A stretch of 32,000 bases of DNA from Nitrososphaerota archaeon (lineage in GTDB: Archaea > Thermoproteota > Nitrososphaeria_A > Caldarchaeales > Calditenuaceae), in contig JAVYLC010000005.1 in the NCBI GenBank assembly GCA_038741355.1, positions 1-32,000 of the forward strand, in the 5' to 3' direction. Positions within the stretch are counted from its first letter, which is position 1, and each line of letters starts with the position of its first letter. The notes under the pieces are model-generated. The model was given only the letters and a program-made list of their open reading frames with translations. It ran no database searches and had not been told where the DNA came from. Positions 1 through 32,000 of this stretch are shown here, piece after piece. Position numbers and translations under genes: made by a program.

Positions 1-19
1 GGAGATTGATGGGATACAC

Positions 20-565
20 ATGCACCGGGTCAAGGGTGTCTACCCGGAGGGGGATGCATACCTGAAGGTGAGGGCTGCCTCCAGTAGGTTGAGAAACGGC
101 GTCGTCTTGGATACGTGTACGGGTCTTGGCTACACGGCGATCTGGGCTGTCCGGCTGGGCGCATCATCGGTCATCACCGTGGAGAAAGACATAAACGTCC
201 TCAAAATCGCGGAGGTCAATCCGTGGTCATGGGACCTCGAGTCGGAGAAAATAACAATTGTGAACGACGACGCCTCGCGGCTGATATACAGCATACCGTC
301 AGAGGCCTTCCAAGCAGTTATCCACGACCCACCCAGATTCTCACTAGCGGGTGAGCTCTACTCGGGCGTGTTCTACTCGGAGCTTTTCAGGATCCTCAGG
401 CCTCGAGGGGTTCTGGTCCACTATGTTGGGCGGCCTGGTGAGAAGTCTAGGGGTCTGAGACTCTACAGGGGGGTGGTGGAGAGGCTTCGGGCGGCGGGCT
501 TCGAGGCGAGGTGGAACCCTGAGCAAAGAGTCGTCATAGCCTATAAGCGGAGGATAGGGACTTGA
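20..565 (+). CDS. Class I SAM-dependent methyltransferase (N-terminus possibly cut by the window edge)
   Basis: SAM-binding loop VLDTCTGLGYTA and a DPPRF motif (D/N-PP-F/Y type of amino-methyltransferases). The reading frame stays open upstream to position 2 (EIDGIH), so the true start may lie outside the window. Confidence 0.6.
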   Translation: MHRVKGVYPEGDAYLKVRAASSRLRNGVVLDTCTGLGYTAIWAVRLGASSVITVEKDINVLKIAEVNPWSWDLESEKITIVNDDASRLIYSIPSEAFQAVIHDPPRFSLAGELYSGVFYSELFRILRPRGVLVHYVGRPGEKSRGLRLYRGVVERLRAAGFEARWNPEQRVVIAYKRRIGT

Positions 566-1491
566 CCGGCCCTAGCACCTTCACCCAGTGGGACCTGGAG
601 GTTGCAAGATGCATTACCACAGGACTTATCTTCGAGGCCGCAGCCCATCCTAAGCCAGGGCTCGTCGACCGCGTCAATCCCCTCAAGGAAATAGACATAT
701 TTAGGTTCTCCGCGAGTGCCACTTCACTTTACCCCTACTTCGCCAAAGCCGCGGCGTTAGGGAGGAGGGGCAAGGGGCGCGGCGGTCTGGGCCCTCTAAT
801 CTTTGAGGCTGTGAGGGAGACTATGAGGGTTCAGAGTGGTGGAAACACACACCTTGGCGCGATACTGCTGGCTATGCCCCTCGCAGCTGCGGCTGGAGGC
901 CTCGATGAGAGAGTTAGAGCCGGGGGTTTGAGGCGGGCAGCTGTTAAGGTGGTCCGTGGCTTAGGCACACTCGACACCATCCATATCTTCAGGGCGATAG
1001 GATATGCAAGGCCGGGCGGCCTAGGCCGCGTCCCATTCCTAGACGTCACGAGCCCAGAGACCTACGCCTACCTCAGGAGGAGGAGGGCAGGACTCTTGGA
1101 AGCGCTTGAACCATACCGCGGTAGAGATATGGTGGCGGACGAGCTCCTCGGCGGCTATCCGCTAGTCTTCGACGTCGCCCTCAAAACACTATTGCAGTGG
1201 AGAGGCAGAACTGATTCCTTCGAGAAGGCGTGTGTCAATGCCCTCCTCGAAGTCATGGCCTCGAGGCCTGATACGCATATTGTTAGGCGTCGTGGTGTTG
1301 TGGTTGCCCGTATCGCACAGTCAATGGCTAAGACGGCCCTAGGCCTTGGCGGAGCATACACGGCGAAGGGAGTGGAGACGGCCCTAGAACTCGACAGATA
1401 TCTCAGGCGTATCGACGCTAGGCCCGGCTCCTCTGCTGACATCCTCGCAGCATCTATAGGTGTTAGCTTACTACTAGGTTGCAGAGTCTAG
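562..1491 (+). CDS. CitG/MdcB-family triphosphoribosyl-dephospho-CoA synthase-like protein
   Basis: HPKPGLVDR and GGNTHLGAILL motifs are typical of the CitG family. The TTG start overlaps the upstream stop by 4 nt. The 3' end overlaps the convergent hel308 by 18 nt. Confidence 0.55.
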   Translation: MTGPSTFTQWDLEVARCITTGLIFEAAAHPKPGLVDRVNPLKEIDIFRFSASATSLYPYFAKAAALGRRGKGRGGLGPLIFEAVRETMRVQSGGNTHLGAILLAMPLAAAAGGLDERVRAGGLRRAAVKVVRGLGTLDTIHIFRAIGYARPGGLGRVPFLDVTSPETYAYLRRRRAGLLEALEPYRGRDMVADELLGGYPLVFDVALKTLLQWRGRTDSFEKACVNALLEVMASRPDTHIVRRRGVVVARIAQSMAKTALGLGGAYTAKGVETALELDRYLRRIDARPGSSADILAASIGVSLLLGCRV

Positions 1492-3627
1492 CTTCTCTAC
1501 CGCCTTCTTGATCCTGCCCGCGATCGCCGTTCCTATTCCAGGAACCCTTGCTAGGTCGTCAATGCCCGCCCTCTTGACGTCTTCAAGCGTCCTGAAGCCT
1601 GATCGCCATAGCATCCTCCCCCTGACGCGGCCTATATCTGGGAGCGAGACAAGCTCTAGGAGCTCCTCCAACACCCCGTGCCTCAGCCTCTCCGTCAGTA
1701 TTCTGTAGATTGATGCGAGCTTTCTTCTTCCCACCACTTCGAGGATGCTGGAGGCGGCGTAGGAGATCCACTCAGCCCTCTCTCTAAGGGCTGCGAAGTC
1801 GCCCGGCTCCACGTTAAACCTCTCATAAATCTCCCTCTCAGGCATCTCACTGACCCAGGCCCACAGCACCAGCGCATTCTTGAGACTGTCGAGCTGCAGC
1901 TCATACTCCTCAGGATACTCGACGGGGTCTGGAAGACTTACGAATAGCTCCCCAGCAAGCTCATCCAGGATACGTTTAATGGTGGCGGGGCGGATCCGCG
2001 AGACCCAGAGGTCTGATAGGTCTGGTGTGAGGCAGATTATCTGTAGGGCGCCGAGGGTGGAGAGCTTCTCGACTCCCGAAGTGTAATTGAGTATCTCGAC
2101 ACAGGTCAAAGGATCTATGTATAGCTCTGAGACACGAGCCCCGAGCCTAGTCGCCTCAAGCCCCTCATCAGTCGTGATCAGTGAGTGGGCCTCGAGGAGC
2201 TGCAGGACGGAGCTTATCTTCTCCACGAGGCCTTGGGTGCCGAAGACGTGGGCGTAGAACGTCCTGCCGATGATCCTCCTCAATCCGAGCTCGGACCTGG
2301 CGAGGCCGGAGGAGATTAGGGAGAGTATGTGGCTTCGGAGGTGTTTCTCGCTTCCGAGGACAGAGTAGACCTTCTCCGGCAGGCCCTGAATATACTTCTC
2401 CATCAGATACTCAGCCTCAGTCCTGCTGCCTGCAACGAGTATCGAGTATCCTATGTTGTCGTATAGCGGCCTACCAGCCCGCCCACAGAACTGTTTATAC
2501 TCCGTCACACTCAGAGACCTCATCCCGCTCCTCGAGTCAAAGCGGCGATACTCCGGGATCACCACCATCCTTGCGGGCAGGTTGACGCCAGCAGCGAGCG
2601 TGGGTGTTGCACACAACACTGAGATCACGCCCTCTCGAAAGGCGTCCTCTATCAGCCGCCTGTGGATATGACCGAGTCCCGCGTGGTGAAAGGCAACGCC
2701 CCGCGAGATCAGTCTAGCCAGCCTCTCGGAGAAGGGTGACTCGGCCTCCTCCATTACTCGGCGCGAGGCCTCCTCAAGCCTCTCCCTGCTAGTGCTGTCT
2801 AGGAGGTTGAGGCTTACTAGGGTTTGTGCGAGCCTCTCAGCATAGCTCTCAGCCTTCCTCCTCGTCAAAGCGAAGACCAGGACCTGTCCCCCATCCATGA
2901 GACACTCGGCGACAAGCCCGCTGAGGGGGTCGGCGCCAGTCCTCAACACGCGGGTCTCGCCGTCTGAGAAGAAGATGCGGCTGCCTTGGAGAACCCCTTC
3001 CCTGAGCGGGACAGGCCTGAAGTCGCTCTGGACTGGGACGGCCTCCAGCCACCCCGCTATGTCACCTATGTTTCTGACGGTTGCGCTGAGGCAGAGTATC
3101 TGGGGCGCCTCAAGCGTCTCGAGGAGCTTGGCTATCGTCATCTCCAGTGTGGGTCCGCGCTCAGGGTCGCCTATCATGTGGGCCTCGTCGACGACTATTA
3201 GCCCAATGCTTGAGAGCCATTTGGCGCGGTGGCGGACTAGGCTGTCGGCCTTCTCATAGGTTGAGACTATGACGTCGTTGCTCCCTATCCATTCGCCCGG
3301 GTCATCGTAGTCGCCAGAGACAGCCACCACCCTAAACCCTGGACCATTTTCAGCAAGTATCCTCCTGAACTCTACCGACTTCTCATAGGTCAGGGCCCTG
3401 AGGGGTGTCAAGTACAGTATCTTACGCCTATTCTCGAGGTGTCGGTGGGCCGCCATTATGGCTATTAGCGTCTTCCCCGAGGCGGTGGGTGAGGAGATCA
3501 CGAGGTTTCTGCCCTGTAGGAGACCCTTCCGCAGGGCCTCGGCCTGAGGGGGATAGAGGGTCTCTATGCCCTCGCGCTTCAGGGACTCGAGAAGCCACTC
3601 AGACAGCCCGGCCTCCTCAACCCTCAT
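1474..3627 (-). CDS. hel308: Hel308/Hjm (Ski2-like) DNA helicase
   Basis: 717 aa. Walker A SPTASGKT, DEAH box VVDEAH, SAT motif and a C-terminal helix-hairpin-helix (PGIGTAIAGRI). Starts 5 nt after the mcm stop. Confidence 0.85.
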   Translation of the reverse strand: MRVEEAGLSEWLLESLKREGIETLYPPQAEALRKGLLQGRNLVISSPTASGKTLIAIMAAHRHLENRRKILYLTPLRALTYEKSVEFRRILAENGPGFRVVAVSGDYDDPGEWIGSNDVIVSTYEKADSLVRHRAKWLSSIGLIVVDEAHMIGDPERGPTLEMTIAKLLETLEAPQILCLSATVRNIGDIAGWLEAVPVQSDFRPVPLREGVLQGSRIFFSDGETRVLRTGADPLSGLVAECLMDGGQVLVFALTRRKAESYAERLAQTLVSLNLLDSTSRERLEEASRRVMEEAESPFSERLARLISRGVAFHHAGLGHIHRRLIEDAFREGVISVLCATPTLAAGVNLPARMVVIPEYRRFDSRSGMRSLSVTEYKQFCGRAGRPLYDNIGYSILVAGSRTEAEYLMEKYIQGLPEKVYSVLGSEKHLRSHILSLISSGLARSELGLRRIIGRTFYAHVFGTQGLVEKISSVLQLLEAHSLITTDEGLEATRLGARVSELYIDPLTCVEILNYTSGVEKLSTLGALQIICLTPDLSDLWVSRIRPATIKRILDELAGELFVSLPDPVEYPEEYELQLDSLKNALVLWAWVSEMPEREIYERFNVEPGDFAALRERAEWISYAASSILEVVGRRKLASIYRILTERLRHGVLEELLELVSLPDIGRVRGRMLWRSGFRTLEDVKRAGIDDLARVPGIGTAIAGRIKKAVEKLDSAT

Positions 3628-3632
3628 GACTT

Positions 3633-6600
3633 TTACGCCAGCCTGTAGGCACCTGGCTTGGGGGTATAAATCCTACCCTCCGTGATCATCCTGTTGAGTA
3701 TACGGTCAATCTCGGCCTTCGTAAGCCCCTGCTCCTGTAGCTCCTTCTTCAAGGCCTCGTCATCAGCGTAGCCGTGCTGCTCCTGCAGCTCCCTAATCAC
3801 GTCAAGGACTAGACTCAGCTTCTCGCGCACACTCCGGGGCTTCCCAGTCATGATGACGTCTATGTCTGGCCTCCCAGTCTCAACGTCTATCCCAACCTCG
3901 GAGAGACTCCTCTTCATCAGCCTAACAGCAACCTGCGCATCATCCACAGTGACCACGTTCCGCAGGCAGGCTCTAGCCCTAGCCTCCGCCAGCCTTATCA
4001 GAGACTCGAGCTGCCGGGCCGTAATAGAGACGGTGGAGGTCTTCTCGTATACGGCCCTCATGTTTAGGTAGAACTGCTGGAGGACCCCGGCGGCCTCCTG
4101 TGTCAGCATTGGCTCGATCTTCTTGGAGTATGCGATGTATTTCTTCAGTATGTCTGGCGGGATGGGTGGCTCCTTCTTAACACCGCCCTCAACGTGTAGG
4201 GAGACTATGTGGCTTGAGACCCTCTTATCCGCCTCGGGGCTCGGCTCATCTCTTAGGACGAAGATTAGGTCAAACCTTGAGAGGAGGGTTATTGGGAGGT
4301 TGACGTTCTCGTTGAAGGGTCTATAGACGTCGTATCTGCCTAGCTCGGGGTTTGCAGCCGCGAGTATGCTGCATCGCGCGTTTAGCGTCGCGACTATTCC
4401 ACCCTTCGCTATGCTAACAGTGTTATGAAGCAGAAGACCATGCGAGATGAAGCTATGAGTTGGCTCCACGGTAACATCGTAAACCCATTCGGTTCTGTAT
4501 GGGCCCGCATTCCTTATTTTCTCGACCTTCTTAACTCTAAGCCATCTTAGATCTGAGTCAACAATGTTTCTCAGGAGTTGCAATTCACCCTCTACCTGCC
4601 GAAGAACCTCATTAGACTTGGTCACCGCCTCCATTAACAGTCTTTTTCTCATTTCTTCATCATAGCCGCCCCTCTCCGCGTAATCCACGACACTCCTAGA
4701 CACGGACAGGTGCCTGGCCAGTTCTTGTTGCGACCATCCTAATGCAGATCTGACCCCCCTCAGTGTGTCTGCCTGAGTAATAACGATCTTAGACCTGTAA
4801 AGCTTCTCTTCCATTAAGTCTAAGCATCGTCTTACCACAGACCTAGAAATCCCGTGTCGTCTCCTCAGGTTGTTATAAAACTCTCCACGATAGCGGATTC
4901 CTAAAAGCTTCATCAGCCTGATGATATGCTTTGCTACTTCTGGAGGGAGAATATCATGGTGCCTTCTAGTATTGCTCTTTTGAAGGAGTTGTGCAGCTTT
5001 TTGTTGTTTGCTATCAAAGAGTAAGATTTCGTCCTTAAATAAACTAAGAGAATGCGATAGTATTCTAAGCCTGTAATACTTGTTTCCAGAAGAGTGAATG
5101 GATGAGTGAATACCTAGCTTTAGTAGTAGATCTTGGCAATCCTCTGCAAAGAGTCTCGAGGCCGTCTTCAAGGTGGCCGAGCTGCTTACCTCCCCGTCAC
5201 CGGCAAAAACACCCCTCAAGAACTCTCTCACAATATCCTTTGAAGCCGACATGATTTTGGAGGGGGCCCTCTTATGGGTTGCATCTGCAACCAGTTCGGG
5301 GAAGTTTTTCTCGAACCATCTAAACAATCTAGTGGAGATTAGCTTTAAGGTCACGACGCCATACCTTCTGTCTGTATGCACGTTTGGAATAATGCAGAAA
5401 AGCTTCTCGGCGAGCCTCCTGAAATCAGAGAGTAGGCGGCTATCCTTATTTGAGAAACATATCTCAAATGAAGATCCTTTGTGGAAATGCCCCTCTGCGG
5501 CAATATAGCCGAGTAGCCTTGCAAGCTCAGGAGTTAACTGTAAAGGAAGTCTCACTTTTTTCTCCCTAGGTCGGGATGCAACCTCTCGGAGAAGGACCTG
5601 TGACGACGAATTGGGTAAAATCCTTGGCGCAGGCACATAATCCCCAGGCTTGACATGATCAGCCCTGATTGTCGATAGCAGGTGGCGCTCTGAGCTGACG
5701 AAGACAGGGTGTTCAGGTGTAACTATGATTTCTCTTCCATTGTTGTAGGTGATTTTTATGAAGTGGGCAGGTGCTTTATGCCTGCTTACCCGAGCCGGTC
5801 TGCAAACACTAACTCGGAGAGTAGCCGGATCCAATGTGTAAACTTGGATATTGGGAGGCTTCAGCAGAACTTCACTCTTATCGACAACACACACGTCAGC
5901 CGCATTGCTATTCAAGAGCGAATCGACAAGCTCGCCTATCCTCATTTTGCCCTTATCATAGGTCAGCAGCTCGAACGAAGGGTGATAGGACTGTTGCGCC
6001 ATCACTTCGTGCATCGCCACCCTGTCCTCAGGCCTCATCTTATCTATCTCATCAATCACGCACACTCCCATATCCGCGAGTACGCTCGCCCCCGCCTCCA
6101 GCACTAGCCCTCCTCCCGCATCCCTAACAACTGCCGCAGTTAATCCAGCAGCAGTACTGCCCCTCCCAGAGGTGTACACTCCCCGCGGAGCAATCTGCGC
6201 CGCGTAGAGTAGGAGGGTTGACTTGGCGGTCCCAGGGTCTCCCACTAAAAGAACATGCACATCGCCCCTTACCCTTACGCCGTCCGGGAAGACCTTACTC
6301 CTCCCTCCGAATAGCAGTAGTAGGACCGCCTCCTTGATGTGTTCCAGCCCCTCGATAGAGGGCGCGACAGACTCTATCAGCCTCTGATAATTCTGCGGGT
6401 CTGCAGCCATATCCTTAAACATCTTCTCCTCCTCAGGCGTGATAAGGAGGGACTCCAGCTCCTTACCACGAGGCTCGATCGAGACGGCGTCGAGGAAGAC
6501 TTTCCGGGGCTGAGCCGCATGCTCACCTTGCTCAGCCGATAGCATGAGTATACCCGTTACAGTGACCCTGTCTCCCGGCGCTGCTACGTCTACGAAGTCT

Positions 6601-7202
6601 CCCTTAACCCTCACATCAATTATCCGTGGCAGCTGTCCAGGCGGGAGGTCCTCCGGCTTCTCTTGGACACCGAGCGTCTGGAAATCGGCGAAGACCGACT
6701 CCTCCTCAACCAGCTCGAAGGCCGGCCTCTTCTCGAGGCATCTAGGGTTCCTGCATCGGGGTGGTGGCTTAGGGCCTTCACCTGTGTAGAGGTTTCCACA
6801 GTATCTACATCTGAAGGCTGCCCTCTCTAGCAAGGGCCTGACCGCTGAGGCCCTCACAACTATCCCATCCACAGCTATGAGCTTTCTTAGATGCTCGGAG
6901 CGAATCTTCCTGATCGGGATTGACTCGGGGAGGCCTCTGACCGCTGTCTTAAAAGACTTCACCAGAGAGGCGTATTCCGGATACTCAAGCTCGAGCTGCT
7001 TGTATGCAGCGTTGTCGAGTAGTGGTAGGTAGACAAGAGGCTCGGCCTGAACCTTCTCTGCGAACTCCCTGTTAAAGATCAGGAGGTCGCTGAAATCCAC
7101 GGGGAATGTCTTACGGCCAGATACAACAGCCCTCGAGATCATGTCCCGGTACTTTTCCTGCTTAAAGAACCGAGCCAGCTCCTCCTCGATTGTCTCAGCC
7201 AT
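3633..7202 (-). CDS. mcm: MCM replicative helicase interrupted by one intein (extein about 666 aa)
   Basis: N-terminal Zn motif CRYCG...CRNPRC, Walker A LLVGDPGTAKS and Walker B CVIDEIDKM. The conserved MHEVMAQQ / TVSIAKGGI block is split by a 523-aa insert. C-terminal winged-helix tail present. Confidence 0.9.
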   Translation of the reverse strand: MAETIEEELARFFKQEKYRDMISRAVVSGRKTFPVDFSDLLIFNREFAEKVQAEPLVYLPLLDNAAYKQLELEYPEYASLVKSFKTAVRGLPESIPIRKIRSEHLRKLIAVDGIVVRASAVRPLLERAAFRCRYCGNLYTGEGPKPPPRCRNPRCLEKRPAFELVEEESVFADFQTLGVQEKPEDLPPGQLPRIIDVRVKGDFVDVAAPGDRVTVTGILMLSAEQGEHAAQPRKVFLDAVSIEPRGKELESLLITPEEEKMFKDMAADPQNYQRLIESVAPSIEGLEHIKEAVLLLLFGGRSKVFPDGVRVRGDVHVLLVGDPGTAKSTLLLYAAQIAPRGVYTSGRGSTAAGLTAAVVRDAGGGLVLEAGASVLADMGVCVIDEIDKMRPEDRVAMHEVMAQQSYHPSFELLTYDKGKMRIGELVDSLLNSNAADVCVVDKSEVLLKPPNIQVYTLDPATLRVSVCRPARVSRHKAPAHFIKITYNNGREIIVTPEHPVFVSSERHLLSTIRADHVKPGDYVPAPRILPNSSSQVLLREVASRPREKKVRLPLQLTPELARLLGYIAAEGHFHKGSSFEICFSNKDSRLLSDFRRLAEKLFCIIPNVHTDRRYGVVTLKLISTRLFRWFEKNFPELVADATHKRAPSKIMSASKDIVREFLRGVFAGDGEVSSSATLKTASRLFAEDCQDLLLKLGIHSSIHSSGNKYYRLRILSHSLSLFKDEILLFDSKQQKAAQLLQKSNTRRHHDILPPEVAKHIIRLMKLLGIRYRGEFYNNLRRRHGISRSVVRRCLDLMEEKLYRSKIVITQADTLRGVRSALGWSQQELARHLSVSRSVVDYAERGGYDEEMRKRLLMEAVTKSNEVLRQVEGELQLLRNIVDSDLRWLRVKKVEKIRNAGPYRTEWVYDVTVEPTHSFISHGLLLHNTVSIAKGGIVATLNARCSILAAANPELGRYDVYRPFNENVNLPITLLSRFDLIFVLRDEPSPEADKRVSSHIVSLHVEGGVKKEPPIPPDILKKYIAYSKKIEPMLTQEAAGVLQQFYLNMRAVYEKTSTVSITARQLESLIRLAEARARACLRNVVTVDDAQVAVRLMKRSLSEVGIDVETGRPDIDVIMTGKPRSVREKLSLVLDVIRELQEQHGYADDEALKKELQEQGLTKAEIDRILNRMITEGRIYTPKPGAYRLA
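4422..5990 (-). mobile_element. Intein (aa 405-927 of the MCM ORF) with LAGLIDADG homing-endonuclease domain and an XRE-like HTH
   Basis: Junctions are AQQ|S...LLLHN|TVSIAKGG (Ser1, C-terminal His-Asn, Thr+1). The AAC (Asn) codon was verified at 4422-4424. Block B is VTPEHPV. LAGLIDADG motifs are LLGYIAAEGHF and FLRGVFAGDGEV. The HTH is LGWSQQELARHLSVSRSVVDYAERG (about 4668-4742). The DNA is visibly more A/T-rich than the flanking extein. Confidence 0.8.
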
Positions 7203-7718
7203 CTATCTCACCCCCAGGCCGATAGACTCGAGCCAAGACTCAACCACTTCTCTAACCCGCAGGTACAACTCCCTTTCCTCTTCAACCATGTTGCGGATTA
7301 GGGACGGGTCTAGGCTCCGCAAGGCGAAGGCCAGCATTTTAGCCATCCTGATCGAGACGATGTCTCGGTAAGCCTGCATCAGAGACTTGTACGACCCGGG
7401 ATCCATCTCTCTTTGTCCAGCCAAGGCAGAAGCTACGCTATAGTAAAACCTCTCAGGGAGTTCCCCCAGCTCTATAGGGCTCCTCCGCTCCCTCCAGAGA
7501 ATCTGGGTCAGCTTTGGCAGGTCTATAGCGCCGCCAACCGGCTCAGCAAGACCCGATTCCCGCAGCTTCTCCATCGCCCAGAGAGGAAGTGTTATCTGTG
7601 ACCCCTGCCTCAGATCGGCTAATTCTCGGCCTCCAACCCTCAAACGGGCTATGTCACGGTTCAGCTTCACCCTAACCTGGGAGACCAGCTGCTCTATCCG
7701 CGTTGTGTGTTGGGGCAT
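7203..7718 (-). CDS. GINS subunit (Gins23-like)
   Basis: 171 aa. Its stop codon (7203-7205) directly abuts the mcm ATG (7200-7202), the gins23-mcm arrangement known from Sulfolobus. GINS-like features are ITLPLWAMEKLRESGLAE and the C-terminal EEERELYLRVREVVESW. Confidence 0.5.
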   Translation of the reverse strand: MPQHTTRIEQLVSQVRVKLNRDIARLRVGGRELADLRQGSQITLPLWAMEKLRESGLAEPVGGAIDLPKLTQILWRERRSPIELGELPERFYYSVASALAGQREMDPGSYKSLMQAYRDIVSIRMAKMLAFALRSLDPSLIRNMVEEERELYLRVREVVESWLESIGLGVR

Positions 7719-7792
7719 GTCTCTATGAGGGACTCGGCCGCAGGGTTATATCTGCATATAGACACCTCGGCGAAAGAAATCAATCCAATGTA

Positions 7793-8674
7793 TTACATGG
7801 GCCTCGTCTCTGCGCTGAGCCTCAGAAAGAGCTTTACGGTCAAGTCCCAAGGAGTTATTATTCCACCCCCATCTTCCAGTAGGCAGCACTTGGCCTCGCT
7901 CGCGAGTAGGCGGTCCAAGACGATCTCCAAGTCGTCCCCAGAAGCGACAACTGCGGGATGCAGGAGGAACTCATCCAACTCTCCTACAGGCAGGTTGAAA
8001 AGCCTCTCAGGACTGTCTCGGGTCAGCTCCATATTCTGGATGGAGCCAAACAAGAACTTCACGACCGACCTATCGCTCAAAATCGCATGTCTGTCCTCGA
8101 CTACAAGCCTCCGGACACCCTTATTCAGCATCAAGTGGATAGATTCTAGGACCGTCTGGTCTGACTCTATTGACAAAACCTCTGGACCGGAGCAGACGTC
8201 AGCCGCGCGATAGCTTCTCAGGAAGGACCACAGGGGCCTCTTGGCAGCCGAGTACCTCAGCACGGTCAGAAGATCGAGCATCCCCGGCCTCCTATCATTA
8301 ACTAGGGCGAAGCCAACCCCAAACTCTGACATCAGCCCGAAAAGCGCTGCCAAGCTCTCACGCCTATCCAAAGAGGGCACGGGCCGAGATATCTCCCCAG
8401 AGGTCACCCTCATCACATGCCTCCACACCTCGTGGTTCTTGGCAAGTAGGCCGAGTATCTCACGCCCAGTTATAACGCCCTCTACAATGTACTGCTCCTC
8501 CGATTGGCCATGGTCAGCCACGACGACATGGGAAGCCCCCTGAGACGCCAGCAGCGCACCCGCCACCAGGGCTGGTTGCCTCGAAGAGACGGACACATAG
8601 GAGCAAAACTCCGGAAAAGCAGCCACTATTTCCTCAAGAGACACCCTATAGACGGGCGAAGCATTTTCTGTCAA
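7793..8674 (-). CDS. CBS-domain protein (apparently two CBS pairs)
   Basis: Repeated CBS-like segments (VVVADHG...VEGVITGREILGLL, GFALVNDRRPGMLDLLTVLRY, GVRRLVVEDRHAILSDRSVVKFLF, CCLLEDGGGIITPWDLTVKL). TTG start in the ORF track, so the exact start is uncertain. Confidence 0.5.
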   Translation of the reverse strand: MTENASPVYRVSLEEIVAAFPEFCSYVSVSSRQPALVAGALLASQGASHVVVADHGQSEEQYIVEGVITGREILGLLAKNHEVWRHVMRVTSGEISRPVPSLDRRESLAALFGLMSEFGVGFALVNDRRPGMLDLLTVLRYSAAKRPLWSFLRSYRAADVCSGPEVLSIESDQTVLESIHLMLNKGVRRLVVEDRHAILSDRSVVKFLFGSIQNMELTRDSPERLFNLPVGELDEFLLHPAVVASGDDLEIVLDRLLASEAKCCLLEDGGGIITPWDLTVKLFLRLSAETRPM

Positions 8675-8810
8675 TCAGATAGATTTTTGCGCCTCCCTTA
8701 CTTATTCTTTTCCAGCTGCATGATTATCAACAACTCGTAAATAAGCGGTGGAGGGGGGGACTTAAGTGGTCTGAAAAGGGCTTAAATGGGCTCTGCCTAG
8801 GGTCATTTAC

Positions 8811-11477
8811 ATGTGCAACGTGTTGAGCTCGCGGTGCCGGGTCTCTCGCCTTGTCTATGGGGTGTTCTTTATAGCGGTACTACTACTCACCCTAGCCTCC
8901 CTTTCACCCACCGCCGGTGCGCAACCTCCACAGTGGAGCCTCCAAGCATACTTCCTCCCACTGGGGGAGCAGGGCGGCATTGGAGAGCCTCGATGGCTTG
9001 ATAATTACGGTGACAGATATTTTCCAGGTGAGGTCGGCAACCTAACCTTCCAGCTAGTGAATACGGACTGCAGCTCGAGAGCTAAAGGCCCTCATGTGCG
9101 GACTTTTACACAGATGTGGGAGGATGAGCTGCAACCCATTTTCGAGAGGCTTGAGGCAATGAATAGGACTGGCTATATCTTGGACTATTTGGTGGAGGAT
9201 TCGAACGCCATTGTATATGGTGATCGGAAGCTTGCGGACTGGGAGGTGACTGTTGTAGGATACTGCGTTGGCCAGCCTATCCAAGTGGAGTCGGCCAAAG
9301 TCTGGTACGCTTGGCCCGGTTATGGAGAGACACTAAGCTCAACGATAACGCTACAAAAGAGGCTAGAGGCTGTGGACCCCATTAAATACATCTTCGAGGG
9401 AGAAAACAGCGGGGCAATACTATTATTCACTTTGCAGTTTAGCTTTCCCCCCGACCTTCCCTCACAGCTTTTCGAGACGCAACCCACCATCAGCCTCACA
9501 CTAAGATACCCCAGCGGATTTGTCTACGAATACAGGTATGGGCCTCTTGGCCGCGAGAGTGAATGGTGGCTCTGGGGGTTAAGGGGTGCGGCATATGGAC
9601 CATTTAGACTCAGCCCCTACAGAACATTTAGCATAAGAATAACAGATAACGAGGGCGCATTAACTCTCGGGGGCGCAAAGCTATTCCTCAAGGCCCACGT
9701 GTACACATACACTGTTACACTAACGGCGGACAGCGAAGGCGTAGTACAGGTAAATAGGCTTCCAGACTTTTACAGCTACTCCGTGAGCATCGCCTACGCA
9801 CCACCCCTCGTAGGCGAGGATATCACAGTTTATCTCTCGTCACACGACGCGATAGACCTAGCTTCAGCAAGAATGATTCGCACAGATCTTTACACCTTTA
9901 GGATATACCCGGTAGACCAGAATGGAAAGCCGCTCTTGAACGCCACAGTGTTGTTACAGATGGTTGAGGAGCCTCAGACGGGCAGGACAGCATGGGTCCA
10001 AAACCAGTCCAGCGGCGGCTATGCAAGCTTCTACCTTCTCCCGACCGGAAACTACTCCATCACAATCTTTTGGCGAGGGGTTGAAGTCTTCTCCTCACCG
10101 CGATATATTGGTTATCACCCAACCCTCGGATTCAGCCCACTAAGCTTCGAGGCGGAGACCACGGTCTCTGATTTGATTGTCTCGGCGGTAGACATGGCTG
10201 GAAATCCTGTCGGAGCAGTCTTCGAAGTGGAGGGCCCAACTCCTGAGACGAGCTTCTCAAACCTGGCGAGGATTGATGGCGTGCTGGTTATTCCCCAGCA
10301 GCCTCTAGCCACCTATCTTGTATCCGCTCTTAACGAGTCTGCCACATTCAACTCGAGGGTTAGTGCCAGCTCGCTTGTGAAGCCCGGCGAGCCTGTAAAA
10401 ATCAGCCTACCGATCTACAGCGTCAGCCTCAGAATACTATCCATGGATGAGAGACCTGTGCCGGATGCCGAGATCACATTCCACACACTCGTGTTTAGGA
10501 GCGACACATATGGCGGACTAACCATCCCCGGCGTGCCAAAAGGAGCCTATGACCTAGTGGTACGCCATCACGACGTCACCGTATTCTCCGGGGAGGCGAG
10601 GATAGAAGGCAACACGGTCCTCGACATACATGTGCAGGTGTATGACTTGGACTTGACCCTCTTGGATAGTGACGGCTCTCCTATAGTGGTTGAGTGGAGC
10701 CTCAGCGGCCCTGGCGGCAACTATAGTGGCGTAGGAAGCAGGCTATACACCACTCTACTGCCCGAAGCACTCCACAGGCTAACGGTCTATTTCCGCGAGG
10801 CTGGAAAGCTGATACAGGTCCTCGAGGAGGAGATACTCCCATCCGAATTACGAGATACGAGCCTCGCACTCCCAATCAGCACAGCAAAGTTGAGGGTTGT
10901 TTGGAGTGATGGTGAGCCCTTCAACGGAACACTAGTGCTTGACAGCGAAAGATACCCAATCATAGGCGGGATACCCAGAGTCGGAAAACTCGTCCACAGG
11001 ACACTCAACATATCACTTGAGACAACAGGAGGTGTGGAGCTCCTCACACAAGAGGTACAGCACACAGGCAAAGAAATACAGATATCAATCCCCCAGACAT
11101 ACATCACAGTAATTGTGCAGGATGTGTTTCTGAGACCGGTGGAGGGTGCAAAAGTCCTGATCTACTCTCTTCGCCGGCCAGGGCTATTGGCAGCGTCAGG
11201 AAATACTGGAAGCGATGGAAAGGCGTCATTCACTAAACTGCCCGAAGCCCTTGCACCATATCGGGTCGAGGTAACGTATGGAGATGAGAGGTTTGAGGTT
11301 TACGCTCAGGCGGGAGTTCTGAGATTCAGCTTAAACTCCATGGTAGTATGGGGGACGGCTATCCCAGCCACACTGATTGTAGGGGCCTTCGCAGTAGTGA
11401 CGGCTCTAGCCCTTGTCGCCGCCATCATCGGTCGAGTCAGGGCGCGGATCGCTGAGAGACAGGCTGGAGAGGAATAG
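8811..11477 (+). CDS. Large secreted, C-terminally membrane-anchored surface protein with repeated beta-sandwich (carboxypeptidase-regulatory-like) modules
   Basis: N-terminal signal-like segment (VFFIAVLLLTLASLSPTAGAQ) and a C-terminal TM anchor plus basic tail (LIVGAFAVVTALALVAAIIGRVRAR). Many N-x-S/T sequons. Recurrent modules of about 80-90 aa of the type D..G.P...A.V.......G..T...LP.G.Y.V. Confidence 0.6.
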   Translation: MCNVLSSRCRVSRLVYGVFFIAVLLLTLASLSPTAGAQPPQWSLQAYFLPLGEQGGIGEPRWLDNYGDRYFPGEVGNLTFQLVNTDCSSRAKGPHVRTFTQMWEDELQPIFERLEAMNRTGYILDYLVEDSNAIVYGDRKLADWEVTVVGYCVGQPIQVESAKVWYAWPGYGETLSSTITLQKRLEAVDPIKYIFEGENSGAILLFTLQFSFPPDLPSQLFETQPTISLTLRYPSGFVYEYRYGPLGRESEWWLWGLRGAAYGPFRLSPYRTFSIRITDNEGALTLGGAKLFLKAHVYTYTVTLTADSEGVVQVNRLPDFYSYSVSIAYAPPLVGEDITVYLSSHDAIDLASARMIRTDLYTFRIYPVDQNGKPLLNATVLLQMVEEPQTGRTAWVQNQSSGGYASFYLLPTGNYSITIFWRGVEVFSSPRYIGYHPTLGFSPLSFEAETTVSDLIVSAVDMAGNPVGAVFEVEGPTPETSFSNLARIDGVLVIPQQPLATYLVSALNESATFNSRVSASSLVKPGEPVKISLPIYSVSLRILSMDERPVPDAEITFHTLVFRSDTYGGLTIPGVPKGAYDLVVRHHDVTVFSGEARIEGNTVLDIHVQVYDLDLTLLDSDGSPIVVEWSLSGPGGNYSGVGSRLYTTLLPEALHRLTVYFREAGKLIQVLEEEILPSELRDTSLALPISTAKLRVVWSDGEPFNGTLVLDSERYPIIGGIPRVGKLVHRTLNISLETTGGVELLTQEVQHTGKEIQISIPQTYITVIVQDVFLRPVEGAKVLIYSLRRPGLLAASGNTGSDGKASFTKLPEALAPYRVEVTYGDERFEVYAQAGVLRFSLNSMVVWGTAIPATLIVGAFAVVTALALVAAIIGRVRARIAERQAGEE

Positions 11478-11539
11478 CATCCCCCAGGTTGGGTGGAAGA
11501 GTTAAATCCAATCCCAGTTGTTTTGGCTCAGGGCTCCTG

Positions 11540-12841
11540 ATGAGGATTATCGCAGACCTTCAGATCCACTCGAGGTACAGTGGAGCGACATCGCCGAGAA
11601 TGATGCTTCATGAGATCGGATACCACGCCTCTCTCAAGGGGCTGAACCTTTTGGGGACCGGTGATTCGCTGCACCCCCAGTGGTTTAGGGAGCTGAGGAC
11701 CGAGCTCCAAGAGATAAACGGCACAGGCATCTACAAGCTAAAGTCAGGCCCCAGCGACGTATTCTTCATCATACAGACCGAAGTGGCAACAGTCCATGAG
11801 TTCCGTGGGAAGGCCCGGAGGATACACCATGTAATACTCTTCCGAGACCTTGAGACATCAAAGCAGGCCGCAGAGGCACTTTCACGCTACGGCGACATCT
11901 CCTCGGATGGGCGGCCTGTCCTGAACATCAGGCCAGTTGAGCTGGTGGAGAGAATATTGGAAGTTGACAAGGACTGTTTCATCTTTCCAGCACATGCTTG
12001 GACCCCGTGGTGGTCTATTTTCGGGGCTATAGGCGGTGTGGACAAAGTGGAGGAGTGCTACGAGGATAGGGCTGACAAGATATACGCCATAGAGACTGGG
12101 TTAAGCTCAGACCCGCCCATGAACTGGAGGGTCAGCAGCCTAGACAGGTATATTCTCTTAAGCTCTTCAGACTCTCACAGCCCCTACCCCTACCGGCTAG
12201 GGAGAGAGGCCGTCGTCCTCAACCTCGAAACGCCCTCATACGAAGAACTCGTCAAGGCCTTGAGAACCAAGGACAAGAACAAAGTTTTGATGACGTTAGA
12301 GGTCCCGCCCAGCTACGGCAAGTATCACTGGTCAGGGCATAGGAGGTGCGGTGTGGGTCCAATTCCACCGGAAAAGGCGAGAGAGATGGATTACAGGTGT
12401 CCTCGATGCGGTAGAAGACTTACCAAGGGGGTTGAGGACAGGGTGGAGGAGCTGGCAGACAGGCCCCGCGGATATCGACCACCTGACGCAATAGACTTCA
12501 TGTACGTCATACCGCTGCAAGAACTCCTAGCTCTCTCCATGAACATAGACTACACCTCAGAGACCCTACTACAGAGCAAGAAAATCTGGACCGAGTACAG
12601 CAGACTAGTAAGCATATTCGTAAGCGAATACAAGCTACTCCTCGAGGCACCTATACAAGAGATAGCGAAGGCCTCGAACGAGCATCTAGCCTCCCTCGTA
12701 AATGACATGAGGAGCGGTGTGCTGGAGATAGTGCCGGGCTATGATGGAGTATATGGAAAAATCCTGCCGAGAGCAAAGTCGTCTGGAAAGAGGGAGAGGA
12801 CTGGGCAGAACAAGAGCAGTACGCTGGAGGACTATTTCTAA
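11540..12841 (+). CDS. Endonuclease Q-like PHP-domain nuclease with Zn-ribbon
   Basis: N-terminus MRIIADLQIHSRYSGATS (PHP His motif as in EndoQ) and a Cys cluster HRRCG...YRCPRCGRRLTKGVEDRV. The ORF track begins at TTG 11489, but the ATG at 11540 immediately precedes the conserved domain. Confidence 0.65.
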   Translation: MRIIADLQIHSRYSGATSPRMMLHEIGYHASLKGLNLLGTGDSLHPQWFRELRTELQEINGTGIYKLKSGPSDVFFIIQTEVATVHEFRGKARRIHHVILFRDLETSKQAAEALSRYGDISSDGRPVLNIRPVELVERILEVDKDCFIFPAHAWTPWWSIFGAIGGVDKVEECYEDRADKIYAIETGLSSDPPMNWRVSSLDRYILLSSSDSHSPYPYRLGREAVVLNLETPSYEELVKALRTKDKNKVLMTLEVPPSYGKYHWSGHRRCGVGPIPPEKAREMDYRCPRCGRRLTKGVEDRVEELADRPRGYRPPDAIDFMYVIPLQELLALSMNIDYTSETLLQSKKIWTEYSRLVSIFVSEYKLLLEAPIQEIAKASNEHLASLVNDMRSGVLEIVPGYDGVYGKILPRAKSSGKRERTGQNKSSTLEDYF

Positions 12842-12851
12842 AGACCTAAGT

Positions 12852-14765
12852 CTAGCCGACCACTATTGTGTCGAGGTTCTTCGGCGTGTAGATGGCAGAG
12901 TCCAGAACCCTTCTAGCGGCTCCTGCAATCGAGTTCACGGCCTCCGGCTCACCGTGGACAAATATGACGTTCTGAGGCTTTGGAGAGATCCTCTTAAGAT
13001 AGGAAAGTATCTGCTGCCTGCTGGAGTGTCCTGAGAAACCGTCAACCTTCTCCACGGCAGTGGCAAGCTTAAACACCTCTTGCTTCCCCTCCTCATTGAT
13101 TATCGTAACCTCCCTCATGCCTTTCAGAATCTTCCTGCCTAGCGTACCCTCAACCTGATAGCTCACGAATAATAGTAGGTTCTTATCGCTCTCCGACATA
13201 CTCCTTAGATAAGAGAGGACGGGGCCGCCTTCAAGCATCCCCGACGTGGCCATAACGATCATAGGCTCCCTGCTCTCAAGTATCTCCTCCCTATGGTTCT
13301 GACTCTTCACGCTTACAAAATAGTCTGAGAAGAAGAGTGAATCACCCCTCAGAAACTCATCCCTACTCTCGGCCGAGAAATATTCTGGGAAACAGCTATA
13401 GATTGATGTAGACTCTATGAGAAGGCCGTCAAGTATTACTGGGACCTCAGGAATCATCTTAGACTCTATCAGGTTCTTAATCACCAGCATTATTTCTTGA
13501 GCCCTCCCGACAGCTGGCACAGGGATCAAGACACTACCACCCGAATTCACTGTTCGCGTAATGTGTTCTGCGAAGATTCGTTCAGTCTCCTCTCTCGTGA
13601 ATGGGACTGGTGTGGCGCCGTAGGTGCTCTCTATGATGAGTGTCTCCATTCTTGGGAATTTGGATGTGCTGGGGTCGAGCATCCGGGTTCTCTCATACTT
13701 AAAGTCCCCGGTGTAGACTATGTTGTGGAATCCCTCGCCTATATGGAGGTGCGCGATGGCGGAGCCTAGGATGTGCCCCGCATTGTAGAATGTTACCCTG
13801 ATGTCGGGGGTAATATTGGTTACGACCCCATATCTGAGTGGGACTACATGGCGTGCCGTAAGTCTGATCTCTTGTTCGCCATAGAGGGGGTATTGCCCAG
13901 TCTTAGCCGCTAGGTTGAGATAGTCTAAATGCTCCATAACCATTAGCGGGAGCGTGGGCTCTGTCATGTAGACTGGGCCCCGATAGCCGTGCTTGAATAG
14001 GAATGGGAGCGCGCCGTGATGGTCCATGTGTGAGTGTGTTATTATGACGGCGTCCAGCATATCGACCAGCTCGGGGAAGAAGTCCATTCTCGGCAGCATT
14101 TCTACCGGCCGGCTCGCCCCAGCGCTTATGCCGAAGTCCATCAAGACGCAGCTCTCCCGCGTCCTGACCAGGAGGGCGGAGCGCCCTACCTGCATTCCAC
14201 TCCCTAGAACAGTTATCGAGACTTCTCCCGGCTCAAACAGCTGCTCCCTAAATATCCTCTCACCGATCCTTCGCAAAATCTCAATCCTACCTTCCCCATC
14301 CCCATAGAGATACTTCTTCACTCTCTCCAGTGTTTTTGAAGGGGTGAGTGGCGTCCTTGCTACTGTGATTAGCCAGTTTATCTGACGCTCGAGGGCCGCC
14401 AGCCTCTCAGGGGTCAGGAGGTTGAATAGTTGCTGGTCGCTGCTCTCAATCACAACCTCTCCGAAAAGGTTATCAAACGTGATGTTTGCAGAGTAGTTGT
14501 TAAGCGCCTCCTTCAAAAACTTCTTAGCCTCATCCTGAGGCAGCCTAATAGACTCGTCCGGCCGAATAACAACCCTCTTCTTGATCAAGTTCACGAGGTC
14601 TCTAGCGATAGAGTTTCTCTCGGCGAAAACCGAAGGCTCCGCGGTGTATATCGCGATCCTAGGCCCCTCGAAATCAATCCTAGTAACTACGCGCTCGCCC
14701 TTCCGCAGTGTAACGAGGTAGTTGAATATGTCTGCCCTCAGCTTGGATAGCATCCCATCTTCCAC
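12852..14765 (-). CDS. fttA: aCPSF1/FttA: KH-domain beta-CASP metallo-beta-lactamase RNase (archaeal transcription termination/3'-end factor)
   Basis: 637 aa. N-terminal KH-like region, MBL signature IITHSHMDHHG and a beta-CASP region with a C-terminal HGEP motif. Length and architecture are typical of aCPSF1. Confidence 0.85.
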   Translation of the reverse strand: MEDGMLSKLRADIFNYLVTLRKGERVVTRIDFEGPRIAIYTAEPSVFAERNSIARDLVNLIKKRVVIRPDESIRLPQDEAKKFLKEALNNYSANITFDNLFGEVVIESSDQQLFNLLTPERLAALERQINWLITVARTPLTPSKTLERVKKYLYGDGEGRIEILRRIGERIFREQLFEPGEVSITVLGSGMQVGRSALLVRTRESCVLMDFGISAGASRPVEMLPRMDFFPELVDMLDAVIITHSHMDHHGALPFLFKHGYRGPVYMTEPTLPLMVMEHLDYLNLAAKTGQYPLYGEQEIRLTARHVVPLRYGVVTNITPDIRVTFYNAGHILGSAIAHLHIGEGFHNIVYTGDFKYERTRMLDPSTSKFPRMETLIIESTYGATPVPFTREETERIFAEHITRTVNSGGSVLIPVPAVGRAQEIMLVIKNLIESKMIPEVPVILDGLLIESTSIYSCFPEYFSAESRDEFLRGDSLFFSDYFVSVKSQNHREEILESREPMIVMATSGMLEGGPVLSYLRSMSESDKNLLLFVSYQVEGTLGRKILKGMREVTIINEEGKQEVFKLATAVEKVDGFSGHSSRQQILSYLKRISPKPQNVIFVHGEPEAVNSIAGAARRVLDSAIYTPKNLDTIVVG

Positions 14766-15196
14766 CCTTACACAGTAAGACCCTTTTAGCTCCCCAGGAT
14801 ATGCCCCAGGGGGTTCCTAAATGTATTATCGGAGGCTCTATTTAAAGGCTCGTTAATGCAAGAAGGAGTTCTAGGATTCTAATCCAACGTCATGAAAGGG
14901 GAAAAATAAGGGGAGAGGTTGGTTAGAGGTCAACCGGCAGAACAGCACTGAGGAGCCTCAGCGAAAGGCCGGTATAGATAAAGTGTGGGGCAGTAGGGAG
15001 ATCTCTCTACTTCCTGAAAAAGATGCGGACACCTGCCTTCCGAGGTATTCCCCGCTGTTCAGGCCGGTACTCTCCGGCCTCTCCCGCGGTCCTCCTCTCA
15101 CCGTCATCCATATCATTCTCAGAATTCTCTCCTCGTCTCTGGCTCTGTGTTTTGGGTTGTTCAGGACCACTAAAGTCAGGCGAGACAGCACACTCC

Positions 15197-15856
15197 TCAC
15201 CGCTCCATTGTAGAGTTTCGGCCTACCCCTGAAGAGTCCGAAGAATCTTCTAAACCGCTTATATGATTGCTCCTGTTAATGTGGAGCAGTATTTCTGCCA
15301 AGGCCTCCCTGGCAAATAGAAGTTTCTCTCCAGAGATTCCTAGAGCCTCAACCAATCTGTTGTGGAACGGTAAACGTCTCTCCGCCTCATAGACTATCTT
15401 TGTAGCTACCCTCTTCATGGACTCCTCAATAGTCCTAACAGAGATCATTAAGCCCTCTCTATCATCTTCCTTCAGGGCCTTAGCCCTTTTTAGAAGACTG
15501 GTGCGCGTCTTAAAAAGACTTCTGAAGACTGCGCATAGCCTTCTGATTACTAGGAAGTCTTCATCGACTTCTATGAACCACATTGAATCCAAAGACATCA
15601 TTGCTTTGAGGTCGTTGCGGCTATTCTTCGGCAGCTTTAACTCCACCCTCCTCTTCGCAACAATTGTTATCCTTCTCAGATTGAAGATCCTCACACCCCT
15701 CCTCAGGAGTTCGACAAATTCATCGGTCAGCTCTATTGGTATTGTGTCTACGTAGAGTTCATATCCTGCCTCTGCCGGAATTTCTACAATACTTTTTGCC
15801 TTGCTGAAAGTTTCTCCGTCCATAGTGTAGATGTGGTAGTTCTCTTCAGTCTCCAT
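15197..15856 (-). pseudogene. IS110-family-like (DEDD/RuvC-type) transposase remnant, probably frameshifted near 15270
   Basis: Weak resemblance to IS110 transposases: IYTMDGE, YVDTIP, LLRRGVRIFNL, KNSRNDLKAMMSL (KTDxxDA-like) and LVEALGISGEKLLFAREALAEIL (siPGiG...llaEi-like). The expected GL.P...G..lR..L continuation (FFGLFRGRPKLYNGAVRSVLSRL) appears in another frame from about 15275 downward. A/T-rich compared with its surroundings. Confidence 0.35.
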
Positions 15857-16221
15857 CCTCCTTTCCTTATTTGCTAGTCTGTGGACATCTACGAAGAATC
15901 TTTTACACTCTCTCTGGATTTATATTATAGATCCTTTTCCGGGATTCTTCATCTGTTCATCCCCTCTACCAGGAACCCGAAAACAAACCCTAGCTTCTGT
16001 AAGTCTACCATGACTAGCGATTGGTGAGGCCTAGTTGTATTTAGGACTTGAGACCACTCAGTGAAAGTGACACCTCATATTTCTAGCTTTCTCATGACTT
16101 TCTAGAAGGGGTGCAAGATTTTAAGTGAGGAATTGTAGATAGTGGCATAAAGATACCGTAGAGACCGCAAATAATGGGGGAGAGGAGACTGATGAAGGCC
16201 CGTTGGTGAGGCTCAGTAGAG

Positions 16222-16485
16222 TTGAGGGGGGTGATAGCCGAGTGCATAGGGTTTCTTGAGGTGGTTAGGGATAGGTGCGCTAATAACCCTACCGTCTACA
16301 CGGATAGGGCTCCATGGTACGGATGGCCCATGAAGGTTCTGGGCTTGAGGAGGAGGGTGGAGACGTTCGGCAGTAGGAAAGCTATAGAGTCTTGGTTCAG
16401 CGGGCTGAAGAGGAGGATAAAACAGTTCAACACATGCTCCCCAACATACAGGCCGAAGATATCGGAGAGGTGGATAAAGGCATAG
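16222..16485 (+). pseudogene. IS6-family DDE transposase, C-terminal fragment
   Basis: VYTDRAPWYG and RKAIESWFSGLKRRIKQF match the IS26-type motifs INTDKAPAYG and RNNVIECDHGKLKRII. There is no N-terminal part upstream (stop at 16207-16209). The ORF ends 5 nt before an IS6-type terminal repeat. Confidence 0.65.
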
Positions 16486-16490
16486 ATGGC

Positions 16491-16507
16491 CTTAAGTTGA
16501 CAGTCCC
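16491..16507. repeat. IS6-type terminal inverted repeat copy (CTTAAGTTGACAGTCCC)
   Basis: 14/17 identical to the right end of the MITE at 24066-24082. The first 13 nt are identical to the copy at 31412. The outer end reads GG... as in IS6-family ends. Confidence 0.5.
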
Positions 16508-16598
16508 TCGAAGCCTCCAATGCCTTTATCTCGCCGGTGTTTCTGTCGAAGATCCACAGACTTTTTTTTCTCCAAGCATAACTACTTCTCCGCGGCAA
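16506..16598 (-). pseudogene. IS6-family transposase fragment (region around the first catalytic Asp), opposite orientation
   Basis: YAWRKKSLWIFDRNTGEIKALEASR resembles IS26 GRWAYLYRAVDSRGRTVDFYLSSRR. The homology stops exactly at the outer end of the terminal repeat at 16491-16507. Confidence 0.45.
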
Positions 16599-16863
16599 GC
16601 GTCATGGACCTAGGCTGGTCGCCGATGAGATGCCTGTAGAAAACCCTGTCAACATGTCTCATCAGAAGCCCGTTCCTAGCAGCTATCACGGCGCCGCCAG
16701 CCCCGTCGGAGACCGCGGCTGTGTAGTCTGCCTGAGGAGCCGTCAGCACGCCTATATTGCTGGGAAGCCGGAGGGGCCTGCGGCTACCACCCCGTCACCG
16801 CATATAAATGAGGATGGGGGGTTTTACCCATTTAAAGTGTCTCGATTCCGCGATCTATCACTA

Positions 16864-17652
16864 CTACTGCCCCGAGACCCGCGGTTTTAATGCAGCCTTC
16901 CAGAGGTGTATGATGGCATAGGGCCTCGAAACCCCCTCGTCTTGCATTATCTTCTCGATCGCAGATGCTACCCGGGCCTCGTCCCTGTATTTGGCCACTA
17001 ACTCCTTGTATAATGGCTCGGCCTCCTCAGTGCTTGTGGTCAGCTTTGCGATTGTGCGCGGTAGAGACCTGATATTATCTATTTTCACTTGGAGGTCAGA
17101 TATTTGCTTCTTTATCTCCGCGATCTTGTTTCGATATTCCTCAACCTCTGCCTCCAGTGTTTTGAGCCGCTCGTTTTCAGCATCGTTCAGCGAGCCTTCA
17201 TGCGTCCGTAGGTATTCGACTTCTACGAGCCTGTCGAAAAGCTGTTCTTCCAACTCGCTCATCCTCGTCTCCAGCAAACCAAGAGCCTCGTTAAGCAGGT
17301 TCTCGCAGGTCTGCGCCTCGCTCAGCAGCGCGTTCCTCTCATCTGATAGCTGGTTCAGCTTCTTCTTCACGGAGCGGAGGTCAACCTCATCCCACTTCTT
17401 GAAAACTCTCTGGATTGAGCGGTCCATCTCCCGGATTTCCCTTAACTTTGCTTGGATGGCGTCAAAGCTCTTGAGCGCCTCCTCATAGTTGTCTATTGGT
17501 TGCTGGGCCGTTGGCTGGGCCTGTATTTCCTGAGGCTCTGGACCCTGTCTTTCTACCTCATGAGCCCCTGTCAATTCGCCTACCTGCTGCTCTGATTGGG
17601 TAGTCTCTGGTATTAGCCGCCTCTTGATCACTATCCGCTTCTTATCACTCAT
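16864..17652 (-). CDS. Coiled-coil protein of unknown function, translationally coupled to the JAMM protease gene
   Basis: The ATG at 17650-17652 overlaps the JAMM stop in the string ATGAGTGA, which is preferred over the upstream start at 17664 in the ORF track. The N-terminus is Q/E/P-rich. A long heptad-like helical region follows (LREIREMDRSIQRV...LEAEVEEYRNKIAEIKKQISDLQVKIDNI), then a small C-terminal globular part. There is only one Cys, so it is not a RING. Confidence 0.6.
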   Translation of the reverse strand: MSDKKRIVIKRRLIPETTQSEQQVGELTGAHEVERQGPEPQEIQAQPTAQQPIDNYEEALKSFDAIQAKLREIREMDRSIQRVFKKWDEVDLRSVKKKLNQLSDERNALLSEAQTCENLLNEALGLLETRMSELEEQLFDRLVEVEYLRTHEGSLNDAENERLKTLEAEVEEYRNKIAEIKKQISDLQVKIDNIRSLPRTIAKLTTSTEEAEPLYKELVAKYRDEARVASAIEKIMQDEGVSRPYAIIHLWKAALKPRVSGQ

Positions 17653-18256
17653 GCCTCTTAACACCCTCTGCCCCTAGGCCATGCAATAGAAAGTTACTGA
17701 TAACCTTGAAGGGTTTTGGGACGGGCATGTTATGTTCTTCATATTGGAAGATAGATGTTGTTGTGAGGCTGATGATCGTGGATTCGAGCATCTTACGGGT
17801 TCCGGCCCCAAAGGTCACTGGCAGCTCAATTACTTGGTTATTGGGCCCCACTCTAAAGACCTTGAATAGCCCGTCTGATACCTTCTTGGAGCCGCCGTAC
17901 TTTGAGGGATCTATAACTAGGGCGATGGCGTTCTGGTATAGTGCCTGATAGGTTAGCTGGGTTCGGATATCTATAGGGGACAGGAATAGACCTAGAGATG
18001 GATGGGAGTGGTACCATCCAACGATAAAGAGGGGGATTTTATGGTCGTGAAGGAATTCTGCTACCCTTGCCATCACCTCTTCATTAAGGACGACGAACCC
18101 TGGGGAGCCGGTCTGGCTGCCGGTAACAGCATCCCACACCTCAACAACCCCATTCTCCTCGGTCCCAAGCAGTAGACCCGCCACCTCAATCTTGGGGTTA
18201 GAGAGGGAGTGGTTGATGACTTTTGCTAGCGCCGGCGGGAGCAGCCTAACCCTCAT
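17645..18256 (-). CDS. JAMM/MPN+ metalloprotease (Rpn11/CSN5-like deubiquitinase candidate)
   Basis: Upstream Glu in KIEVAGLLLG and a complete JAMM motif, GWYHSHPSLGLFLSPID (H-x-H-x7-S-x2-D). 203 aa. Confidence 0.85.
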   Translation of the reverse strand: MRVRLLPPALAKVINHSLSNPKIEVAGLLLGTEENGVVEVWDAVTGSQTGSPGFVVLNEEVMARVAEFLHDHKIPLFIVGWYHSHPSLGLFLSPIDIRTQLTYQALYQNAIALVIDPSKYGGSKKVSDGLFKVFRVGPNNQVIELPVTFGAGTRKMLESTIISLTTTSIFQYEEHNMPVPKPFKVISNFLLHGLGAEGVKRHE

Positions 18257-18283
18257 TTTGCCCCAGTATCATGTAACTACCTG

Positions 18284-18293
18284 CCTATAAACC
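18284..18293 (-). promoter_or_regulatory. TATA-like box for the JAMM/coiled-coil operon
   Basis: The minus strand reads GGTTTATAGG about 32 nt upstream of the ATG at 18256. This spacing implies a leaderless or near-leaderless transcript. Confidence 0.4.
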
Positions 18294-18505
18294 CCTTACC
18301 TACATACCGCCCCGCTACGGGGGGATCAAAGATCTCTCACAACACTTGTAGTGCCTTCTCCCTTTACGAGTGTGGTAGACTTTGCCCGCCCCAAATTGTC
18401 CCATCATACTTTAAAAATCACCCAGGCGCAGTCCGAGGCCGTACCATATTATCGGGAGCGCGTATTTGTTACGTATGTGTGCACGCGATTCTCAGTACAG
18501 TTAAT

Positions 18506-18515
18506 CTATTTATAG
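18506..18515 (+). promoter_or_regulatory. TATA-like box for the Ub-E2-E1 operon
   Basis: CTATTTATAG lies about 40 nt upstream of the Ub ATG at 18552. Confidence 0.4.
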
Positions 18516-18551
18516 CCCATCCAATAAACTGGATTAGGCGATGCGGGAAAT

Positions 18552-18788
18552 ATGAAGATTAGAATAGTCCCTGCGGTTGGTGGTGGCCCGCCAATCGAAC
18601 TAGATGTCCCGCCCAATGCAAGTATAGGTGCCGTGAAGATGCGGGTTTGCGCCATAAAGAAGTTGAGGCCGGAGGATGCGAGGCTCACGTTTAAGGGAAG
18701 GGCGCTGAGCGACTCTGAGACAATCTCTTCAGCAGGAGTGACTGAGGGAGATAAACTGGTCTTGATTACTAGGACAGTTGGTGGGTAG
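18552..18788 (+). CDS. Ubiquitin-like beta-grasp modifier ending in Gly-Gly
   Basis: 78 aa. The C-terminus LVLITRTVGG is followed directly by TAG (checked: ggt ggg tag at 18780-18788). TFKGRAL resembles ubiquitin IFAGKQL, and LVLITR..GG resembles LHLVLRLRGG. Confidence 0.85.
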   Translation: MKIRIVPAVGGGPPIELDVPPNASIGAVKMRVCAIKKLRPEDARLTFKGRALSDSETISSAGVTEGDKLVLITRTVGG

Positions 18789-18790
18789 CT

Positions 18791-19294
18791 TTGGAGGCGT
18801 CGGAGGTTGGGTATCTGCCTGAGAGCAGATGGGTCAGGCGTCTGGCCCAAGAATACCAGCTCATCAGGAACTATGAGCCCAACTTCGACGCTGTAGGCGG
18901 CGACCTGACACACTATAAAGGAATAATTATCGGTTCTGGAGCCTATGATGGTGGGGTATTTGTTGTGGAGATTATCCTCCCACGCTCATTCCCATTTGTT
19001 CCCCCCGAGGTGGTCTGGCACACCCGGATATGGCATCCAAACTTCACGGATGAGGAGCCTGCTAGAATCTGTGAATCAATCCTGAACAAGGATTGGTACC
19101 CCAACATGCATATCGTCTCGGTTATTGAGGCTCTGAAGAACCTTCTCGCCAACCCTAACCCGGATGACCCGCTCAACGTCTGGGCAGCCCAAGAGTTGAA
19201 ATTATATCCAGAGAGATTTATCGCCCGGGTTAGGGAGTATATCAGGCTCTACGCAACGCAGGAGCGGTCCCTAGAGAAGCTCGCCGGGATATGA
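18791..19294 (+). CDS. UBC-fold ubiquitin-conjugating enzyme (E2)-like protein
   Basis: Canonical UBC layout: RRLAQEYQLI, GGVFVVEIILPRSFPFVPPEVVWHTRIWHPNF (HPN motif), catalytic-Cys context RICESILNKDWYP, and LLANPNPDDPLN. The only available start is TTG at 18791, 2 nt after the Ub stop. Confidence 0.85.
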   Translation: MEASEVGYLPESRWVRRLAQEYQLIRNYEPNFDAVGGDLTHYKGIIIGSGAYDGGVFVVEIILPRSFPFVPPEVVWHTRIWHPNFTDEEPARICESILNKDWYPNMHIVSVIEALKNLLANPNPDDPLNVWAAQELKLYPERFIARVREYIRLYATQERSLEKLAGI

Positions 19295-20457
19295 CTGGTA
19301 TGGAGAGGTACGACCGTCAACTCCGCATAGAGGGTTGGGACCAGAACATTCTACTATACTCGACCGTATTTATTGCTGGCGTCGGAGCAATAGGTGGTGA
19401 GGTGGCGAAGAACCTCGCGATGATGGGCGTAGGCAAGTTGATACTCGCAGACTATGACTATGTTGAGCTAAGCAACCTGAGTCGACAACTCCTATTCCGG
19501 GACTCAGACATAGGTAAAGGGAAGGCGAGAGTTGCAGCTGAGAGGCTACGCGAGATTAACCCCCACGTAGCAGTCGAGGCCTACGGTCAAGATATCCGGG
19601 AGCTAGGAGAGGAGGTGCTAGGCAATGTGGACATAATCTTCTCATGCCTGGATAACTGGGCGTCCAGGAGGTGGTTGAACTCAGTTGCTGTCAGCCTTGA
19701 CAAACCCTTAGTCGACGGCGCCATGAACGGATTTTATGGAAATGTTCAGGTGGTTTTTCCACGAAAAACTGCGTGCCTAGAGTGCCAGAGCATTAACCTC
19801 ATACCTAGAGAGGAGAAGCTGGCAGAGTGCACACTTAAGAGGAGGAAGCCTGAACACCTCGTCAACGATCTGAAGGAGCATGGAATCATAATTTGTCTTG
19901 AGGAGGCTGAGAAGCTCTTCCAACTCAATATAAAGACGATCTACGATATAAAATACACGAAGCTAGACATGGTAGCGGAGTTGGCTGATGACCAGACACT
20001 AAAGCTGATAGAAGAACTAAGGTCGCGGCTAATGCCACCTATGCCTGCTATCCAGTCTGTAGCCTCAGTAATTGCAGGAATCATGACAACTATCGGCATA
20101 CAAATACTCCATCAAGGGCGTCTCGGAAAGCCGCTGACAGGCCTCATCGTTTATGACGCCCTCAACTCTCGCCTATCCCGTATCAAGATCTCCCGAGACC
20201 CGCACTGCATAGTATGCAATGAAAACTATTCTATGCCCCTCGAGCTTTCCTTCGACTTGAGTGAGACAGTCCTGAAGCTTAAAGAAACATTGGCCTCGGT
20301 CTTCGGATTCCCAGACCCCGAAGTGTTATATGCTGGGAAGAGACTGGACGATGAGGATGTCCTTGCCAAGGTTGGTGTGAGGGACAGGGATGTAATCTAC
20401 ATCTCTACGACGCGGCTTTTTGAGCCCCTAGCAATCAGGATAGTCTCCTCAGCCTAA
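19291..20457 (+). CDS. E1-like (ThiF/MoeB/Uba-type) adenylating enzyme with C-terminal beta-grasp-like domain
   Basis: RYDRQLRIEGW, nucleotide loop GVGAIGGEVAKNL, LSNLSRQLLF, and two CxxC pairs (CLEC at aa 162-165, CIVC at aa 306-309). There is an insert of about 85 aa between them, with Cys180 and Cys202. The ATG overlaps the E2 stop (ATGA at 19291-19294). Confidence 0.85.
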   Translation: MTGMERYDRQLRIEGWDQNILLYSTVFIAGVGAIGGEVAKNLAMMGVGKLILADYDYVELSNLSRQLLFRDSDIGKGKARVAAERLREINPHVAVEAYGQDIRELGEEVLGNVDIIFSCLDNWASRRWLNSVAVSLDKPLVDGAMNGFYGNVQVVFPRKTACLECQSINLIPREEKLAECTLKRRKPEHLVNDLKEHGIIICLEEAEKLFQLNIKTIYDIKYTKLDMVAELADDQTLKLIEELRSRLMPPMPAIQSVASVIAGIMTTIGIQILHQGRLGKPLTGLIVYDALNSRLSRIKISRDPHCIVCNENYSMPLELSFDLSETVLKLKETLASVFGFPDPEVLYAGKRLDDEDVLAKVGVRDRDVIYISTTRLFEPLAIRIVSSA

Positions 20458-20477
20458 ATATCCGTGAGTCGATGTCT

Positions 20478-21437
20478 CTATTCCTTCTCTGAAAGTATCC
20501 GCACCACCTGGGACTCATCAATGTTTCCGCCGGTCAACATCAGTACAACTTTCTTACCAGCTAGGCTGTCTCTCATCTTGTATGCTGCGGCGGTGGCCGC
20601 TGCGCCTGCGTGCTCGGCTATCTGTCTGACGTGGTGGTAGAGCTTTCTTATAGCCCTCTCCATCTCACCATCTGAGACAAGCACGACATCATCTATTCGG
20701 CCATAGAGTAGTGAGAAGGGGACCTCGTACGCCTTAGCCACGGCAAGACCCTCAGCCCTAGTCTCCACCCTATTCCTCGAGACTATCCTGCCCTGTTTCA
20801 GAGATTCGTAGAAGGCCGGTGCACCCTCGGCCTGAACGCCTATCACCCTTATCGAAGGGTCGACCGTCTTATAGACTATGCAAGCACCTATTGCACCAGA
20901 GCCGCCGCCTATCGGATTGAAAACCACGTCTACGCCTGGCAGCTCCCTCAGCACCTCTAGGTGCATGGTCGCCACACCCGGGTAGAGCAGCGACTCGTTT
21001 ATTGCGTGGATGTATTGATAGCCCTTCTCCCTCGCTAGCGCCTCCGCATGAAGTGCCGCCTCGTCGAAGAAGTTGCCATACGTTATAACGTGGGCGCCGA
21101 GCTGTTGGAGTGCCTCCTTCTTCACATCCGACACCCAGCTGGGCATCACAACATGCACGTCAACTCCGAATAGGCTTCCGGCATACGCGATTGACTGGGC
21201 ATGATTCCCCATAGACGCTGTGATTACTCCCGTTTTCCTCACCTCCTCAAACATCTTATACATATAGTAGATTCCACCCCTGACTTTGAAGGAGTGGGTA
21301 GGGTTCAGGTTCTCCAGCTTCACCCACACATCGCATCCCAGCTCCCTCGAGAGACCCCTAGAGCGGACAAGCGGGGTGGGCCTAAGATACCTCTCCAATA
21401 TCTGTGAAGCCTCAATAACGCTCTTCAGCGTAATCAT
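20478..21437 (-). CDS. PLP-dependent threonine/serine ammonia-lyase (short form, no ACT domain)
   Basis: PLP-lysine motif NPTHSFKVRGG and glycine loop PIGGGSGAIG. 319 aa, Trp-synthase-beta superfamily. Confidence 0.75.
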   Translation of the reverse strand: MITLKSVIEASQILERYLRPTPLVRSRGLSRELGCDVWVKLENLNPTHSFKVRGGIYYMYKMFEEVRKTGVITASMGNHAQSIAYAGSLFGVDVHVVMPSWVSDVKKEALQQLGAHVITYGNFFDEAALHAEALAREKGYQYIHAINESLLYPGVATMHLEVLRELPGVDVVFNPIGGGSGAIGACIVYKTVDPSIRVIGVQAEGAPAFYESLKQGRIVSRNRVETRAEGLAVAKAYEVPFSLLYGRIDDVVLVSDGEMERAIRKLYHHVRQIAEHAGAAATAAAYKMRDSLAGKKVVLMLTGGNIDESQVVRILSEKE

Positions 21438-21762
21438 GTCCGAGAGACTAAGAGTTTATTAAATTAAAAAAGATTCCCAATAACCTTCACACTCAGCAAC
21501 AATGAAAATCCTCCAGAGATAGAGGCCCAACTTCGGCTCTCTTTTGCCCAGAAAAACCTATAAACCGAGAATTGAAAGTGGTGTTTAGGGCAATGAAGTG
21601 TCTGGCCAGGCTGAATAGGTGATTGAGATCTTGAGCGCGGAGCCCCTTTTAAATAGCTGAAAAACCAGCCACTATAGCTCTTTTTAGTCTTTCAGGATCA
21701 TCGATGCAAAACCCTAATATGTATGGGGCTGAAGTACATGGGTATGGGTGTCTGCCAAGTAG

Positions 21763-22050
21763 ATGTCAGAGACCCGTGAGAGTGTCCTGATAACCAGGCT
21801 GGTCTTAGACGTTCTCAAACCCCACCAGCCTGATATTGTTGAGTTTAGTAAGAGGTTGGCTGGAATCAGGGGGATTAAGAGGGTGGATTCCTCTGTCCTC
21901 GAGATGGATGCGGAGACCGAGACGGTCAAGCTGATCATTGATGGAAATGACTTGGACGTAGAGGTGATAGGCGAGGCGATTAAGGCTTTAGGGGGAGCCA
22001 TACATAGTGTTGATGCTACTGTTGTGGAGAAGATAGAGCGTAAGAGGTAG
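21763..22050 (+). CDS. DUF211-family small protein
   Basis: RLVLDVLKPHQPDIVEF...TETVKLIIDGNDLDVEVIGEAIKALGGAIHSVD matches the DUF211 (archaeal COG1888-type) pattern, and the gene sits in the usual position upstream of a VIT-family membrane gene. Confidence 0.6.
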   Translation: MSETRESVLITRLVLDVLKPHQPDIVEFSKRLAGIRGIKRVDSSVLEMDAETETVKLIIDGNDLDVEVIGEAIKALGGAIHSVDATVVEKIERKR

Positions 22051-22059
22051 TGATCCTGG

Positions 22060-22656
22060 ATGGTTTTCGGCTGGCTTCGTAGTCGCTTGAAGACTATATT
22101 TGTGGTTACTGAGACGAGCGGTGTTGCACGGCGATACTTTTCACTCCAGGTCTTTGACGGGGCTATGGTGGGTGTCGGGCTGATCTTTGGCCTCCACCTC
22201 TCCGGCCCCCACCCGTTCAGGGTTGTTGCGCAGACAGTAGTCGCTGTCGTTATCGCCATGGTTATCTCGGGGTGGACTGGTGCCCTAATCTCGGAGAGGG
22301 CGGAGCAGGAGGCCAGAATTAGGAGGCTTGAGCTCGCCACCCTCACAGCCCTGAGAAACACCCTCCACAGTAGAGTGGGTTCTATCGCCGTACTACTGGT
22401 CGCCCTAGTGAATGCGCTTTCACCAGTAGCAGCGCTCCTGACGGTTTCACTACCATACCTAGTGGCGATCTACTTAGGAGCCGAGACTGTGTATGGGCTG
22501 ATATCCTCCCTCGCAGTCACTGCTGCCCTACTCCTAGTAGCGGGCGTGGTTGTCAGCCGAGCCGTAGGGATAAATGTGCTTAAAACCGCAGGCCAGATGA
22601 TAGGTGCGGGCCTAGCCGCTGCAGGACTGATCATTCTCTTCGAGATTCTCTTCTGA
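22060..22656 (+). CDS. VIT1/CCC1-family-like integral membrane protein
   Basis: ARRYFSLQVFDGAMVGVGLIFG (VIT-like DG motif), several predicted TM helices, and a glycine-rich C-terminal helix GQMIGAGLAAAGLIILF. Confidence 0.5.
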   Translation: MVFGWLRSRLKTIFVVTETSGVARRYFSLQVFDGAMVGVGLIFGLHLSGPHPFRVVAQTVVAVVIAMVISGWTGALISERAEQEARIRRLELATLTALRNTLHSRVGSIAVLLVALVNALSPVAALLTVSLPYLVAIYLGAETVYGLISSLAVTAALLLVAGVVVSRAVGINVLKTAGQMIGAGLAAAGLIILFEILF

Positions 22657-22667
22657 ACCAAAGTTAG

Positions 22668-23753
22668 TTAAAAGTCGGTGAGCCTACTCTGACCCCTCTC
22701 AGAGCTCAGGTCGTAAACCCTGACCCCGATCCTTCGAAGGTCCTCCTCGAGGCCGCCTAGAAGGGCCCTCAAGAGCTGGTGAGAGGCGTTCTCCAACTCG
22801 GCCATCTCTTGCGTGTGGTGTGAGAGGACCATGCTCTTGGTAACCGGCTTCATCCCCCTTGTTACTCCTATGAGGGATACGCCTCGGAATCCATAGCCAA
22901 CCTCGACGATCCTTTGGTGTAGTTCGCGAATAGCTCTCCCCAGCTGCTCCCATATCTCAGCTTCATCCCGGGTTAGATGCTTCAACGTAATCATCCTGCT
23001 CACTTGTTTTGCCCCACCCCTTGGGGTCACCTGCTCAGAATACTCACCCCGGCTGGCGAGATAGATGAACCGCCCAACCCTAAATCCGAAAGCCTCGATA
23101 ATTCTATCTGATGGAACTCTGGCAAGATCCCCAATTGTTTTTATCCCCATTTCCTGAAGCCTTTTGGCTGTCTTCGCTCCAATGTAGGGGATGTCCTCTA
23201 TGGGTTTGGGCTTTAGGTACTGGTCTTCTGTGCCGGGTTTTATAACCAGTAGCCCGTCCGGTTTAGAGTCGTCGGCGGCCATCTTTGCTAAGAGCTTGTT
23301 CTTCGCAATCCCTATACTACAGGTTAGTCCAACCTTTTCCCTTATCTCCTTTTTCAAAGACGCCATAATAGAGGCGGCGTTCTCGAAGGAGCCTGCCGCG
23401 GCCTCCAGCAGGTTCATAAATGCCTCATCAATACTCGCCACCTCTATTACATCAGCGAACCCTCCCGCTATCTCGAAGACTTGGCGGGAGAGTTCGGAGT
23501 AGTAAGGCATATCAACTGGGTGAAAGACAGCGTCCACGTCTCGGAGAAGCTCCTTGGCCCGCCTAATCGGCATCCCAGACCGCACTCCATACCGTCTAGC
23601 CACATAGTTGCTTGTTGCTACCACCCCTGAGTCCTGTGTACGGCCGGAATAGACGCAGACTACTACCGGCTTATCCCTGATCGCGGGGTTGCGGAGCTCC
23701 TCAGCCTGCGCATAGAAATAGTCTATGTCTAGGCAGGCTACTGGACCGCTCAC
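22668..23753 (-). CDS. dpo4: Y-family DNA polymerase IV (Dpo4/Dbh/DinB)
   Basis: VACLDIDYFYAQAEELRNPAIRDKPVVVC, ATSNYVARRYGVRSGMP, SIDEAF and a HhH segment YIGAKTAKRLQEMGIKTIGDL. Closely parallels the Sulfolobus Dpo4 N-terminus. Confidence 0.9.
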   Translation of the reverse strand: MSGPVACLDIDYFYAQAEELRNPAIRDKPVVVCVYSGRTQDSGVVATSNYVARRYGVRSGMPIRRAKELLRDVDAVFHPVDMPYYSELSRQVFEIAGGFADVIEVASIDEAFMNLLEAAAGSFENAASIMASLKKEIREKVGLTCSIGIAKNKLLAKMAADDSKPDGLLVIKPGTEDQYLKPKPIEDIPYIGAKTAKRLQEMGIKTIGDLARVPSDRIIEAFGFRVGRFIYLASRGEYSEQVTPRGGAKQVSRMITLKHLTRDEAEIWEQLGRAIRELHQRIVEVGYGFRGVSLIGVTRGMKPVTKSMVLSHHTQEMAELENASHQLLRALLGGLEEDLRRIGVRVYDLSSERGQSRLTDF

Positions 23754-23773
23754 TGTCCGGTCCTTTCAGCGAG

Positions 23774-23783
23774 TATTATAAAA
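23774..23783 (-). promoter_or_regulatory. TATA-like box for dpo4
   Basis: The minus strand reads TTTTATAATA, centred about 25 nt upstream of the ATG at 23753 (leaderless-type spacing). Confidence 0.4.
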
Positions 23784-23803
23784 CTTTTTAACCTCTATCC
23801 ACA

Positions 23804-24082
23804 GGCTCTGTTAACTTAAGCCATCTCTATCACCCCTGTTATGCCCTTTATCATGTGTAGCGTCTCTGGCTGTGTGAGTATGTGGAATAGGTTCAGCCGG
23901 CCCCAGACAGCCGCATGACTCCTGTCTAAGAAAGGCTTAAGAGCCATAGCTGCACTCCTGAAGCTCAGGCCTAGGGCTAAGAGGTAAAGACCGTAGAGGA
24001 CAGCAGGTAAAGTCGTCCTCTGCCCAACAAACATGACCAAACAACCACAGCCCTAGGCCAAAGACCTTAAGTTAACAGAGCC
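23804..24082. mobile_element. 279-bp MITE with IS6-type terminal inverted repeats
   Basis: Perfect 17-bp inverted repeats: GGCTCTGTTAACTTAAG (23804-23820) and CTTAAGTTAACAGAGCC (24066-24082). Abutting 9-bp direct repeats CTATCCACA (23795-23803) and CTACCCACA (24083-24091) match 8/9. The only internal ORF is 74 aa and hydrophobic (23816-24040, minus strand), with no transposase similarity. Confidence 0.55.
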
Positions 24083-24150
24083 CTACCCACAACCATTAAA
24101 ATTTAATATATATTTGGTGGCGATATAATAGTGGGGCCAGAGAGACTAGT

Positions 24151-25122
24151 ATGGAGTCTGTGACATACTCGGCACCCGCCAAGGTCATATTTTGCGGTGA
24201 ACACTATGTCGTCTATGGGGGCAGGGCTATCGCCTGTGCTATTCCGAAGAGGGCTTACGCTACTGTCACCCGGAGAAGCGATTCTCTGTTGTCAATTGAG
24301 TCGCAGGACGCAAAGATATCAGCAGTCTGGAAGGGAGATAAGCTGGTAAGGAGCTCGGATCAGAGCGCGCCCACGAGGTTGCGTCCTCTCAAAGTGATGA
24401 TTGACCGCATATCCGAGATGTATGGCGTCAAGGGATTCTCCGTCGTCATTAAGTCCCAGATACCTAGGGGAATGGGGCTCGGCTCCTCGGCCTCCGTATC
24501 ACTAGCTGTGGCGTCAGCCTGCCTCTCCGCGGTTGGACATGAAGCTACCCGATCTGATGTGTTAGAGATTGCCACGATATCTGAGTCTGAGATACACTAC
24601 AGGGCGTCTGGAGTAGACCTGGCAGCGTCTTTGACAGGAGGATTCATATCCTATGTCAGGGGAGAGAGACCGAGACCCATCCCAGTTGAGGAAAAATTCA
24701 ACATCATTCTTGTGAGCACGAAAAAGGGGAGGAGGACCGGCAGCATCGTAAAGCAGGTCTCAACCCTTAGAGAACAGTTCATCAACGTCTTCGATAGACT
24801 TAGAATAGTAAATGATGAGATTGCCGCCGAGATGGAGGTCGCACTGAGGAATCTTAGGTTTGAGAGGCTTGGCTCACTCTTTACTATTCAGCACAACCTG
24901 CTTAAAACTATCGGTGTCTCGAATAAGACTCTTGACGAGGCCGTTGAGTATGCGCTGAAGGGAGGGGCCTTAGGTGCAAAGCTTACTGGAGCTGGAGGAG
25001 GAGGCTGTGTCATCGCAATAGCCCCCCAAAATAGATTAAAGGAGGTCGCTAAAATTATCTCAACCAAGTTCCCCGTCGAGGTCTTAACGGTTCCGCACGA
25101 AGGGCTTAGACGTGAGAAATGA
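24151..25122 (+). CDS. mvk: Mevalonate kinase (GHMP kinase)
   Basis: N-terminal APAKVIFCGEHYVVYG, GHMP motif II PRGMGLGSSASVSLAVA and motif III KLTGAGGGGCVIA. Confidence 0.85.
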   Translation: MESVTYSAPAKVIFCGEHYVVYGGRAIACAIPKRAYATVTRRSDSLLSIESQDAKISAVWKGDKLVRSSDQSAPTRLRPLKVMIDRISEMYGVKGFSVVIKSQIPRGMGLGSSASVSLAVASACLSAVGHEATRSDVLEIATISESEIHYRASGVDLAASLTGGFISYVRGERPRPIPVEEKFNIILVSTKKGRRTGSIVKQVSTLREQFINVFDRLRIVNDEIAAEMEVALRNLRFERLGSLFTIQHNLLKTIGVSNKTLDEAVEYALKGGALGAKLTGAGGGGCVIAIAPQNRLKEVAKIISTKFPVEVLTVPHEGLRREK

Positions 25123-25125
25123 GGC

Positions 25126-26322
25126 TTAGCTAGGTTTTCGTCTCGCTATCCGCGTGGCACTTATCACTGTATCCAGCCCCCATATCTTGCTGAATCCCTC
25201 ACCAGCCTTCTGTTGAAATATGCTTCCCTTAGCATAGGTTGCTATCTCATGAGAGTAGAGGGGATTCTCTGCAACCCTTCCCACGACCCTAGCAGAGCCC
25301 TTGTATAGCTCCAGCTTCACACGACCCGTTACATTCTCTTGAGTACTCTCAATGAAGGCGTGGAGCGCATCCATAAGCGGGTCCAGCCAGAAGCCCTGAT
25401 AGACCATTTGACTCCACATCTTCTCGACCAGGGCCTTAAAGGAGAGCGTCTTGCCGTTGAGACTGATCTTCTCCAAGTCTTTGTGGGCCTTGATGAGTAT
25501 GAGCGCCGCGGGCGCCTCATAGACCTCCCTCGACTTTATTCCCACTGCCCTATCCTCTATGTGGTCTATGATTCCGAAGCCAGTGCGCCCGCCAATTATG
25601 TTGAGCTCACGAATCAGCTCGCCGAGCGGCATGTCTCTCCCATTTAACCCCACTGGAACACCTCTCTCGAAATCTATCTCCAATAACTCCACCTTGTCGG
25701 GTGCCTGGCGGGGGTCGACCACATACTTGAAGGCCTCGAAGGGAGGCTTGACCCAAGGATCCTCCAGCTCAGCAGCTTCCACTGATCGGCTCCAGAGATT
25801 CTCGTCTATGCTGAACCTGCTCTGCCTAAAGTCCAGCTTTAGGCCTCTACTCTTTGCATACTCTATCTCCTCGTCCCTGCTCAGGTCCCATTCCCTAATG
25901 GGCGCGATGATTCTAAGCTGGGGTGCCAAAACCGATATCGTGGTATCGAATCTCAGCTGGTCGTTTCCCTTCCCAGTGCATCCGTGGGCGACAGCGTCGC
26001 ACCCTTCCCTCAGGGCCACTTCCACAACCTTTGAGGCGATAAGTGGTCTCGCCAAGGCGGTTCCAAGAGGATATTCGTCTTCGTAGAGCCCGTTTGCCTT
26101 GATGCATGGCTTGATGTAATGTTCTATGAATTCTTTCTTCGCGTCGATGTAAAAGTGGTTTGATGCGCCGGCGGCGAGCGCCCTTTCCTCAATCTCGCTG
26201 AAATCCTCGCTCTGTCCAACATCGACCGTCACAGTTATGACGTCTGCACCATACCTCTCCTTCAACCAAGGGATTGAGACAGTAGTGTCTAGCCCTCCAC
26301 TATATGCTAGTGCGACCTTCAT
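25126..26322 (-). CDS. argG: Argininosuccinate synthase
   Basis: MKVALAYSGGLDTTV (ATP pyrophosphatase loop), AHGCTGKGNDQLRF and SIDENLW. 398 aa. Confidence 0.9.
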   Translation of the reverse strand: MKVALAYSGGLDTTVSIPWLKERYGADVITVTVDVGQSEDFSEIEERALAAGASNHFYIDAKKEFIEHYIKPCIKANGLYEDEYPLGTALARPLIASKVVEVALREGCDAVAHGCTGKGNDQLRFDTTISVLAPQLRIIAPIREWDLSRDEEIEYAKSRGLKLDFRQSRFSIDENLWSRSVEAAELEDPWVKPPFEAFKYVVDPRQAPDKVELLEIDFERGVPVGLNGRDMPLGELIRELNIIGGRTGFGIIDHIEDRAVGIKSREVYEAPAALILIKAHKDLEKISLNGKTLSFKALVEKMWSQMVYQGFWLDPLMDALHAFIESTQENVTGRVKLELYKGSARVVGRVAENPLYSHEIATYAKGSIFQQKAGEGFSKIWGLDTVISATRIARRKPS

Positions 26323-26387
26323 GATTGAACCAGCCTACACCGATGTTTTTTAAGATTATTGTCGCGGGGTTTGAAAGGATGAATAAC

Positions 26388-26399
26388 AGATATATATCT
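26388..26399. promoter_or_regulatory. Palindromic TATA-like element AGATATATATCT
   Basis: Perfect 12-nt palindrome in the divergent argG/SCP2 intergenic region. It is centred about 26 nt upstream of the GTG start at 26420 (leaderless spacing for the SCP2 gene). Confidence 0.3.
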
Positions 26400-26419
26400 A
26401 GTTTGGGGTAGAAAAATGC

Positions 26420-26761
26420 GTGGCTAACAGGTCTCTATCAGCTCTACGTGAACTCGTCGCGCTCGCGTCCGAGAAGCCTATGATAAAGATGCGCACAGCC
26501 AGGATGGTCAAGACCTTCCAGTTCAAGCCATCAGACGCCCCGCCCTACTACCTCGAGGTCGTCAACGGAGTTTTAAAGGTGGGCGAGGGCGAGGTAAGCA
26601 ACCCAGTAGCCACGATAATAGCCACAGACGACGACCTAGCAGGAATCATCAAGGGGACCGTCGACCCGGTCCAGCTCTTCTTCGCCGGCCGCGTCAAGGT
26701 ACAGGGCAGCCTATTCGACGCCCAAGAACTGGCCACAATCCTAAGAGACGCCGCACGATAA
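26420..26761 (+). CDS. SCP2 (sterol-carrier-protein-2-like) domain protein
   Basis: 113 aa, GTG start. The C-terminal pattern DDDLAGIIKGTVDPVQLFFAGRVKVQGSLFDAQEL is typical of SCP2 domains. Confidence 0.6.
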   Translation: MANRSLSALRELVALASEKPMIKMRTARMVKTFQFKPSDAPPYYLEVVNGVLKVGEGEVSNPVATIIATDDDLAGIIKGTVDPVQLFFAGRVKVQGSLFDAQELATILRDAAR

Positions 26762-26815
26762 CCCTTCGACAAACTATTTTACACAAACTCGTATTCAGGG
26801 AAATTTTGTATAGAA

Positions 26816-26850
26816 TGCCGGCGGTGGGATTCGAACCCACGACCTCCACT
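26816..26850 (-). tRNA. Orphan tRNA 3' half (positions about 39-73): anticodon-stem 3' strand, variable loop, T arm, acceptor 3' strand, discriminator A
   Basis: The minus strand reads AGTGG-AGGTC-GTGGG-TTCGAAT-CCCAC-CGCCGGC-A. No CCA is encoded. No matching 5' acceptor strand (GCCGGCG), D arm or anticodon-stem partner (CCACT) was found within several hundred nt upstream. Confidence 0.6.
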
Positions 26851-27058
26851 CAAAATCTAACTTGTCTAATTTTTATGATACTTTCGGGACTCATGTATAG
26901 CCGTCGAGCTCGCCGTATAGCTTCTGGTCCCTGCTAAGCCTAAGGCGGAGAACTCTACAACCTATTCAGAAGCTTCAGGCTACGCGTCAAAATCGACACA
27001 AAAATAATGTATGTTAAGAGAGGGGGGAGAAAGACCTTAGAGAGCTTTTCCGATAAGC

Positions 27059-27649
27059 CTACCACTCGCCCTTGTTTGCGTAGGGGATGCTCCATAACGC
27101 CACCGACAGCGTCACAGCCTTAAACCAAGCGCTTTGCATCTTCTCAACCTCCTCCGGCGAATGACCTTTCTTAGCAAGGAAAGGCTTGATGGTCGCTGTT
27201 ATGGGGACGATGAACGCAATCATGTATCTCAGTGGAATATGTTCGACTGAGTCAACTTTGTCCGTCTTATTCTTCTTCGACCTGTGATGACGTTGACCTA
27301 TCTCATACTGGTAGTCAAGCCACTCGCGGTCATACACTCTAAAACACGTGTCAAGAATCCACTGGCCAAACCGTCTCCTCACAGCCTCCAGATACTCTGA
27401 TATGGGCTGCCCCGTCCTCCTGTCCCCGAAGTAGTAGACAAGATGCTTGTGTGAGCCAACCCATCCATACCAAAGGTCCAGAACGTCGTCAACCTGGTCC
27501 TTCAAAACCTCGCCAGCCAAACGCAGGTACTTGATGTCCTCGTCAGTCATCAAAACCGTCGTCTTCAACAGCTCGAACTCCTCGTCGCTGACAGGGGCTC
27601 TCGCCAACTCCCTCGAACCGTATGTGTATCCTGGGATCTGCACGCTCAT
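27059..27649 (-). CDS. Protoglobin (archaeal globin-coupled-sensor-type heme globin domain)
   Basis: MSVQIPGYTYG..., DLWYGWVGSHKHLVYYF, WLDYQYEIGQRHHRSKKNKTD (proximal-His region), ITATIKPFLAKKGHSPEEVEKM and AWFKAVTLSVALW. Near-colinear with Methanosarcina/Aeropyrum protoglobins as recalled. The ATG at 27647-27649 is preferred over the longer ORF. Confidence 0.85.
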   Translation of the reverse strand: MSVQIPGYTYGSRELARAPVSDEEFELLKTTVLMTDEDIKYLRLAGEVLKDQVDDVLDLWYGWVGSHKHLVYYFGDRRTGQPISEYLEAVRRRFGQWILDTCFRVYDREWLDYQYEIGQRHHRSKKNKTDKVDSVEHIPLRYMIAFIVPITATIKPFLAKKGHSPEEVEKMQSAWFKAVTLSVALWSIPYANKGEW

Positions 27650-27770
27650 GCGTTTACACCATCGTCCTGCATATTTGAGAGTTAGCTGACAAAACGGTAA
27701 GGCTGTTACCGGAAAGTAACCGCACAAGCTTTTCTAAACGTTTATATCTTTTGTAAGAAGTCACAACTCA

Positions 27771-28325
27771 GTGACTGTCCCTCAGCAGCGCAGCATGCTT
27801 ACGCCGCCCGTTTTCAGATGCAAGCATACAATACCCATTCTTTCAGCGATGAGAGGTAGCGCGCTCAGGTTCTCCGAGCTTGAGCGTAGGCTCGGCGTCA
27901 AGCCATCTGTTTTGGTCAGGAAGCTTTGGCTGCTGCAGCGTGAGGGGCTGGTCAGGGCTGATGGGGGGAAGTACATGCTGACCGAGACAGGGGAGCAGAT
28001 AACCCGGCTTCTGACACCGATTGTCTCTGAGGTTTCTCTGCAGGCGTTGGCGGAGGTTCTGAAATGCAAATGGTCTAAGGAGATTTTGACAAGCCTGTTG
28101 AAAGGCCCCCGATACAGCGTAGAGCTGGTCAACAGCTTGGACGGATTAAGCTGGAAAGTCGCTTCTGAAAGGTTGAGAAAGCTTCAGAAACACGGGCTTG
28201 TTGCAAAAACAGTTCAAGCGGAGACCACGCCCGTCAGAGTTGTTTACAGCCTTACGAGGAAGGGAAAGCTGCTGGCCTGGTGGCTTCTGAGCGCGGGCCT
28301 CATCGTCCAGCCGCAGACTACATAA
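27771..28325 (+). CDS. Transcriptional regulator with two winged-helix domains (C-terminal HxlR-type)
   Basis: The N-terminal wHTH is FSELERRLGVKPSVLVRKLWLLQREGLVR. The C-terminal HxlR-like domain is CKWSKEILTSLLKGPRYSVELV...ASERLRKLQKHGLVAKTV...PVRVVYSLTRKGKLL. GTG start. Divergent from the protoglobin gene. Confidence 0.65.
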   Translation: MTVPQQRSMLTPPVFRCKHTIPILSAMRGSALRFSELERRLGVKPSVLVRKLWLLQREGLVRADGGKYMLTETGEQITRLLTPIVSEVSLQALAEVLKCKWSKEILTSLLKGPRYSVELVNSLDGLSWKVASERLRKLQKHGLVAKTVQAETTPVRVVYSLTRKGKLLAWWLLSAGLIVQPQTT

Positions 28326-28350
28326 GACCCTTTAAGGCTTGACGTGGACT

Positions 28351-28704
28351 ATGTCGGTGCGCTACGAAATATCCGAAGACCTTCTATACACCAGAGACCA
28401 TGAATGGGTGAGACATGAGAAAAAGTATGCGTACGTGGGGATAACTGACTACGCTCAGAAAAAGCTGCGGGAGATCATCCACATCGAGCTACCTCACACA
28501 AACGTCAAGGTCAAGGCTAAAGAGGTTTTGGGCACTGTTGAGTCCGTCAAATCCACGGCCGACGTCTACTCCCCTGTTCCTGGAAAGATAGTGGAGGTCA
28601 ACTTAAAGCTCCTCGACCACCCTGAGATCCTCAACGAATCACCCTACACCGACGGCTGGATAGCCAAGGTAGAGCTTTCAGACCTTCAGAGCTGGACAAG
28701 CTGA
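28351..28704 (+). CDS. gcvH: Glycine cleavage system H protein (lipoyl carrier)
   Basis: YTRDHEWV, GITDYAQKKL, lipoyl-lysine context VESVKSTADVYSPVPGKIVEVN, and PYTDGWIAKV. The ATG at 28351 is preferred over TTG at 28339. No gcvT/gcvP gene is adjacent. Confidence 0.8.
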   Translation: MSVRYEISEDLLYTRDHEWVRHEKKYAYVGITDYAQKKLREIIHIELPHTNVKVKAKEVLGTVESVKSTADVYSPVPGKIVEVNLKLLDHPEILNESPYTDGWIAKVELSDLQSWTS

Positions 28705-28922
28705 TGGACGCAGACGAGTACAGAAGGTATCTCGAGGAGCTTGCGGAGAAGAAAACCGAAGAGGAAATGAGAAAAACCCACATGCATAAAGAGAGAGTTT
28801 TACTCGCCTTAGACTGCTGGAAGAAAGTTTTCACGCTGAAAACACTGGGCGGAGGATACGTTAGATGTTTTCTGTTGTTTGGTGAGGAAGGGTTCACCGC
28901 CGTTGAAACGTCGGACCGCTAA
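28704..28922 (+). CDS. Hypothetical small protein
   Basis: 72-aa ORF whose ATG overlaps the gcvH stop (TGATG). The N-terminus is a charged helix. No recognisable family. Coding status is uncertain. Confidence 0.25.
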   Translation: MDADEYRRYLEELAEKKTEEEMRKTHMHKERVLLALDCWKKVFTLKTLGGGYVRCFLLFGEEGFTAVETSDR

Positions 28923-29405
28923 CATCCCGCCATGGGTTGTTGGAAGCACTGGCGACGTAGCTTCAGACTTTCTGTCAAGGGTTATCGCTGAAGCTTCACG
29001 ACAGATGGGTATGGATACAAGCCTTACATTGAAAAAACTACCGGTAAGACAGTCGGTATGATGCTCAACAGCCTAGGCAACTCCGTCCGCAAATCCTGGT
29101 ACATTCCATACCAGAGTCATCTGAAGCTCGTCGTCAAGAAGAAGGTTGAGTTTCGTGTTTTGAGCAAGGCAGGCCGTGTTCAGAAATATCTTGTTCACCC
29201 TGAATCCTTGTCTCTGTTAAACCAGTTTGTCATGGAGGCTCTTGCCGGCAAACTGGTTTTGGAAACCGTTGCGTGAAGAAATGCATGAACGTTTTCTGCC
29301 CGTGTTTGGAAAACCACACGCTTTGCCGGCCGCTGGATGGCTAAGATGGAGCTTCAACCATACGGCCAACACCTATTTTTATACTCGCACTAGCTGTGAA
29401 AACAT

Positions 29406-29801
29406 GTGGTTGAGAGGAGTCGGGACTGGATGGACCAAGCGGAAGGGGACCTTGAGCATGCGAAATCCGACCTAGAACGTGGTTTTTATGACTGGGCGTG
29501 TTTCTCAGCCCAGCAGTCAGCTGAAAAAGCGGTGAAAGCCGTTTTCCAGAAGCTAGGCGCCGAGGCGTGGGGCCATTCCGTTTACGACTTGCTTATAAGC
29601 CTCAGAGAAAAAACCACGGTAGACGAAGAGCTTCTAACATATTCGCTGGAGCTGGATAAAGCCTACATTCCAACCCGATACCCAAACGCACACCCATCCC
29701 TCTCCCCACGCAGAAGATACACAAAAGTAGAGGCTGAGCGAATGATACACTATGCGGAGAGAATCCTCGGGTTCTGTAAAAATTTATTATCCAAAGTATA
29801 G
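29406..29801 (+). CDS. HEPN-domain protein (HEPN-MNT toxin-antitoxin type)
   Basis: WMDQAEGDLEHAKSDLERGFYDWACFSAQQSAEKAVKAV and the R-x4-6-H motif region IPTRYPNAHP. GTG start (alternative ATG at 29430). Confidence 0.75.
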   Translation: MVERSRDWMDQAEGDLEHAKSDLERGFYDWACFSAQQSAEKAVKAVFQKLGAEAWGHSVYDLLISLREKTTVDEELLTYSLELDKAYIPTRYPNAHPSLSPRRRYTKVEAERMIHYAERILGFCKNLLSKV

Positions 29802-30117
29802 TTTGGATGATGTTGTTTCAAGGGTGCGTGAGGCCGTTGACAGGCTTTCAAACAGGCTTGGGTTGTTGAAGGTTGTGGTATTCGGCTCTTACGCGGCCAG
29901 AAGGTTCACGGCAGCGAGCGACGTAGACATCTTGATAGTTTACGACGAACAAGTGTGCGACGGCGACACGGTCTACAACGTGTTCAGGACAAACCTGTCT
30001 CTCGAAAGAGCAGAGCTACACCTACTTTCAAAAAAACAGTATGAATCGATGAAAGACGGTAGATGGCTGAAGACCGTTGCCGCTGAAGGTGTCGTAGTGT
30101 ATGATGTCGGCGTTTGA
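29752..30117 (+). CDS. Minimal nucleotidyltransferase (MNT), partner of the HEPN protein
   Basis: VVVFGSYAARRFTAASDVDILIVY (the GS...DxD pol-beta-type NTase motif). The ORF-track ATG overlaps the HEPN gene by 50 nt. A TTG at 29803, 2 nt after the HEPN stop, is an alternative start. Confidence 0.75.
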   Translation: MRRESSGSVKIYYPKYSLDDVVSRVREAVDRLSNRLGLLKVVVFGSYAARRFTAASDVDILIVYDEQVCDGDTVYNVFRTNLSLERAELHLLSKKQYESMKDGRWLKTVAAEGVVVYDVGV

Positions 30118-30391
30118 GATGTGTTTCAGGGTTTGAGCTAAGCCTTTATATCGATGTTGTTTGCAGCAGAGCTTTCCGAAGGAGACTGGCTTGGTGTTGG
30201 TTAAAGTTCAGAGAATCACGAGCTACACAGACCCGGAGACGATGAGGCCGGGGAAGATTATCGAGCTTGTCGAGGTCAGGAGAAGCGGCGGTTTCCAGCC
30301 CGCGGGATTGGGCGAGGAGTCGCTGATGGTGCAGAGGATGCTTCAAAACAGCCATAGCATCTCTACACGAATAAACTCGGTTTGGACGATG

Positions 30392-31104
30392 TTAGTCTAG
30401 GGGGATTCTTACGGCGGCCGAAAGAACAGCCTTCCCAGCCTTCTCCACAAACGGCTTCAGGTATTCGGCGTCAACCATCGGAGCCATCTCGGCCAAGTTA
30501 TTGCTTACGAGGAGAGCCGCACCCGTCTTGACGCCGCGCATCATGCCTAACCCGAACAAGGTCGCGCACTCCATTTCAATAGCTATGTACCCATTTTTAG
30601 ACCATCTGCTGACAAACTCCGGGTCTTCGGCGTAGAAGGCGTCGCTGGAGAAGACGGGGCCGACGTAGGTTTTGAGACCGTGGCCGTTGAGCTCGTTAAC
30701 CAACGTCGTCAAGACATCGTAGCTGGGGACGGGTGTTATGTGGAGGTCGGGAATGTATTGCTGCAGGCTGCCGCCGATGTAGGCAGCTGCGGGGGGTATG
30801 ACGGCTTCGCCGTTCCTCATCCCTTTGATGAAAGCACCGCACGAACCCAGCCTGATAATCAATTTAGCGCCGAGCATGATTACCTCCTCGAACACTATAG
30901 CCGACGAAGGCCCTCCGACGCCGTGGCAGATGACGGTCACAGCTCGCCGTTGTAGTATCCTGTATACGCTATGAAGCCTCTGTTCTCGTTGACCAGACGG
31001 GGTTTGTCGAGCATTTTAGAGAGCTGGACGACGCGTGCAGGGTCACCGGCAGCCATAACCCTTTTCGCCACATCTTTCGTCTTCAAATGCTGCGGCTCAA
31101 CCAT
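30392..31104 (-). pseudogene. Purine/uridine nucleoside phosphorylase (PNP/UDP family) split by a 1-nt frameshift
   Basis: The N-terminal 55 codons (ATG 31102-31104: MVEPQHLKTKDVAKRVMAAGDPARV...GFIAYTGYYNGEL-stop at 30937-30939) continue in another frame as VTVICHGVGGPSSAIVFEE...IIRLGSCGAF (30392-30940). Together they parallel E. coli DeoD [22 protein letters not shown]...IIRVGSCGAV. Confidence 0.7.
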
Positions 31105-31211
31105 AATCAATCACAGTTAATCATGGTTGAAAAACGTTTCTCAAACCCAGGCCTTGTACCGCCGCGTAAGTCTTGAAAGCTCTCACCACACCGCATTCAA
31201 AACCCGCAAAT

Positions 31212-31429
31212 CCTGTTGAACAGGTTAAGCCATATCTCTCAGATACGTCCCTAAGGCTAAGGCCAGCTAAGAATAAGAGAGCAGCGTAGGCCTTCTCACG
31301 AGGACTATAATTATGAAATCCTGAACAGCCCCAGACAAGACGTCAACGAGATAGTCGAAGACATGCATGACGCCACAAGAAAGAACTAGGCCAACGGCCT
31401 ACTGGAAAAAGCTTAAGTTGACAGGGCCC
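31212..31429. mobile_element. Second, decayed copy of the IS6-derived MITE
   Basis: The right end CTTAAGTTGACAGGGCC (31412-31428) is 15/17 identical to 24066-24082. Sub-terminal matches are shared with the intact copy (AAGCCAT(AT)CTCT at the left, CTAGGCCAA at the right). The left repeat is degenerate (CCTGTTGAACAGGTTAAG, 31212-31229). Confidence 0.35.
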
Positions 31430-31447
31430 ATCACAGAGCCTGAAAAC

Positions 31448-31810
31448 TTATAAACCTCCATAAATATCACAACCATTAGTGAAGTAAGACAAGCCATGGA
31501 CGGATGCAATAAGAAAAGCGTTACATGAATTACAGCTGAGGGAGGAAGATTTTGTGGAAAAAGAATCAGCCCTGACGTTTACGGTTGGGTAGCCTTGAGC
31601 GAGGCGTGAGTAGTCGTCGCCCACCATGTGCGGCCTAGACCAGGTTTTGTAGGGTGGGCCTGAGCTCCTCACGTAGAAGATGTCTCCAGCCTCATCGTCT
31701 GCACCAGGCTCACCAGCAATACCATCGCCATCTATATCAGGATAACCATCTCCATCCACATCCCATTCAGGAGACATCGAAAGGGTAAGACACTTCACAG
31801 AGCACTGCAA
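31448..31810 (-). CDS. Hypothetical protein fragment with Asp-rich Ca-binding-like repeats
   Basis: WDVDGDGYPDIDGDGIAGEPGADDEAGD resembles thrombospondin-type-3/dockerin-like DxDxDG calcium loops. TTG start, no signal peptide. Possibly a gene remnant. Confidence 0.25.
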   Translation of the reverse strand: MQCSVKCLTLSMSPEWDVDGDGYPDIDGDGIAGEPGADDEAGDIFYVRSSGPPYKTWSRPHMVGDDYSRLAQGYPTVNVRADSFSTKSSSLSCNSCNAFLIASVHGLSYFTNGCDIYGGL

Positions 31811-32000
31811 AGACTACATACGGAGTTTTCTGAGAGGATTCCTCGATAGCGAGGGATCTGTGGTTAACAGAGACGGAGGAATTTATTGCTTTAATACAGA
31901 TGTCAGGCTTCTCAAATACATTCGGCGACTTCTAGGATTCTAAGCATAGAGACAAGTGGGCCAAGAATCTATATCAGGAAAGGGACCATTCTATTCAATA
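31746..32000 (+). pseudogene. LAGLIDADG homing-endonuclease fragment with internal frameshift, running off the window
   Basis: Frame 0 reads KDYIRSFLRGFLDSEGSVVNRDGGIYCFNTDVRLLKYIRRLLGF-stop (31941-31943). The expected continuation ILSIETSGPRIYIRKGTILFN is in another frame from 31934 to the window end. No first LAGLIDADG motif is present upstream. Confidence 0.45.

Follow-up and report, generated by a model that had tools for sequence, protein, structure and literature searches.

The closest described relative of the locus analysed here is the operon CSUB_C1473-C1477 of Caldiarchaeum subterraneum, described by Nunoura 2011 (PMC3082918) and reconstituted in 2017-2018 (Hennell James 2017, PMC5654768, as 'Cluster I'; Fuchs 2018, PMC6043591). 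In this operon, ubiquitin, E2 and E1 are encoded in that order by overlapping or abutting ORFs, a divergent gene encodes an Rpn11-like JAMM protease (PMC3082918, PMC5654768), and the E1 carries a ubiquitin-like (Ubl) domain at its C-terminal end. In vitro, the Caldiarchaeum E1 and E2 auto-ubiquitylate without E3, and the test substrate Rad50 was modified strictly only with the srfp RING protein (PMC5654768). Bacterial BilABCD and Type II CBASS Cap2 have the four-part, E3-less list of Ubl, E2, E1 and JAB protease (PMC10557695). Archaeal SAMP/UbaA and Urm1-like systems combine a GG beta-grasp modifier with a JAMM protease and an adenylating enzyme of the E1 type, but they are devoid of E2, and no ubiquitin-fold domain (UFD) is present in their E1.

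We analysed 32 kb of DNA (32,000 nucleotides, hereafter the window) from a hot-spring archaeon of the order Caldarchaeales (formerly Aigarchaeota), close kin of Caldiarchaeum. Five of its genes probably form, at a likelihood that we put near 85%, a eukaryote-type ubiquitylation module that is functional, has been inherited vertically and is orthologous to that of Caldiarchaeum, and in which the last step would most likely proceed without a canonical srfp-type RING.

Organisation and conservation of the locus

All five ORFs (Table 1) were found where an earlier note on this DNA had placed them, and the families recognised are ubiquitin, UQ_con, ThiF with a C-terminal Ubl, and JAB. The genes are tightly coupled. 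As the note had described, the E2 starts with a TTG 2 nt past the ubiquitin TAG, the E1 ATG overlaps the E2 stop (4 nt), and 295 bp separate the divergent JAMM and ubiquitin genes. The reported overlap between the JAMM gene and the coiled-coil gene, which encodes the helical protein CC, is also present, with a length of 8 nt and not 20: CC most likely starts from the ATG at 17652 and would then have 262 aa (MSDKKRIVIKRR...), as its homologues all begin there, the alternative being an upstream GTG at 17664 (266 aa).

Table 1. Features of the ubiquitin locus and its flank (positions in the window).
Feature	Position	Strand	Remarks
Ubiquitin, 78 aa	18552..18788	+	mature as encoded, ...LITRTVGG then directly TAG; Pfam ubiquitin 4.7e-12
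E2 ubiquitin-conjugating enzyme, 167 aa	18791..19294	+	Pfam UQ_con 3.7e-27
E1 activating enzyme, 388 aa	19291..20457	+	Pfam ThiF 4.8e-61 + C-terminal Ubl
Rpn11-like JAMM/MPN+ metalloprotease, 203 aa	17645..18256	-	Pfam JAB 3.3e-16
JAMM-coupled helical protein CC, 262 aa (probable start)	16864..17652	-	ORF call + homologue starts
Divergent intergenic region JAMM/Ub, 295 bp	18257..18551	.	sequence
1,982-bp insertion + 8-bp repeats	14840..16837	.	flanking context, outside ubiquitin system

The intergenic region contains two TATA-like boxes, TTTATA, one on the minus strand (18286-18291, ~32 nt 5' of the JAMM ATG) and one on the plus strand (18509-18514, ~40 nt 5' of the ubiquitin ATG), which by the archaeal TATA consensus are putative promoters of the two genes. 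By BLAST, the ends of the region near these promoters could be aligned to relatives, the centre (18305-18423) could not. A convergent PLP-enzyme gene lies 20 bp past the E1 stop, and the surroundings correspond to a housekeeping synteny (aCPSF1 ... PALP, DinB, ArgG) kept in at least 9 related species.

The five-gene layout is itself kept across at least 9 species, at nucleotide identities down to ~75%, and purifying selection acts strongly on each of the five genes, with dN/dS of 0-0.07 (0.038 for JAMM, 0.053 for CC) compared to 0.036 for aCPSF1, measured over about 0.5-0.75 synonymous substitutions per site. The ubiquitin is identical in amino acids to that of the related locus L006 (100%), for 89% nucleotide identity and a dN/dS of 0. 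The loss of a RING/p105/p275 block (see below) and the IS-type insertion adjoining the locus could suggest a decaying relic, in which the leftover genes are non-functional passengers after E3 loss. We hold this to be extremely improbable: the selection data contradict it, as do the conserved layout, the intact state of every ORF and the presence of all catalytic residues.

The insertion is 1,982 bp long (14848-16829), lies between perfect 8-bp direct repeats ATTTAAAG (14840-14847 and 16830-16837) and ends 35 bp past the CC stop codon. It contains the C-terminal fragment of an IS6 transposase (16222-16485, plus strand; NCBIfam transpos_IS6 2.2e-8) and a 219-aa ORF of no assigned family (15197-15856, minus strand); the GC content of positions 15001-16000, inside the insertion, is 0.466. 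It was found in none of the relatives (loci L005-L017; BLAST breakpoints against L006, L008 and L009). Being strain-specific, with an 8-bp target duplication, it is incidental to the ubiquitin locus. The decayed IS patch noted beside the locus is real, but it is a discrete insertion and not a distinctive feature.

The conjugation enzymes are of the eukaryotic type

The E2 match spans positions 1-139 of the 140 of the UQ_con profile, with HPN at 82-84, the catalytic Cys94 and a loop 7 made of W102-Y103-P104-N105; HPN and C94 are invariant among 19 E2 homologues. In a PDB search, it matched UBE2D1 at 1.1e-22 with C94 aligned to C85 of UbcH5, and it is 62% identical to the Caldiarchaeum E2 (P0015). 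The earlier note had made the E2 assignment depend on a UBC fold with an aligned catalytic Cys. Both were observed: the AF2 model (pLDDT 88) retrieved UbcH5/Ubc4 with Foldseek (E about 1e-12, TM 0.76-0.80, rmsd about 2 A to UbcH5).

The E1 has a nucleotide loop G30xGxxG35, Zn pairs C162xxC165 and C306xxC309, a catalytic Cys180 (LAECTLK) and a C-terminal ubiquitin-fold domain at ~318-388 (Pfam ubiquitin 4e-7 at aa 318-371). Its best PDB match is human UBA1 (1e-39), whose catalytic Cys in PICTLK aligns with C180, and MoeB comes behind at 8e-28. The modifier matches the CsUb structures 6fj7/2mqj/6fnn at 1.5e-32, and human ubiquitin at about 1e-5.

We also considered a sulfur-carrier or SAMP system of prokaryote type (MoaD/ThiS with MoeB/ThiF/UbaA), in which no ubiquitylation takes place, since the E1 adenylation core resembles NCBIfam models of that group (TIGR02356 2.8e-41, MoeB 2.8e-40, UbaA 8.8e-31). 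All these scores nevertheless stand far under the curated cut-offs (141 vs 275, 138 vs 266 and 107 vs 450 bits, respectively), UBA1 outscores MoeB, the E1 has a Ubl domain, a bona fide UBC-fold E2 is encoded between ubiquitin and E1, and the modifier belongs with Pfam ubiquitin and CsUb rather than ThiS/MoaD. This identity, which the earlier note had said would overturn its reading, is effectively refuted, with next to no probability left to it.

The JAMM protease has the catalytic residues E24, H83-S-H85, S93 and D96 and matches CsRpn11 (6fju) at 1.6e-50; its closest solved relative after this one is proteasomal Rpn11/PSMD14 of human (2e-17). Profile, sequence and fold evidence thus agree on the eukaryote-type Ub-E2-E1 cascade with a JAMM deubiquitinase that had been proposed. 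Its likeness to the eukaryotic set (UBA1, UbcH5-class E2, Rpn11) includes a ubiquitin fold with C-terminal GG, an E1 catalytic Cys and UFD that align with UBA1, and a UBC fold whose HPN and Cys superpose on UbcH5 (TM about 0.8). It differs by its operon organisation, by an E1 of 388 aa with a single adenylation domain, compared to ~1,000 aa and a pseudo-dimeric IAD/AAD in eukaryotes, by a JAMM without Rpn8 partner or lid context, and by the lack of a visible E3 in the locus and the 32-kb window.

A lineage-restricted partner of the JAMM protease

CC consists of a basic N-terminal motif, a disordered linker, three long helices and a conserved small C-terminal helical domain. No family was found among Pfam and NCBIfam profiles, and fold comparison of its AF2 model (pLDDT 79) gave no match (best E 0.013, TM <= 0.42). 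Homologues at E <= 1e-10 form only 14 representative clusters among 1.84e9 proteins. CC adjoins JAMM in 36 loci, including Caldarchaeum-genus loci, where its homologue likewise follows the JAMM gene. We conclude that CC is a conserved, lineage-restricted JAMM partner, kept across two families and not peculiar to this locus. With translation of the JAMM gene presumably coupled to its own, CC would most likely be a binder or regulator of the protease, or else an adaptor or substrate.

Such a lineage-specific accessory protein, together with the mobile-element scar next to the locus, might also be expected of a Bil-like or CBASS-like antiviral island conjugating a Ubl to viral proteins; BilABCD is likewise four-part and E3-less, its E2 being proposed as the source of specificity (PMC10557695). 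We find this very unlikely. PADLOC gave no match for ubiquitin or E2, and for E1 just generic ones to the adenylation domain (Cap2 E1-E2 8e-24, BilD 2.7e-9), so that membership is not seen at the sequence level; BilD has no UFD, unlike the present E1, and the Bil order Ubl-E2-DUB-E1 is different (PMC10557695). Moreover, Bil and CBASS genes reside in defence islands, whereas this locus lies in stable housekeeping synteny in every clade species, with a clade-consistent phylogeny, and the insertion is missing in all relatives.

Loss of the RING genes from the locus and change of E2 loop 7

Three peculiarities had been claimed for the locus (no RING ORF, a modifier encoded mature, an IS patch at the flank), and 80 related loci were annotated to test them. 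The mature modifier is real (TRTVGG-stop) and differs from Caldiarchaeum ubiquitin, which has a 9-aa pro-peptide, but 36 of 69 related loci have a GG-stop modifier alike, 15 of these 36 with an adjacent RING. Absence of a RING is the only one of the three that stands, and as a clade-wide trait. No RING ORF was found in the cluster, its flanks or the whole 32-kb window (best srfp-HMM match in six-frame translation, E = 0.63), nor, across the 21 loci of the HR02/Calditenuis clade, within +/-8 kb; this clade is monophyletic in an NJ tree of E2+E1. In contrast, all other Caldarchaeales loci have srfp-RING and the coiled-coil genes p105 and p275 after E1, in many cases with a larger RING protein behind them, and RING-like ORFs are present 3' of E1 in an outgroup locus from Asgard.

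The E2s of the two groups differ as well. Loop 7, the RING contact site, is fixed as W-Y-P-N in the RING-less clade (19/19 E2s), whereas RING-bearing relatives, Caldiarchaeum included, have W-S-P-S/A, so that Y stands in place of S, and N in place of S/A. Twelve alignment columns fully split the two E2 clades, 4 of them within UbcH5 positions 90-96. In this region, UbcH5c A96D abolished RING binding (PMC2254412), and changing the equivalent Ser of the Caldiarchaeum E2 to Gln left the cascade impaired (PMC5654768). The association of loop 7 with RING loss (hypergeometric p 3.6e-4, phylogeny ignored) goes back to just one evolutionary event, within one clade; short of statistical proof, the pattern would fit E3 binding that has become relaxed or changed.

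Alternatively, linkage alone may have been lost, a RING or another E3 encoded elsewhere in the genome still serving this E2 in a canonical E3-dependent cascade. Substrate ubiquitylation in the Caldiarchaeum system needed srfp in vitro (PMC5654768), E2 loop 4 still has the Pro-Phe/Tyr motif that E3 binding requires (FPFVPP), and the RING scan of this genome covered the 32-kb window. Components can also be dispersed in these genomes, since the Calditenuis sister clade has even its JAMM gene unlinked from Ub-E2-E1. However, a protein search with the srfp profile matched 26 proteins, none of them on the clade's 1.55, 1.26, 0.86, 0.81, 0.73 and 0.10 Mb contigs, the word-indexed search being one that would miss diverged or different-type E3s (U-box, larger RING proteins). 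In addition, the entire four-gene E3 block is gone, beyond srfp alone, and the loop 7 residues were replaced and then fixed. On balance we regard an unlinked E3 as rather unlikely, though it is the most serious of the alternatives.

Discussion

By homology, the 78-aa ubiquitin would be produced with its Gly-Gly end already exposed. The E1 would adenylate Gly78 and then hold ubiquitin as a thioester on Cys180, its C-terminal ubiquitin-fold domain recruiting the E2, to whose Cys94 ubiquitin would pass before being placed on lysines of targets. The divergently transcribed JAMM would strip it off again, as a deconjugase only, since a ubiquitin without pro-peptide does not need it for maturation. 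In the HR02/Calditenuis clade, the post-E1 block (srfp-RING, p105, p275, often the second larger RING protein) is gone from the locus. This loss and the fixed W-Y-P-N suggest that the final transfer most likely takes place without a canonical srfp-type RING, E3-independently or via a different partner. As Rad50 modification was strictly srfp-dependent, such an E3-less cascade may be inefficient.

The earlier note had framed the locus as novel. This does not hold, as the locus is orthologous to the known Caldiarchaeum subterraneum system of the same order (ubiquitin, JAMM and E2 alike), with the divergent Rpn11 kept. Bil and CBASS offer a precedent for specificity conferred by the E2 without E3 (PMC10557695). 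The kind of system is thus already known, and what is unusual, across the whole clade, is that the RING E3 genes have gone from the locus and that the RING-binding surface of the E2 is altered.

The ubiquitin cluster is an orthologue of the Caldiarchaeum system

An ORF listing confirmed all five ORFs that the earlier note had proposed for a ubiquitin cluster, at the positions collected in the table. Two nucleotides lie between the Ub stop and the E2 TTG (GGT GGG TAG ct TTG), the E2 TGA and the E1 ATG share 4 nt by their coordinates, and 295 bp separate Ub from the divergent gene of the Rpn11-like metalloprotease (JAMM). For the coiled-coil gene coupled to the latter (CC), homologue alignments place the start at the ATG at 17652, so that the protein has 262 aa and the gene overlaps the JAMM stop by 8 nt. 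Scans of the window for tRNAs and Rfam families were empty; TATA boxes were read by eye, the organism being an archaeon.

Features of the window and of the AlphaFold model of CC
Feature	Position	Strand	Description
MCM helicase gene	3633-7202	-	1189 aa
Target-site duplication, two copies	14840-14847 and 16830-16837		ATTTAAAG
Insertion	14848-16829		1,982 bp
Insertion ORF	15197-15856	-	219 aa
Coiled-coil ORF as first listed	16864-17664	-
JAMM	17645-18256	-	203 aa
Ub	18552-18788	+	78 aa, C-terminus TRTVGG
E2	18791-19294	+	167 aa, TTG start
E1	19291-20457	+	388 aa
ORFs of the protoglobin/regulator/HEPN stretch	27059-27727, 27771-28325, 29406-29801	-, +, +
CC model, N-terminus	residues 1-54		disordered, opens with a conserved basic motif
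CC model, three long helices	residues 55-89, 96-154, 161-199
CC model, C-terminal domain	residues 201-259		small, helical, highly conserved

Pfam assigned the products to ubiquitin (Ub, 4.7e-12), UQ_con over the full length (E2, 3.7e-27), ThiF (E1, 4.8e-61) and JAB (JAMM, 3.3e-16). The earlier gene calls had the ORFs right but missed a C-terminal, UFD-type ubiquitin-like domain at residues 318-371 of E1 (Pfam 4e-7); such domains are also known from eukaryotic E1s. The Caldiarchaeum E1 has one as well (PMC5654768 supplement).

The UBC fold and the aligned catalytic cysteine were both found in E2: HPN (82-84) and Cys94 are invariant across 19 homologues, Cys94 aligns with UbcH5 Cys85, and the AlphaFold model (pLDDT 88) matches UbcH5/Ubc4 structures with TM 0.76-0.80 and an rmsd of about 2 A. 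Among solved structures, E1 is closest to human UBA1 (1e-39), then to MoeB (8e-28) and ThiF (3e-27). Its Cys180 (in LAECTLK) lines up with the catalytic cysteine of UBA1 (in PICTLK), a column that is Ala in the C-to-A mutant chain 6dc6, and CxxC pairs are present at 162 and 306. The protease has the JAMM residues E24, H83xH85, S93 and D96; its closest match is the crystallised CsRpn11 of Caldiarchaeum subterraneum (1.6e-50), followed by the proteasomal Rpn11/PSMD14 (2e-17). Ub matches C. subterraneum CsUb (1.5e-32) and, more weakly, human ubiquitin (about 1e-5). Trypsin, cutting behind its Arg74, would leave a Thr-Val-Gly-Gly remnant on modified lysines instead of Gly-Gly.

A sulfur-carrier system of prokaryotic type (MoaD/ThiS-MoeB/ThiF or SAMP-UbaA) is excluded. 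E1 did not group with MoeB/ThiF, since UBA1 came ahead and the NCBIfam ThiF/MoeB/UbaA scores all fell far under their curated cut-offs; an E2 is present; and the modifier matched only ubiquitin and Rad60-SLD in Pfam, not the ThiS/MoaD family. The earlier recognition of a eukaryote-type ubiquitin cascade was correct: Pfam families, aligned catalytic residues and the UBC-fold model bear it out. Its proteins are predicted to carry out ATP-dependent thioester relay, isopeptide conjugation and JAMM-dependent deconjugation, activities demonstrated for the Caldiarchaeum orthologues only (PMC5654768, PMC6043591).

All relatives of E2 belong to Caldarchaeales (Aigarchaeota), the order that also holds Caldiarchaeum. 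Among them, a protein on contigs of 1.26-1.55 Mb is 99% identical and a C. subterraneum MAG protein 62%. The window represents a distinct member of the HR02 group, because the nearest genomes, HR02 (BEHE01), JBEPYO01 and GCA_009889515.1, share only about 84-88% nucleotide identity with it. The Caldiarchaeum cluster, rpn11l(-) followed by ubl-e2l-e1l-srfp, where srfp is a small RING-finger protein (E3), was published in 2011 (PMC3082918). Reconstitution of the cascade followed in 2017: Rpn11 cuts off a pro-peptide of 9 aa, auto-ubiquitylation takes place with E1 and E2, and modification of substrates requires the srfp RING (PMC5654768). Structures of CsUb and CsRpn11 were solved in 2018 (PMC6043591). 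The window shares with this cluster the Ub-E2-E1 order and the adjoining divergent Rpn11-like JAMM (PMC3082918 Fig. 3), as well as a modifier with C-terminal Gly-Gly, an HPN/Cys E2 and a UFD-bearing E1. It differs in having no srfp after E1, and in that Ub is not a pro-protein, the stop codon following straight after GG. The locus had been presented as novel; with a same-order orthologue already described and reconstituted, it is an orthologue of a known system and not a new kind.

The E3 block is missing from a whole clade

Related loci were collected by scanning an E2 alignment against GTDB species representatives, which gave 80 loci, annotated with phmmer and HMMs. The common Caldarchaeales architecture is CC(-) and JAMM(-), divergent from Ub, E2, E1, srfp-RING and p105 (+), and then p275(-), p105 and p275 being coiled-coil genes. 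Past p275 there is often another RING protein, about 240 aa long with the RING at its C-terminus, in agreement with the "second E3" mentioned in PMC6043591. This whole post-E1 block is absent from the window and 20 other loci, the group comprising HR02-like L005-L017 and Calditenuis-like L018-L024 and L061; srfp was missing from all 21 in the phmmer/HMM annotation. The absence of a RING next to the cluster, listed as peculiar to this locus, therefore holds but is clade-wide. By neighbour joining on E2 and E1, the RING-less loci all fall in one clade, with all RING-bearing Caldarchaeales as its sister, and RING-like ORFs lie past E1 in L075, an Asgard outgroup locus; a single loss of the E3 block is thus the parsimonious reading. 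The already mature modifier, also taken for a distinctive trait, proved common: Ub ends in GG-stop in 36 of 69 loci, 15 of them with an adjacent RING, and carries extensions of 4-20 aa in the remaining 33.

In the window, 20 bp separate the E1 stop from a convergent PALP (PLP-enzyme) gene. A convergent PLP-enzyme gene directly after E1 characterises the window's subclade, whose conserved housekeeping synteny runs p450 and aCPSF1 on one side and PALP, DUF211, VIT, DinB, GHMP and ArgG on the other. This setting bears on whether the locus could be an antiviral conjugation system of the Bil/CBASS kind (BilABCD, Cap2), which shares its E3-less parts list (PMC10557695). Stable housekeeping synteny is not a defence-island context, however. 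PADLOC gave no match for Ub or E2 and only generic ones for E1, and such systems are expected to have the order Ubl-E2-DUB-E1 and an E1 without UFD, whereas the window E1 has a UFD and the gene order differs. A Bil/CBASS-like system is therefore not supported.

Nor is the locus a decaying relic, a view that the selection data contradict (dN/dS 0-0.068). Against the near relative L006, dN/dS was 0 for Ub, 0.021 for E2, 0.068 for E1, 0.038 for JAMM and 0.053 for CC, with 0.036 for the neighbouring housekeeping gene aCPSF1 and dS of about 0.44-0.75. The ubiquitin system is alive.

The serious alternative is that the E3 is encoded elsewhere in the genome, unlinked to the cluster. A classical RING regular expression gave zero matches in the six-frame window, but it also missed the genuine Caldiarchaeum srfp and was discarded. 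It was replaced by a profile HMM of 45 srfp sequences, whose best match in the six-frame window had an E of 0.63, with no RING. A word-indexed protein search with the srfp alignment returned 26 proteins, none of them on the clade's large contigs; the search addresses srfp-like RINGs only. This result, suggestive rather than exhaustive, points to the lack of an srfp-type E3 and to that extent speaks against an unlinked one. No description of RING-less Caldarchaeales clusters was found in the literature, though one genome belonging to the clade, JGI OTU-1, does appear in a supplementary figure of PMC5654768.

The survey also revealed other departures from the common architecture. In the Calditenuis clade (L018-L024, L061), Ub-E2-E1 stands alone among housekeeping genes (phosphorylase, PrpD, exosome RNase PH subunits), neither JAMM nor CC lying within 8 kb; the deubiquitinase there is unlinked or missing. 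Geocrenenecus-type loci (L038, L043, L044, L049) have JAMM(-) divergent from Ub-E2 and no E1 ORF after E2, even with several kb of contig downstream, and E1 may be unlinked or absent. E2 and E1 abut or overlap in most loci; two Terraquivivens loci have E2-E1 gaps of about 2.0 kb (L048:8489-10501) and about 0.85 kb (L054:8489-9346), with E2 ORFs of 146 and 123 aa that seem N-terminally truncated, and may carry an insertion between the two genes. RING-bearing Caldarchaeales loci keep three more genes after srfp (for example L064:9883-11022 and L066:11238-12026): p105 of about 105 aa, the convergent p275 of about 277 aa and, often, the protein of about 240 aa, whose RING matches zf-RING_2 at 1.7e-8. 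Published accounts label the coiled-coil genes, CC among them, only as "hypothetical proteins".

The E2 loop 7 surface differs between the two clades

In loop 7 of E2, the RING-less loci all read W-[YFHE]-P-N where the motif was readable (none was detected in L022), and the RING-bearing loci without exception W-[SRKT]-P-[SATGP]. Twelve alignment columns have wholly disjoint residue sets in the RING-less and RING-bearing clades. Four of them fall at UbcH5 positions 90, 91, 94 and 96 (window N99, K100, Y103 and N105), according to an alignment with a UBE2D2 sequence that is consistent with UBE2D alignments. The naive hypergeometric p is 3.6e-4, for what is one clade and effectively one evolutionary event. 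Positions 94-96 of UbcH5 are the RING-contacting "SPA" loop. In UbcH5c, A96D abolishes RING binding (PMC2254412), and a Ser-to-Gln change at the equivalent position of the Caldiarchaeum E2 markedly impairs the cascade (PMC5654768). Conservation of the replacement residues within the RING-less clade suggests that this surface was changed rather than decayed.

The partner of the JAMM gene

CC adjoins JAMM in 36 loci of the HR02-like, Caldarchaeum and Terraquivivens groups, though not in the Wolframiiraptor group, and is a conserved component, not one peculiar to the window. It has 10 close homologues, and when 1.84 billion representative proteins were searched exhaustively with a profile, no more than 14 clusters came up at E <= 1e-10; the family is therefore small and lineage-restricted. 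With the AlphaFold model (pLDDT 79; see the table), Foldseek against the PDB came up with nothing but generic helical bundles (best E 0.013, TM <= 0.42), and Pfam, NCBIfam, PADLOC and PHROGs gave sub-threshold coiled-coil noise (Rad50, SMC, JetC, scaffold proteins). Paralogy with p275 or p105 was unsupported (hhalign probability <= 35%). That CC physically partners the deubiquitinase or regulates it is suggested by the translational coupling of the two genes and by their conserved synteny.

The flanking insertion and other features of the window

The "decayed IS patch" that had been counted among the distinctive traits is an insertion bounded by an 8-bp target-site duplication. Alignments to relatives break off at window position 14847 and pick up again at 16830, the two parts overlapping by 8 bases; both junctions carry a perfect copy of the repeat, and the relatives have the empty site. 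Target-site duplications of 8 bp are typical of IS6. The insertion is low in GC (0.466) and longer than a typical IS6, and an 87-aa transposase fragment in it aligns to positions 113-192 of the IS6 model (NCBIfam; 202 positions). It contains no intact DDE transposase, no further transposase or other recognisable fragment and no convincing terminal inverted repeats. Its ORF had zero matches in Pfam, NCBIfam, PADLOC and PHROGs. The insertion, which is absent from every relative and sits 35 bp past the CC stop codon and 82 bp ahead of where aCPSF1 starts, is incidental to the ubiquitin system.

Elsewhere in the window, the MCM helicase owes its length to an intein with a LAGLIDADG homing endonuclease within the P-loop domain (Intein_splicing aa 418-927, LAGLIDADG_3). 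GC drops to 0.47-0.50 across 4001-6000, and the MCM proteins of the near relatives L005 and L006 are intein-free (666 aa). A protoglobin gene lies beside a double winged-helix (HxlR/PadR-like) regulator, with a stand-alone HEPN-domain protein further along. In place of the protoglobin region, L005 and L006 have DUF4013 and zinc-ribbon genes, and synteny therefore ends about 6.4 kb right of the ubiquitin locus, after 26841.

Discussion

The window variant is of modest interest for three points: the clade-wide absence of the E3 block, the remodelled RING-binding loop of E2 and the conserved JAMM partner. A bolder reading, with a probability of roughly three in ten, is that the HR02/Calditenuis clade has a genuinely E3-independent eukaryote-type cascade. 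After the loss of both RINGs, a new, selectively maintained W-Y-P-N surface would bind substrates directly, or would dock CC as a non-RING adaptor joining conjugation and JAMM deconjugation. If instead a RING E3 is encoded elsewhere in the genome, all that is left is an ordinary orthologue whose gene linkage has been rearranged.

For the origin of the eukaryotic E1-E2-E3 cascade, the archaeal ubiquitin operon serves as the main model and, to our knowledge, biochemistry has so far been done only on the RING-containing Caldiarchaeum version. The survey adds CC, p105, p275 and the second RING protein as conserved parts of these loci. The RING-less sister clade retains Ub, E2 and E1 under strong purifying selection, with the E3 block gone and the loop remodelled, and its HR02-like branch also retains the Rpn11-like protease and the CC partner. 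The clade is thus a natural experiment on the need for an E3 in minimal systems and on what sets the choice of targets. Were the E3-independent cascade real, the HR02/Calditenuis clade would provide a naturally occurring minimal Ub-E1-E2-DUB system, and one on the archaeal side of the eukaryotic lineage.

Follow-up and report, generated by a model that had tools for sequence, protein, structure and literature searches.

Within the 32-kb window (the whole stretch of DNA analysed here), the gene under study is an open reading frame on the minus strand (16864..17652, with its ATG at 17652-17650 and its TAG at 16866-16864, as delimited by the reading frame, the sequence and its homologues) that encodes a 262-aa protein, which we call CC262. 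It is the downstream member of a two-gene operon whose upstream gene (17645..18256, minus strand) encodes a 203-aa Rpn11-like JAMM/MPN+ metalloprotease (MEM0481590.1; Pfam JAB, E = 3.3e-16). The active-site motif of this protease is intact (E24...H83-x-H85-x7-S93-x2-D96), and the protein shares 49-58% identity with Rpn11-like proteins from Caldarchaeum and other aigarchaea. A divergent intergenic region, in which the gene layout leads us to presume promoters (18257..18551), separates this operon from a second one on the plus strand, consisting of a 78-aa ubiquitin (Ub) recognised by Pfam (18552-18788), an E2 (18791-19294; Pfam UQ_con, E = 4e-27), and a ThiF-type E1 with a C-terminal Ub-fold (19291-20457; Pfam ThiF, E = 5e-61). 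The Ub ends exactly in GG followed by the stop codon, and C-terminal processing is not needed. On the 3' side of the E1 gene lies a convergent PALP gene, in place of a small RING gene, and a RING-type Cys/His pattern is absent from every frame of the 32-kb window, which extends the initial annotation's remark that the cluster holds no RING ORF. Rfam and tRNA scans found no RNA genes in the window.

The two genes of the JAMM operon share 8 nt, which each reads in its own frame (17645..17652, minus strand). The CC262 ATG lies in ATGAGTGA, the final three bases of which are the TGA stop codon of the JAMM gene (17647-17645), so that the ATG is embedded with the JAMM stop just as had been described before, and the minus strand across the junction reads ...GAGGGTGTTAAGAGGC ATGAGTGA... 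in the coding direction of both genes. An SD-like element, GAGGGTG, lies inside the JAMM coding sequence (17662..17668, minus strand), at -16..-10 relative to the CC262 ATG. We infer that the overlap is a translational-coupling arrangement, with a putative function in it for the SD-like element. Overlaps of -8 or -4 nt between the CC262 start and the JAMM stop occur in the window and in related loci (L001, L002, L004-L006 and L030), and the spacing in the remaining lineages is +1 to +50 nt. A longer version of the protein, beginning at a GTG at 17664 proposed by the ORF finder, is unsupported, the orthologues all beginning with MSD, MSE or MPKK. An identical protein is present in NCBI as MEM0481589.1, a 'hypothetical protein' from a Nitrososphaerota MAG, and a protein encoded by 'Ca. 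Calditenuaceae archaeon HR02' shares 92% identity with the window protein.

To describe the architecture of the protein we combined an AF2 model of the full-length chain, computed with the family alignment (pTM 0.64; pLDDT 79, with values mostly above 90 in the helical core), with conservation assessed over 28 sequences. Residues 1-13 (MSDKKRIVIKRRL; 17614..17652, minus strand) constitute a basic/hydrophobic, strand-like motif with a net charge of +5, defined by the family alignment and following the consensus M-[PS]-x0-2-[KR][KR]-I-[VI]-[IVL]-[KR]. This motif appears as MSDKKRIVIKRR in the window and as MPKKIVIK, with a KKIVIK core, in most lineages; K and R interchange freely in it, and one family member (P0007) has a motif with no Lys. 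It is followed by a linker (residues 14-50; 17503..17613, minus strand) that is acidic, rich in Q, E and P (51% of residues, net charge -6) and predicted to be disordered (AF2 pLDDT 28-37). Across the family, this linker of ~40 aa roughly keeps its length and keeps its acidic character, with a variable sequence. In the full-length model, residues 1-50 as a whole lack order except for a short segment at the terminus. Residues 51-195 (17068..17502, minus strand; AF2 pLDDT mostly >90) are modelled as three long helices (51-85, 92-150 and 157-195), predicted to form an elongated fold-back bundle, in which D77, Q81, R106, E135, E144, E167 and R174 are invariant or near-invariant polar positions.

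The remainder of the chain (residues 197-262; 16867..17064, minus strand) comprises, by alignments and AF2, an LPxxIxxxTT turn and a small three-helix C-terminal domain, placed at residues 208-255 in the full-length model and again predicted as three helices when modelled in isolation (pLDDT 76). It carries the family signature Q237-x-E-x-[IV]-P-[RK]-E-Y245-A246-x-I-x-L-W-K, and E135, E167, Y245 and A246 are the residues invariant in the CC262 alignment. The protein contains 1 Cys and 3 His, none of them conserved. This layout bears out the initial annotation, which had described from the letters of the gene a Q/E/P-rich disordered N-terminus, a heptad-like helical stretch, a small C-terminal segment and the absence of a Cys/His cluster. 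As modelled, a short motif on a flexible linker, followed by a rod and a small domain, would suit a protein with two binding modules.

Database searches placed the protein in a family confined to one archaeal order. A word-indexed search returned 7 close homologues (66-92% identity, E down to 4e-145), and an exhaustive profile search of 1.8 billion representatives added 13 further clusters, all of them 197-274 aa long and matching end to end, 12 with E <= 1e-10. The family thus defined comprises ~20 sequence clusters, from Caldarchaeales ("Aigarchaeota") only and including Caldiarchaeum subterraneum. Because the homologues extend to E = 4e-145 and are joined by 12 further full-length clusters, the gene is real far beyond chance, and it is under purifying selection. 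A wider profile search collected 25 proteins, all from Caldarchaeum or Nitrososphaerota MAGs and none with a Pfam domain, whose names are either 'hypothetical' or automatic coiled-coil misnomers. We recognise members by a length of ~250-275 aa, an N-terminal [KR][KR]-I-[VI]-[IVL]-[KR] motif, an acidic linker, helices bearing R106/E135/E167/R174, and LPxxIxxxTT followed by QxExIP[RK]EYAxIxLWK, and the window protein has all of these features in the family alignments.

Scans of CC262 against Pfam, NCBIfam, PADLOC and PHROGs turned up nothing beyond coiled-coil matches below threshold (Phage_scaffold, Rad50, SMC, JetC, LmuB and tape measure), in keeping with its earlier description as an unknown protein that carries no enzymatic motif. 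The family profile retrieved nothing but noise from the PDB sequences (designed coiled coils, SMC, prefoldin beta and tetherin), and a TSG101 stalk fragment in the same search (E = 0.26) was likewise noise. Neither sequence nor fold searches recognised a ubiquitin-binding or other known domain in CC262. Since none of these searches produced a match to a known family, we treat the 262-aa protein, on the strength of its sequence, as the founder of a new, unannotated family, for which we use the name CC262.

At the level of fold, a Foldseek search with the full-length model against PDB and BFVD yielded no match at E <= 0.001, and the best structural neighbours were long bundles of a generic kind (AhlC/ClyA, syntaxin, SMC arms, TelA and tape-measure proteins). 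The likeness to ClyA/AhlC toxins, to the syntaxin Habc and SNARE regions and to SMC arms is one of generic helix packing (E >= 0.01, TM <= 0.45); identity to these bundles is 10-15%, and CC262 differs from them in having no hydrophobic head, transmembrane segment, SNARE motif or ATPase head. An identity as an alpha-pore-forming toxin of the ClyA/AhlC type was rejected (best E = 0.012, TM 0.29-0.45, no hydrophobic segment), as was membership of ESCRT-III/PspA/Vipp1, which contributed none of the top 50 PDB Foldseek matches and gave no Snf7/PspA Pfam match, and for which a hairpin would be expected near residue 10-20, whereas the first 50 residues of CC262 are disordered. Nor is the protein a RING/U-box E3, given the lack of a RING pattern and of any conserved residue among its Cys and His, or an MPN-minus partner of the Rpn8/CSN6/Abraxas type, given an all-helical AF2 model and no JAB/MPN match in Pfam.

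A SMC/Rad50/SbcC ATPase was rejected on similar grounds, with NCBIfam scores of 23.7 bits for Rad50 (cut-off 700) and 15.7 for SMC (cut-off 567), and with ATPase head, hinge and zinc hook all absent from its 262 aa. These results also bear on a broader alternative, according to which CC262 would be a functionally unrelated coiled coil (SMC/Rad50-like, cytoskeletal or scaffolding) that merely shares the JAMM transcript. The weak sub-threshold matches to Rad50, SMC, JetC and phage scaffold point in this direction, as do the automatic JGI names of two clusters, 'SbcCD ATPase subunit' and 'chromosome segregation ATPase', but the matches fall far below the curated cut-offs, as the Rad50 score illustrates, and cover heptad regions only, in a short protein that has none of the diagnostic ATPase parts. 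We regard this alternative as unlikely, all the more in view of the genomic context described below.

The C-terminal domain was searched on its own. As a profile it gave no match in PDB or Pfam, and Foldseek with the isolated domain returned UBA domains (1wj7, 2dzl), N4BP1 CUE-ubiquitin structures (8t48, 9a1l) and RuvA domain III, all non-significant. The UBA/CUE matches have E = 3-9, probability <= 0.2 and TM 0.34-0.48, values to be read with the caveat that such small domains rarely reach significance. What likeness there is concerns the ~45-residue three-helix unit at the C-terminus and does not rise above noise; a Pfam search for UBA/CUE in this domain gave no match even at E <= 10, and the domain has no MGF/MFP-type loop. 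For a ubiquitin-binding role of the domain, these results speak neither way.

We then turned to the position of the gene in related genomes. In 28/28 loci with upstream DNA, not all of them independent, CC262 is the next gene 3' of the JAMM gene and shares its strand, and these loci span Calditenuaceae, Caldarchaeaceae and Terraquivivens (within Wolframiiraptoraceae). The initial annotation had named synteny with the Ub and JAMM genes in other genomes as a test of its proposal; across these three families, the attempt to refute a linkage to the JAMM gene fails. The 28 loci consist of the window, two loci from closer relatives with the same JAMM-CC262 arrangement (L001, L002), 12 species-representative genomes and 13 metagenome loci. 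The species-representative loci were fetched with the JAMM protein as the query, after which their ORFs were scanned with a CC262 HMM, and the 12 genomes with the pair include Caldarchaeum, archaeon HR01, three Terraquivivens species, Calditenuis fumarioli and other Nitrososphaerota. In C. subterraneum, a CC262 homologue of 265 aa (HIQ29117.1) lies directly 3' of the Rpn11 gene, CSUB_C1473 (L012, 778-1575). The metagenome loci were found by a degenerate DNA pattern for IPREYAxxLxW[KR], with JAMM not used in the search; this CC262-only pattern retrieved 15 loci, and in all of those with upstream sequence (13/13) the JAMM gene is directly upstream.

The surroundings of the pair are far less constant. 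The gene 3' of CC262 varies by lineage and is often convergent, and the pair is also kept without adjacent conjugation genes, such as in L030, which has no Ub, E2 or E1 gene within 7 kb, and in L006, where Ub is the only one of the conjugation genes present. With the downstream gene changing and the pair retained in the absence of neighbouring Ub/E2/E1 genes, the conserved unit is therefore the two-gene JAMM + CC262 operon. Without a functional link, one would hardly expect the two genes to stay adjacent in 28/28 loci from three families while the flanking genes change, and this counts further against a coiled coil that shares the JAMM transcript by circumstance. CC262 is absent from beside the JAMM gene in Wolframiiraptor, Geocrenenecus, Benthortus and related MAGs, where an rpl21e-type operon lies 3' of the JAMM gene; the three named genera do have the same Ub cluster.

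Comparison of these loci also addresses the question of a missing E3. Six loci from Caldarchaeum, HR01 and Terraquivivens (L007-L011, L016) carry CC262 together with an srfp RING gene, located after E1, and a second RING gene, whose product is ~231-254 aa long with hydrophobic N-terminal segments. In the window, L001, L002 and L004-L006, no RING ORF occurs within 7-16 kb of the cluster, and these loci also have neither of two coiled-coil genes found in other Caldarchaeales Ub clusters, where a ~115-aa protein is encoded after srfp and a ~280-aa protein is encoded convergently. Neither of these proteins shows detectable homology to CC262 (28% and 13% probability, respectively, in hhalign, with inconsistent HMMER registers), and a relationship was rejected. 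CC262 is the sole unassigned gene of the RING-less clusters, and one could imagine it there as an E3 surrogate or substrate receptor that recruits substrates to the charged E2. Because the family coexists with two RING genes elsewhere, however, CC262 is not a replacement for a RING E3 ligase. It is, moreover, always tied to the JAMM gene and never to the E2/E1 operon, persists where E1 and E2 are not adjacent (L030, L006) and has no Cys/His cluster, and a RING gene may be present elsewhere in the genome from which the window derives, so that we consider the surrogate role very improbable. The earlier proposal of an adaptor in an E3-less system is accordingly not supported in its second half, in view both of the genomes in which CC262 stands alongside srfp and a second RING gene and of the JAMM-CC262 pairs kept where E1 and E2 are not adjacent.

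Taken with the linkage to the JAMM gene, the relative rates of evolution bear on function. Between the window and its Caldarchaeum, HR01 and Terraquivivens orthologues (L007, L010, L016), CC262 is 27-33% identical, where JAMM reaches 47-51% and Ub 65-69% in the same comparison; it evolves faster than the enzymes, as is typical of accessory subunits. In eukaryotes, JAMM deubiquitinases use non-catalytic partners, namely Rpn8 and the lid, CSN6, Abraxas/ABRO1 and STAM, and the C-terminal helices of Rpn8 and Rpn11, like BRCC36 and Abraxas, associate through helical-bundle or coiled-coil contacts. CC262 is probably an accessory subunit of the archaeal ubiquitin system, and our main reading, to which we give roughly even odds (a probability of about 0.5), is that it has no catalytic role of its own but is produced in stoichiometric amounts with the deubiquitinase and, as a cofactor or adaptor, targets or regulates this enzyme. 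We favour an adaptor because it is the JAMM gene, and not E1/E2, to which CC262 is linked, and because of the modular layout, the faster evolution and the precedent of the eukaryotic JAMM partners.

The proposed mechanism may be put as follows. As an elongated, all-helical protein whose gene is predicted to share a transcript with that of the Rpn11-like JAMM and to be coupled to it in translation, CC262 would be made in step with the protease and would bind it, through the helical bundle, the tethered N-terminal strand motif, or both. As an adaptor it would then target or regulate the deubiquitinase: one module would hold the enzyme, and the other, either the three-helix domain at the C-terminus or the N-terminal motif borne on its flexible linker of ~40 aa, would contact a second partner, which might be ubiquitin conjugates or an unfoldase/proteasome. 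Under this mechanism, CC262 would be dispensable for catalysis itself and would not be the E3. The JAMM-CC262 interaction at its core is one that we infer from gene order alone. A conserved basic C-terminal helix of JAMM is present in genomes both with and without CC262 and is therefore not a partner-specific docking site, and the partner reading is limited by the one subclade that manages without CC262 beside its JAMM gene.

How far the eukaryotic precedent carries over can be specified. The pairs Rpn8-Rpn11, CSN6-CSN5, Abraxas/ABRO1-BRCC36 and STAM-AMSH resemble the present case in that an accessory protein is dedicated to a JAMM enzyme, which is the role proposed for CC262, but CC262 differs from these partners in having no MPN, SH3, VHS or UIM domain, and neither sequence nor fold comparison detects homology to them. 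The comparison with MPN-minus partners made in the initial annotation may thus hold at most as a functional one; as a structural one it falls, CC262 being all-alpha with no MPN domain. By analogy, and only tentatively, CC262 might be a non-MPN counterpart of the scaffolds that position eukaryotic JAMM enzymes, a dedicated subunit in stoichiometric complex with the Rpn11-like enzyme that, by way of its N-terminal strand motif and its C-terminal domain, couples deubiquitylation to conjugates, to an AAA+ unfoldase-proteasome, or to both, an extension that we hold to be possible but doubtful.

A different connection to the protease would exist if CC262 were a dedicated conjugation substrate, that is, a Ub acceptor whose modification is reversed by the co-encoded JAMM, as for the targets of CBASS Cap2/Cap3 or Bil systems. 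Its helices are rich in Lys, its gene adjoins that of an eraser enzyme, and the C. subterraneum cascade modified Lys residues in Rad50 coiled coils in vitro (PMC5654768). Yet CC262 has no invariant Lys, the invariant residues being the two glutamates and the Tyr-Ala pair given above (E135, E167, Y245, A246); the N-terminal motif exchanges K for R, to the point of containing no Lys in P0007; and the neighbourhood is a conserved housekeeping one, not a defence island, with PADLOC returning coiled-coil noise only. Such a role as a dedicated substrate therefore appears to us a long shot. Returning to the adaptor reading, the Rpn11 of C. subterraneum is a monomer in vitro and shows activity by itself (PMC6043591, PMC5654768); catalysis therefore requires no partner, and any role of CC262 would be modulatory.

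The cluster itself is well known. In C. subterraneum, rpn11l is divergent from ubl-e2l-e1l-srfp (PMC3082918), and the system has been described and reconstituted without the CC262 gene (PMC3082918, PMC5654768, PMC6043591), of which we found no mention in the literature on the C. subterraneum Ub system, full-text search included. The window has the same cluster in the same orientation, with orthologous JAMM, Ub, E2 and E1, and differs from the C. subterraneum Ub/E1/E2/srfp/Rpn11 system in the absence of srfp and in a Ub that does not require C-terminal processing. Against this background, CC262 is most aptly called an accessory component that is confined to one lineage and had not been recognised before. 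The tempting reading of CC262 as a stand-in for a missing E3 is corrected by the comparison of loci, and the protein becomes instead a candidate answer to how an Rpn11 homologue may be controlled or targeted in an organism without a proteasome lid. For the origin of eukaryotic ubiquitylation, the Caldiarchaeum-type Ub/E1/E2/RING/Rpn11 cluster serves as the reference model, and it was reconstituted and crystallised without the CC262 gene; if the proposed role is true, studies of the 'minimal' reconstituted archaeal ubiquitin system would have left out a conserved component.

In the window, the gene directly 3' of the Rpn11-like JAMM metalloprotease gene encodes CC262, a 262-aa all-helical protein. 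At approximately 38 Asgard loci (Promethearchaeota, Heimdall, Hod and Hermod, among comparison loci L036-L083), a gene for a multi-pass membrane protein of ~370-420 aa (about 7550-8750 in each locus) with a conserved [RK]E[FY]NSPHNT[AS]FF motif lies 0-200 nt 3' of the JAMM homologue; this protein is a conserved JAMM partner other than CC262. In Bathyarchaeia, Thermoplasmata and one Thermoleophilia locus (L033, L034, L035, L044, L049, L051 and L052), the ORF that contains JAMM is far longer, at about 250-530 aa, and a small ubiquitin-like gene starting M[RK]LFIQAPIGPQTGLAEI lies directly 3' of it.

Most other Caldarchaeales clusters continue beyond E1 (L007-L011, L016-L029; e.g., L017 2488-4780), where the extra genes encode the small RING protein srfp, a coiled-coil protein of ~103-150 aa with a conserved xYhETPxGK motif, a convergently encoded coiled-coil protein of ~280 aa, and a second RING protein of ~231-254 aa whose hydrophobic N-terminal segments probably lie in the membrane. 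All four genes are absent from the window. A similar short basic-hydrophobic strand opens ubiquitin (MKIRIVP; window 18552-18572), srfp (MKIVVKT, MRIVVRT or KRITI; L007-L029) and CC262 (KKRIVIK or MPKKIVIK; window N-terminus at 17614-17652), a likeness among N-termini that could be either coincidence or a shared docking element.

On the 3' side, the gap separating the CC262 stop codon from the aCPSF1-like gene (12852-14765) spans ~2.1 kb in the window (14766-16863) but merely ~100 nt in the closer relatives' loci L001 and L002. Both edges of this gap align to the L002 spacer, and the segment looks like an insertion. Within it lie an orphan ORF of 219 aa (15197-15856), for which no family was found in Pfam, NCBIfam, PADLOC or PHROGs, and an ORF of 87 aa (16222-16485), which had no profile match and gave us the impression of a transposase remnant. 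A terminator-like stem (ATGGGTAAAACCCCCCAT; 16814-16831, minus strand) with a T-rich tail follows 33 nt past the CC262 stop; the scan that found it used only a bacterial-type consensus, and the stem did not exceed shuffle expectation.

As for the JAMM protein itself, the aigarchaeal Rpn11-like proteins carry a conserved basic amphipathic helix at the C-terminus (e.g., LLEKAKKLF, SLLKKVKDKV; KPFKVISNFLLHGL in the window, 17645-17720), which is found with or without a CC262 gene next door. Caldarchaeum, HR01 and Terraquivivens ubiquitin genes encode C-terminal extensions of 8-20 residues (loci among L007-L016, L023 and L025), and that of L006 adds a single Arg. The window's ubiquitin gene (18552-18788) stops exactly after GG, as do those of L001, L002, L004 and the Wolframiiraptor group, so JAMM is not required for ubiquitin maturation in the window's lineage, where, judging from these gene ends, it should act solely as a deconjugase.

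Follow-up and report, generated by a model that had tools for sequence, protein, structure and literature searches.

A Calditenuaceae orthologue of Caldiarchaeum subterraneum ubiquitin that is encoded in its mature form

The Caldiarchaeum system serves as the reference model for the origin of eukaryotic ubiquitylation. Its modifier, the Caldiarchaeum subterraneum ubiquitin CsUb (Csub_C1474; PDB 6FJ7, 2MQJ, 5ZEW and 6FNN), works in a system with an E2, an E1, the srfp RING E3 and the metalloprotease CsRpn11 (PMC3082918, PMC5654768, PMC6043591). The cascade has been rebuilt in vitro, from E1 activation and E2 transfer to RING-dependent substrate modification and Rpn11 cleavage (PMC5654768, PMC6043591). 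With the C. subterraneum proteins, ATP-dependent isopeptide conjugation to lysines was obtained in vitro on a heterologous substrate (PMC5654768). CsUb carries nine residues after its GG motif, which Rpn11 must remove before E1 acts, and a stop-codon-truncated version (Ubq-GG) is activated by E1 without Rpn11 (PMC5654768). CsRpn11 cleaves both the precursor and conjugates (PMC6043591). The pro-peptide of CsUb has been interpreted as a eukaryote-like feature (PMC3082918), and a genomics paper discussing the pathway assumes a pro-ubiquitin (PMC6053391). The SAMPs, ThiS and MoaD are commonly encoded ending directly in GG and need no processing (PMC3082918).

We analysed a stretch of 32,000 nucleotides of an archaeal genome (positions 1 to 32,000 of contig JAVYLC010000005.1, assembly GCA_038741355.1), which as a whole is called the window. 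The host is a hot-spring archaeon of the Calditenuaceae, which belong to the order Caldarchaeales, formerly 'Aigarchaeota'. The features of the ubiquitin locus in the window are compiled in Table 1. The ubiquitin ORF comprises 78 codons, starts with ATG and ends ggt ggg tag, and the C-terminus of its product, LVLITRTVGG, is followed directly by the TAG codon. The Pfam ubiquitin family PF00240 matches this protein with 45.9 bits (cut-off 25.4), and phmmer connects it to 6FJ7 with an E-value of 1.5e-32. Its AF2 model shows a beta-grasp fold (pLDDT 90.2) and was aligned to CsUb (6FJ7) by VIA-align over 78 of 78 residues with a Z-score of 15.2 and 69% identity. Orthologues with the same neighbours were found in 65 species-level genomes. 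Because of the Pfam score, the identity to CsUb, the confident model and these orthologues, the ORF is a real gene and not a chance ORF. Judged by its sequence, it is the intact Calditenuaceae orthologue of CsUb. The Caldiarchaeum-type ubiquitin system being known, the window gene is a further orthologue that refines it and does not represent a new system. The ORF that covers the gene on the opposite strand is in all likelihood a shadow ORF of the coding strand.

Table 1. Features of the ubiquitin locus in the window, with position, strand and the support for each assignment.
Feature	Position	Strand	Support or remark
Coiled-coil protein, 266 aa	16864-17664	-	Directly after JAMM gene; no true family match
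Rpn11-like JAMM metalloprotease, 203 aa	17645-18256	- (divergent)	JAB, 59.6 bits
Divergent intergenic region, JAMM versus ubiquitin operons	18257-18551		Sequence
Antisense ORF, 135 aa	18506-18913	-	Overlaps entire ubiquitin gene; without support
Ubiquitin, 78 aa, mature form	18552-18788	+	PF00240 match, identity to CsUb, AF2 model
UBC-fold E2, 167 aa	18791-19294	+	UQ_con, 95.1 bits
E1-like activating enzyme, 388 aa	19291-20457	+	ThiF, 206.4 bits; ubiquitin, 30.1 bits at aa 318-371
PLP-dependent enzyme	20478-21437	Other strand, just downstream of operon	Pfam search

As in C. subterraneum, ubiquitin, E2 and E1 form an operon that faces an Rpn11-like gene, and the same order occurs in ten loci of the window's clade (L006-L015) and in the Caldarchaeum loci. 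In the intergenic region a TTTATA box (18509-18514), about 40 nt before the ubiquitin ATG, is a putative promoter element. The E2 gene begins with TTG only 2 nt past the ubiquitin stop and encodes a UBE2D-like protein with HPN at residue 82 and a single Cys at residue 94, its ICESIL segment aligning to ICLDIL. The E1 combines a ThiF adenylation domain with a C-terminal ubiquitin-fold domain; it contains GVGAIG at residue 30, CxxC pairs at 162/165 and 306/309, and Cys180 and Cys202 in an insert. The JAMM protein matches CsRpn11 (6FJU) with 174.8 bits over residues 1-169, and its JAMM motif HSHPSLGLFLSPID at residue 83 is intact, with Glu24 upstream. A homologue of the coiled-coil protein adjoins the JAMM gene, at about -1.6 kb, in L006-L015, L018 and the Caldarchaeum loci. 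L071 (JBGVSY010000035, from the same MAG as L036) holds a second, divergent copy of ubiquitin; this copy shows 59% identity, ends in TRTGGAALLR and has Arg at position 68, and E2, E1 and JAMM genes are all absent within 5 kb of it.

Compared with CsUb, the window protein shares the mature length of 78 aa, the VPAVGGG loop insert, T46 in place of I44, R50, K48, K68 and the TRTVGG tail; the segments V6-G12 and T73-G78 do not vary, either in alignment A1 or among the 65 orthologues. It differs in lacking the nine-residue pro-peptide and in the replacement of CsUb K4 by Arg and K53 by Ser, by which two of the three self-modification sites are gone. Furthermore, no RING gene stands beside the operon, whereas two RING-H2 genes lie on other contigs. 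With eukaryotic ubiquitin the protein shares the beta-grasp fold, 28-33% identity, the R-x-x-GG tail, in which R74 is the Arg72 equivalent, and the partnership with a UBC E2 and with an E1 that contains a ubiquitin-fold domain. Unlike eukaryotic ubiquitin, however, it is made neither as a fusion nor as a precursor, it has no Lys at the positions of K48 (Arg50), K6 (Ala8) and K63 (Glu65), and it possesses Thr46 for I44 and a first loop that is longer by two residues. The SAMPs (SAMP1/2 of Haloferax volcanii), ThiS and MoaD are likewise small beta-grasp proteins activated by ThiF-type E1s, but the SAMP systems work without E2 and RING E3 and are members of the ThiS/MoaD family, whereas the window protein matches the ubiquitin family only.

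This likeness to the small GG-ending proteins raises the alternative that the window protein is only a sulfur carrier, forming a thiocarboxylate like ThiS, MoaD or Urm1, and no protein modifier. GG-ending ubiquitin-like proteins and ThiF-type E1s indeed descend from sulfur-transfer systems, and the gene just downstream of the operon encodes a PLP-dependent enzyme. However, the ubiquitin-family match is accompanied by no ThiS match at E <= 0.01, and the gene is co-operonic with the only UBC E2 gene of the genome, an enzyme which has no sulfur-transfer role. The genome furthermore holds four separate ThiS-family proteins, one of them next to a second ThiF-type E1, and the 69%-identical homologue forms isopeptide conjugates. 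With respect to these points we regard a pure sulfur-carrier function as very improbable and treat the protein as a modifier.

The initial annotation had proposed that the GG-stop end makes C-terminal processing before activation dispensable. The end ggt ggg tag is seen directly, and Ubq-GG is activated without Rpn11 (PMC5654768); as the window gene is the natural version of this stop construct, the proposal is sound. Likewise, the suggested resemblance of LVLITRTVGG to LHLVLRLRGG was borne out by a column-for-column alignment, in which Arg74 of the window protein takes the position of human Arg72. Among the 65 orthologues 34 end directly with GG-stop and 31 carry 1-20 extra residues, which vary widely in sequence and length between clades. 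Consequently, the pro-peptide characterises the reference CsUb and is no defining trait of the family. On a tree of 55 concatenated E2 and E1 proteins the two states require at least five changes, four of which are forced by well-supported branches. The pro-peptide, which about half of the species possess and which was gained or lost at least five times, is evolutionarily labile, and the mature form is supported but ordinary, being a common, recurrent variant. Within the literature searched, no account of the mature ubiquitin form in Calditenuaceae was found.

In principle a gene that otherwise encodes a pro-peptide could have acquired the stop recently through a nonsense mutation, or the assembly could be in error here, given that the characterised reference has nine extra residues and that extensions come and go among close relatives. 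The latter is illustrated by L042, where a 13-residue extension sits inside the otherwise GG-stop Wolframiiraptor clade and looks like a recent stop loss. Yet in the window's clade, the Calditenuaceae, GG-stop was found in all 16 operons on the tree, which stem from independent assemblies and metagenomes and form a clade with 100% support. The stop is therefore not an assembly accident, and since the same end recurs in more than half of the orthologues, an artefact is hardly worth considering; the gene is taken as genuinely mature. Read-through or recoding of the TAG was rejected as well, because the product would carry an unrelated 35-residue tail that overlaps the E2 gene out of frame. The pro-peptides of the relatives (L024-L070) are short, clade-variable and often contain Cys, for example CGGGGLC, SDCAC, FNCVCGAP and VGKPICRTS; at least one Cys occurs in about 12 of the 31 extensions and also in the reference CGEPIRRAA. 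In L038 (Terraquivivens) the extension reaches 20 residues, and the E1 gene is displaced downstream by about 2 kb from its usual place.

If no pro-peptide has to be removed, the adjacent JAMM enzyme should act in deconjugation, as had also been proposed from the sequence. Indirect support for this proposal comes from two sides: CsRpn11 cleaves conjugates, and GG-stop genomes retain an Rpn11-like gene (PMC6043591 for the former). The gene is adjacent in 24 of the 31 GG-stop loci with enough upstream sequence. In the Calditenuis subclade (7 loci, all GG-stop) the JAMM gene is unlinked, and an Rpn11-like gene was detected elsewhere in each of the five Calditenuis genomes tested, with 45-49% identity and E-values of 1e-38 to 1e-42. 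Maturation cannot explain the retention of the gene where ubiquitin has no pro-peptide. As the Rpn11-like enzyme is kept with or without a pro-peptide, its retention suggests that the conserved function of archaeal Rpn11 is deconjugation and not maturation. A coupling between loss of the pro-peptide and unlinking of the JAMM gene was considered and rejected, the gene being unlinked in Calditenuis as well as in the extension-bearing loci L031, L058 and L060. A PF00240 scan of the genome for a second ubiquitin with a pro-peptide, which could serve as a JAMM substrate, returned the ubiquitin, the E1 tail and one weak ORF, and none with a pro-peptide. This weak ORF (L005:1459-1698, + strand, contig C11) encodes 79 aa, ends in EVMGG-stop and scores 15.8 bits in the genome scan and 16.7 bits in hmmscan, both below the cut-off. 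Its product is possibly a further modifier encoded with a finished GG end, and the ORF is distinct from the four ThiS-family genes.

With respect to the lysines, which occupy residues 2, 29, 36, 37, 48 and 68, the initial annotation had placed Lys48 in TFKGRAL, which the sequence confirms, and had tentatively equated it with ubiquitin K48, which does not hold. Already in the proposed pairing of TFKGRAL with IFAGKQL, read column by column, Lys48 stands opposite Ala46 and Arg50 opposite Lys48. Structure-based alignment with human ubiquitin and CsUb led to the same result. Against human ubiquitin the model reached a Z-score of about 14 with an rmsd of 1.2-1.6 Å over 74-76 aligned residues, model residues 1-78 corresponding to ubiquitin 1-76 with 76 of 78 residues covered and two unaligned. 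As the structural aligner gives ranges, the residue equivalence rests on the ungapped HMMER alignment of residues 12-78 to ubiquitin 10-76, on the secondary-structure register and on the published CsUb structure. In the model the helix comprises residues 25-36 and two of the strands residues 43-47 and 68-73, that is, the elements of ubiquitin shifted by +2. The CsUb crystal structure shows a two-residue insert in the first loop (PMC6043591), and I44 of ubiquitin has been equated with T46 (PMC5654768). This insert shifts the numbering by two; therefore Lys48 of the window protein is the counterpart of human Ala46, and Arg50 stands where human ubiquitin has Lys48. The likeness of Lys48 to ubiquitin K48 is a coincidence of numbering. 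In the C-terminal ubiquitin-fold domain of the E1 (window 20242-20403, residues 318-371) we observed LYAGKRL, a true 'FAGKQL'-type motif with Lys where the free ubiquitin has Arg50.

One could still argue that Lys48 is functionally equivalent to its eukaryotic namesake and that the modifier builds K48-type chains. Its position falls within the beta3-beta4 turn that also holds human Lys48, at a distance of two residues, and every one of the 18 loci of the window's clade has Lys there. In the same 18 loci (L006-L023) position 53 is S, N, G or A, whereas it is K in all 47 other orthologues. CsUb K53 has been described as close to human K48 (PMC5654768), so that in a clade which has lost it a nearby lysine could in principle substitute. 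Against such chains speaks, besides the alignment to Ala46, that Arg50 is invariant in 65 of 65 orthologues, whereas 37 have K at position 48 and 28 have R. This pattern suggests selection for charge and not for an acceptor amine. Mass spectrometry of CsUb, moreover, identified K4, K53 and K68 as in vitro self-modification sites, whereas K48 was 'unmodified but conserved' (PMC5654768), although little weight can be put on this negative result, as the tryptic peptide would be short when modified. On balance K48-type chains appear improbable, and a clade-specific acceptor role of Lys48 is unlikely.

Of the three CsUb sites the window protein, which has R4 and S53, keeps only K68. Together with R50 and R74 (65 of 65 each), K68 is invariant among the orthologues (65 of 65) and is the single lysine for which this holds. 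Being both the only family-invariant lysine and the only retained self-modification site, K68 would be the best candidate acceptor if the modifier forms chains. Residue numbers are misleading across the +2 offset: the sole universally conserved lysine, K68, is no K48 counterpart. To the reference model the comparison adds that the pro-peptide is labile and Rpn11 retained, that no lysine other than K68 is universal, and that the loss of K53 is specific to one clade.

Considering all of this, we hold it very probable that the window gene encodes a CsUb orthologue that is made directly active and whose K48 is not the eukaryotic-K48 counterpart, with the JAMM enzyme presumably working on conjugates and K68 as the likeliest acceptor should chains be formed. 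Sequence, fold, orthology, gene context and distribution were established on the locus and its relatives, and the biochemical steps are transferred from the 69%-identical C. subterraneum homologue. By this analogy the free Gly78 carboxylate would be adenylated and thioesterified by the co-operonic E1, after which the modifier would be passed to Cys94 of the co-operonic E2. A RING-H2 E3 whose gene lies away from the operon would then assist in the isopeptide attachment to substrate lysines. The divergently encoded Rpn11-like JAMM, for which this genome offers no pro-peptide substrate, should act only on conjugates.

A search within 5 kb of the operon revealed a RING gene in none of the 18 loci of the window's clade. 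The RING-H2 proteins of the genome, one of 84 aa (contig C8) and one of 250 aa that is apparently membrane-anchored (contig C26), match zf-RING_2 with 34.9 and 34.3 bits, respectively, and are candidate E3s unlinked from the operon, an assignment that is a guess. It is conceivable, though rather doubtful, that the Calditenuaceae ubiquitin system was simplified as a package, comprising a modifier made in active form, the loss of K4 (to R) and K53 and the unlinking of the RING E3. If so, mono-ubiquitylation or a single type of chain, K68-linked or clade-specifically K48-linked, would be left, and the system would offer a natural 'minimal ubiquitin code' for comparison with Caldiarchaeum. As to the surroundings of the two RING-H2 genes, the one for the 84-aa protein (L002:226-1683) is flanked by two coiled-coil genes of 282 and 123 aa. 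In the 250-aa protein (L001:895-1647) the RING-H2 domain is located at the end, and the N-terminal part looks membrane-spanning.
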